From contig NZ_CP017260.1 in assembly GCF_001735745.1 (NCBI RefSeq), forward strand, positions 2,250,001 through 2,282,000: 32,000 nucleotides of DNA. Direction: 5' to 3'. The notes beneath the pieces were generated by a model, which saw only the letters and a program-made list of their open reading frames with translations, was not told where the DNA came from and searched no databases. This document shows positions 1 to 32,000 of this stretch, in pieces. The stretch comes from Formosa sp. Hel1_33_131 (lineage in GTDB: Bacteria; Bacteroidota; Bacteroidia; Flavobacteriales; Flavobacteriaceae). Each line of letters starts with the position of its first letter. The first letter of the stretch is position 1. The position numbers and the translations under genes were made by a program.

Positions 1-91
1 TTGCTATGCAGGAGATGAAATAAGAATCATACAATTTACTAATTAATAATCTTTAATAACAATAATAACAATAATAACAAATCTAAACATT

Positions 92-1053
92 ATGAGAACA
101 CAAAAACCAAACATTATGAAAAACAAATATTTAAAAGGGGGCATACTAGCCCTGATGATGATCGCAGGAACTGCGCTGCAAGCGCAGACGACTGCAACTA
201 CAGACGCAGGTCTTGTTAAAGGAGCTGGAGCAGGAGTGTCCGTCAAATTGATAGACAACAAGGGAACTTCAAATACCTACAAACTAACAATGGTATTACA
301 TCCATTACCTCTACTACAGCGGGTAGTGCAACTACAACTACTTGGCAATTAGGTGGTAGCTTAGTAGATGACACCTATATTGATGTATCTGGTAAAGTCT
401 TTGGTCTTGATAGGATTGAATTAGTTAATATTGCAACTTCTCAAGCTTCTACAAATGCCACAAATAAATCTGTTCATGGAGGAACAGGGTCAGGTTGGAC
501 ATTGCTTGTAAGAGATGAATCAACAGGAGATATTAAAAAGTTAAAAGCTACGGATTTGATTGTAAGTGGCTTTGTAGATTACACAGCTGATGCGACAGAT
601 GAAGGTAATGGATTTAAAGCGATAACGGCTACTGGAATTCCAGCAACAGCTACGGATAGAGCTAAAATATGGGTGTATCGCAATGGTGCTAAGTTAATTT
701 ACGGCGTGGACTTTACTGTTGCGGCTGATGAAGTTACCGTAACGGAAAAATCACCTACTACCGCTGGTAGTGCTGCAACTATATCGATTGCTGGTACTGC
801 TTTTACAGCAAATAATATTGTTCCTACAACAATTGTTGCTGGGACTAGTGTAATTGGAAGCATTGTCGATGGAACGGCGTCAACAAAAGCTACAGTTACT
901 GTAGATGGGTTTTCTTTCACGGCAAATGCCGTTGGAGTAACCACAATAGTAGCAGGAAGTACTATTACTGCTATAGTTGATGGAGTTGGAACATCGACGG
1001 ATGGTTGGCAATTATATACTGATGATATTTTTGAAATACAGTGGATTAAATAA
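92..1053 (+). pseudogene. Secreted fibre-like repeat protein with a broken reading frame (frame 2 ORF 92-352 continues in frame 1 to 1053)
   Basis: The likely true start is ATG 116, giving signal peptide MKNKYLKGGILALMMIAGTALQA|Q. Frame 2 encodes ...VSVKLIDNKGT, matching VVKVIDRKGT at the N-terminus of the next gene. Frame 1 is open from 220 and reads KYLQTNNGITSITSTTAGSATTTTWQLGG... on into the 502-1053 ORF, so a 1-nt shift lies at ~268-300. The C-terminal half has an internal repeat (FTANNIVPTTIVAGTSVIGSIVDG / FTANAVGVTTIVAGSTITAIVDG). Confidence 0.55.
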
Positions 1054-1072
1054 CCCCACACAACTATTTTCT

Positions 1073-1148
1073 ACAACTTAACACAAGTTGTTAATACAAT
1101 TTTTATATTATATCTCAGCTGCTTTTTATACCAAAAGGAGCAGTTGAG
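1073..1148 (+). terminator. Two hairpins between the small and giant fibre genes (possible terminator or attenuator)
   Basis: Hairpin A is acaactt (1073-1079) / aagttgt (1085-1091). Hairpin B is ctcagctgct (1114-1123) / agcagttgag (1139-1148) with one G-U pair, followed by tttatt. No clean U-run, so function is uncertain. Confidence 0.3.
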
Positions 1149-1235
1149 TTTATTAAGAGTTCTACATTTATTTAATACCACTCCCATTTTAAGGGAGAAT
1201 AGCAGATATCAACAGCCATTTTTAACTTATAAACT

Positions 1236-4200
1236 ATGAAAATTACCTTCACTCTAAACAAATCTAGACGCTATATCATCACACTTTTGGTGGTAGGTTT
1301 ATTGAGCTTTCAATCGCAGGCTCAAGTTGTTAAGGTCATTGACAGAAAAGGAACTATTACTGATGTCAACAATAATCAAGTAACCACATCGCTCGCTACT
1401 GCGAAGCCTACGAATCCAGTAATAGGAGATGTTTGGTTTGAAACTGATACATTGATATCTGAAATTTGGGATGGTACAAACTGGGTAAAAATAAATACAT
1501 GGCTTGGGTACAAAACTATCCATCATAACCACGCCACAATGCCTCTTGCCATCACACATGCACTTCATAACAATGCAGATATCCATATTGAAGGTGTGGC
1601 AGGGCTATCAATTACGAATACAGCTGTAAATGACGGCACAAACTTTTACATAACAAATACAACAGGGGCAGATAAAGCTTTATCTTTTGCAGGATTTACA
1701 GGAGCCTTTCTAAGGAATGGAGGTGCGGAAGCAGACCGATCTGTTTACGGTTTAACCCTAAAACCCAATACCCGTTATTTGTGCCATATTACAGAAAATT
1801 CAGGATTTTATTTTAACGCAACTGAGGCAGGGGGAAGTGGAGACATTGTGCCACTGTGGAAATCTGATACAAATGGAGGTGATTATGCTATAAACGATAT
1901 TATTAATTATGATGGTAATTTATACAAAAACCTCACGGGAGATAATTTTGATACCTTGCCAAATGCGGATGCCGCCAATTGGGAGGTTTTTGCAGGTGGT
2001 GTTTCTCCAACAGGTAATCCAAACTATTTACAAGCTGAAATTACAACTACTGGTGTCACACAAGGTAGTACTCTAGCTTTTACTGTAAATGAGTCAAGAG
2101 GATTATCTTATACAGGAAATGCTATTTCTCTTAAACAAGGGACAACCTATTTATTGAGAGGCGCTGTCAGTGGTTATTTTAATAGCTCAACTAATAATGA
2201 ATTGCGTTTGCAATGGGAAGATGCTAATGGTGTTAAAATTGGAGAATTGTCAAGACAAATGCCTGGAAGTGTTTACGAGAACTATGCAGAAACCCCTGAA
2301 GCAAGTGCTGTTTACACCCCTACCGCAGACATAGATGTCCATTTAGAGGTAGTTGTTGAAGGAAGTGAGTTCACAGCCCAAGGAAATTCTTTTGGTTATC
2401 TACAAGTTATCGAATTATCTCGTGGTGGTGGAACAGGAATAGCCCTTTACGATGTGAATACTGATTACAGTACAGGGGATTCAGTAATTAAAGACGAGAA
2501 AATCTATATAGCAAATGGAAATATTCCAAGTGGTACTCTATTTGCCACAGGAACAGCAGGAGCCACTTGGAAAGAAATTTATGAAGACGCTAATAGACAA
2601 ACATACGATACACCAACCGCAGTATTTTCTGAGACAATAAGCAGTCAATTAAGAGGTTTTGGTGATTACTGGACGCTTAGTGCACAAGTAGTTGATGACC
2701 CAACAAACCATCTTGGACATGATGGAACATATCCAGTTGTTAATGTAGCAGGGAAATATCGTATTACATTTTCTGGTAATGTATATCACCATGGGACATA
2801 TCACTGGATGAGTTTAGCAATAAGAAGAGGCGGGGTATGGCAAAATATTACTAAAGCTGACGGAGGTAATTCTCAATATGTTCCTGGTTCAGCTGTGCAT
2901 GCCAATTTCCTTATTGACGGTGTTGTAGATTTGCAAGTAGGTGACCAATTGGGTTATCGCTATGACTCTGATGGTAATCACTATCTTTTAAATGCCAATA
3001 CTAACAATATGATTGTTAGCAAATTAAGTTATGGTATTGGTAATATCAGAATTTATGATTTGGCAGATACTTACCAAATAGGTAATGTTGTAATTAAAGA
3101 CACTAAACTGTATCAAGCCAATGATGCTATTCCTGCAACTACTGCTTTTGTAATCGGAACAACAGGAGCTACTTGGACAGAAATATCGGCCGATGTTTCT
3201 GCGGTACGAGAATGGGTAAACAATACAAACGGAGGGATTTATGCAATAAATGATCTTGTTTCTTACAGTGGAGTGATTTACAGAAACCTCTTAGGATCAA
3301 ACCTCGACACAATCCCAAGCTCAGACACTACAAACTGGGCACAAACAAATTCATATCTTGGTAATCAAACAGTACATCATAATGCTGTTACTACACTTGC
3401 CATAAAACACGCAGACCACAATAACGCAGATATTCATGTAGAAAATACGGGAGATTTGTCTATAGCAAAAGTAGATGTAAACGACGGAACAAACTTTTAT
3501 ATAACTAATACATCAGGAATGGACCGACTGTTAACATTCGCCTCTTTTACAGGAGCCTTTCTAAGGAATGGTGGGGCAGAGGCAGATGTGAAAACAGGAG
3601 GCTTAACATTAAAATCTAATACTAGATACCTCGCTCATGTTACAGACAACTCAGGGAGCTTCTATTTCAATGCGACTGAGGCAGGGGGAAGTGGAGACAT
3701 TGTGCCACTGTGGAAATCTGACACAAATGGAGGATTATACAGTACCAATGATATTGTAAATTACAACGGGGTTTTATACAAAAATCTTACAGGAATGAAT
3801 CTTGACACAATCCCAAGCTCAGACACTACAAACTGGGCACAAACAGATTCATATCTTGGTAATAAAACAATCCATTATAATACATTAAGTTTATCAGCCA
3901 ATCCAACAAAAGAAACATTATCTAGTATAGTTTCAGTAACTTCTACAAATGCTACTTTTGTTTATGATGGGGTAGGAGCTACAATAACTACTAATTCATC
4001 ATATTCTGGGTCTTATGATATTGAAGATGCTCTTACAGGAAACGACCATGCCACAGCTGGGCAAGGTACAGAAACTATTACCATAACTTTTGATAGCGAT
4101 GTTAAATTCTCTAAAATGAGAGGGAACGGTCGTCCAATCGAGTACTACAAAGATCTCTCTATGACAGTGTATGACGCTGGTAATAATTCTTTGGCGACTG

Positions 4201-6698
4201 CTGTAGATACCACCACAACAGGTTCAGAATATTTTGACCTCGTAGTTACTCCTCAGGTAATAAGAAAGATAATTTTAACAGCCACAGATAGGGTAAGTAC
4301 TAATCCAGGGGTAAATAACATAGAACTTTTTGGAGCGACGACAAATGATTTAGATATAACTCATGTATTACACAATAACGCAGATATCCATATTGAAAGC
4401 ATAGGGGATTTATCGATTACTAATACAGATGTAAACGACGGAACAAATTTTTACATAACAAATACAACAGGGGCAGATAGAACTTTATCTTTTGTAGGAT
4501 TTACAGGAGCCTTTCTAAGGAATGGTGGGGCAGAGGCAGATGTGAAAACAGGAGGCTTAACATTAAAATCTAATACGAGATACCTCGCTCATGTCACAGA
4601 CAATGCAGGGAGCTTCTATTTCAATGCGACTGAGGCTAGGGGAAGTGGAGTCATTGTGCCATTATGGAAATCTGACACAAATGGAGGATTATACAGTACC
4701 AATGATATTGTAAATTACAACGGGGTTTTATACAAAAATCTTACAGGAATGAATCTTGACACAATCCCAAGCTCAGACACTACAAACTGGGCACAAACAA
4801 ATTCATATCTTGGTAATCAAACAGTACATCATAATGCTGTTACTACACTTGCCATAAAACACGCAGACCACAATAACGCAGATATTCATGTAGAAAATAC
4901 GGGAGATTTGTCTATAGCAAAAGTAGATGTAAACGACGGAACAAACTTTTATATAACTAATACATCAGGAATGGACCGACTGTTAACATTCACCTCTTTT
5001 ACAGGAGCCTTTCTAAGGAATGGTGGGGCAGAGGCAGATGTGAAAACAGGAGGCTTAACATTAAAATCTAATACTAGATACCTCGCTCACATTACAGACA
5101 ATGCAGGGAGCTTCTATTTCAATGCGACTGAGGCTAGGGGAAGTGGAGTCATTGTGCCATTATGGAAATCTGATACCAACGGAGGATCATATGCTATCGA
5201 CGACATTATTAACTACAGTGGAGTTTTGTACAAAAATCTTACAGGTATAAACTTAGATACATTACCAAATGCAGATACAACAAATTGGAAACCAACAGTT
5301 ATTGATGAAAATGACGGAATATCAGCTAAGGACTTACTTGTTTTAGATGGAAATGGGTTAGCTATTGGGGGAGTGATTACTACTGATGGAGCACACACAG
5401 TCCATACTTTTACAACAAGTGGTACATTTGTACCAAACGGGAATACGAACATTGAATACCTTATTGTTGGAGGTGGCGGTTCTGCGGGTATTAGTGGTGG
5501 ATTCTCTCCTTCTGGTGGAGGTGGAGGTGGAGGAGTTCTCACAAACACAACCACAATAGCAAACGCCAACACACCAATTGTAGTAGGACAAGGTGGAGTC
5601 CCTGTTTTTACTGGTGTATTTAGTACATCTAGTGCTACAAACGGAGGGGACAGTTCCCTAGGAGGAATTACAGCTACTGGAGGTGGAGCTGGAGGTTCTA
5701 GTCATGTGGTTAACACAATAGGAGGTGTTGCAGCACCCATTTATGGAGCAGGACTAAATGGTGGTTCTGGTGGGGGCGGTGGTAGAGCTAACACAAATAC
5801 AGCAGGTGGTCAGCCCACAGCAGGTCAAGGTAATACAGGTGGACAAGGAGCAAATCCCAACTCTGGAGGTGGAGGTGGAGCTTCAGCAGCTGGAGCAGAT
5901 GCAGCAGGAAACACACCAGGTGCAGGTGGAGAGGGATTGTCTTCAAGTATTTCAGGAACATCTCAAGTGTATGGTTCTGGTGGTGGTGGAGCTCATAGGA
6001 GTTTTTTAACGCTAGTCCCTGGAGGAACTAACGCAGGTAATGGTGGATTACCTGGAGGATTGGGAGGAAATGGAATAGATGGATTTGGTGGTGGAGCAGG
6101 TGGAACAGGTAATGCAGGTTCAAGCATAATAACTGGTGCAAACGGCGGAAGTGGTGTTGTAATTATTCGATACTTAACAGATAATGTAACAACTGTACTA
6201 GCAACCAATAACGGAAATGTAGGAATAGGAACGGATACTCCAACCCACCTCCTTTCAGTTAATGGGAATGCTTCCAAGGTAGGAGGAGGGTCATGGGCTA
6301 CATTTTCAGATGAACGCGTAAAAGAAAACATTCGTTCTTATGGTAAAGGACTTGCCGAAATTCTAAAAATAAATCCGATTATCTTTAACTATAATGCAAA
6401 ATCAGGATATACAGGGGAATTTTTGAAGAAAGACTATGTAGGTATCACCGCACAAGAAATTGCCAAAATACTTCCAGAGACAGTGACAGAATTCGATGAT
6501 TCCAATGGGCCAAGTGGATTTGCTGACAAAAGACAATTTGATAGTTCTGAAATCTTATGGACTGTTATCAATGCCATACAAGAACAACAAGCACAGCTAA
6601 AAGCGAAAGAAAAAGCAATAGAGGACTTAAAAGCAAGTAATGAAGCTCTAAAAATTAGAATGGTTAAAATTGAAAAAGCATTAGGGGTTAAGGAATAA
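1236..6698 (+). CDS. Giant secreted tail-fibre-like protein (1820 aa): 4 repeated modules, jelly-roll-like domains, F5/8-type-C-like insert, glycine-rich domain, C-terminal peptidase-S74 intramolecular chaperone domain
   Basis: A single uninterrupted 5.46-kb ORF. N-terminal signal peptide ...LLSFQSQA|QVV. Four ~160-aa modules each end in a W..Y..D.V.Y.G..Y.N......P......W motif (CBM5/12-like, as in phage fibres). Gly-rich block HTFTTSGTF...VGGGGSAG...GSGVVIIRY. The C-terminus carries NVGIGT...SDERVKENI...ITAQE plus a coiled coil, the hallmark of tail-spike/endosialidase auto-cleaving chaperone domains. Confidence 0.85.
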   Translation: MKITFTLNKSRRYIITLLVVGLLSFQSQAQVVKVIDRKGTITDVNNNQVTTSLATAKPTNPVIGDVWFETDTLISEIWDGTNWVKINTWLGYKTIHHNHATMPLAITHALHNNADIHIEGVAGLSITNTAVNDGTNFYITNTTGADKALSFAGFTGAFLRNGGAEADRSVYGLTLKPNTRYLCHITENSGFYFNATEAGGSGDIVPLWKSDTNGGDYAINDIINYDGNLYKNLTGDNFDTLPNADAANWEVFAGGVSPTGNPNYLQAEITTTGVTQGSTLAFTVNESRGLSYTGNAISLKQGTTYLLRGAVSGYFNSSTNNELRLQWEDANGVKIGELSRQMPGSVYENYAETPEASAVYTPTADIDVHLEVVVEGSEFTAQGNSFGYLQVIELSRGGGTGIALYDVNTDYSTGDSVIKDEKIYIANGNIPSGTLFATGTAGATWKEIYEDANRQTYDTPTAVFSETISSQLRGFGDYWTLSAQVVDDPTNHLGHDGTYPVVNVAGKYRITFSGNVYHHGTYHWMSLAIRRGGVWQNITKADGGNSQYVPGSAVHANFLIDGVVDLQVGDQLGYRYDSDGNHYLLNANTNNMIVSKLSYGIGNIRIYDLADTYQIGNVVIKDTKLYQANDAIPATTAFVIGTTGATWTEISADVSAVREWVNNTNGGIYAINDLVSYSGVIYRNLLGSNLDTIPSSDTTNWAQTNSYLGNQTVHHNAVTTLAIKHADHNNADIHVENTGDLSIAKVDVNDGTNFYITNTSGMDRLLTFASFTGAFLRNGGAEADVKTGGLTLKSNTRYLAHVTDNSGSFYFNATEAGGSGDIVPLWKSDTNGGLYSTNDIVNYNGVLYKNLTGMNLDTIPSSDTTNWAQTDSYLGNKTIHYNTLSLSANPTKETLSSIVSVTSTNATFVYDGVGATITTNSSYSGSYDIEDALTGNDHATAGQGTETITITFDSDVKFSKMRGNGRPIEYYKDLSMTVYDAGNNSLATAVDTTTTGSEYFDLVVTPQVIRKIILTATDRVSTNPGVNNIELFGATTNDLDITHVLHNNADIHIESIGDLSITNTDVNDGTNFYITNTTGADRTLSFVGFTGAFLRNGGAEADVKTGGLTLKSNTRYLAHVTDNAGSFYFNATEARGSGVIVPLWKSDTNGGLYSTNDIVNYNGVLYKNLTGMNLDTIPSSDTTNWAQTNSYLGNQTVHHNAVTTLAIKHADHNNADIHVENTGDLSIAKVDVNDGTNFYITNTSGMDRLLTFTSFTGAFLRNGGAEADVKTGGLTLKSNTRYLAHITDNAGSFYFNATEARGSGVIVPLWKSDTNGGSYAIDDIINYSGVLYKNLTGINLDTLPNADTTNWKPTVIDENDGISAKDLLVLDGNGLAIGGVITTDGAHTVHTFTTSGTFVPNGNTNIEYLIVGGGGSAGISGGFSPSGGGGGGGVLTNTTTIANANTPIVVGQGGVPVFTGVFSTSSATNGGDSSLGGITATGGGAGGSSHVVNTIGGVAAPIYGAGLNGGSGGGGGRANTNTAGGQPTAGQGNTGGQGANPNSGGGGGASAAGADAAGNTPGAGGEGLSSSISGTSQVYGSGGGGAHRSFLTLVPGGTNAGNGGLPGGLGGNGIDGFGGGAGGTGNAGSSIITGANGGSGVVIIRYLTDNVTTVLATNNGNVGIGTDTPTHLLSVNGNASKVGGGSWATFSDERVKENIRSYGKGLAEILKINPIIFNYNAKSGYTGEFLKKDYVGITAQEIAKILPETVTEFDDSNGPSGFADKRQFDSSEILWTVINAIQEQQAQLKAKEKAIEDLKASNEALKIRMVKIEKALGVKE
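1500..1987 (+). repeat. Intragenic module M1 (most diverged copy)
   Basis: WLGYKTIHHN...NNADIHIEG...DGTNFYITNTTGAD...FTGAFLRNGGAEAD...FNATEAGGSGDIVPLWKSDTNGG.YAINDIINYDGNLYKNLTG...NADAANWEV. Its 5' part resembles M3. Its 3' end resembles M4 (YAI.DIINY..LYKNLTG.N.DTLPNAD..NW). Confidence 0.85.
3351..3848 (+). repeat. Intragenic module M2 (mosaic: 5' two-thirds matches M4, 3' third matches M3)
   Basis: 3306-3539 is identical to 4758-4991 (234 nt). 3541-3637 is identical to 4993-5089. 3711-3845 is identical to 4665-4799 (135 nt). Offsets are 1452 nt (to M4) and 954 nt (to M3), both multiples of 3. Confidence 0.9.
3880..4335 (+). other. Unique insert between M2 and M3, galactose-binding/F5-8-type-C-like domain candidate
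   Basis: The ~150-aa segment ...FVYDGVGATITTNSSYSGSYDIEDALTGNDHATAGQG...ITFDSDVKFSKMRGNG...VNNIELFGA is present once only. The composition and the NNIELFG ending resemble discoidin-type carbohydrate-binding modules. This is a weak by-eye assignment. Confidence 0.35.
4347..4802 (+). repeat. Intragenic module M3
   Basis: DLDITHVLHNNADIHIES...ITNTTGADRTLSF.... The DNA from 4501 on aligns to M2 (3547 onward) with few mismatches. The central patch ~4600-4664 is identical to M4 ~5098-5163. Confidence 0.9.
4803..5291 (+). repeat. Intragenic module M4
   Basis: SYLGNQTVHHNAVTTLAIKHADHNNADIHVENTGDLSIAKVDV... is identical at protein and almost identical at DNA level to M2 until ~5172. It then switches to an M1-like tail. 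Confidence 0.9.
6306..6698 (+). other. Peptidase-S74-type intramolecular chaperone (auto-cleaving) domain of the giant protein
   Basis: Ser codon at 6306-6308 and Lys codon at 6321-6323 within S-D-E-R-V-K, the Ser-x4-Lys spacing of the endosialidase/tail-spike chaperone catalytic dyad. A terminal heptad-like helix follows (QEQQAQLKAKEKAIEDLKASNEALKIRMVKIEKAL). Confidence 0.7.
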
Positions 6699-6829
6699 CG
6701 ATAGCCTACAATTTAACATAAATAAATATAAACTATGATGAGAGTATAAGAATCAAGAACTTAGAATAGTTTGTAATAATTAATTAGAGAAATTTAAAAT
6801 TAAAAAAGTAAGTAGTATAGTTTGTTTTT

Positions 6830-7221
6830 GGCTCTATGTTGTTTGTAATGGGTAATCAAATTTGAGTTTACCGCAAATGAAGTAAATCATATTGATAAAA
6901 TTATTTATATTTCTATACCCTAGCTCTTTTTTTAGCAAGTTGAATTTTAGAATTTAAGTCCTCTAGTATTCCATTATTAATTTTACTTTCAATGTAATTT
7001 ATAATACCACTCCAATGTACTTTTATTGTCTTTACAGCCTTTTGAAAAGGGGAAATGCCACTGTCATCAGCTCTATCGCACCAGAAGGCTAAATAACCTT
7101 CAGCTTGTTTGTCCTCTATGTCCCAAAAGTCTTTAAAAAGGTATTTAAATCTATAACCTTCGCCTAATTTGGGATACATTTCTAGTAGTAAATCCCTTTT
7201 TTCTTTGATTTTAGGAGTTAA
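6830..7221 (-). mobile_element. ISL3-family insertion sequence remnant (C-terminal ~100 codons of the transposase plus a putative terminal inverted repeat)
   Basis: The minus-strand frame is open 7221..6913 and reads LTPKIKEKRDLLLEMYPKLGEGYRFKYLFKDFWD...AEGYLAFWCDRADDSGISPFQKAVKTIKVHWSGIINYIESKINNGILEDLNSKIQLAKKRA. This matches the conserved ISL3 transposase C-terminus (..W...I.NY.ES..TNG..EG.N.KIK..KR.A). GGCTCT... at 6830 resembles ISL3 terminal repeats. There is no N-terminal part and no start context. Confidence 0.6.
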
Positions 7222-7228
7222 TTAATTT

Positions 7229-7555
7229 TTGTTAGTTAATACCTTAAAATTGGAGAGTATTTCAGCAGCAGGTAGTGTAGGCTTCTTATTGATATTTACG
7301 GTTGTAAACGACACAGGATTTAAACTCTCTAAAGAAATTGGTGGTAAAAAAAGCATCCCTTTGCTTGGAGCAATTTTTTATTTTATAGCAAAGGTTGCAT
7401 TGCTTGTTCAGCATTATTCAGTAAGTAAATCTGATGTATTTATAGCAATCGGAATTATTGGATTCTGTTTTGTAATATATATACAAAAACAGAACATAAA
7501 AATAAATAAGACTTTTAAAGCCAGTTTAGCAATCTTGCTTCTTAAATCTAATTAG
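7229..7555 (+). pseudogene. C-terminal fragment of a membrane permease (APC/amino-acid-permease-like), 5'-truncated at the IS remnant
   Basis: It begins with TTG immediately (7 nt) after the truncated transposase frame. The sequence LESISAAGSVGFLLIFTVVN...IPLLGAI plus two further hydrophobic helices looks like the last 3 TM segments of a transporter. 108 aa is too short to be a complete permease. Confidence 0.4.
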
Positions 7556-7641
7556 AGCCTTATAAATTTGACATCATTTAGTCTTTAGTCTATCTTTACT
7601 TTTTTTAAAAGAGGAGAGTTTTCTTCAACGCACTTACAACT

Positions 7642-8283
7642 TTGAAAGATACATTTAAACACAAAGGACTTCGGAAACAATTGGTTGCAACGTTAATCGC
7701 TAAGGGAATTAAAAATCCTGCAGTTTTAGATGCCATTGACTCTATACCCCGACATCTTTTTATGGATTCTAGTTTTTTAGACCATGCGTATCAAGACAAG
7801 GCGTTTCCCATTGCAGCCAGTCAAACTATCTCACAACCCTACACCGTCGCATTTCAATCGGAGTTGTTAGAAGTTAAGTCTGGAGATAAGATCCTCGAAA
7901 TTGGTACGGGTAGCGGCTATCAAACAGCCGTACTGTGTTTGTTGGGAGCCCAAGTCTATAGTATTGAACGCCAGTTAGAATTGTTTAAAAAAACCAGTCA
8001 ATTTTTACCAAAAATCGGCTATGTGGCTAAACGCTTAATTTTTGGAGACGGCTATAAAGGACTGAAAGAAGAAGCTCCTTTTGACAGTATTATAGTCACT
8101 GCCGGCGCACCTTTTGTCCCGAAACCATTACTATCGCAACTAAAAATAGGAGGACGTTTGGTCATTCCTGTCGGAGACAAAGATCAAATAATGACCCTCT
8201 ACATTCGGAAAGGAACCAAAGAATTTGAAAAACACGAATTAGGAAACTTTAAGTTTGTACCGCTTTTAGAAAATAAAAACTAG
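7642..8283 (+). CDS. pcm: Protein-L-isoaspartate O-methyltransferase
   Basis: TISQPYTVAFQSELLEV and the SAM-binding motif ILEIGTGSGYQTAVL. 213 aa. TTG start per the ORF track. Confidence 0.9.
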   Translation: MKDTFKHKGLRKQLVATLIAKGIKNPAVLDAIDSIPRHLFMDSSFLDHAYQDKAFPIAASQTISQPYTVAFQSELLEVKSGDKILEIGTGSGYQTAVLCLLGAQVYSIERQLELFKKTSQFLPKIGYVAKRLIFGDGYKGLKEEAPFDSIIVTAGAPFVPKPLLSQLKIGGRLVIPVGDKDQIMTLYIRKGTKEFEKHELGNFKFVPLLENKN

Positions 8284-10736
8284 AAACTAATTCCAAATAA
8301 CACCCCATCGTTTACAAAGCCAGAATGGTAAGACCGCACATAATCAACCCTTAAAAAACGGTACTTTTTCCATCCGATATTATTTATTCCCAAGCTAAAT
8401 TCCTGATACGGTTTTTGATCTTTTGCTGAAAACCCATGAACCCCAACAATCAAGTTGTAATTCAGTTTATTAATCAACGGAATTTTACCTAAGATATAAC
8501 CCTTAAAATCATGTTCTAAGTGGTATTCAAAATAATTTTCGGTAGTACTAAAGTCGTAATAGCCCACGTTTTTAAAACTTGATAAATACGTATTGTCGAG
8601 ACTTACATGGGTTTGATTTCCATTGATGTGTTTAGCATCCATAAACGCTGTTGTGGAAGTGCCGAAAAAAGTACCTCCAAATAAGTTGTAACTAAAATTT
8701 CCTTTGTTTTCGAGACTAAAATTTTGAGAAAGATTCACACTCAGATGGTCATAATTATAGTTTGAATTTGTAGCCCCAAATCCTTTTTCAAAACTAAAAT
8801 TTAACTTCGGATATTTGGGCGTATTTAAATTGTATTTACTGCCCGGATAGCTGAGATATTTTTGCCCAAATCGAAACGCACCATTGAATTTAAATTTAAG
8901 AATGTTGTGATTTTCAAAGGGCGCCGAATCAAAATTTAAAGGGTCTAAAGGATTGTTGCTCGAATACGATTTATCATCGTAATTAATAGTCGTATAATCG
9001 CTGCTATTGAAGAGTCCTCTGCGGTTTTCATAACTGAGCGCGGTTCCAAAACGGAAGCCGTTAAAAAGCTCCTGCCCATAATTTATTTTAACAAATCGAT
9101 TTTCAAATAATTTCAAATAATTGTCTTCAAAAAACAAACTACTCGCCTCATTAATGAGACTCGAAATAGGCTCTTGAGCGTTGAACTGCTGGACTTTTAT
9201 ACCTGCGCTAAATCCAACATTTAAATCATTGACATTGTTGAATTTATACCGAAACCCAACAGTGCCTCGAAGGGTTTGGGTGTCAAAACTATAATTCACT
9301 TGATTTTCTATCGCGAGGTAATTTTTAAATTCATCGTAGCGTTTTGTATAATTGATGTCTAGATTGGTATTAAATCCCTGTACGGTATTAAAACTAAGTC
9401 CAGCCACGGGACTGCTGATGCTAAACTCCTTGTCCTCAAAAGAATTTTCGTAGGTATATCCAGAAACTAAATTTCCAATTTTAAATTTATTGTAACTCGC
9501 ATCAATGGAATCCAAATAGGTTTTGGAATTATATAAAGTTTGAAGACTGTCTTTTTTAATATAATCTTTAAACTCTTCCCTGGTTAATGGTACCGGTCTA
9601 AGGGTATTCCAATAAGTAGAATCTTTTTTATTGGCTTCGGATTCAAAGGCTAAAACTTCATTCGTAAACACCGACTTCTCAAAATTGGGGTTCAGTTTGT
9701 AATTGGAATAATTGGCCACAAAACTTCCATTTCCATTAAAACCTAAAAATCCAAATTTAAAACTAATTGTCTGGGAGCGGACCACCCAAAAATCACTTTC
9801 TTCATCGTAAGAAGCGTTTTGTTTAAATGTGATCAAATCTATTGCAGGCGATTGAATTTGCTTGCCCGTAACACTCAGCTCGAGGCCGTAAAACCCCCAT
9901 TGATCTTCTACAATATAAACGATCCCCGAAAACACACGGTCGTTCTCACGTCTTGGAATTACTTTAATTTTATTAATCAAACGGCCGCCATTGTCATAAA
10001 AAACACCTTCCAATTTGTAGCGGTAATAATTAAACGCATATTCAGCAATTGGCGACACGATTTCTGAACCCATTTGAATCGTGTTGTAATAAAAATTATA
10101 ATCGACATCGCTCGCATTATTGAAACTGAACCCATTAGAATCTCCACTCACTTTAGAAGCAATTATTTTTTCTGAAAGCTTATCGGGTTTTTGATACTTT
10201 ATTTTTGAAACGGTTTCCGATAGATACAAAATTCCCGAACCAGTTGAATCTAAGACGCCGTCCATATCTCCTATTTCTTGGCCTAAAAATTTCTTTGGAG
10301 CATCTTTGAGTCGGATGATGCCTTTGGAATAAAAGTCAGCAGAATACGCATTAATTTTTTCTAGTTGCGCTTTTCGTGCGCCAATGGCGGCACGTATAAT
10401 ACGGTCGGCAGGATTTTCATTAGAAGAAATGACCACTTCATTTAAGGAGATGTTTTCTTCTAACAAAGTGATGTCCAAAACATAAGGAAATTCTTTAATT
10501 TCAATGGTTTTGGTTTGTGTTTTAAATCCCAAAAACTGAAAAACAATGGTGTAAGTTCCTGATTCAGGAAGTGCCAATTCATAGTCCCCTTGCTCATTTG
10601 AGGTGGTGCCTGTATAGGAATTTTCAATATAAATATTCACAAACGGAATGGGTTGATTGTCAACATCTGAAATGCTGCCTTTGAGTTGAGCGGAAACAGA
10701 TAAAGAGCAAAAAAATAATACAATTAAATAACGCAT
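8280..10736 (-). CDS. Carboxypeptidase-regulatory-like domain / DUF5686-type outer-membrane protein
   Basis: ATG at 10736 gives signal peptide MRYLIVLFFCSLSVSAQ (the ORF track extends to 10811). The N-terminal beta-sandwich motif is LKGSISDVDNQPIPFVNIYIENSYTGTTSNEQGDYEL. The long aromatic/Asn/Gly-rich C-terminal part ends ...GVLFGISF, which is beta-barrel-like. Confidence 0.6.
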   Translation of the reverse strand: MRYLIVLFFCSLSVSAQLKGSISDVDNQPIPFVNIYIENSYTGTTSNEQGDYELALPESGTYTIVFQFLGFKTQTKTIEIKEFPYVLDITLLEENISLNEVVISSNENPADRIIRAAIGARKAQLEKINAYSADFYSKGIIRLKDAPKKFLGQEIGDMDGVLDSTGSGILYLSETVSKIKYQKPDKLSEKIIASKVSGDSNGFSFNNASDVDYNFYYNTIQMGSEIVSPIAEYAFNYYRYKLEGVFYDNGGRLINKIKVIPRRENDRVFSGIVYIVEDQWGFYGLELSVTGKQIQSPAIDLITFKQNASYDEESDFWVVRSQTISFKFGFLGFNGNGSFVANYSNYKLNPNFEKSVFTNEVLAFESEANKKDSTYWNTLRPVPLTREEFKDYIKKDSLQTLYNSKTYLDSIDASYNKFKIGNLVSGYTYENSFEDKEFSISSPVAGLSFNTVQGFNTNLDINYTKRYDEFKNYLAIENQVNYSFDTQTLRGTVGFRYKFNNVNDLNVGFSAGIKVQQFNAQEPISSLINEASSLFFEDNYLKLFENRFVKINYGQELFNGFRFGTALSYENRRGLFNSSDYTTINYDDKSYSSNNPLDPLNFDSAPFENHNILKFKFNGAFRFGQKYLSYPGSKYNLNTPKYPKLNFSFEKGFGATNSNYNYDHLSVNLSQNFSLENKGNFSYNLFGGTFFGTSTTAFMDAKHINGNQTHVSLDNTYLSSFKNVGYYDFSTTENYFEYHLEHDFKGYILGKIPLINKLNYNLIVGVHGFSAKDQKPYQEFSLGINNIGWKKYRFLRVDYVRSYHSGFVNDGVLFGISF

Positions 10737-10836
10737 GCTTTTGAATATAGGATTGTAATTTATAAGACGATTGATTTTATGGGGTGTTACAAAAAGTGTT
10801 CCGTTTTTCAAGTGACTACTTTAAAGCTGTAAAAGC

Positions 10837-11295
10837 CTACTTAAAATTCTTCTTCACACGGTCCAAATCACGTTTGTTGTCACGGTCCTTGATGGTATCG
10901 CGTTTGTCAAAAAGTTTCTTCCCTTTTGCGAGAGAAATTCTCAGTTTTGCAAAGCCCTTATCATTGATAAAAAGTTTGAGGGGAATGATGGTCAGCCCCG
11001 TGTTTTTTACTTCTTTTTCGAGTTTTTTGAGTTCTTTCTTGTTGAGTAATAACTTCCGTTCCGCTTTGGGTGCATGGTTGTAGTGATTCCCAAAATCATA
11101 CTCTTGAATGGTCATGTTAATCACAAAAAGTTCACCTCTTAAATTAAATTCACAAAAACTTTCGGTAATGGATGCCTTGCCTTCTCGAATCGATTTGATT
11201 TCAGTCCCTGTCAATACAATACCAGCAATGTACGTATCTAAGAGTTCATACGTAAATCGGGCCTTTTTGTTTAATATGTTAACAGACTTTTTCAT
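10837..11295 (-). CDS. smpB: SsrA-binding protein SmpB
   Basis: 152 aa. NKKARFTYELLDTYIAGIVLTGTEIKSIR...ASITESFC and a basic C-terminal tail, typical of SmpB. Confidence 0.9.
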   Translation of the reverse strand: MKKSVNILNKKARFTYELLDTYIAGIVLTGTEIKSIREGKASITESFCEFNLRGELFVINMTIQEYDFGNHYNHAPKAERKLLLNKKELKKLEKEVKNTGLTIIPLKLFINDKGFAKLRISLAKGKKLFDKRDTIKDRDNKRDLDRVKKNFK

Positions 11296-11320
11296 CAGTG
11301 GTCAAAACTAAGCAAAATAT

Positions 11321-11833
11321 TTATTCGATGGCTAAGAGTTGGTGAATAATCTCTCCAGATTCAGTAATATTTATAATGTATAGGTTGGCGTAATTAGTTT
11401 CTGTTATTTGTTTGTATTGGTTTTTTCCAATAAGTGCGTTGACCATTGCAGGAACCGTATTACTATGCCCCACAATTAATACGGTTTTGCCAGCATTTTT
11501 TTTAACAAAGTCCACACTGTCAAAACCGTTTGGACTGTAGTAGGTCAGTGGGAGTTTCTTTTTTTCTGCGATTGGAAGCGCAGTGTTGCGCGTCCGCTTA
11601 TAATCCGTAGAGTAAATGATGTCAAAATCAATACGATTGAAAACAGAACTCCAACGTGCCGCTCTCAAAACGCCCTCCATTACCAAATCAGGATCTCTGT
11701 CAGCTGGATTTGAAGTGTCTTTTTCCGCATGACGGATAAAGTAAAACGAGCTTACCTTACTATCAGTGGGTGACTGTGCTTGAATTGGAGTCATCCATAG
11801 TATTACAAATAAGGCACTTAGGAATTTTTTCAT
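11321..11833 (-). CDS. Histidine phosphatase family protein (SixA/phosphoglycerate-mutase-like), secreted
   Basis: ATG 11833 gives signal peptide MKKFLSALFVILWMTPIQA|Q. Catalytic motifs FIRHAEK and LIVGHSNT are present. The longer track ORF (to 11905) would run through a 12-bp hairpin. Confidence 0.7.
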   Translation of the reverse strand: MKKFLSALFVILWMTPIQAQSPTDSKVSSFYFIRHAEKDTSNPADRDPDLVMEGVLRAARWSSVFNRIDFDIIYSTDYKRTRNTALPIAEKKKLPLTYYSPNGFDSVDFVKKNAGKTVLIVGHSNTVPAMVNALIGKNQYKQITETNYANLYIINITESGEIIHQLLAIE

Positions 11834-11869
11834 AGTGGAGGTTTTAAGATAAATAAAGATACTAAAAAT

Positions 11870-11913
11870 AAAAAGCAATGCTGTTCTAACGAATAGAATT
11901 TGCATTGCTTTTT
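11870..11913. promoter_or_regulatory. Perfect 12-bp stem hairpin upstream of the phosphatase gene
   Basis: aaaaagcaatgc (11870-11881) and gcattgcttttt (11902-11913) are exact reverse complements separated by a 20-nt loop. On the minus strand the hairpin is followed by atttttag. Confidence 0.3.
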
Positions 11914-12112
11914 AACTAACTAACCAACACTCATAGGACGAGTCTAAGTTGAAATTGTTACAGTTTTTATTAAAATAAAATCATTTATTCAATTTTATAT
12001 ATTCATTTTGATAAAACGAGGCCTTCTTTAAGATTTAATGTATAATTTTGAAAACTTAATACGAAGGATTATTAGACGCTTCAATTTGATATTAAAACCT
12101 AAAAAATAACAC

Positions 12113-12493
12113 ATGGGAATTTTCAATTCATTATTTAAATCAGAAACTAAAGATTCAAACTGGCCAGGTCAACAACTCGAATCTGCAGATCAATTGGATA
12201 CCATCATTAGCGCTTCGTTTAAAACACCTCAATTGATATTTAAACATTCAACCCGCTGTAGTATCAGTCGTTTTGTGTTGGCTGATTTTACGTCACATTA
12301 CACTTATGCAGCAGATGAATTTGGAGCCCATTATTTAGATTTATTGAACCATAGAGATATTTCTAACGACATTGCTGAACGCTTTGAGGTACAACACCAA
12401 TCGCCACAATTGATTGTGATCAAAAATGGAAAAGCAATTGCAAATTCATCCCACGAAGGGATTAATGAACTACATCTAACTAACTTTCTATAG
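12113..12493 (+). CDS. ytxJ: Monothiol bacilliredoxin-like protein YtxJ (DUF2847, thioredoxin fold)
   Basis: 126 aa with LIFKHSTRCSISR (the T-x-C-x-x-S monothiol motif) and SPQLIVIKNG. Confidence 0.7.
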   Translation: MGIFNSLFKSETKDSNWPGQQLESADQLDTIISASFKTPQLIFKHSTRCSISRFVLADFTSHYTYAADEFGAHYLDLLNHRDISNDIAERFEVQHQSPQLIVIKNGKAIANSSHEGINELHLTNFL

Positions 12494-12497
12494 CCTA

Positions 12498-13532
12498 CTA
12501 AATACCGAGTTCTTCAAAAAGTACGATGAGTTTTTCACTGGATGGACGAGGAGCATCCGCATTTACAATAGTTCCATCGGGAGCGATTAGTATAAATCGA
12601 GGAATCCCACTCACTTTATAATCTTGAACGAAGTCCGCTTTCCATCCAGAGCCCGTAAACAATTGAACCCCTGTTAATTCTTTTTCAGTAACCATTTTTC
12701 TCCAAGCGTCGTGTGCTTTTTCCATCGTTCCACTACGTCTGTCATCGTCCACAGAAATGCTAACGAATTCAATGTTTCTATCGTGGTATTTGGATTCTAA
12801 TTTTTTCAGATATGGAATTTCAACCTTACAAGGACCGCACCAAGTTGCCCAAATATCAATATACACATACTTCCCTTTCAAGTCGCTTAAGGAAGTCGTT
12901 CCGCCTCTGTGGTTTTCGTAATTTGAAAATGTAGGAGATATGGTTCCTTTTGCAAATAGCTTGCGCATTTCAAGTTTTCCCATGAAATAACCCTTGTAAG
13001 CTTTTTGCATGGATTTAAAATCTTTGTCTTGGTCTTCAAAGTAAGCGGCGTCAAGTTGTTTGTACTCTGTTTTTAATGCATCGTAAGCAATTTCTAATTT
13101 ATCAAATGCTTTTGAGAATTCAGCTTCTGTGCCGTCAAAAAGATCTTCAGATAAATAAGTTTCCTGTAACAGACTGTTGGCAATTATAAAATTACTTCGA
13201 TCCGCATCATCTCCTTTAAACTTTAAAGTTTCATCAAACGCTTTCGTATCGAGAGTAAAGGAAATGGTATTGTCATTCTTTAAATAAATACTACCAACTT
13301 CATTGCCGTCAGAAAACCGATAAAGACCTTCTCTTACATGCAGTGTATCGCTAAACGTCCCATCGTCATTGACTTTGATGTTTTTTGTGTATCCCTTTCG
13401 ATTGCTAATTGTTATGTTTTTAAATTCATTCGCATTGGTGATTTTCCCAGAAAGTGTTGCGTAGTCTTTTGGCGTTTTAGAACAAGATCCAAATAATAGG
13501 ATTAATGAAAATAGAGTGAGGATTGATTTCAT
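12498..13532 (-). CDS. TlpA-family thiol:disulfide oxidoreductase lipoprotein
   Basis: Lipobox LLFGS|C, redox motif WATWCGPC, and C-terminal GIPRFILIAPDG, typical of the redoxin/AhpC-TSA fold. Confidence 0.8.
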   Translation of the reverse strand: MKSILTLFSLILLFGSCSKTPKDYATLSGKITNANEFKNITISNRKGYTKNIKVNDDGTFSDTLHVREGLYRFSDGNEVGSIYLKNDNTISFTLDTKAFDETLKFKGDDADRSNFIIANSLLQETYLSEDLFDGTEAEFSKAFDKLEIAYDALKTEYKQLDAAYFEDQDKDFKSMQKAYKGYFMGKLEMRKLFAKGTISPTFSNYENHRGGTTSLSDLKGKYVYIDIWATWCGPCKVEIPYLKKLESKYHDRNIEFVSISVDDDRRSGTMEKAHDAWRKMVTEKELTGVQLFTGSGWKADFVQDYKVSGIPRFILIAPDGTIVNADAPRPSSEKLIVLFEELGI

Positions 13533-13673
13533 AGTATTTATATTTATCGTGTTAAATTTTAAATAATGATGTCATCAAAAATAAGTTAATCCTCTTAAAA
13601 AATTAAAAAATTAACAATTATTTGCATATCTATTATGGAATGTTCAAATTTGACCAACACAAACACCGATTAA

Positions 13674-15173
13674 ATGCACATTATAAGCACCAAAGCGTTA
13701 AGTTTATCAACCCTTAAAACCTTAGTGTTTGAAGGTTCAAAAATTGAACTTTCAGACGAAGTGATCCAAAAAATTCAAGAATGTCGAGATTACTTAGATC
13801 AAAAAATTGAGGCAACTTCCGATCCTATTTATGGCATCAATACTGGGTTTGGATCGTTGTGTGATGTGCGAATTCACTCTGAAAACCTTACAAAATTACA
13901 AGAAAACTTAGTGCGTTCTCATGCCTGTGGTACAGGAGATTGTGTCCCACAACCCATCATAAAACTAATGCTTTTATTGAAAATTAAGTCCTTGAGTTAT
14001 GGGCACAGTGGCATTCAGTTAGAAACCGTGAACCGTTTGGTTACATTTTATAACAACGATATTTTACCCGTCATATATACTCAAGGATCGTTGGGTGCTT
14101 CTGGGGATCTGGCACCCTTAGCGCATTTGGCATTGCCCCTTATTGGCGAAGGGATGGTTTGGTACAAAAACGTTCAGACTCCTGCTTCGGAAGTTTTAAA
14201 TGCGTTTGATTGGGAGCCAATCACATTGCAGTCTAAAGAAGGTTTAGCATTGTTGAATGGCACACAATTTATGACGGCTTACGGGATACATTCCTTATTA
14301 AAGTCGTTCAAATTATCTTATATGGCGGACCTTATTGGTGCCCTGTCATTAGATGCTTACAATGGGAGAATTGAACCTTTTGATCCCTTAGTGCATTTGG
14401 TACGTCCTCACAATGGACAGATAAAAACAGCGGAACGCATTCTGAGTTTTTTAGAAGGTAGCGAATTAATGAAGCAGCCCAAAAAGCATGTTCAAGATCC
14501 GTATTCGTTTCGATGTATGCCGCAAGTACATGGGGCGACTAAAGACACCTTGATGTTTGTTAGAAACACGTTTATTACCGAAATAAATGCAGTGACCGAC
14601 AATCCTAACATATTCTCCAAAGACGATAAAATTATTTCTGGCGGGAATTTTCACGGACAACCTTTAGCCTTTGGATTTGATTTTTTAAAAATTGCCATGG
14701 CAGAATTGGGGAATATTTCGGAACGAAGAACTTATCAATTGGTATCAGGCTTGCGAGAATTGCCTTCTTTTCTGGTTGAAAAGTCGGGATTAAATTCAGG
14801 ATTTATGATTCCACAATACACAGCGGCAAGTATTGTGAGTGCCAATAAGCAATTAGCAACGCCTGCCAGTGTTGATTCCATTGTATCTTCTAACGGACAA
14901 GAGGACCATGTGAGTATGGGTGCCAATGCGGCTATTCAAACCTATCAAATTTTAGAAAATGTAGAGCGTATTTTAGCAATTGAATTGCTAAATGCTTCTC
15001 AAGCATTGTTTTTTAGAAACCAAAAAACATCTCCATTTTTAAGAGGGATTCTGTCTAGTTTCAGAACGGAAATTCCAAAAGTAACGGAAGATAGAGTACT
15101 TCATGATGATATACAGGAAGCCATCAAATTCATTCAGACACTTGAACTAGAAAACGATGTCTTATTTGATTAA
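13674..15173 (+). CDS. hutH: Histidine ammonia-lyase
   Basis: MIO-forming triad in GSLGASGDLAPLAHL. The selectivity pair Ser-His in LVRSHACG indicates HAL rather than PAL/TAL. 499 aa. Confidence 0.9.
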   Translation: MHIISTKALSLSTLKTLVFEGSKIELSDEVIQKIQECRDYLDQKIEATSDPIYGINTGFGSLCDVRIHSENLTKLQENLVRSHACGTGDCVPQPIIKLMLLLKIKSLSYGHSGIQLETVNRLVTFYNNDILPVIYTQGSLGASGDLAPLAHLALPLIGEGMVWYKNVQTPASEVLNAFDWEPITLQSKEGLALLNGTQFMTAYGIHSLLKSFKLSYMADLIGALSLDAYNGRIEPFDPLVHLVRPHNGQIKTAERILSFLEGSELMKQPKKHVQDPYSFRCMPQVHGATKDTLMFVRNTFITEINAVTDNPNIFSKDDKIISGGNFHGQPLAFGFDFLKIAMAELGNISERRTYQLVSGLRELPSFLVEKSGLNSGFMIPQYTAASIVSANKQLATPASVDSIVSSNGQEDHVSMGANAAIQTYQILENVERILAIELLNASQALFFRNQKTSPFLRGILSSFRTEIPKVTEDRVLHDDIQEAIKFIQTLELENDVLFD

Positions 15174-15185
15174 ACCTTGAAAAAA

Positions 15186-15340
15186 AAGAGGCTGTCTAAA
15201 AAGTATGAAAACCTGTCATTCTGAACCTGCCTGACGGTAGGCAGGTTTATTTCAGAATTTTAATACATTGATTTTCAAAATATTATTAGAATCTGAAACT
15301 AGTTCAGATTGACAAAATGTAGCTTTTTAGACAGCCTCTT
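15186..15340. repeat. Nested palindromic (REP/MITE-like) intergenic element between convergent hutH and clpC
   Basis: The outer 18-bp inverted repeat is perfect: aagaggctgtctaaaaag (15186-15203) / ctttttagacagcctctt (15323-15340). The middle repeat gtcattctgaac (15215-15226) / gttcagattgac (15302-15313) matches 11/12. The inner hairpin is acctgcc (15225-15231) / ggcaggt (15240-15246). A further pair is ttcagaatt / agaatctgaa. Confidence 0.8.
15225..15252 (+). terminator. Probable hutH rho-independent terminator (inner hairpin of the palindromic element)
   Basis: A 7-bp GC-rich stem acctgcc/ggcaggt with an 8-nt loop, followed by ttattt. Confidence 0.45.
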
Positions 15341-15345
15341 CATTG

Positions 15346-17892
15346 TTACAATTCTTTCGCCTCATTGGGCGATGTTATGTTGACGTCTAATTTCGCATCA
15401 TCTTTGCCAATATCCATCGTGATGGTGTCCCCTTCATGCACATTGGATTTAATAATTTCCTCTGCTAAGGCATCTTCCACATATTTTTGAATGGCACGTT
15501 TTAAAGGGCGCGCGCCGTATTGCTTGTCAAATCCTTTTTCAGCAATAAAACTTTTTGCTTTTGTGCTTAATTTAAGGGTGTATCCTAATTCTGAAATACG
15601 CTCCAAAAGTTTCGCAAGTTCGATGTCAATAATTTTATCAATATCTTCTTTTTCTAAGTTGTTGAAAACGACCACATCGTCAATTCTGTTTAGAAATTCT
15701 GGTGCAAAAGCTTTTTTAAGTGCGTTTTCAATCACCGAACGTGCATTGGAACTTTCTTGAGATTTTTGAGCGGCAGTTCCAAACCCAACACCAGAGCCAA
15801 AATCCTTCAATTTTCGAGCGCCAATATTCGAGGTCATGATAATGATTGTATTGCTAAAATCAATTTTTCGACCCAAACTATCCGTTAAAAATCCATCATC
15901 AAGCACTTGAAGAAGCATGTTAAATACATCTGGATGTGCTTTTTCAATTTCATCTAAAAGAACCACTGCGTAAGGTTTACGTCTGATTTTTTCGGTCAGT
16001 TGTCCACCTTCTTCATAACCAACGTATCCTGGAGGTGCACCGACCAATCGTGAGATGGCAAATTTCTCCATGTATTCACTCATGTCAATTCGTATCAATG
16101 CATCTTCACTATCAAATAATTCTCTAGCAAGTACTTTGGCAAGCTGTGTTTTACCGACGCCAGTTTGTCCTAAAAAGATAAATGACCCAATGGGCTTATT
16201 GGGGTCTTTAAGTCCCGCACGATTCCTCTGAATAGCTTTCACCACCTTTGAAACCGCTTCATCTTGACCAATTACTTTTCCGTTTATGAGCTCTGGAAGT
16301 TTTGATAATTTATTACTTTCCTTTTGAGCAATACGGTTCACAGGAATGCTAGTCATCATGGAAACTACCTCAGCTACATTGTCTTCACTGACAACAATGC
16401 GATTTAATTTAGATTCTATTTCCCATTTTTCCTGCGCTTCTGCAAGACTCTTTTCTAAACGTTTTTCGTCATCTCTTAGCTTGGCAGCTTCTTCATATTT
16501 CTGTTTTTTAACCACAGAGTTTTTAGTCACTTTTACTTCTTCAAGTTGTGCTTCTAGTTCCACGATTTGGTCAGGAACATCAATATTTGTGATGTGAACT
16601 CTTGAGCCTGCTTCGTCCAACGCATCAATCGCTTTGTCTGGTAAAAACCGATCGGTCATATAACGATTGGTCAATTTTACACAAGCTTCAATAGCTTCAT
16701 CTGTGTACTCTACATTGTGATGATCTTCGTATTTGTTTTTAATGTTGTTTAATATCTCAATCGTTTCACTCACCGTTGTTGGCTCCACGATGACTTTTTG
16801 AAAACGACGTTCAAGTGCGCCGTCTTTTTCGATGTGCTGTCTGTATTCGTCAAGAGTTGTAGCGCCTACACATTGCAGTTCGCCACGTGCCAATGCGGGT
16901 TTAAACATATTAGAAGCATCCAAACTTCCCGTAGCGCCACCGGCCCCTACAATCGTATGGATTTCATCGATGAATAAAATAATATCGTCATTTTTTTCCA
17001 ACTCATTCATCACCGCTTTCATGCGCTCTTCAAACTGACCACGGTATTTGGTACCAGCTACAATGCTGGCCAAATCTAAAGTAACCACGCGTTTATTGAA
17101 TAAAATTCGAGAGACTTTACGTTTGATGATTCGAATGGCCAAGCCTTCGGCAATAGCAGATTTGCCAACACCAGGTTCACCAATCAACAAAGGATTGTTT
17201 TTCTTACGACGGCTTAAAATCTGAGAGACACGTTGAATTTCTTTTTCACGTCCGACTACAGGGTCTAATTTCCCTTGTTCTGCCATTTCAGTAAGGTCTC
17301 TTCCAAAATTATCTAGAACGGGGGTTTTCGATTTTTTCACTCCTTTTTGAACGCTGCTTTGACCAAATGAACTGTCTTTATTTTCATCTTTAGGCATATC
17401 TTCACTTGGAAAAGCGGCTGCTTTTGGAGTCTCCGTGTAGTCGTCGTTTGTGATCATATATTTAAATTGTTCTTTAGCGTTATCGTAATCTACTTTTAGT
17501 TTATTCAATAGCTTTGTTGTAGGGTCATTTTCATTTCTCAACACACATAAAAGTAAATGTGCTGTATTTATAGATTTACTTTGAAAAAGCTTCGCTTCTA
17601 AAAAAGTTGTTTTTAAAGCCCGTTCTGCTTGACGTGTCAAGTGGAGGTTTTTTTTCTCATCAGAAGCAATCATAATATTGGGGTTGGAAGGACTGAGGAT
17701 TTCAACCTTACGACGCAAATGACTAAGGTCAACGTCTAAAGCGTTCAAAATATCGATTGCCTTGCCATTGCCATCTCTTAAAAGTCCAAGCATCAAATGT
17801 TCAGTGCCAATAAAATCGTGACCTAAACGAAGTGCTTCTTCTTTACTGAAAGAAATAACATCTTTAACTCTGGGGGAAAAATTATCATCCAT
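15346..17892 (-). CDS. clpC: ATP-dependent Clp protease ATP-binding subunit ClpC (class I AAA+)
   Basis: Duplicated Clp_N repeat at the N-terminus. Two Walker A sites ([16 protein letters not shown]). UVR-like linker [16 protein letters not shown]. 848 aa. Confidence 0.85.
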
Positions 17893-18025
17893 AAAAAATC
17901 TTTGGTTAAATTTACAAATTCAAAGGCATTAAATCAAAAACTATACCTTTTTATTTTTTATTTATACAAATGATAGCAAAAACTAATTAAAATCAAAATT
18001 TTTAAGCCACTATTTATTAACCATT

Positions 18026-18053
18026 TTGCCTCTTAAAATTGTTGATAAATTTG
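18026..18053 (+). promoter_or_regulatory. Candidate Bacteroidota-type promoter for gyrA
   Basis: TTG at 18026-18028 and TAAATTTG (TAnnTTTG -7 motif) at 18046-18053 with a 17-nt spacer, ~90 nt upstream of the gyrA start. Confidence 0.3.
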
Positions 18054-18142
18054 ATTAAAAAAAGTCATGAAAATTCACTCAGTAATAATTTGAAAAGTAG
18101 TATATTAGCTAGGTTATTTAATAAATAAAAATATAACGTAGT

Positions 18143-20689
18143 ATGGTAGAAGGAGAAAAGTTAATCCCCATTAATATAGAAGATGAAATGAAGTCAGCTT
18201 ACATCGATTATTCGATGTCGGTAATAGTGTCTCGGGCACTTCCTGACGTAAGGGATGGATTAAAACCTGTGCATCGCCGGGTCTTATTTGGAATGCATGA
18301 ACTTGGTGTTCGATCCAATACAGCGCACAAAAAATCGGCAAGAATTGTTGGTGAAGTTTTAGGTAAGTATCACCCACACGGAGATACCTCTGTTTATGAC
18401 GCAATGGTTCGTATGGCTCAAGAATGGAGTTTGCGATATATGCTGGTTGATGGGCAAGGGAATTTTGGGTCGATTGATGGTGACAGTCCTGCAGCAATGC
18501 GTTATACAGAAGCCAGAATGCGTAAAATATCGGAAGATATGCTTGCGGATATTGATAAGGAAACGGTTGATCATAAGTTAAATTTTGATGATACACTTCA
18601 AGAACCTACTGTATTACCAACACGAATTCCAGGCCTATTAGTAAATGGTGCTTCAGGAATTGCTGTGGGTATGGCCACCAACATGCCTCCTCACAACCTT
18701 TCGGAAGTAGTGGATGGAATTACAGCATATATAGATAACACAGACATCGATATTGATGAATTAATCACATATGTTAAAGCACCTGATTTTCCTACAGGAG
18801 GAATTATTTATGGCTATGATGGTGTGAAAGAAGCGTTTAAAACAGGTCGTGGCCGTGTCGTTATGCGTGCCAAAGCGAATATAGAAGACGTGAATGGACG
18901 TGAGTGCATAATCGTTACCGAAATTCCATACCAAGTCAATAAAGCAGACATGATTAAGAAAACTGCTGATTTGGTGAATGATAAAAAGATGGAAGGGATT
19001 TCTACCATTCGTGATGAATCAGATAGAAATGGAATGCGCATTGTTTATGTTTTAAAAAGAGATGCCATTCCTAATATTGTCTTAAATAAACTTTATAAAT
19101 ATACAGCACTTCAGTCTTCTTTTAGTGTGAATAATATTGCGTTGGTAAATGGACGCCCAGAAATGTTGAATCTAAAAGATATGATTCATCATTTTGTAGA
19201 GCACCGTCACGAAGTGGTCGTACGTCGTACAACCTACGAACTTAGAAAAGCCGAAGAACGCGCTCATATATTAGAAGGATTGATCATTGCTTCCGATAAT
19301 ATCGATGAAGTCATCGCAATTATTAGAGGTTGTTCAAATGCTGAAGAAGCCCGTGAAAAATTAATCGAACGTTTTAAACTGAGCGAACTACAATCCAAAG
19401 CGATTGTTGAAATGCGATTAAGACAATTAACAGGCTTAGAACAAGATAAATTACGTGGCGAGTACGATGCAATCATGAAAACGATTGATGAGTTAAAAGA
19501 CATTCTTGATAAAAAAGAACGTCGTATGCTCATCATTAAAGAAGAGCTTGCTGTTGTTAAAGATAAGTATGGTGATGAACGTCGCTCTGTGATTGAATAT
19601 GCTGGAGGTGATTTATCGATTGAGGACATGATTCCTAATGAGCAAGTTGTCATTACAATTTCACATGCAGGGTATATCAAACGTACGTCATTAACAGAAT
19701 ATAGAACTCAAAATAGAGGTGGAGTTGGACAAAAAGCATCCACCACTCGTAACGAAGATTTCTTAGAACATTTATTTGTAGGAACCAACCACCAGTATAT
19801 GTTGTTCTTCACTCAAAAAGGAAAATGTTTCTGGATGCGTGTTTATGAAATCCCAGAAGGTAGTAAAACGTCTAAGGGGCGCGCCATTCAAAATTTAATA
19901 AACATAGAACAAGACGATAAAGTCAAAGCGTTTATTTGTACTCAGGATTTAAAAGACGAAGAATACACGAATTCGCACTATGTGATTATGGCCACCAAAA
20001 AAGGTCAGGTTAAAAAAACATCTTTAGAACAATATTCTCGACCAAGAACGAATGGAATTAATGCCATTACGATCAAAGAAGATGATGAATTACTAGAAGC
20101 AAAACTTACCACAGGCGAAAGTCAAGTGATGTTAGCATTAAAATCTGGGAAAGCCATTCGATTTGAAGAAGCCAAAACCCGTCCAATGGGCCGTGGTGCT
20201 TCAGGAGTTCGCGGGATTACTTTAGCGCATGAAGCGGATGAGGTGATCGGAATGATTGCTGTAGATGACATGGAAAGTAACATCCTAGTCGTATCTGAAA
20301 ACGGCTATGGTAAACGATCTAGCTTGGAAGATTACCGAATCACAAATAGAGGTGGAAAAGGTGTCAAGACCATTTCAATTACAGATAAAACAGGTAATTT
20401 AGTATCCATCAAAAATGTAACCGATGAAGATGATTTAATGATCATTAATAAATCAGGCGTTGCAATCCGATTGGCTGTAGAAGATTTAAGAGTGATGGGA
20501 CGTGCCACACAAGGCGTTCGTTTGATCAACCTTAAAGGGAATGATTCGATTGCTGCCGTTGCAAAAGTAATGCGGGAAGATGAAGAAGACATCGAAGCAA
20601 TTGAAGGTTTAACGGAAGAAGGCGCTGAAGAAACCACAGGTGCTACTGAAACAGATGACACAACTGTTGATACTCAAGAAGAAGAATAA
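18143..20689 (+). CDS. gyrA: DNA gyrase subunit A
   Basis: [25 protein letters not shown]-type segment [17 protein letters not shown]. Active-site Tyr in [10 protein letters not shown]. Acidic C-terminal tail. Confidence 0.95.
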
Positions 20690-20721
20690 CTATTAATACT
20701 AACTATTAAAATTTAAATAAG

Positions 20722-21978
20722 ATGAAAAAATATCTTGTATTTGTAATAGCACTAACTCTAGGATTTTCTGCTGTTGCCCAAAAGAAAGAAATTAAAACAG
20801 CGACGAAGGAGATAGCAAAGGGAAATTATGAAAAAGCAGGCGTGGCACTTGATGCTGCCGAAGCACTTTTAGGTTCTATGGACGAAAAATATAAAAGTCA
20901 ATATTACTTACAAAGAAGTATCTATTACCTAAACAATGGCGAGCCCGATTTTAGTACCATCAAAAAATCGATTGAAGCTTTAAAATTAGTCACTGCACCA
21001 GCGCAGGCACAAGGAGTTAAAGATCAAACGCTAAATTTAAAAGCCCATTTGGTTAATAAAGGAAGTTCCCTTTTGAGAACAGATGAATATGAAGCATCTT
21101 CAGGTTATTTTGAAAACGCCTATAAATTATCTCCTAACGATACGGTTTATTTGTTTTATGCTGCTTCTACAGCGGTCAATGCCAAGCAATATGACCGTTC
21201 CCTTATGATGTATGAAGAATTGAGAAGTCTAGGTTATACGGGGATTGAAAAAAATTACCTCGCTACAAACAAAGAAACACAAGTTGAAGAAGCGTTTGGT
21301 AATATGATGTTGAGAGACCTTTCGGTGAAAGCTAAATCGCATATCAATCCCAAAGATGAAACCACTAAATCTAAGTTTCCAGAAATCATTAAAAACATCG
21401 CGCTCATATATGTTCAAAATGGAGACAATGAAAAAGCACTTCAAGCCATGGCTGTAGCAAGAGCAGAAGCTCCTGAAGATTTAAATTTATTATTGACAGA
21501 AGCAAATGTTTATTACTCAATGGGTAATACCGTAAAATTTAAAGAGTTGTTGGAAGTTGCCATTCAAAAAGATCCTAATAATTCTGAATTACAATATAAC
21601 TTAGGAGTTATTTCTGCAGAAACGGATGATTTAGAAAGTTCTAAAAAATATTACCAAAGAGCCATCGAATTAAAGCCAGATTATACCAATGCTTATATAA
21701 ATTTAGCGGCTTTAATCTTAGGACAAGAAGAATCAGTGCTAGAGGAAATGAACAAATTAGGATCATCTGCTGCAGACGACCGAAAGTACGATGAATTAAA
21801 AGCAAAGCGAAACCAGTTATACTTAGATGCAATTCCTTATTTAGAAAGTGCATTTGGCATAGATCCAAGCAATTATCAAGCGGCTAAAACCTTAGCAAAC
21901 ATATACAGTGCTGTAGGGAATACGGATAAATACAAAGAATTTAAAGCACTTTCGGATTCATTAAAACCAAAAGAGTAA
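20722..21978 (+). CDS. Tetratricopeptide-repeat protein, secreted
   Basis: Signal peptide MKKYLVFVIALTLGFSAVA|Q. Several TPR-like units (e.g. YYQRAIELKPDYTNAYINLAAL, LQYNLGVI). Confidence 0.6.
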   Translation: MKKYLVFVIALTLGFSAVAQKKEIKTATKEIAKGNYEKAGVALDAAEALLGSMDEKYKSQYYLQRSIYYLNNGEPDFSTIKKSIEALKLVTAPAQAQGVKDQTLNLKAHLVNKGSSLLRTDEYEASSGYFENAYKLSPNDTVYLFYAASTAVNAKQYDRSLMMYEELRSLGYTGIEKNYLATNKETQVEEAFGNMMLRDLSVKAKSHINPKDETTKSKFPEIIKNIALIYVQNGDNEKALQAMAVARAEAPEDLNLLLTEANVYYSMGNTVKFKELLEVAIQKDPNNSELQYNLGVISAETDDLESSKKYYQRAIELKPDYTNAYINLAALILGQEESVLEEMNKLGSSAADDRKYDELKAKRNQLYLDAIPYLESAFGIDPSNYQAAKTLANIYSAVGNTDKYKEFKALSDSLKPKE

Positions 21979-21997
21979 CGTTTAGTTTTACGATATT

Positions 21998-22029
21998 AAA
22001 AAGTCATTCAATTTGAATGACTTTTTTTA
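21998..22029. terminator. Bidirectional rho-independent terminator between convergent genes
   Basis: aagtcattcaa (22001-22011) / ttgaatgactt (22013-22023) form a perfect palindrome flanked by an A-run (21998-22002) and a T-run (22022-22028). Confidence 0.7.
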
Positions 22030-22779
22030 TGGGATAATTTTTTTGATGACTCTCAGTTTGTGAGAGTGTGTTTTAGTATCTACATTATAGATGCCACTTT
22101 GATCGAGGAGGTCAATCCGAACTTTACCATGCGCATGAATAATGTGATGGTCTTCCATGATCATCCCTACATGAATAATCTCCCCTTCATTATTATCAAA
22201 AAAAGCTAAATCACCAGGTTCACTTTCCTCGATAAAACTAAGGGCATCCCCTTGAGATGCTTGTTGAGAGGCATCTCTTAAAATTTTGAATCCATTTAGT
22301 TTATAAACCATTTGAACGAATCCAGAACAGTCAATCCCAAAAGGTGTTTTTCCTCCCCATAAATAAGGAGTGTTGAGGTATAGTATAGCAGTCTCTACAA
22401 GTTTAGATTTGTCTTTAGACCCAATAGCTTTTGCTCCTTCAAATGTATGTTTTAAATAGGAGAGGCCATTAAGCGCTGAACCTAACAAAATAGGATGTAA
22501 TTGTTGTTTTTGATTTGTGATAAAATCAACCAAATCCGTGGTCATTAAAGGATCGGATTTGTGGAGCTCTTTATATTCCAATTCGTCAATAAATTGAAAC
22601 TGTTTATTGTCAATCCATCCTTCATATTTATCAAATCCCAACCGGATGCGACTCCAAGATTTACGGTGCTCTAAAACCTTAAAATGATCGCCATAGAGTA
22701 CTTGCGAAATTAATTCGCTCGTATCCGTAGCTTCAGATCTTAAAGCAACAACGCTGAGGTAGCAAAGGCCGTATTGCAT
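22027..22779 (-). CDS. C40-family (NlpC/P60) peptidoglycan peptidase with N-terminal SH3b-like domain
   Basis: YLWGGKTPFGIDCSGFVQMVY (catalytic Cys), GDLAFF, and IIHVGM (His). Confidence 0.8.
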   Translation of the reverse strand: MQYGLCYLSVVALRSEATDTSELISQVLYGDHFKVLEHRKSWSRIRLGFDKYEGWIDNKQFQFIDELEYKELHKSDPLMTTDLVDFITNQKQQLHPILLGSALNGLSYLKHTFEGAKAIGSKDKSKLVETAILYLNTPYLWGGKTPFGIDCSGFVQMVYKLNGFKILRDASQQASQGDALSFIEESEPGDLAFFDNNEGEIIHVGMIMEDHHIIHAHGKVRIDLLDQSGIYNVDTKTHSHKLRVIKKIIP

Positions 22780-22782
22780 TCC

Positions 22783-23964
22783 TTAAATATTTCGTTCTAG
22801 GATCAATGCCGAAGCACCGCCACCGCCATTACAAATCGCTGCAGCTCCAATTTTCCCATTATTTTGTTCGAGGACACTCAATAAGGTTACCACAATTCGA
22901 GCACCCGAACATCCAAGGGGGTGGCCTAAAGAAACGGCACCTCCATTGACATTTACATTTGAATCGTTTAGCCCCAATAATTTCATGTTTGCTAAGCCCA
23001 CTACCGAAAATGCTTCATTGAATTCAAAGAAATCTACTTCCGAAATATCAATCGCTGCTTTTGCCAATGCTTTAGGCAGTGCTTTTGAAGGTGCTACAGT
23101 GAACCATTCGGGTTCTCTTGCAGCATCGGCATAGCCTTTTATAGTGGCTAAAGGTTTCAAACCTAATTCTTTTGCTTTTTCTTTACTCATAAGGACCAAT
23201 GCAGCGGCACCATCATTTATGGTGGATGCATTTGCAGCGGTTACAGTTCCGTCTTTTGTGAAAGCAGCACGCAAGCTCGGTATTTTTTCTAAACGAACGT
23301 TTGTGTATTCTTCATCTCTATCGACAACAATAGGTTCTCCTCTTCGTTGTGGGACTTCTACAGGAACCACTTCAGAATCAAATTTACCTTCATTCCATGC
23401 ATCTGTAGAGCGTTTGTACGATTGAATCGCAAAAGCATCTTGTGCTTCTCTTGTAAACTTATATTCTGTTGCACAAGTATCTGCAAAAATTCCCATGGCT
23501 TGATTTGCATAAGCATCCACCAAACCATCTTTCTGTAAGCCATCATCAAATGTCACGGAGCCAAATTTATGTGCCGAACGTGCATGGTGATAGTGCGGAA
23601 TTGAACTCATGTTTTCCATACCACCCGCAACAATAATATCAGCATCTCCCAAAGCAATTGATTGGGCGGCTTGCATAATCGTTTTCATTCCAGAGGCACA
23701 AACTTTGTTGACCGTGGTACAGGGTACCGAATCAGGAATGCCCGCATAAATAGCGGCCTGTCTTGCTGGGGCTTGCCCAGTGCCAGCTTGTACAACATTG
23801 CCCATTAGAACCTCATCTACAAGTTCAGGGCTTAGATTGATTTTATCAAGCGCGCCTTTAATAGCAATCGCACCTAATTTTGGCGCAGGAACAGAGGATA
23901 AACCTCCTAAAAAACTCCCGATAGGGGTTCTTGCTGCGGATACAATTACAACGTCTTTACTCAT
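22783..23964 (-). CDS. Acetyl-CoA C-acetyltransferase (thiolase II)
   Basis: VNKVCASGMK (acyl-Cys), NVNGGAVSLGHPLGCSGAR, and CNGGGGASA at the C-terminus. 393 aa. Confidence 0.9.
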   Translation of the reverse strand: MSKDVVIVSAARTPIGSFLGGLSSVPAPKLGAIAIKGALDKINLSPELVDEVLMGNVVQAGTGQAPARQAAIYAGIPDSVPCTTVNKVCASGMKTIMQAAQSIALGDADIIVAGGMENMSSIPHYHHARSAHKFGSVTFDDGLQKDGLVDAYANQAMGIFADTCATEYKFTREAQDAFAIQSYKRSTDAWNEGKFDSEVVPVEVPQRRGEPIVVDRDEEYTNVRLEKIPSLRAAFTKDGTVTAANASTINDGAAALVLMSKEKAKELGLKPLATIKGYADAAREPEWFTVAPSKALPKALAKAAIDISEVDFFEFNEAFSVVGLANMKLLGLNDSNVNVNGGAVSLGHPLGCSGARIVVTLLSVLEQNNGKIGAAAICNGGGGASALILERNI

Positions 23965-24183
23965 AATTTAGAATTTAGAGATGGTTCATGCGAAAATAAC
24001 TAAAATTTAGGATATATAAAGTAGTAATATTTTAATATAGAGAGAAAAGATACTTCTTTTTATTACTTTTGGGTGTTGACAATCATATAATGTTAGGATT
24101 AGTTGAAGTATAAGCTCTCCAATTGCGAGATGAACCAACTCATATTAAAGCATGGTGTTTGAAACAATAAATAATAAATACAC

Positions 24184-26232
24184 ATGAAAGATATAATGAA
24201 CCTTTTTCATAAAAATCACTCCTTAATTTATAAGGTCTTTCTTTTTGTGTTGACCACTTTTGTAATTGTCTATTTGTTTCCGAAAAGTGGAACTTTCAGA
24301 TACAGTTTTGAAAAAGGAAAACCTTGGCAGTCCGAAAATCTATACGCACCTTTTGATTTTGCAATCAAAAAAACAGCCGAAGAAATTGAGGCAGAAAAAC
24401 AGCAAATTACACTACAGTCTCCTGTCTTTTTCGATGTGGATACCACCCTAATCACTTCGGTTAAAAAGGAGTATTCTTCAGCATTTGACCGCTTGTTTTT
24501 TGAGCTACCAAGAGACCAAATCAAAATAGACTTATATTATAGGGGAGTTGTACTTTTGGATGAATTGTATCAAAGTGGTGTACTTCAAGATTCATACGAT
24601 TATGATACCAATCAGCAGATCTCTATTTTGGTTGATAAAACGCAAAGTGGGGTCAAACGTTTTGATAGCTTTTTTCTTCAAACGAATTTAAAATCATTTG
24701 TAGAATCGAGTGTGGAAGCTTTGGGTTTAGAAGCCTATAAGCAACGTTACTTGGCACTGTTTTTTGACGTTGTAAAACCCAATGCTCAATTAAACAAAGT
24801 CATTACTCAAATTTCGTTTGAAGAACGCTTAAGTCAAATGAAATTAGTAAGAGGGCGTGTCGATAAGCAAACCCTTATTATCTCAAAAGGGGAAGTGGTT
24901 CAAGGCGATAAGTATGCCGTTCTAAACTCATTAGTGTCTGAATATGAATCACAGGTATGGACCGATTCAAACTATACTCTAGTTGTGACGGCTTATACAG
25001 TTTTGGTTTCATTGGCTTTATTGATGCTATTGTTGTTTATGAAAAAATACAGAATGGAGGTGTTTTCAAACAATACCAAAGTCACCTTTATTTTTTTCAA
25101 TATCGTTTTGATGGTATTCTTAACCACTTTGGTTGTCAACTTCAATTCATCTTATATTTATATTGTTCCCCTGTGTATTTTGCCTTTAATACTGAAAGCC
25201 TTTTTTGATGCCCGATTGGGCTTGTTTACGCATGTGATCACGGTACTATTGTTAGGATTTGTAGTCGCAAATAACTATGAGTATATGTTTTTGCAAATCA
25301 TCGCTGGTATTGTCACAATCTTAACCGTTTCGGAACTTTATAAGCGCGCAAATTTATTTATATCTGTGGGACAAATCACTCTAATATACATAGTGTCTTA
25401 TTTTGCATTTTTTGTAATTCATGAAGGAAGTATTGATAATTTAAAATGGGAAACCTTTTTGTTGTTTGTTTTGTGTGGATTGGCGACGCTGTTTGTGCAG
25501 CCTCTCATATATGTGTATGAAAAACTCTTCGGACTTGTTTCGGATGTATCGTTGTTAGAATTGTCAGATACCAACTCTAAACTCTTGAAAGAACTGTCTG
25601 ATAAGGCGCCAGGAACCTTCCACCACTCTTTAAATGTAGCAAATTTAGCAGAAGCTGCCGCTAACGAAATAGGCGCCAATACAATGCTTGTAAGGGTAGG
25701 AGCCTTGTATCACGATATCGGCAAAATGAAAAACCCTACCTATTTCACCGAAAACCAAATGACAGGAACCAATGCACATGATGAGTTGTCTCCAAAAGAA
25801 AGTGCGAAAATCATTATCAACCATGTTATTGATGGGGTCGAATTGGCTAAGAAAAACAATTTGCCCGACCGTGTTATAGATTTTATTAGAACGCATCATG
25901 GTACAAGTACTGTGTATTACTTTTATAACAAACAAAAAGAGTCGAATTTAGATTTTGAAAATAGTGATTTTTCGTACAATGGACCCAAGCCATTTAATAA
26001 AGAAACGGCCATCCTTATGATGTGTGATAGCGTGGAAGCGGCGTCCAAAAGTTTAAAGGATCCCAATTCCACTAAGATAAATAATTTTGTAGATGCGATT
26101 ATTTCCAAACAAATGGATACAGATCAATTTTTGAATGCAGATATTACTTTGAAAGAAATACAATCCATTAAGAAGGTGTTGAAGCAAAAATTGGCCAACA
26201 TGTACCACTTGCGCATTGAATATCCGGACTAA
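24184..26232 (+). CDS. 7TM receptor with intracellular HD hydrolase domain (PgpH/YqfF-like HDIG phosphohydrolase)
   Basis: N-terminal TM segment plus extracellular region, then ~7 hydrophobic helices (aa ~265-450), then HD domain motifs HHSLNVANLAE, LYHDIGK and THHGTS. Confidence 0.75.
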   Translation: MKDIMNLFHKNHSLIYKVFLFVLTTFVIVYLFPKSGTFRYSFEKGKPWQSENLYAPFDFAIKKTAEEIEAEKQQITLQSPVFFDVDTTLITSVKKEYSSAFDRLFFELPRDQIKIDLYYRGVVLLDELYQSGVLQDSYDYDTNQQISILVDKTQSGVKRFDSFFLQTNLKSFVESSVEALGLEAYKQRYLALFFDVVKPNAQLNKVITQISFEERLSQMKLVRGRVDKQTLIISKGEVVQGDKYAVLNSLVSEYESQVWTDSNYTLVVTAYTVLVSLALLMLLLFMKKYRMEVFSNNTKVTFIFFNIVLMVFLTTLVVNFNSSYIYIVPLCILPLILKAFFDARLGLFTHVITVLLLGFVVANNYEYMFLQIIAGIVTILTVSELYKRANLFISVGQITLIYIVSYFAFFVIHEGSIDNLKWETFLLFVLCGLATLFVQPLIYVYEKLFGLVSDVSLLELSDTNSKLLKELSDKAPGTFHHSLNVANLAEAAANEIGANTMLVRVGALYHDIGKMKNPTYFTENQMTGTNAHDELSPKESAKIIINHVIDGVELAKKNNLPDRVIDFIRTHHGTSTVYYFYNKQKESNLDFENSDFSYNGPKPFNKETAILMMCDSVEAASKSLKDPNSTKINNFVDAIISKQMDTDQFLNADITLKEIQSIKKVLKQKLANMYHLRIEYPD

Positions 26233-26266
26233 ATTAAAAAAGCTTACAAAAAAGTAAAAAAATAGT

Positions 26267-26297
26267 TTGCGTTCTAGATAATGAAAAGTTACATTTG
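26267..26297 (+). promoter_or_regulatory. Bacteroidota sigma-A-type promoter of the tRNA operon
   Basis: TTG (26267-26269), a 20-nt spacer, then TACATTTG (26290-26297), matching the -33 TTG / -7 TAnnTTTG consensus. It lies ~36 nt upstream of tRNA-Ser. Confidence 0.55.
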
Positions 26298-26332
26298 CAA
26301 CCGCAATTTTAATTGCTGAAGTTCATTTAATA

Positions 26333-26416
26333 GGAGAGGTGCCAGAGTGGTAATGGAGCAGATTGCTAATCTGTCGACGGGTAACTGTCGCCAGGGTTCG
26401 AGTCCCTGTCTCTCCG
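26333..26416 (+). tRNA. tRNA-Ser (anticodon GCT)
   Basis: Acceptor ggagagg/tctctcc. Anticodon arm gcaga-ttGCTaa-tctgt. Long variable arm cgacgggtaactgtcg. T-arm cagggttcgagtccctg. Confidence 0.9.
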
Positions 26417-26447
26417 CAAGAAGTAAATTAACAACAGATAATCAATT

Positions 26448-26522
26448 CGGGGTGTAGCGTAGCCCGGTTATCGCGCCACGTTTGGGACGTGGAGGCCGCA
26501 GGTTCGAATCCTGCCACCCCGA
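26448..26522 (+). tRNA. tRNA-Pro (anticodon TGG), copy 1
   Basis: Acceptor cggggtg/caccccg. Anticodon arm ccacg-ttTGGga-cgtgg. T-arm gcaggttcgaatcctgc. 75 nt, 100% identical to 26910-26984. Confidence 0.9.
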
Positions 26523-26528
26523 CAAAGA

Positions 26529-26560
26529 GGTCGTCACGCTAGAAGCGTGACCACCCCGAC
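26529..26560 (+). repeat. tRNA-end fragment: first 5 nt of tRNA-Arg, then a GTCACGC hairpin, then a duplicated tRNA-Pro 3' end
   Basis: ggtcg (as at the start of tRNA-Arg, 26991), then gtcacgc-tagaa-gcgtgac (26533-26551), then caccccgac (26552-26560, identical to 26515-26523). Confidence 0.75.
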
Positions 26561-26668
26561 TAAAGTGTTTTCGTTTATTCGTAGGCACTTTTAAAATTAA
26601 TAGAATGTCTGTTGTTAATTTGTTTTTTAGTTTTTAATTTATTTTAAGAACAAATTTGATAACAAATT

Positions 26669-26786
26669 CGGGGTGTATCACGCAGAAAATGCGTGACAGG
26701 ACGTAGCCCGGCTTGCAAAGCCAACGGAATTGTTATCGCGCCACGTTTGGGACGTGGAGGCCGTCACGCTGAGGCGTGACCACCAC
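26669..26786 (+). pseudogene. tRNA-Pro(TGG)-derived pseudogene interrupted by three short hairpin-forming segments
   Basis: The segments cggggtgta, cgtagcccgg and ttatcgcgccacgtttgggacgtggaggccg are identical to the intact gene. They are interrupted by tcacgcagaaaatgcgtgacagga (26678-26701) and cttgcaaagccaacggaattg (26712-26732). The T-arm is replaced by tcacgctgaggcgtgac (26764-26780), and the 3' acceptor is degenerate (caccac). Confidence 0.8.
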
Positions 26787-26909
26787 ATTAAAAAGGATAT
26801 GAATGAATTTTCATGTATTTTTTAGTTAAGTTCATAGTAGAAGTGAAGCATTAATTTTGGAGCGTAAAATCAAAAAAAGAGGTGCGAGAAGATATTTAGA
26901 TAACCAATT

Positions 26910-26984
26910 CGGGGTGTAGCGTAGCCCGGTTATCGCGCCACGTTTGGGACGTGGAGGCCGCAGGTTCGAATCCTGCCACCCCGA
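26910..26984 (+). tRNA. tRNA-Pro (anticodon TGG), copy 2
   Basis: Identical to 26448-26522, offset 462 nt. Confidence 0.9.
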
Positions 26985-26990
26985 CAAAGA

Positions 26991-27064
26991 GGTCGCATAG
27001 CTCAGCTGGATAGAGCACCTCCCTTCTAAGGAGGCGGTCCTAGGTTCGAATCCTAGTGCGATCA
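26991..27064 (+). tRNA. tRNA-Arg (anticodon TCT)
   Basis: Acceptor ggtcgca/tgcgatc. D-arm tagctcagctggatagagc. Anticodon arm cctcc-ctTCTaa-ggagg. T-arm ctaggttcgaatcctag. Only 6 nt separate it from tRNA-Pro. Confidence 0.9.
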
Positions 27065-27067
27065 CTT

Positions 27068-27096
27068 AAAGCTTCACAGAAATGTGAGGCTTTTTT
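27068..27096 (+). terminator. Rho-independent terminator of the tRNA operon
   Basis: gcttcaca (27071-27078), loop gaaa, tgtgaggc (27083-27090), followed by tttttt (27091-27096). Confidence 0.75.
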
Positions 27097-27209
27097 GTTT
27101 GTATCCTTTTATTGACAGGGTATACAGAGCTTCTCTACATTGAAATCATTTTTTAAAAGAGCTTTTGTAAAAATAGCTTTTTACTTTAATTAATCAAAAT
27201 TTATAAATA

Positions 27210-27244
27210 TTTGACAGACATTTGACAGACATTTTCCTGACAAA
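27210..27244 (+). repeat. Tandem TTTGACAGACA direct repeats
   Basis: tttgacagaca occurs twice (27210-27220, 27221-27231), followed by a degenerate third unit ttttcctgacaaaa. A related ttgacag lies at 27112-27118. Confidence 0.7.
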
Positions 27245-27403
27245 ATTCTCCAATTTAGGGGCTTAGTTAGTAATATTAATATTTTTTTTGCCACACTTCC
27301 ACTACTAACTTGAATTGTCCTGAGTAAAAACCCAAAAAAACTAGACTTACCAATCCATAATAATAACACCCCACTACCTAAATAATATCACTTTCCTTTT
27401 TAG

Positions 27404-27773
27404 GGTTATCTTCGTAGAACAGGGTATTACCCAAAACCTAAGCTTGTGAAATAATTTATTGGTTACCATTATACAGATGAAATAGGGGTTAAAACTATGT
27501 AAACGAAGTTATTAGTCTACGTATTAAGAGTATTTTTGTTAAGCGTTATAAAACTTCGTGCAGGGGTTACCTTCTATCTCTTTACGAAAGACTGTGTATT
27601 GTCTTTTCAAATTTATATTAGATCATAAAAAAGGATTAACCTTTACGATTAACCCTGATTACAATTTATTTATAATGTGATTTTTATCACATAAAAACAA
27701 AGGGCTAACGTTTTTGTTAACCCCATGTTTTGTTAGGGAGTGTAAAATGTGGCAGAGGGGTTACCTTTATCTC
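27404..27773. repeat. ORF-free region dense in GGGTTA-type motifs, direct repeats and hairpins (candidate ori/iteron or recombinase-binding region)
   Basis: Motifs: gggttatc 27404, palindrome gggtattaccc 27422-27432, ggttacc 27461, ggggttaaaac 27485, ggggttaccttctatctc 27563-27580, ggattaacc 27633, gattaaccc 27647, gttaacccc (minus-strand ggggttaac) 27716-27724, and ggggttacctttatctc 27757-27773. Hairpins: acgaagtt/aacttcgt (27503-27510 / 27552-27559) and atgtgat/atcacat (27675-27692). Confidence 0.65.
27692..27724 (-). terminator. Probable terminator of the primase-helicase gene
   Basis: Minus strand: ggggttaac-aaaaac-gttagccc (7/8 bp stem) followed by tttgttttt, ~45 nt downstream of the stop at 27767. 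Confidence 0.5.
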
Positions 27774-29932
27774 ACCACGTAAACACCATGAGTCACTTTT
27801 CTTATAAGTTTTAAGTCAATAAACCTTCTCAATATATCAGCCAAAGTTCTCTCTTTTATATTAAGCGCCTTAGCCTTTTCTAAGATATCAACCCTTTTTA
27901 CTTCTCCTTGAGATTTCATCCAAGTTAGTAATTGATTCTGGGTTTTATTAAGCTTACTTGAGTCCTTATTTATCTTATTTAGTATACCAATACTGTGTGT
28001 TAAATACACCTTCTCAACAAGGTCCAGCGAAGTTTTAAACTCTAAGTCACTGCAGGTAATCTCAGGCTCATCAGACCTTAATGCTGCAAGTGTCATTGCA
28101 ATCTTAAAAGTCATCAGTCCCAGTCTATAAATAATACCTGAAACATCATCATTGTAGAGAACAGAGTTGTGTCCAAGAGCCTCAGAGAATACCTCATCCA
28201 GCTGCATACCCTGCGCTCTAGTCATAACAAATTTCTGAATGTTGTTGCTTCTAAACTTATTACATAAGTCAGCGCTAAAGCCCTTAAATATCTCGTTGTT
28301 ACTAACTGTTATAGCCTCCGTATAAGTACTTCTCCACTTCTGTTTAGCACTAAAGGAGTAAAATATAAACCTACTAAACAAGCCGTCTTGAATTGATGTA
28401 ATTAAGGTGTCTAGCTGGTTGGGTGTTCCTGTAATTGCAACACTAAATTTAGGTTCCTTAATTTCAGAATAGTCAAGGTCTGTCATCCTGCTTTTTGATA
28501 TTATTTCAGCATGGAATCCTTTCCTGAGAACATCCGAGTAGCTACCCCAATCTTGTTTTAATGTATTGGTTAGCGTGTCTGCCTCTGTCTCACAGATACA
28601 GCCCATACCATCATTATCCTCTAGATGTTTTATCATCATGGCAGATGAGGTGTCGGCAGGTATAAAGTACATGCTTGTCTTTGGCTCTTCAGGCTCAATT
28701 AGAGCCTCTAGCTGCGCATCAGTTTTTGCCTTTTTAAGTTTTAAGCCAAACAAACGTTTTGCCTTCTTATACTCCTTAAGCTCCTCCTTACTCTGACTAA
28801 ATAGTAAGTCATGAAAGCAGTCTCCCAGTTGTTTAGCAAACTTCATACTACCCTTACCACTAGCTGGAGGTGCAATTACAAAGCTATACAGGTTAGGAAA
28901 CACCTTCTCCTTGTCATATAACCCATAGACGTTGTGTAAGCCGCCACTAATTACAGACAATGCAGAGGTTAGGAAGACGTCCCTTTTTCTTCCATCGAAA
29001 ACATTACAAGCATCTCTGAGTGTTATAGGTAAAGCCTCATAAATATATTCAGGAATCATTGGTGAAGAATCCACAACAACCTCAACAACATCATCTTTGG
29101 CAGATATGGCAGGTTGGCGAGCGCTACCATTCTCGTTTACATTATTCTCATAGCCACTTTTAATGGCAGATTCTATCTCATTTTCAGGAAAAGAATCATC
29201 ACTATAAGAACAAGCATAGTTACAGGTGTCACTAATATCAACACCACACCTATTTGCATTACAAGCAAAAGAGAAGACAAAGTTATTTCTATTACCTTCA
29301 ATAAATTCTTCTTTGTTTGCAGTAAAATTCCAAACCCAATCTAAATCCTTTTGAGATATGGTTTCATTACTTGGATAGCTTTGATAATTGAAAACCTTTG
29401 AGTTTTCATTTAAATACATATCACTATCATAGGATACAAAACAAAGCCTTAAAACATCTTTTACAGACTTATCAGACTCAACATCTAATAGGTTGTCATA
29501 ATAGCTTCTTAATGCATTAAAAGCATAGGTGTGTGTGCTTAAATCATTATCACATTTAACTAATACTTTTAATCCTTTTCCTGAAGGACTTACAAAAGCA
29601 GCATAGGTATAAGGATTGCTTATTATTTTAGACTTTATATCTTGAACATTATCAAGCTTGTCGTAATCTAAATGTAATAAGCCTGAATAAGATTCTACAT
29701 TTTCTTTTTTACGCTTACCTTTATAAGTAGCAGATATAGTAAAAGCAGGGAGTTTTAATTTTAACTCATTTGCTTGTTTAGTATTTCCACTATTTACTTG
29801 ATACTGAATATCTTCTATTTGCTTTTTCCAAAAGCCTTTCTTGATTTGTTCAAGAACTTTTTGAACCTCTACTGTTCTGTTGTTTGACCCATCTAATGAG
29901 TCTGAAAAAATAATTTTTTTCATTTTTTTCAT
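27767..29932 (-). CDS. Mobile-element primase-helicase: VirE_N/BT4734-like (AEP primase-polymerase-like) N-domain plus DUF3987 P-loop domain plus C-terminal wHTH-like tail
   Basis: Probable start is ATG 29932 (MKKMKKIIF); the track start at 29962 is TTG. The N-domain has LPAFTISATY...GLLHLDYDKLDN (DxD) and AAFVSPSGKGLKVLV. The central part has APPASGKGS (Walker A-like) and YFIPADTSSAMMIKHLEDNDGMGCICETEADTL, typical of DUF3987 proteins of Bacteroidota integrative/mobilisable elements. Confidence 0.7.
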   Translation of the reverse strand: MKKMKKIIFSDSLDGSNNRTVEVQKVLEQIKKGFWKKQIEDIQYQVNSGNTKQANELKLKLPAFTISATYKGKRKKENVESYSGLLHLDYDKLDNVQDIKSKIISNPYTYAAFVSPSGKGLKVLVKCDNDLSTHTYAFNALRSYYDNLLDVESDKSVKDVLRLCFVSYDSDMYLNENSKVFNYQSYPSNETISQKDLDWVWNFTANKEEFIEGNRNNFVFSFACNANRCGVDISDTCNYACSYSDDSFPENEIESAIKSGYENNVNENGSARQPAISAKDDVVEVVVDSSPMIPEYIYEALPITLRDACNVFDGRKRDVFLTSALSVISGGLHNVYGLYDKEKVFPNLYSFVIAPPASGKGSMKFAKQLGDCFHDLLFSQSKEELKEYKKAKRLFGLKLKKAKTDAQLEALIEPEEPKTSMYFIPADTSSAMMIKHLEDNDGMGCICETEADTLTNTLKQDWGSYSDVLRKGFHAEIISKSRMTDLDYSEIKEPKFSVAITGTPNQLDTLITSIQDGLFSRFIFYSFSAKQKWRSTYTEAITVSNNEIFKGFSADLCNKFRSNNIQKFVMTRAQGMQLDEVFSEALGHNSVLYNDDVSGIIYRLGLMTFKIAMTLAALRSDEPEITCSDLEFKTSLDLVEKVYLTHSIGILNKINKDSSKLNKTQNQLLTWMKSQGEVKRVDILEKAKALNIKERTLADILRRFIDLKLIRKVTHGVYVVR

Positions 29933-30612
29933 TTTAAAATTAAAGGTTTGCCAAACCGCCAAACCTGCCTTTTGAGACAGAGAAACCTTTTGAAATTAGG
30001 CAGAGTTATTCTTGCTCCCATTTTGGGAGTCTTTTTTTGATAGCTACGTACTATTATTCTGTAACTATAAATTAGATGTCGAGGAAATACTATTTCATTG
30101 GCATAATGTTTATGCCAACAGTTTTTGAATGAAGTTGAATAATCCGTATCTTTGAGGTGCTTAAACATCAAGTCAATGGTTTTCGATTTCGGTCAATTCT
30201 ATTGGCTTTTTTACTTTCTCAAAGGTCGTGGATTACAGAACTTTTTCAAAAAAATAAGGGCCAAACATATCAACAAAGTTTTCAACATAAGTTCTTGATT
30301 ATTAGCTGTTTATTACTTGCGTATTATTTGTTTTTTATTTGTTTATTGTTTGTTTCAAGCACACAATAATTTGTAGATTAGGCTAGCAAATATCGATGCT
30401 TTTAGAAGGGTTTCATCATTTCAAATAATGAAAATTACTATCCTTAAATTAAAAATATTACTAACTTTACAATTTAAAAATTAGAGCTATTAAAACTTTT
30501 TTGCTTCATACAATCTGTGGAATATGTTAGTTCTTACTAAAAAGACTAAAATAATGACTAGTGGAAGGGTTAATTGAAATTTCTTATCTTTGAAATATAA
30601 ACCAATTTAATA

Positions 30613-31395
30613 ATGAAAAAACTACTCTTACTCTCCGCCTTTCTAATTTTCGCTTGTAGTAGTGATGATAGTAATAATGAGGAAAATACAACTACTGGAC
30701 AAAAAAAGCTAGTATCTTTTGAGATTATTGAGGATGATAACTTGTGTGTTGGCGGAAAAAACTACAGCTGTATTTATGAAAATGATAAAATTATTACTAA
30801 ATCATATCAAGGTTATAGGTCTTCTTGCTATTCAAATAATTCAGACAATTGGAATTACAACAATAGATACCAAACTAATTATGAATATTTATCTAATAAA
30901 ATTCTTGTAACTAGTCCAGAAGATGAAGGTGAGGTTAATCTTGATGAAAATGGACTAGCTATTGGGGTTCAATTTCTAAATGGAGAATTGATATCAAATG
31001 GAGATATAACCTTTGCTTGGGAAGGTGGGAATGTATTACAGGCAGAAATAGAAAACTATAGTCTTTTATCAATAGACTATTCATCTATTCTGAATAACAC
31101 AAATTTTATTCATCCTTTATTTGTTGATACTGATTTAGCATTGAGTGGTGAGTATATTGCTTTAATAGTTAGTGGTGCTGCAGGAAAAACCTTAACAAAT
31201 TTACCGCTTAGAACAATTAAACGTAATTCAAATGGGGAAATCCTAAGCGAAAGTATGTGGTCATATGTAATGGATGATGAAAATTATCCGATTTATATAA
31301 AAATTGACCTTGCAACATACGAAAACAATGAGTTTGATTATGGTAAAGACTTGCCTAGAAGATTAATAACTTATAAACTCACTTACAACAACTAA
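30613..31395 (+). CDS. Hypothetical lipoprotein
   Basis: Lipobox LIFA|CSSDD. 260 aa, Asn/Tyr-rich, no recognisable catalytic motif. Confidence 0.6.
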   Translation: MKKLLLLSAFLIFACSSDDSNNEENTTTGQKKLVSFEIIEDDNLCVGGKNYSCIYENDKIITKSYQGYRSSCYSNNSDNWNYNNRYQTNYEYLSNKILVTSPEDEGEVNLDENGLAIGVQFLNGELISNGDITFAWEGGNVLQAEIENYSLLSIDYSSILNNTNFIHPLFVDTDLALSGEYIALIVSGAAGKTLTNLPLRTIKRNSNGEILSESMWSYVMDDENYPIYIKIDLATYENNEFDYGKDLPRRLITYKLTYNN

Positions 31396-31941
31396 ATGAA
31401 AAAACTACTCTTACTCTCCGCTTTATTAATCTTCGCTTGTTCAAGTGATTAAAGTTCGGATACGAATGATAATAATAATGCTCAAAATGATAGTATAATT
31501 GGGACTTGGAAACTTTATAATATTCAAATATTTAATCAAAATGATGAATTATTGATGGATTTTATAATAAGCGGAACTGATTGTTTTGATATGGGCGACT
31601 GTCAATTAAATTCAGACTATGTTGAATTTACTGACAGTACTTTCACTGCATATACCTTTTGGGAAGAAGAAAGTTCTGATTGTCAAAATGGAGATATTAT
31701 GATAGTTGATGGATGTACAAATGTATATATCAGTACCGCCAGTTATAACTTGAATAATTCTATTATAAACTATTCAGATTATATTGAAGAAAACCTTATA
31801 TGTAATGAGACAACTGAACCTCAAGATGACAGCACGCCATTTAGTATAGAAAACGACAAATTAAAAATATACAATCAAACCCAACAAATAGAATGTTTTG
31901 ATGAGCCTCATTATTATGTTTTTACATATCAAAGACAATAA
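31396..31941 (+). pseudogene. Lipocalin-like lipoprotein gene with an in-frame TAA at codon 19
   Basis: ATG 31396 abuts the previous stop. MKKLLLLSALLIFACSSD then TAA (31450-31452). The same frame continues SSDTNDNNNAQNDSIIGTWKLYNIQIF... into the 31552-31941 ORF. GTWKL is a typical lipocalin-like domain start. The signal-peptide DNA is nearly identical to 30613-30669. Confidence 0.55.
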
Positions 31942-32000
31942 ATAATTAACACTTTTCAACCCTGCTAATCGGCAATAGCAAGTCAGTTGCTTCTACTAAA

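What the first reader, a model, noticed from the sequence alone, without database searches (positions are those of the whole stretch)
1236..6698. Orphan 1820-aa phage-tail-fibre-like giant protein with a Sec signal peptide and no visible prophage context
The ORF combines parts normally seen in phage receptor-binding proteins:
- W..Y..G..Y..W CBM5/12-like motifs, about 7 copies.
- Two ~150-aa segments that look C1q/TNF-jelly-roll-like (e.g. GKYRITFSGNVYHHGTYHWMSLAIRRGG...LQVGDQLGY).
- A discoidin-like insert.
- A ~290-aa glycine-rich domain (HTFTTSGTF...GSGVVIIRY).
- An S74 auto-cleaving chaperone domain.

Unlike a phage gene, it also carries a cellular signal peptide. Its right-hand neighbours are an IS remnant and housekeeping genes, with no capsid, tail or terminase genes. 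It may be a host-domesticated trimeric surface fibre or adhesin, or the receptor-binding part of an uncharacterised tailocin-independent system. The function of this architecture is not established, to my knowledge.
Basis: partly seen in the sequence, partly recalled or inferred. Interest (0 to 1): 0.7.

Follow-up and report, generated by a model that had tools for sequence, protein, structure and literature searches.

The report
Variable tip-fibre gene of flavobacterial cassette
The 1820-residue protein is real and phage-tail-fibre-like, but it is not an orphan: it is an unusually large version of the variable last gene in a conserved five-gene, non-phage cassette of marine Flavobacteriaceae, which probably builds secreted adhesive fibres with swappable tips.

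Summary
The ORF at 1236-6698 (+) is real and identical to FORMB_21820 of Formosa sp. Hel1_33_131. Confirmed:
- a Sec-type signal peptide
- seven CBM5/12-like repeats
- a Gly_rich_2 domain
- a C-terminal Peptidase_S74 chaperone with an intact SDxxxK dyad (S1691/K1696)

One insert domain (X1) folds like TNF/C1q. The discoidin match is below threshold.

No prophage lies upstream. In close relatives the 10 kb to the left is housekeeping.

The new result is context. The giant is gene 5 of a conserved cassette: a small T9SS-CTD protein, an outer-membrane barrel, a ~380-aa protein, a ~245-aa protein, then 1-3 variable genes. The complete order appears in 20 species-representative genomes (Formosa, Polaribacter, Tenacibaculum and others).

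All gene-5 proteins share the giant's first ~90 residues. Their distal parts differ completely (186-1820 aa), with S74, TNF/C1q-like, discoidin or YadA-head tips.

Gene 3 resembles, below threshold, the N-terminal domain of Bdellovibrio MAT fibres and has phage-fibre-like folds.

Best reading: a cell-encoded mosaic adhesive fibre matured by its S74 domain. Its function and export route are untested. It is a new variant of a known kind.

The parts
92..1053 (+). Gene 4 of the cassette (about 320 aa, with a signal peptide). In this window it is split into ORFs 92..352 and 502..1053 by a 1-nt deletion near position 269, inside the conserved IDNKGTIKY motif.
   Evidence: 100% identical to the intact 320-aa gene in L001 except for one missing A. 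The family HMM hits both halves.
1..46 (+). The 3' end of gene 3 (the ~389-aa protein). The rest lies left of the window.
   Evidence: the window starts with ...CYAGDEIRIIQFTN*, which is the end of L001 2999..4168.
1114..1148 (+). Terminator-like hairpin (14 pairs) followed by a T-rich tail, lying between gene 4 and the giant gene.
1236..6698 (+). The giant gene 5 (1820 aa), identical to FORMB_21820.
1236..1322 (+). Sec-type signal peptide (residues 1-29), with predicted cleavage at SQA|Q.
   Evidence: Read from the sequence. The A|Q site is shared by genes 3, 4 and 5 in all loci. No predictor was run.
1323..1496 (+). g5N, the conserved N-terminal domain (residues 30-87; VKVIDRKGT ... GDVWFETD ... 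IWDGTNW) that defines the gene-5 family.
   Evidence: phmmer hits every gene 5 in 27 loci, with E from 1e-36 to 1e-5. A profile finds 2129 cluster representatives at E<=1e-3.
1497..1982 (+). Module A1 (residues 88-195, no family match) plus CBM5/12-like unit B1 (residues 196-249).
1998..2435 (+). X1 (residues 255-400), an all-beta domain with a TNF/C1q-like jelly-roll fold.
   Evidence: AF2 pLDDT 50-77. Foldseek PDB top hits are 4-1BBL, FasL, EDA, TNF, C1q, BclA and BxpB at E 2e-5 to 2e-4. No Pfam hit.
2439..2588 (+). CBM-like unit C1 (residues 402-451).
   Evidence: pLDDT 70-89.
2643..3065 (+). Its fold is unresolved.
   Evidence: pLDDT below 40. No homologues found. A profile with related tips ranks BxpB, ExsF, C1q and BclA first, but at E>=0.2.
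3045..3338 (+). CBM-like units C2 (residues 604-653) and B' (residues 648-701).
1952..3307 (+). A 452-codon segment (B1 end, X1, C1, X2, C2, B') that is present here but absent from the 1368-aa allele of a 98-99% identical strain. It is bounded by an 83-nt direct repeat.
   Evidence: blastn of the window against L001.
3351..3836 (+). Module A2 plus unit B2 (residues 706-867).
3873..4325 (+). D (residues 880-1030), a discoidin-like (F5/8 type C-like) insert.
   Evidence: Pfam F5_F8_type_C at E 0.0025, 18.4 bits, below the cut-off but spanning 2-120 of 127 positions. Four other family members carry significant F5_F8_type_C domains.
4341..5291 (+). Modules A3-B3 and A4-B4 (residues 1036-1352). 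At the DNA level they are 83-97% identical to the A2-B2 copy.
5412..6173 (+). Gly_rich_2 domain (residues 1393-1646; 34% glycine).
   Evidence: Pfam E 5e-19. PHROG 2295 (function unknown) matches residues 885-1663 at E 2e-52.
6306..6485 (+). Peptidase_S74 intramolecular chaperone. The predicted nucleophile is S1691 (codon 6306-6308) with K1696. It is preceded by the motif VGIGTDTPTHLL at residue 1662.
6528..6695 (+). C-terminal coiled-coil-like tail of the 130-residue fragment predicted to be released.
   Evidence: Weak coiled-coil family hits (MSL1_dimer, DivIC). Similar tails occur in other S74-ended family members.
6913..7179 (-). ISL3-family transposase remnant (88 aa) directly downstream of the giant gene.
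   Evidence: Pfam DDE_Tnp_ISL3 on the identical gene in L001.

Best explanation
The giant is a chromosomal, cell-encoded mosaic fibre protein. It is not a prophage gene.

What is shown:
- It is the hypervariable fifth gene of a conserved Flavobacteriaceae cassette. The order is g1 (small T9SS type-A CTD protein), g2 (~215-aa outer-membrane beta-barrel), g3 (~380 aa), g4 (~245-320 aa), then one to three g5 genes.
- All g5 proteins share a signal peptide and a ~60-residue N-terminal domain. Beyond that they carry unrelated distal modules.
- This allele has accreted four A modules, seven CBM5/12-like units, a TNF/C1q-like domain, a discoidin-like domain, a glycine-rich domain and an S74 chaperone with an intact Ser-Lys dyad.

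What is inferred, from what is known of S74 proteins and of the Bdellovibrio MAT fibres:
- The protein is exported by Sec, and the signal peptide is cut at SQA|Q.
- The C-terminal S74 domain nucleates trimer folding, then cuts itself off before S1691. This releases a 130-residue fragment and leaves a mature fibre of about 1660 residues.
- The conserved N-terminal domain docks the fibre onto an envelope base formed by the conserved cassette products. The candidates are the g2 barrel, the T9SS-delivered g1, and the phage-fibre-like g3 and g4.
- The distal lectin-like modules bind glycans or surfaces of algae, particles or other cells.
- Tips are exchanged by recombination, which changes binding specificity.
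For: Context:
- The cassette has the same gene order in the same Gfo/Idh/MocA...pcm slot in L001, L002, L008 and L039. The flanks are housekeeping genes.
- It sits at other housekeeping slots in Polaribacter.
- Twenty of 29 species-representative loci show the complete order. Most of the rest are cut by contig ends.

Family:
- The giant's residues 30-90 hit every g5.
- In that one chromosomal slot, g5 is 479 aa, 830+684 aa, 1364 aa, 1368 aa, 1820 aa, or 1818 plus at least 649 aa.
- The profile finds 2129 cluster representatives. Of the best 146, 79 have a signal peptide plus g5N at the N-terminus and highly diverse C-termini.
- Pfam on 64 of them finds S74 in 6, CBM_5_12 in 5, F5_F8_type_C in 4, and YadA_head, BppL_N, BclA_C and C1q in one each.

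S74 and conservation pattern:
- Pfam is above its cut-off, the region aligns to MYRF, and the SDERVK motif is present.
- g1, g2 and g3 are 81-86% identical between L001 and L002. g4 is 54% identical, and g5 is alignable only module by module.
- Two strains that are 98-99% identical differ by a 452-codon block bounded by an 83-nt repeat.

Phage-fibre and MAT link:
- 29 of 35 g3 proteins hit NCBIfam Bdello_MAT_N, with a best E of 2.8e-6.
- The g3 model's top PDB and BFVD matches are phage tail-fibre and portal-tail chains.
- MAT fibres have the same logic and are located on the cell surface (PMC10769870).
- The X1 domain matches the TNF/C1q fold.
Against: - No route across the outer membrane is evident. 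The giant has no T9SS CTD, no lipoprotein signal and no autotransporter barrel.
- FORMB_21820 and its four upstream neighbours do not appear in the intracellular, membrane or extracellular proteome tables of this strain that are held as text (the stored files may be truncated).
- In this genome g4 carries a frameshift, so the cassette may be defective in the isolate.
- The MAT_N similarity lies in g3, not in the giant, and scores 21 bits against a cut-off of 60.
- Trimerisation, autoproteolysis, surface location and ligand binding were not and could not be tested here.
- The CBM5/12 matches are short partial matches.
Confidence: 0.6

Rival explanations
1. It is a phage, prophage or tailocin receptor-binding protein left behind in a decayed element. 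Under this view the signal peptide is incidental.
For: - An S74 domain, a glycine-rich domain and a PHROG 2295 match at E 2e-52.
- The S74 segment resembles the distal tail fibre of Thermus phage phiFa.
- g3 has phage-fibre-like folds.
- An IS remnant lies next to the gene.
Against: - No phage structural or replication genes lie within 10 kb on either side in five syntenic or related loci.
- The cassette is conserved in gene order across several genera, and its first three genes are strongly conserved. A decaying prophage would not show this.
- Every g3, g4 and g5 carries a signal peptide.
- Only two weak, local hits were found among 50,697 phage records.
Confidence: 0.07
2. It is a periplasmic or vesicle-cargo fibre rather than a cell-surface adhesin. 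The cassette proteins would stay in the periplasm or be packed into outer-membrane vesicles or appendages, and act only when released.
For: - The giant has only a Sec signal and no recognisable outer-membrane export signal.
- Some Bdellovibrio MAT fibres were found in a vesicle proteome (PMC10769870).
- A paralogous 'phage tail fiber' protein of this strain, FORMB_03460, is most abundant in the extracellular fraction.
Against: - There is no direct evidence for the location of this protein, and it was not detected in any fraction.
- An outer-membrane barrel and a T9SS substrate in the same cassette point to an outer-membrane or surface structure.
Confidence: 0.2
3. It is a non-functional relic in this strain. 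The giant allele would be a recombination product of repeats that is no longer expressed, because g4 is frameshifted and an IS remnant abuts the gene.
For: - A 1-nt deletion disrupts g4.
- The protein is absent from the proteome tables.
- Repeat-mediated indels occur between strains.
- A terminator-like hairpin lies upstream of the gene.
Against: - A 5.4-kb ORF is intact in an AT-rich genome.
- The catalytic motif is intact.
- A 97% identical allele in an environmental population is also intact, and its g4 is intact too.
- The frameshift could be a sequencing error or a change that arose in laboratory culture.
Confidence: 0.13

Closest known systems
Bdellovibrio bacteriovorus MAT (mosaic adhesive trimer) fibres (Caulton et al. 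2024, PMC10769870; NCBIfam NF053851 Bdello_MAT_N)
   Same: - Both are cell-encoded rather than phage-encoded.
- Both have a signal peptide followed directly by a family-wide conserved N-terminal domain, then a long mosaic body.
- In both, the tips are either S74-terminated (with the SDxxxK motif) or replaced by other adhesive folds, including TNF-like domains, and tips are swapped between paralogues.
- A V-G-x-x-x-x-P-x-x-x-L loop motif sits before the S74 domain (here VGIGTDTPTHLL).
- The neighbouring g3 protein shows family-wide, sub-threshold similarity to MAT_N.
   Different: - The host phylum and lifestyle differ: non-predatory marine Flavobacteriaceae.
- The giant's own N-terminal domain is ~60 aa and does not match MAT_N.
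- The fibre genes sit in a fixed five-gene cassette with a T9SS substrate and an outer-membrane barrel, which has not been reported for MATs.
- The body is built from CBM5/12-like units, A modules and a Gly_rich_2 domain.
Phage tail fibres and tailspikes with a C-terminal S74 intramolecular chaperone (K1F endosialidase, T5 L-shaped tail fibre pb1)
   Same: - A Peptidase_S74 domain above the Pfam cut-off with the Ser-Lys dyad.
- A modular receptor-binding architecture with a conserved N-terminal attachment part and a variable distal part.
   Different: - It carries a Sec signal peptide.
- It has no virion genes nearby.
- Almost no sequence similarity to sequenced phages.
C1q/TNF-like trimeric heads of bacterial surface fibres (Bacillus BclA, BxpB/ExsF)
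   Same: - X1 matches this fold at TMt about 0.6.
- Several small g5 proteins end in BclA_C/C1q-like domains.
   Different: - There is no collagen-like stalk.
- In the giant the domain is internal rather than terminal.
- No Pfam-level match was found in the giant.
T9SS-secreted giant adhesins of Bacteroidota (such as SprB and RemA)
   Same: Both are very large, repetitive, secreted proteins of Flavobacteriia with lectin-like modules, and a T9SS substrate is encoded in the same cassette.
   Different: The giant has no T9SS C-terminal domain. Its C-terminus is an S74 chaperone instead.

Membership tests
Peptidase_S74 (intramolecular chaperone auto-processing) proteins | Match to PF13884 above the gathering score | tested here: met
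   41.9 bits for the whole protein and 46.4 bits on the isolated segment, against a cut-off of 22.
Peptidase_S74 (intramolecular chaperone auto-processing) proteins | Catalytic Ser-Lys dyad in an SDxxxK motif | tested here: met
   S1691-D-E-R-V-K1696, aligned to the corresponding ADLRAK positions of the MYRF chain 7dc3.
Peptidase_S74 (intramolecular chaperone auto-processing) proteins | Trimerisation-dependent self-cleavage that releases the chaperone | not testable with these tools
   Needs expression of the wild type and an S1691A mutant.
Prophage or tailocin tail fibre | Encoded among virion or tail structural genes | tested here: not met
   The flanks are housekeeping genes in L001, L002, L008, L039, L006 and L038. 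The window's right side is also housekeeping.
Prophage or tailocin tail fibre | Sequence relatives in sequenced phages | tested here: inconclusive
   PHROG 2295 (function unknown) matches at E 2e-52, but there are only two short hits at E about 1e-6 in 50,697 phage records.
Bdellovibrio MAT fibre family (NF053851) | Conserved ~130-aa MAT N-terminal domain directly after the signal peptide | tested here: not met
   The giant has no NF053851 hit. The neighbouring g3 hits it at 21 bits against a cut-off of 60, and 29 of 35 family members hit it at E<=0.01.
Bdellovibrio MAT fibre family (NF053851) | Family members end either in S74 or in alternative adhesive tips | tested here: met
   Within the g5 family, 6 of 64 members have S74. 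Others have F5_F8_type_C, BclA_C/C1q, YadA_head, BppL_N or no known domain.
Bdellovibrio MAT fibre family (NF053851) | Surface-located trimeric fibre | not testable with these tools
   No multimer prediction or localisation data were available.
T9SS substrates | C-terminal sorting domain (Por_Secre_tail / TIGR04183, or type B) | tested here: not met
   Absent from the giant. Present in cassette gene 1.
C1q/TNF superfamily | Jelly-roll fold or family HMM match | tested here: inconclusive
   There is no Pfam C1q or TNF hit. The X1 model matches TNF, C1q and BclA structures at E about 1e-5 to 1e-4, but pLDDT is only 50-77. X2 is unmodelled, and the profile hits are at E>=0.2.
F5/8 type C (discoidin) domain | PF00754 above the gathering score | tested here: inconclusive
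   18.4 bits against a cut-off of 28.2, at E 0.0025, with near full-length profile coverage.
CBM family 5/12 | PF02839 match and aromatic W..Y..Y..W pattern | tested here: met
   38.3 bits for the whole protein against a cut-off of 26.2, from short partial matches. Seven units carry the aromatic pattern. Carbohydrate binding was not tested.
Gly_rich_2 (PF21722) | HMM match above the cut-off | tested here: met
   69.6 bits against a cut-off of 24.3, covering 1-225 of 226 profile positions.
Flavobacterial five-gene cassette, gene-5 family (defined here) | Signal peptide plus g5N domain, and a position downstream of g1-g4 | tested here: met

The most novel reading that the evidence does not exclude
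The five-gene cassette (T9SS-CTD protein, small outer-membrane barrel, two phage-fibre-like secreted proteins and one to three tip proteins) is a previously undescribed envelope apparatus of marine Flavobacteriaceae. It would display phage-receptor-binding-protein-like fibres with exchangeable tips. On this reading it is an independent or anciently shared counterpart of the Bdellovibrio MAT system. The bacteria would use it to attach to algal glycans, particles or other cells during blooms. The giant S74-ended allele would be its most elaborate tip.
Probability: 0.35. Interest if true: 0.75.

Novelty: new variant of a known kind. Interest (0 to 1): 0.6.

Why it matters
- Formosa and Polaribacter are among the main recyclers of algal polysaccharide in spring blooms. 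How they attach to algae, particles or each other is poorly understood.
- This locus sits at a fixed chromosomal site. Its anchor genes are conserved, while its fibre tips recombine freely, even between strains that are 98-99% identical. That pattern suggests diversifying selection on a binding specificity.
- If the cassette builds surface fibres, the concept of cell-owned, phage-like adhesive fibres would extend from a predatory bacterium to abundant ocean heterotrophs.
- It would also give a candidate answer, in the co-encoded outer-membrane barrel and T9SS substrate, to the open question of what such fibres are anchored to.
- The gene-5 family is a natural library of trimeric lectin-like tips.

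Tried and rejected
- The exact protein was not in the contig index, either under the window sequence or as P0001. The left flank therefore had to be read from a 97-99% identical metagenome contig and from relatives, not from the genome itself.
- Self-BLAST of the whole protein returned only the identity hit. Segment-wise BLAST was used instead.
- The homologue search with residues 255-705 found few relatives of X1 and none of X2. As a result the AF2 model was poor for X2.
- The afdb50 fold library was unavailable. The planned structural test of g3 against the Bdellovibrio MAT N-terminal domains could not be run.
- The Ntox21, DUF4096 and DUF7688 hits in relatives have no significant individual stretch and lie in repeat regions. 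They were treated as spurious, and the polymorphic-toxin reading was dropped.
- A trimeric autotransporter reading was rejected because there is no C-terminal anchor.
- The two 848-aa ORFs at 15346-17892 and 18143-20689 were checked as a possible inverted duplication and are unrelated.
- Literature searches for flavobacterial S74 or 'tail fiber domain-containing' proteins and for Gly_rich_2 found nothing relevant.
- The MAT paper's held supplements do not mention Bacteroidota.
Full report
**The object.**
The window has about 36% G+C. It carries one very long ORF, 1236..6698 on the + strand, encoding 1820 aa. The product is 100% identical to NCBI protein FORMB_21820 of Formosa sp. Hel1_33_131, a North Sea flavobacterium. 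UniRef names it a 'tail fiber domain-containing protein'.

**Domain content.**
- Pfam gives three significant families: Gly_rich_2 (residues 1393-1646, E 5e-19), Peptidase_S74 (1691-1750, E 1e-10) and CBM_5_12 (E 1.4e-9).
- NCBIfam gives nothing meaningful.
- PHROG 2295, a phage-protein family of unknown function, matches residues 885-1663 at E 2e-52.
- The S74 region aligns to the solved MYRF chaperone (7dc3) and keeps the catalytic motif S1691-DERV-K1696. Self-cleavage would release a 130-residue C-terminal fragment with a coiled-coil-like tail.

**Module map.**
Segment-wise self-comparison and DNA repeat analysis give this order:
- signal peptide (1-29)
- conserved N-terminal domain g5N (30-87)
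- A1-B1
- X1 (255-400)
- C1
- X2 (470-610)
- C2-B'
- A2-B2
- D (880-1030)
- A3-B3
- A4-B4
- the glycine-rich domain
- S74

A is a ~108-aa module with no family match.

**The two weaker sub-claims.**
- D matches F5_F8_type_C over nearly the whole profile, but only at 18.4 bits (cut-off 28.2, E 0.0025).
- X1 and X2 have no Pfam match and are not detectably similar to each other.
- An AlphaFold2 model of residues 250-705, built with only 12 aligned sequences, had a mean pLDDT of 56. X1 scored 50-77, the CBM-like units 70-89 and X2 below 40.
- A Foldseek PDB search with that model returned 188 hits at E<=1e-3. The top of the list was uniformly TNF-family ligands, the C1q head, Bacillus BclA and BxpB/ExsF, and phage fibre knobs (TMt 0.5-0.63 over ~150 columns).
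- I attribute this to X1, since it is the only ~150-residue part with usable confidence.
A profile of X2 with TNF-like tips of related proteins ranks BxpB, ExsF, C1q-related factor and BclA first in the PDB, but at E 0.2-1.4. That is suggestive, not demonstrated.

**No prophage.**
- On the right are an ISL3 transposase remnant, pcm, a DUF5686 protein, smpB and other housekeeping genes.
- The exact protein is not in the contig index. A metagenome contig that is 98.6-99.4% identical to the window (L001) extends 5.3 kb to the left.
- Three syntenic relatives (L002, L008, L039) extend 10 kb to the left.
- All of them show the same picture: miaA, an ion channel, a GIY-YIG/RNase T protein, YggS, DUF1015, 3-hydroxyacyl-CoA dehydrogenase and a Gfo/Idh/MocA oxidoreductase. 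Four small + strand genes follow, and then the fibre gene.
- tblastn against 50,697 phage records found only two short, weak hits.

**The gene is not an orphan.**
The four upstream genes are:
- g1, ~180 aa, with a T9SS type-A C-terminal sorting domain (Por_Secre_tail E 5e-10; TIGR04183)
- g2, ~215 aa, a signal-peptide protein with weak OMP_b-brl/OMP_b-brl_2 matches and a beta-barrel-like C-terminus
- g3, ~380 aa
- g4, ~245-320 aa

The window itself contains the last 46 nt of g3 and all of g4. Here g4 is broken by a single-base deletion relative to L001.

A search with g3 found 186 protein clusters, named only in Formosa-like and Polaribacter genomes. A scan of one genome per species returned 29 loci.

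I annotated all ORFs in these loci with HMMs built from the first four cassettes.
- Twenty of the 29 loci show the complete order g1-g2-g3-g4-g5. They come from Formosa, Polaribacter, Urechidicola, Tenacibaculum, Thalassobellus and unclassified Flavobacteriaceae.
- Most of the remainder are cut by contig ends.
- Two are distant partial matches.
- Some genomes carry two or three cassettes in tandem (L031, L017/L038).
- The Polaribacter cassettes sit at other housekeeping sites, between dcuC and dinB or next to tig-clpPX-dnaG-gldBC.

**Gene 5 is a family with a constant head end and a free-running tail end.**
- The giant's residues 30-90 match every g5 in these loci, with E from 1e-36 to 1e-5. 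Examples are 50% identity with the 479-aa g5 of L008 and 40% with the 230-aa g5 of Polaribacter sp. ALD11.
- Beyond that domain the proteins are unrelated in length (186-1820 aa) and sequence. At least ten recurrent C-terminal types can be recognised.
- In the single Gfo...pcm slot of Formosa-clade genomes, g5 is 479 aa, 830+684 aa, 1364 aa, 1368 aa, 1820 aa, or 1818 plus at least 649 aa.
- Between L001 and L002, g1, g2 and g3 are 81-86% identical and g4 is 54% identical. The g5 genes align only module by module.
- Even the near-identical strain L001 lacks a 452-codon block (X1-C1-X2-C2), which is bounded by an 83-nt direct repeat.
- A profile of g5N searched against 1.84 billion cluster representatives found 2129 proteins at E<=1e-3 and 476 at E<=1e-10.
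- Of the best 146, 79 carry a signal peptide plus g5N at the N-terminus.
- Pfam on 64 of these found S74 in 6, CBM_5_12 in 5, F5_F8_type_C in 4 (best E 1e-14), and YadA_head, BppL_N, BclA_C and C1q in one each. Most have no known domain.
- S74-ended g5 proteins recur, for example the 742-aa protein of Polaribacter sp. HL-MS24.

**Links to phage fibres and to MAT fibres.**
- g3 hits NCBIfam NF053851, 'Bdello_MAT_N, mosaic adhesive trimer family chimeric fiber protein'. The hit is 21 bits (cut-off 60) for the Formosa protein.
- The same match appears in 29 of 35 diverse family members, with a best E of 2.8e-6.
- An AlphaFold2 model of g3 built from 120 sequences has pLDDT 71.5. Its best PDB matches are chains of phage portal-tail and fibre complexes and the N-terminal part of CBA120 TSP4 (E 6e-4 to 4e-2).
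- That model also gives 66 BFVD matches at E<=1e-3, mostly tail-fibre or structural proteins.
- The Bdellovibrio MAT fibres (PMC10769870) have a signal peptide, an invariant N-terminal domain and a long trimer. Thirteen end in S74 with SDxxxK, and eight end in other tips, including TNF-like ones.
- MAT fibres are surface-located, swap tips in evolution, and have an unknown anchor.
- The organisational logic of the flavobacterial g5 family is the same, though the N-terminal domains are different.

**Mechanism.**
Shown:
- non-phage context
- membership of a cassette-linked family
- an intact S74 motif
- a mosaic of lectin-like modules
- recombinational turnover of modules

Inferred:
- Sec export, with cleavage at SQA|Q. 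The A|Q site is shared by g3, g4 and g5, which from my own knowledge fits the Bacteroidetes habit of a glutamine at +1.
- S74-templated trimerisation and self-cleavage before S1691.
- Docking through g5N to an envelope base made by the conserved genes.
- Ligand binding by the distal modules.

I put about 0.85 on the descriptive part and about 0.5 on the surface-adhesin function.

The main objections:
- There is no visible route across the outer membrane.
- FORMB_21820 and its upstream neighbours are not found in the held proteome tables of this strain.
- g4 is frameshifted here.

Those same tables list a paralogous 'phage tail fiber', FORMB_03460, as most abundant in the extracellular fraction.

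**Novelty.**
The protein alone is a new member of a known kind, a cellular S74-terminated fibre. The cassette context and the size and tip diversity of the g5 family were not described in anything I could find. The result extends the MAT-type concept to abundant marine heterotrophs. I rate it a new variant of a known kind, with interest 0.6.

Noticed in passing
window 92-1053 (deletion near 269): Cassette gene 4 is split by a 1-nt deletion relative to the otherwise identical L001 sequence, inside the conserved IDNKGTIKY motif. It could be a pseudogene in the isolate or a sequencing error.
   Followed up: partly
window 1952-3307 vs L001 5992-6074: A 452-codon presence/absence polymorphism (X1-C1-X2-C2) between two 98-99% identical strains, bounded by an 83-nt direct repeat. 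This looks like repeat-mediated recombination inside the gene.
   Followed up: partly
window 6913-7179 (-) and 7229-7555 (+): An ISL3 transposase remnant and a 108-aa hydrophobic ORF lie between the giant gene and pcm. DNA homology to the related contig L008 resumes only at window position 7581.
   Followed up: partly
window 1114-1148 (+): A 14-bp-stem terminator-like hairpin lies between gene 4 and the giant gene. This suggests the giant has its own promoter or is reached by read-through.
   Followed up: no
proteins P0142-P0146, P0148, P0150 and others: The second half of g5N (P..P.EGD.W.DT......WDG..W, ~40 aa) occurs as 5-23 tandem copies in very large proteins (up to 4266 aa). It is therefore also a widespread repeat unit. 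Weaker copies occur inside g3 at residues ~165-245.
   Followed up: partly
L031 1441-12954; L017/L038 9293-21134: Tandem arrays of the cassette. A Polaribacter MAG has three in a row. Polaribacter sp. HL-MS24 has a second, divergent cassette with 436-, 89-, 944-, 88- and 188-aa genes.
   Followed up: no
L030 11543-14400: Three tandem g5 genes share a different tip (GGAVFWVDSTGQHGLV...VRAVRAF). From memory it looks like a DUF1566/Lcl-type domain. This was not tested.
   Followed up: no
L003 10001-26748: A 219-kb metagenome contig carries adjacent 2250-aa and 3310-aa proteins, each with several Gly_rich_2 domains, Laminin_G_3 and S74, next to an SbcC-like gene. The context is unresolved; it could be a jumbo phage or a cell.
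   Followed up: no
PMC6246565 supplementary tables: Another 'phage tail fiber' protein of the same strain, FORMB_03460, is detected in all fractions and is highest in the extracellular proteome (0.14 %riBAQ on glucose). FORMB_21820 is not listed.
   Followed up: partly
window 26333-27064 (+): A cluster of four tRNA genes lies in the ORF-free stretch at 26.2-27.8 kb.
   Followed up: no
giant residues 255-400 and 1393-1646: A TNF-like domain and a glycine-rich domain occur in one secreted protein. From memory this recalls the TNF-like plus glycine-rich ligand-binding region of the animal ALK/LTK receptors. No homology was tested.
   Followed up: no

What the first reader, a model, noticed from the sequence alone, without database searches (positions are those of the whole stretch)
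26448..26984. Triplicated tRNA-Pro unit whose middle copy is disrupted only by hairpin insertions, not by point mutations
There are two 100% identical tRNA-Pro(TGG) genes (26448-26522 and 26910-26984). Each is preceded by the same gataa(t/c)(c/a)aatt leader, and they bracket a third copy (26669-26786). In that third copy every retained segment (9 + 10 + 31 nt, including the entire anticodon arm) is still identical to the functional gene. However, a 24-nt and a 21-nt hairpin-forming block are inserted in the D-arm region, and the T-arm is replaced by a 17-nt hairpin. Ordinary pseudogene decay would leave scattered substitutions. This pattern suggests either recent targeted insertion of small palindromic elements into a tRNA gene or a tRNA-scaffolded structured RNA of unknown function. 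I am not aware of a described equivalent in Flavobacteriia.
Basis: seen in the sequence. Interest (0 to 1): 0.65.

Follow-up and report, generated by a model that had tools for sequence, protein, structure and literature searches.

The report
tRNA-Pro mimic from a nuclease cassette
The "broken" middle tRNA-Pro copy is a conserved tRNA look-alike that leads a tiny nuclease gene lodged in tRNA-Pro genes of many marine Flavobacteriaceae; here that gene is dead, and I found no description of the family.

Summary
There are two identical tRNA-Pro(TGG) genes. A third copy (26669-26786) keeps three tRNA segments intact, carries two hairpin insertions in the D region, and has its T arm replaced by a hairpin.

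The "recent palindrome insertion" reading is wrong. The same element ("Pro*") precedes a 79-aa GIY-YIG nuclease gene of the Slx1/UPF0213 type in about 80 loci from many Flavobacteriaceae genera. It has the same insertion points, compensatory changes in both inserted hairpins, and an almost invariant T-arm replacement (GTCACGC-N4-6-GCGTGAC). The nuclease ORF stops inside the first 10 nt of the next real tRNA-Pro. A covariance model built only from other genera scores the window copy at 104 bits (E 1.5e-24).

In this window the nuclease gene is internally deleted (remnant 26787-26919). Sister strains carry intact, duplicated or missing cassettes.

The retained tRNA segments match the neighbouring functional gene in 38 of 50 loci, which points to gene conversion.

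Best reading: a relic of a selfish, recombination-driven nuclease cassette. Its closest known analogue is phage SegB. How the cassette moves, and whether Pro* acts as an RNA, is inferred only.

Relatives of the nuclease sit beside many other tRNA types, often next to partial tRNA copies. In the handful examined, an arm was replaced by a hairpin.

Neither Rfam nor the paper searches turned up a description.

The parts
26266..26297 (+). Putative Bacteroidetes-type promoter of the tRNA operon (-33 TTTG at 26266-26269; -7 TAcaTTTG at 26290-26297)
   Evidence: Read directly from the sequence. The TAnnTTTG / TTTG consensus comes from established knowledge of Bacteroidetes promoters. In other genera the same box lies 11-72 nt upstream of 27 promoter-proximal Pro* elements. 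Inferred, not tested.
26333..26417 (+). tRNA-Ser(GCT)
   Evidence: ARAGORN and Rfam RF00005, 54.4 bits.
26437..26447 (+). Leader gataatcaatt before Pro copy 1. It has the same sequence as the last codons of the GIY-YIG ORF (..LDNQF), so it is a likely footprint of an earlier cassette.
   Evidence: The 'empty' relative L088 keeps AGATAATCACTT.
26448..26523 (+). Functional tRNA-Pro(TGG), copy 1
   Evidence: ARAGORN; Rfam 67.5 bits.
26527..26560 (+). Solo 'X' unit: GAGGTC + T-hairpin GTCACGC-TAGAA-GCGTGAC (26533-26551) + CACCCCGAC. It corresponds to the 3' third of a Pro* element placed after a real tRNA-Pro.
   Evidence: Model R1 matches 26528-26551 at 19 bits. The unit is tandemly repeated 1-4 times (37-38 nt period) in sister strains L001-L004. 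A comparable unit follows 10 of 72 real tRNA-Pro genes in other genera.
26561..26657 (+). Spacer homologous to the roughly 104-nt spacer between two plain tRNA-Pro genes in related genomes (ancestral Pro-Pro duplication)
   Evidence: The window sequence was compared by eye with L086/L087/L091. It is 100% identical in L001-L003.
26658..26668 (+). Leader gataacaaatt of the middle copy
26669..26786 (+). Pro* element, the finding itself. Sub-parts: acceptor 5' strand + UA 26669-26677; hairpin H1 26678-26696; D-loop remnant 26697-26711; H2 insert 26712-26732 (hairpin CAAAGCC-AAC-GGAATTG at 26716-26732); D 3' strand + anticodon arm + variable region 26733-26762; T-arm replacement hairpin 26763-26780; degraded acceptor 3' strand CACCAC 26781-26786.
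   Evidence: Alignment. The predicted fold is a cloverleaf-like multibranch, -46.9 kcal/mol, z -2.07. Model R1, built from 21 elements of other genera, gives 104.2 bits and E 1.5e-24 over the full length 1-118. Covariation.
26787..26919 (+). Remnant of the 79-aa GIY-YIG nuclease gene. It keeps the short 5' leader (26787-26799), about 26 nt of degenerate 5' coding sequence, an internal deletion of roughly 130-150 nt, and the last ~90 nt of the ORF (26826-26919). The stop codon TAG at 26917-26919 lies inside Pro copy 2.
   Evidence: Global alignment to the intact gene of sister strain L004:5707-5946. No + strand ORF of 60 aa or more is present here.
26910..26985 (+). Functional tRNA-Pro(TGG), copy 2. 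This is the complete tRNA that every cassette keeps downstream of the nuclease gene.
   Evidence: ARAGORN/Rfam. In other genera the ORF 3' end overlaps a real tRNA-Pro in 56 of 90 intact ORFs and another Pro* in 10.
26991..27065 (+). tRNA-Arg(TCT)
27068..27103 (+). Intrinsic-terminator-like hairpin + T run that closes the operon

Best explanation
The middle copy is the tRNA-derived upstream module ('Pro*') of a gene cassette that lives inside tRNA-Pro(UGG) transcription units of Flavobacteriaceae.

A complete cassette has three parts in order. First comes Pro*: the 5' two-thirds of tRNA-Pro, with or without two extra hairpins in the D region, and with the T arm replaced by an invariant 7-bp hairpin followed by CACC. 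About 12-16 A-rich nucleotides later comes a 79-aa minimal GIY-YIG nuclease gene of the Slx1/UPF0213 type. Last comes an intact tRNA-Pro, whose first 10 nt encode the last codons and the stop of the nuclease.

In this window the nuclease gene has been gutted by an internal deletion. What remains is a dead cassette (26658-26919) plus a solo hairpin unit after Pro copy 1.

Inferred mechanism:
- The cassette is a selfish element that spreads and amplifies by homologous recombination at tRNA-Pro genes. That recombination is probably triggered by nuclease-made breaks at or near the tDNA.
- The host always keeps a working tRNA, because the cassette is flanked by a duplicated tRNA 5' part.
- Pro* is co-transcribed with the nuclease from the tRNA promoter and serves as its structured leader.
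- The replaced T arm makes Pro* useless as a tRNA. By analogy with phage SegB, it may also make that copy a poor nuclease target.
- The retained tRNA segments stay identical to the functional gene because gene conversion with the adjacent copy keeps homogenising them.

Shown: the anatomy, the conservation, the covariation, the concerted evolution, the presence/absence polymorphism and the decay in this window.
Inferred: nuclease activity and target, the mode of spread, transcription and processing.
For: Cassette context:
- Sister strain L004 has an intact 79-aa GIY-YIG ORF exactly where the window has the remnant.
- The protein matches Pfam GIY-YIG at 7.5e-14. Its profile hits UPF0213 structures 1zg2 (8.5e-9) and 1ywl (4e-7) and SLX1 (7e-4), but I-TevI only at 0.18.
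- The AF2 model has pLDDT 95.8, and its best structural matches are 1zg2 and Slx1 7cq3 (TMq 0.68).

Family-wide anatomy:
- There are 316 relatives among GTDB species genomes; the best 80 come from many Flavobacteriaceae genera.
- Of 90 intact ORFs, 82 have the T-hairpin within 60 nt upstream. The 3' end overlaps a real tRNA-Pro in 56 and another Pro* in 10.
- The conserved C-terminus D-N/D-Q/H-F-G-V* is encoded by the leader plus the tRNA 5' end.

Membership of the window copy: 104.2 bits, E 1.5e-24, with a model built from other genera.

Structure under selection: H1 and H2 show compensatory changes, while the T-hairpin stem is invariant and its loop varies.

Concerted evolution: the Pro* anticodon arm is identical to the neighbouring tRNA-Pro in 38 of 50 loci. 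Four host-specific variants track, with one foreign type (L077) and one chimera (L080).

Selfish or dispensable behaviour:
- Strains with an identical flanking PgpH protein differ. The window has Ser-Pro-X-Pro*-deltaORF-Pro-Arg, L001-3 have two dead cassettes, and L004 has an intact ORF.
- L095 has two intact ORFs, while L096/97 have only Pro-X. L088 is plain Ser-Pro-Arg.
- There are tandem arrays of up to at least 4 units.
- Copies within one genome are 82-100% identical, against a 72% mean between species.

Co-transcription: there is no room for a promoter between Pro* and the ATG. Of 93 Pro* elements, 34 are preceded by another family ORF, 15 by tRNA-Ser and 27 by a TAnnTTTG box.

Analogue: phage SegB is a GIY-YIG nuclease inside tRNA arrays. 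It cleaves within tRNA genes and drives tandem amplification of a tRNA+segB unit through microhomology between the tRNA 5' end and the segB 3' end (PMC13096335).
Against: - No nuclease assay, transcript data or transfer experiment exists for this family.
- The protein is only a bare catalytic domain with no DNA-binding domain. It belongs to the Slx1/UPF0213 lineage, which Dunin-Horkawicz et al. (PMC1564403) separate from the homing endonucleases. Classical sequence-specific homing is therefore doubtful.
- The intact tRNA-Pro next to the nuclease gene is unchanged, so target 'immunity' of the carrier allele is not explained.
- If Pro* were only a by-product plus leader, the strong sequence conservation of the T-hairpin stem and of H2 across genera is more than a leader would seem to need.
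- No copy was found on IMG/VR viral contigs that could act as a vector.
- 'Empty' sites keep the ORF-like leader, so truly naive target sites were not identified.
Confidence: 0.6

Rival explanations
1. Pro* is a working tRNA-mimic RNA that acts together with, or against, the nuclease. It could be a decoy or antitoxin that sequesters a nuclease which would otherwise attack tRNA-Pro or its gene, or a scaffold or guide that directs the domain-poor nuclease to tRNA-Pro loci. The cassette would then be an RNA-protein two-component system rather than a nuclease gene with a passive leader.
For: - Pro* and the ORF are tightly linked (82 of 90).
- H1 and H2 covary, and the T-hairpin stem is sequence-invariant with a variable loop of 4-6 nt. 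This is what a protein-bound hairpin looks like, rather than a double-stranded operator.
- H1 and the T-hairpin share the CACGC/GCGTG core.
- In the Leu-type relative L098 the two replacement hairpins likewise share a CCGAT/ATCGG core.
- The mimic tracks the host tRNA sequence.
- The nuclease has no nucleic-acid-binding domain of its own.
- A prokaryotic Slx1-like domain fused to a TrmH-type tRNA methylase hints at RNA metabolism (PMC1564403).
- In L004, tandem hairpin units of about 37 nt precede the ORF, which is loosely reminiscent of type III toxin-antitoxin RNA repeats.
Against: - There are no expression or binding data.
- Identity to the neighbouring tRNA extends to the DNA leader, which gene conversion explains more simply.
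- Single substitutions in Pro* often break anticodon-stem pairs, so that arm is not strictly maintained.
- Many Pro* elements lack H1 and H2 altogether.
- There are no PADLOC, PHROG or NCBIfam hits.
- Dead cassettes like the one in this window persist without obvious harm.
Confidence: 0.2
2. The cassette is a domesticated host module, not a selfish element. The small nuclease and the tRNA-like leader would serve tRNA-Pro operon maintenance, processing or copy-number control, in the way Slx1 maintains rDNA repeats. The window simply shows a lineage that lost it.
For: - It is widely distributed across Flavobacteriaceae at the same locus type, often Ser-Pro*-ORF-Pro-Arg.
- Catalytic residues are conserved.
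- The nuclease is of the Slx1 type, and eukaryotic Slx1 acts on repeated-gene arrays (PMC1564403).
Against: - Presence/absence and pseudogenisation occur among strains with identical flanking genes.
- There is tandem amplification and multiple loci per genome.
- Relatives are scattered next to many different tRNA isotypes.
- A foreign-type Pro* is seen in L077.
Confidence: 0.12
3. One reading: a tRNA-Pro pseudogene recently hit by small mobile palindromic (REP/MITE-like) elements. A related alternative is ordinary pseudogene decay or an assembly artefact.
For: The inserts are hairpin-forming, and the flanking tRNA segments are intact.
Against: - The hairpin core occurs only in this locus within 32 kb.
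- Identical insertion points and homologous inserts are found in distant genera, with compensatory changes.
- The covariance model from other genera gives 104 bits.
- The same sequence is present in independent assemblies.
- No viral or other dispersed copies were found.
Confidence: 0.03

Closest known systems
Phage T4/T6 SegB, a free-standing GIY-YIG homing endonuclease inside the phage tRNA gene cluster (PMC13096335 and work cited there)
   Same: Both are GIY-YIG nuclease genes embedded among tRNA genes on the same strand. In both, the nuclease 3' end shares sequence with the 5' end of the adjacent tRNA, and the tRNA+nuclease unit is amplified in tandem. Both associate with many tRNA isotypes across relatives. 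SegB's cleavage motif RAWTSGAAC equals the reverse complement of the tRNA T-arm sequence (GATTCGAAC in tRNA-Pro; my reading). The T arm is exactly the arm replaced in Pro*.
   Different: SegB is larger than 79 aa, since its C-terminus can lose 28 aa. From general knowledge of Seg endonucleases it carries a DNA-binding domain, and I take it to belong to the homing-endonuclease lineage; I did not compare SegB with this protein directly. It is also phage-borne. The protein here is a 79-aa bare catalytic domain of the Slx1/UPF0213 lineage on bacterial chromosomes. I know of no conserved tRNA mimic with hairpin-substituted arms described for SegB.
Bacterial stand-alone Slx1-like / UPF0213 GIY-YIG proteins (PDB 1zg2, 1ywl; 'Slx1 cluster' of Dunin-Horkawicz et al. 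2006, PMC1564403)
   Same: These are the best sequence and structure matches. Both are minimal single-domain GIY-YIG proteins with the same conserved Y, Y, R, H and E residues.
   Different: That paper mentions tRNA only for a TrmH-type methylase fusion; it reports no linkage to tRNA genes and no associated structured element. The proteins are treated there as vertically inherited repair-type genes. The function of UPF0213 proteins remains unknown.
Mitochondrial free-standing GIY-YIG ORFs that insert at a gene end and carry a replacement copy of the displaced gene segment (fungal atp6/cox cases; recalled from the literature, not checked here)
   Same: In both, insertion leaves a partial duplicate of the target gene beside the nuclease ORF while a complete functional copy is preserved.
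   Different: Those cases involve protein-coding targets in organelles, and the leftover fragment decays. Here the leftover is a conserved, covarying tRNA-like structure.
tRNA (Rfam RF00005) and tRNA pseudogenes
   Same: The acceptor 5' strand, anticodon arm and variable region are identical to tRNA-Pro. Versions without inserts in other genera are even called tRNA-Pro by ARAGORN, and one reaches 33.6 bits in Rfam.
   Different: There is no T loop, the acceptor 3' strand is degraded, and the D arm is disrupted. The window copy gets no tRNA hit at E<=10. Unlike a pseudogene, the non-tRNA parts are conserved.

Membership tests
   Window 26763-26786. The stem is invariant in 28-29 of 29 and 20-21 of 21 aligned elements.
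   H1 26678-26696, H2 26716-26732. They align to model R1 with high posterior probability.
   104.2 bits, E 1.5e-24, model positions 1-118. Real tRNA-Pro scores 45.9 bits.
   Only a deleted remnant is present (26787-26919). The window holds a dead cassette.
   The remnant's last ~90 nt run into Pro copy 2, with TAG at 26917-26919.
tRNA (RF00005) | Cloverleaf with a T arm/T loop and a 7-bp acceptor stem, scoring above 29 bits | tested here: not met
   No Rfam hit at E<=10 and no ARAGORN call for 26669-26786.
Free-standing GIY-YIG homing endonuclease (SegB/I-TevI type) | GIY-YIG catalytic domain | tested here: met
   Met in the intact relatives, not in the window itself.
Free-standing GIY-YIG homing endonuclease (SegB/I-TevI type) | Additional DNA-binding domain, and membership of the homing-endonuclease (UvrC+) lineage | tested here: not met
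   The protein is 79 aa with a single domain. The nearest matches are UPF0213/Slx1; I-TevI reaches only E 0.18 by sequence and 0.32 by fold (PMC1564403).
Free-standing GIY-YIG homing endonuclease (SegB/I-TevI type) | Presence/absence polymorphism at a fixed site among close relatives | tested here: met
Free-standing GIY-YIG homing endonuclease (SegB/I-TevI type) | Cleaves the nuclease-free allele and is copied into it by repair | not testable with these tools
   Needs biochemistry and crosses.
REP/MITE-like palindromic repeats | Many dispersed copies at unrelated sites in the genome | tested here: not met
   Only 3 copies in 32 kb, all in this locus. In the fetched loci, essentially all T-hairpin matches lie in tRNA-Pro / Pro* / cassette context, judged by inspection of the list and not tallied. 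Genome-wide scans were not possible.
Type III toxin-antitoxin (ToxIN-like) | Tandem antitoxin RNA repeats + terminator + ToxN/AbiQ-fold endoribonuclease | tested here: not met
   The protein has a GIY-YIG fold and no PADLOC hit. Tandem repeats precede the ORF only in some strains.
Integrase-mediated insertion at a tRNA gene (attL/attR) | Duplicated 3' end of the tRNA flanking an element that encodes an integrase | tested here: not met
   The duplicated part is the 5' two-thirds, and the only gene between the repeats is the nuclease.

The most novel reading that the evidence does not exclude
Small Slx1/UPF0213-type GIY-YIG nucleases of Bacteroidota, together with their adjacent tRNA mimics (tRNA copies in which one or two arms are swapped for cassette-specific 7-bp hairpins), form a previously unrecognised and widespread class of tRNA-gene-resident RNA-protein systems. 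In this class the mimic RNA is a functional partner of the nuclease (decoy, antitoxin or targeting scaffold), with a separate subfamily for each tRNA isotype (Pro, Gln, Ala, Tyr, His, Leu, Met and others).
Probability: 0.2. Interest if true: 0.9.

Novelty: new variant of a known kind. Interest (0 to 1): 0.72.

Why it matters
If the reading is right, it matters in four ways.

1. **An unexplained gene family gets a context.** Many Bacteroidota genomes carry multi-copy "GIY-YIG nuclease family protein" genes of unknown role. These results place them as tRNA-gene-resident cassettes and give them a testable function.

2. **It would be a chromosomal counterpart of phage SegB.** SegB drives amplification of tRNA genes. 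A bacterial equivalent would bear on how tRNA gene copy number and tRNA operon structure evolve in bacteria.

3. **It would add a new kind of tRNA mimic.** The mimic's arms are replaced by conserved hairpins, and the mimic co-evolves with its cognate tRNA. That makes a clean system for asking what a bare GIY-YIG domain recognises.

4. **There is a practical annotation risk.** Pro* versions without inserts are called as tRNA-Pro by ARAGORN, which can inflate tRNA counts in Flavobacteriaceae annotations.

Tried and rejected
- **Rfam.** I searched at gathering and E<=10 thresholds on the window, and at gathering threshold on 15 cassette loci. Only tRNA hits appeared, apart from obvious chance matches such as plastid UTR models lying on tRNAs.
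- **Protein libraries.** NCBIfam, PHROGs and PADLOC gave no hits for the nuclease.
- **Viral contigs.** An IMG/VR scan for the T-hairpin with its flanks gave one hit. It lies in a high-GC phage coding region with no tRNA, so it is a chance match.
- **Global alignment.** A MAFFT alignment of all 77 Pro* elements misplaced the 5' ends of the insert-free class, so I did not use it for pair counts. I used class-specific alignments A4 and A6 instead.
- **H2 structure.** RNAalifold did not recover H2 because two H2 sequence types were misaligned. The hairpin was defined by hand and then checked by pair counts.
- **Structure prediction.** I repeated it with P0121, which is 95% identical.
- **Literature.** Nine searches combining GIY-YIG with tRNA-Pro, tRNA-like, Flavobacteria, Bacteroidota, COG2827, UPF0213, tRNA pseudogene and tDNA found nothing on this system. 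The library covers only CC-licensed PMC papers and bioRxiv.
- **Readings considered and dropped:**
  - Group I intron or split tRNA: the inserts are too short and an intact tRNA lies downstream.
  - Integrase att duplication: the wrong end of the tRNA is duplicated.
  - Intrinsic terminator role for the T-hairpin: no U run follows it.
Full report
**1. What is in the window**

ARAGORN and Rfam agree on four tRNA genes on the + strand:
- tRNA-Ser(GCT), 26333-26417
- tRNA-Pro(TGG), 26448-26523
- tRNA-Pro(TGG), 26910-26985
- tRNA-Arg(TCT), 26991-27065

The two Pro genes are identical. Nothing is called at 26669-26786, even at E<=10.

- The middle copy keeps CGGGGTGTA, CGTAGCCCGG and TTATCGCG plus the anticodon arm plus GGAGGCC unchanged.
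- It has a 23-24-nt and a 21-nt insertion in the D region.
- Its T arm is replaced by GTCACGC-TGAG-GCGTGAC.
- Its 3' acceptor strand is degraded to CACCAC.

The hairpin core TCACGC-N-GCGTGA occurs three times in the 32 kb, all in this locus, against zero expected. There it forms a unit, GAGGTC-hairpin-CACCCCGAC (26527-26560).

Folded alone, the middle copy forms a cloverleaf-like multibranch. It has a 4-bp acceptor stem, the two inserted hairpins, the anticodon arm and the replacement hairpin.

**2. The missing context: a nuclease gene**

The upstream gene (24184-26232, a PgpH-type HD protein) is encoded with an identical protein sequence on several marine-metagenome contigs. Their tRNA clusters differ from the window:
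- L001-L003 carry a second interrupted copy directly after tRNA-Ser, and one to two extra 37-nt hairpin units.
- L004 has an intact 79-aa ORF where the window has a "spacer". That ORF is a GIY-YIG domain protein (Pfam 7.5e-14).

A global alignment shows that window 26787-26919 is this gene with a roughly 130-150-nt internal deletion. The short 5' leader and the last ~90 nt survive.

The ORF ends ..RYLDNQFGV*. Those last codons are the gataaccaatt "leader" plus the first 10 nt of the next tRNA-Pro, with the stop TAG at tRNA positions 8-10.

**3. The family**

Homologues of the 79-aa protein occur in many Flavobacteriaceae, almost all with the C-terminus D-(N/D)-(Q/H)-F-G-V*.

A scan of one genome per GTDB species found 316 relatives. 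I fetched the best 80, which come from Formosa-like MAGs, Lutibacter, Algibacter, Dokdonia, Aquimarina, Kordia, Arenibacter, Maribacter, Winogradskyella, Gelidibacter, Christiangramia, Altibacter, Eudoraea and one Fulvivirga.

Among 90 intact ORFs in these loci:
- 82 have the GTCACGC..GCGTGAC hairpin within 60 nt upstream, 81 of them as part of a tRNA-Pro-like element.
- The ORF's 3' end overlaps a genuine tRNA-Pro in 56 and another tRNA-like element in 10 (tandem arrays).

The upstream element, which I call Pro*, comes in several forms:
- a bare form: tRNA-Pro with only the T arm replaced;
- forms with hairpin H1 after position 9;
- forms with hairpin H2 before UUAUCGCG;
- forms with both, as in the window;
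- a few with an altered or extended anticodon hairpin.

The window's H2 insert is 19/21 identical to that of Arenibacter, whose nuclease is only about 65% identical.

**4. Is Pro* a selected structure?**

On 29 H1+H2-type elements, 97% of cells pair (0 of 500 shuffles reach this; slid controls give 30-47%). H1 has three pairs with compensatory changes, for example CG:20/UA:8.

On 21 elements from other genera with a hand-defined structure, H2 also shows compensatory changes (CG:15/UA:5; AU:13/CG:2/GC:2). The 7-bp T-replacement stem is invariant, while its loop varies in sequence and in length from 4 to 6 nt.

A covariance model built from those 21 elements, none from the window's lineage, finds the window copy over its full length at 104.2 bits (E 1.5e-24). 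The two real tRNA-Pro genes score 45.9 bits and the solo hairpin unit 19 bits.

No Rfam family other than tRNA matches any Pro*. One insert-free Pro* just passes the tRNA threshold, and ARAGORN calls several of them tRNA-Pro.

**5. Why the retained segments are perfect**

In 38 of 50 loci that hold both a Pro* and a real tRNA-Pro, the anticodon arm and variable region are identical between the two. The four anticodon-stem variants seen in different hosts (CCACG, CCGCG, CCTGC, CCTCG) track between Pro* and tRNA.

Most exceptions are single substitutions that break a pair. One locus has a foreign stem type (L077) and one is a chimera of two types (L080).

This is concerted evolution: gene conversion between adjacent repeats acting on the homologous segments only. 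It removes the need for "recent insertion". Pro* is a mosaic of cassette-specific segments (H1, H2, T-hairpin), conserved across genera, and tRNA segments that are repeatedly overwritten by the neighbour.

**6. Dynamics**

Relatives that share the PgpH-linked locus show a full range of states:
- plain Ser-Pro-Arg (L088, which still has an ORF-like leader);
- Ser-Pro-104 nt-Pro-Arg with no hairpin or ORF (L086, L087, L089-L094); their spacer is homologous to window 26561-26657, so the Pro-Pro duplication is older than the cassette;
- Ser-Pro*-ORF-Pro*-ORF-Pro-X (L095);
- Ser-Pro-X followed by an IS (L096/97, which have the same PgpH protein as L095).

Tandem arrays reach at least four units. 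Copies within one genome, including copies on different contigs, are 82-100% identical, against a 72% mean between species.

All the observed forms can interconvert by recombination between the short repeats: the tRNA 5' part, GGAGGYC and CACCCCGA. In particular, Pro-X is the expected product of ORF loss by recombination between Pro* and Pro.

**7. The nuclease**

A profile search of solved structures gives UPF0213 proteins 1zg2 (8.5e-9) and 1ywl (4e-7), then SLX1 (7e-4). UvrC and I-TevI are marginal.

The AlphaFold model is confident (pLDDT 95.8). Its best structural matches are 1zg2 and Slx1 (7cq3, TMq 0.68, rmsd 2.1 A).

Dunin-Horkawicz et al. place such stand-alone bacterial proteins in the Slx1 cluster. 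They regard this as a lineage separate from the homing endonucleases, and they note a fusion to a TrmH-type tRNA methylase (PMC1564403).

So the protein is a bare catalytic domain, more like a structure-specific nuclease than a classical sequence-specific homing enzyme.

**8. Expression (inferred)**

Only about 12-16 A-rich nucleotides separate Pro* from the ATG, which leaves no room for a promoter.

Of 93 Pro* elements, 34 are preceded by another family ORF, 15 by tRNA-Ser, and 27 by a Bacteroidetes-type TAnnTTTG box 11-72 nt upstream. The window has such a box upstream of tRNA-Ser and a terminator after tRNA-Arg.

Pro* and the ORF are therefore most likely transcribed from the tRNA promoter as one RNA.

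The acceptor stem (4-6 bp) stacked on the 7-bp replacement hairpin would preserve the roughly 12-bp length of the acceptor/T-arm helix that tRNA-processing enzymes recognise. That makes tRNA-type processing of the leader conceivable.

RNase P cleavage at the downstream tRNA would remove the ORF's stop codon. That is a plausible brake on nuclease expression. None of this has been tested.

**9. Closest known system**

Phage T4/T6 SegB is a GIY-YIG nuclease gene inside the phage tRNA cluster. According to PMC13096335:
- it cleaves within tRNA genes;
- its homologues are enriched next to tRNAs of many isotypes;
- it drives tandem amplification of a tRNA-Tyr+segB unit through microhomology between the tRNA 5' end and the segB 3' end.

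Its cleavage motif RAWTSGAAC matches the reverse complement of the tRNA-Pro T arm (GATTCGAAC; my reading). The T arm is exactly what Pro* has lost.

The parallels are striking: a nuclease next to a tRNA, 3'/5' overlap, and tandem amplification.

The differences are real: a different GIY-YIG lineage, no DNA-binding domain, a chromosomal rather than phage location, and a conserved tRNA mimic. I therefore say it "works like" SegB with moderate confidence and do not file it as a member.

**10. The pattern is general**

- A divergent relative (P0179) sits after tRNA-Leu(CAA). It is followed by Leu-like elements whose anticodon and T arms are both replaced by 7-bp hairpins sharing a CCGAT/ATCGG core.
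- Another relative (P0178) sits at tRNA-Pro(GGG), with hairpin-bearing partial copies.
- A metagenome scan with P0179 returned 80 relatives. Of these, 64 have a same-strand tRNA within 400 nt, spanning Gln, Ala, Tyr, His, Asp, Glu, Met, Lys, Val, Leu and others.
- In 31 of 40 ORF-tRNA pairs, partial copies (12 nt or longer) of that tRNA lie nearby.
- In the five pairs inspected in detail, four (Gln x2, Met, Ala) showed an arm replaced by a GC-rich hairpin; the fifth (Arg, L150) was not interpreted.

The window's element is thus one degenerate member of what appears to be a large class of tRNA-resident mini-nuclease cassettes. I found no description of this class.

**11. Verdict**

- The "palindrome insertion" interpretation is rejected.
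- The "tRNA-scaffolded structured RNA" interpretation is supported, and it now has a context.
- I am highly confident (above 0.9) that the middle copy is a Pro* element of a dead GIY-YIG cassette.
- I am moderately confident (about 0.6 overall) in the selfish, recombination-driven model.
- About 0.2 goes to the more novel reading in which Pro* RNA is a functional partner of the nuclease.
- Searches of the CC-licensed PMC and bioRxiv library found no description of the system.

Noticed in passing
L098:2362-3000; L099:60-660; L100-L179 (e.g. L160:1-470, L139:1130-1600, L156:65-460, L126:1120-1640): Relatives of the small GIY-YIG gene sit next to same-strand tRNA genes of many isotypes (64 of 80 metagenomic loci). 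They often come with partial copies of that tRNA. In the cases inspected, the anticodon arm and/or T arm was replaced by an unrelated GC-rich 7-bp hairpin.
   Followed up: partly
L001:6045-6120; L003:5583-5657 and 6082-6157; L004:5583-5680 and 6013-6165: The hairpin unit (caaagaggtc-GTCACGC-tagaa-GCGTGAC-caccccga, 37-38 nt) forms tandem arrays of 1-4 copies whose number differs between strains that share an identical flanking protein. The window has one copy after Pro 1 and none after Pro 2.
   Followed up: partly
L014:2412-2488, L024:27-103, L039:2413-2489, L060:2411-2487, L072:2411-2487, L035:2417-2492: Insert-free Pro* elements are called tRNA-Pro(TGG) by ARAGORN, and one passes the Rfam tRNA threshold (33.6 bits). 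tRNA-Pro gene counts in Flavobacteriaceae annotations may therefore be inflated by these mimics.
   Followed up: partly
window 27066-27766: The sequence diverges from sister strains right after the tRNA-Arg terminator region. The window has about 550 extra non-coding bases before the penicillin-amidase gene, including a direct repeat TTTGACAGACAT x2 near 27213-27236. Relatives carry an integrase (L087) or other genes after tRNA-Arg, so this is a strain-variable hotspot.
   Followed up: partly
L096:4557-5390 and L097:4557-5390: A DDE transposase (IS) lies directly after the Pro-X unit and displaces tRNA-Arg. L095 has the same PgpH protein but carries two intact nuclease cassettes instead.
   Followed up: no
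window 26428-26437 and 26609-26618: A 10-nt inverted repeat, TTAACAACAG / CTGTTGTTAA, brackets Pro copy 1 and its hairpin unit. It is partly conserved in L087. Its significance is unknown and it may be chance.
   Followed up: no
L077:2372-2488 and L080:2362-2482: The Pro* of L077 has a different anticodon-stem type (CCTGC) from the real tRNA-Pro next to it (CCGCG). The Pro* of L080 is a chimera (CCACG..CGCGG). Both look like footprints of horizontal arrival and of a conversion-tract end point.
   Followed up: partly
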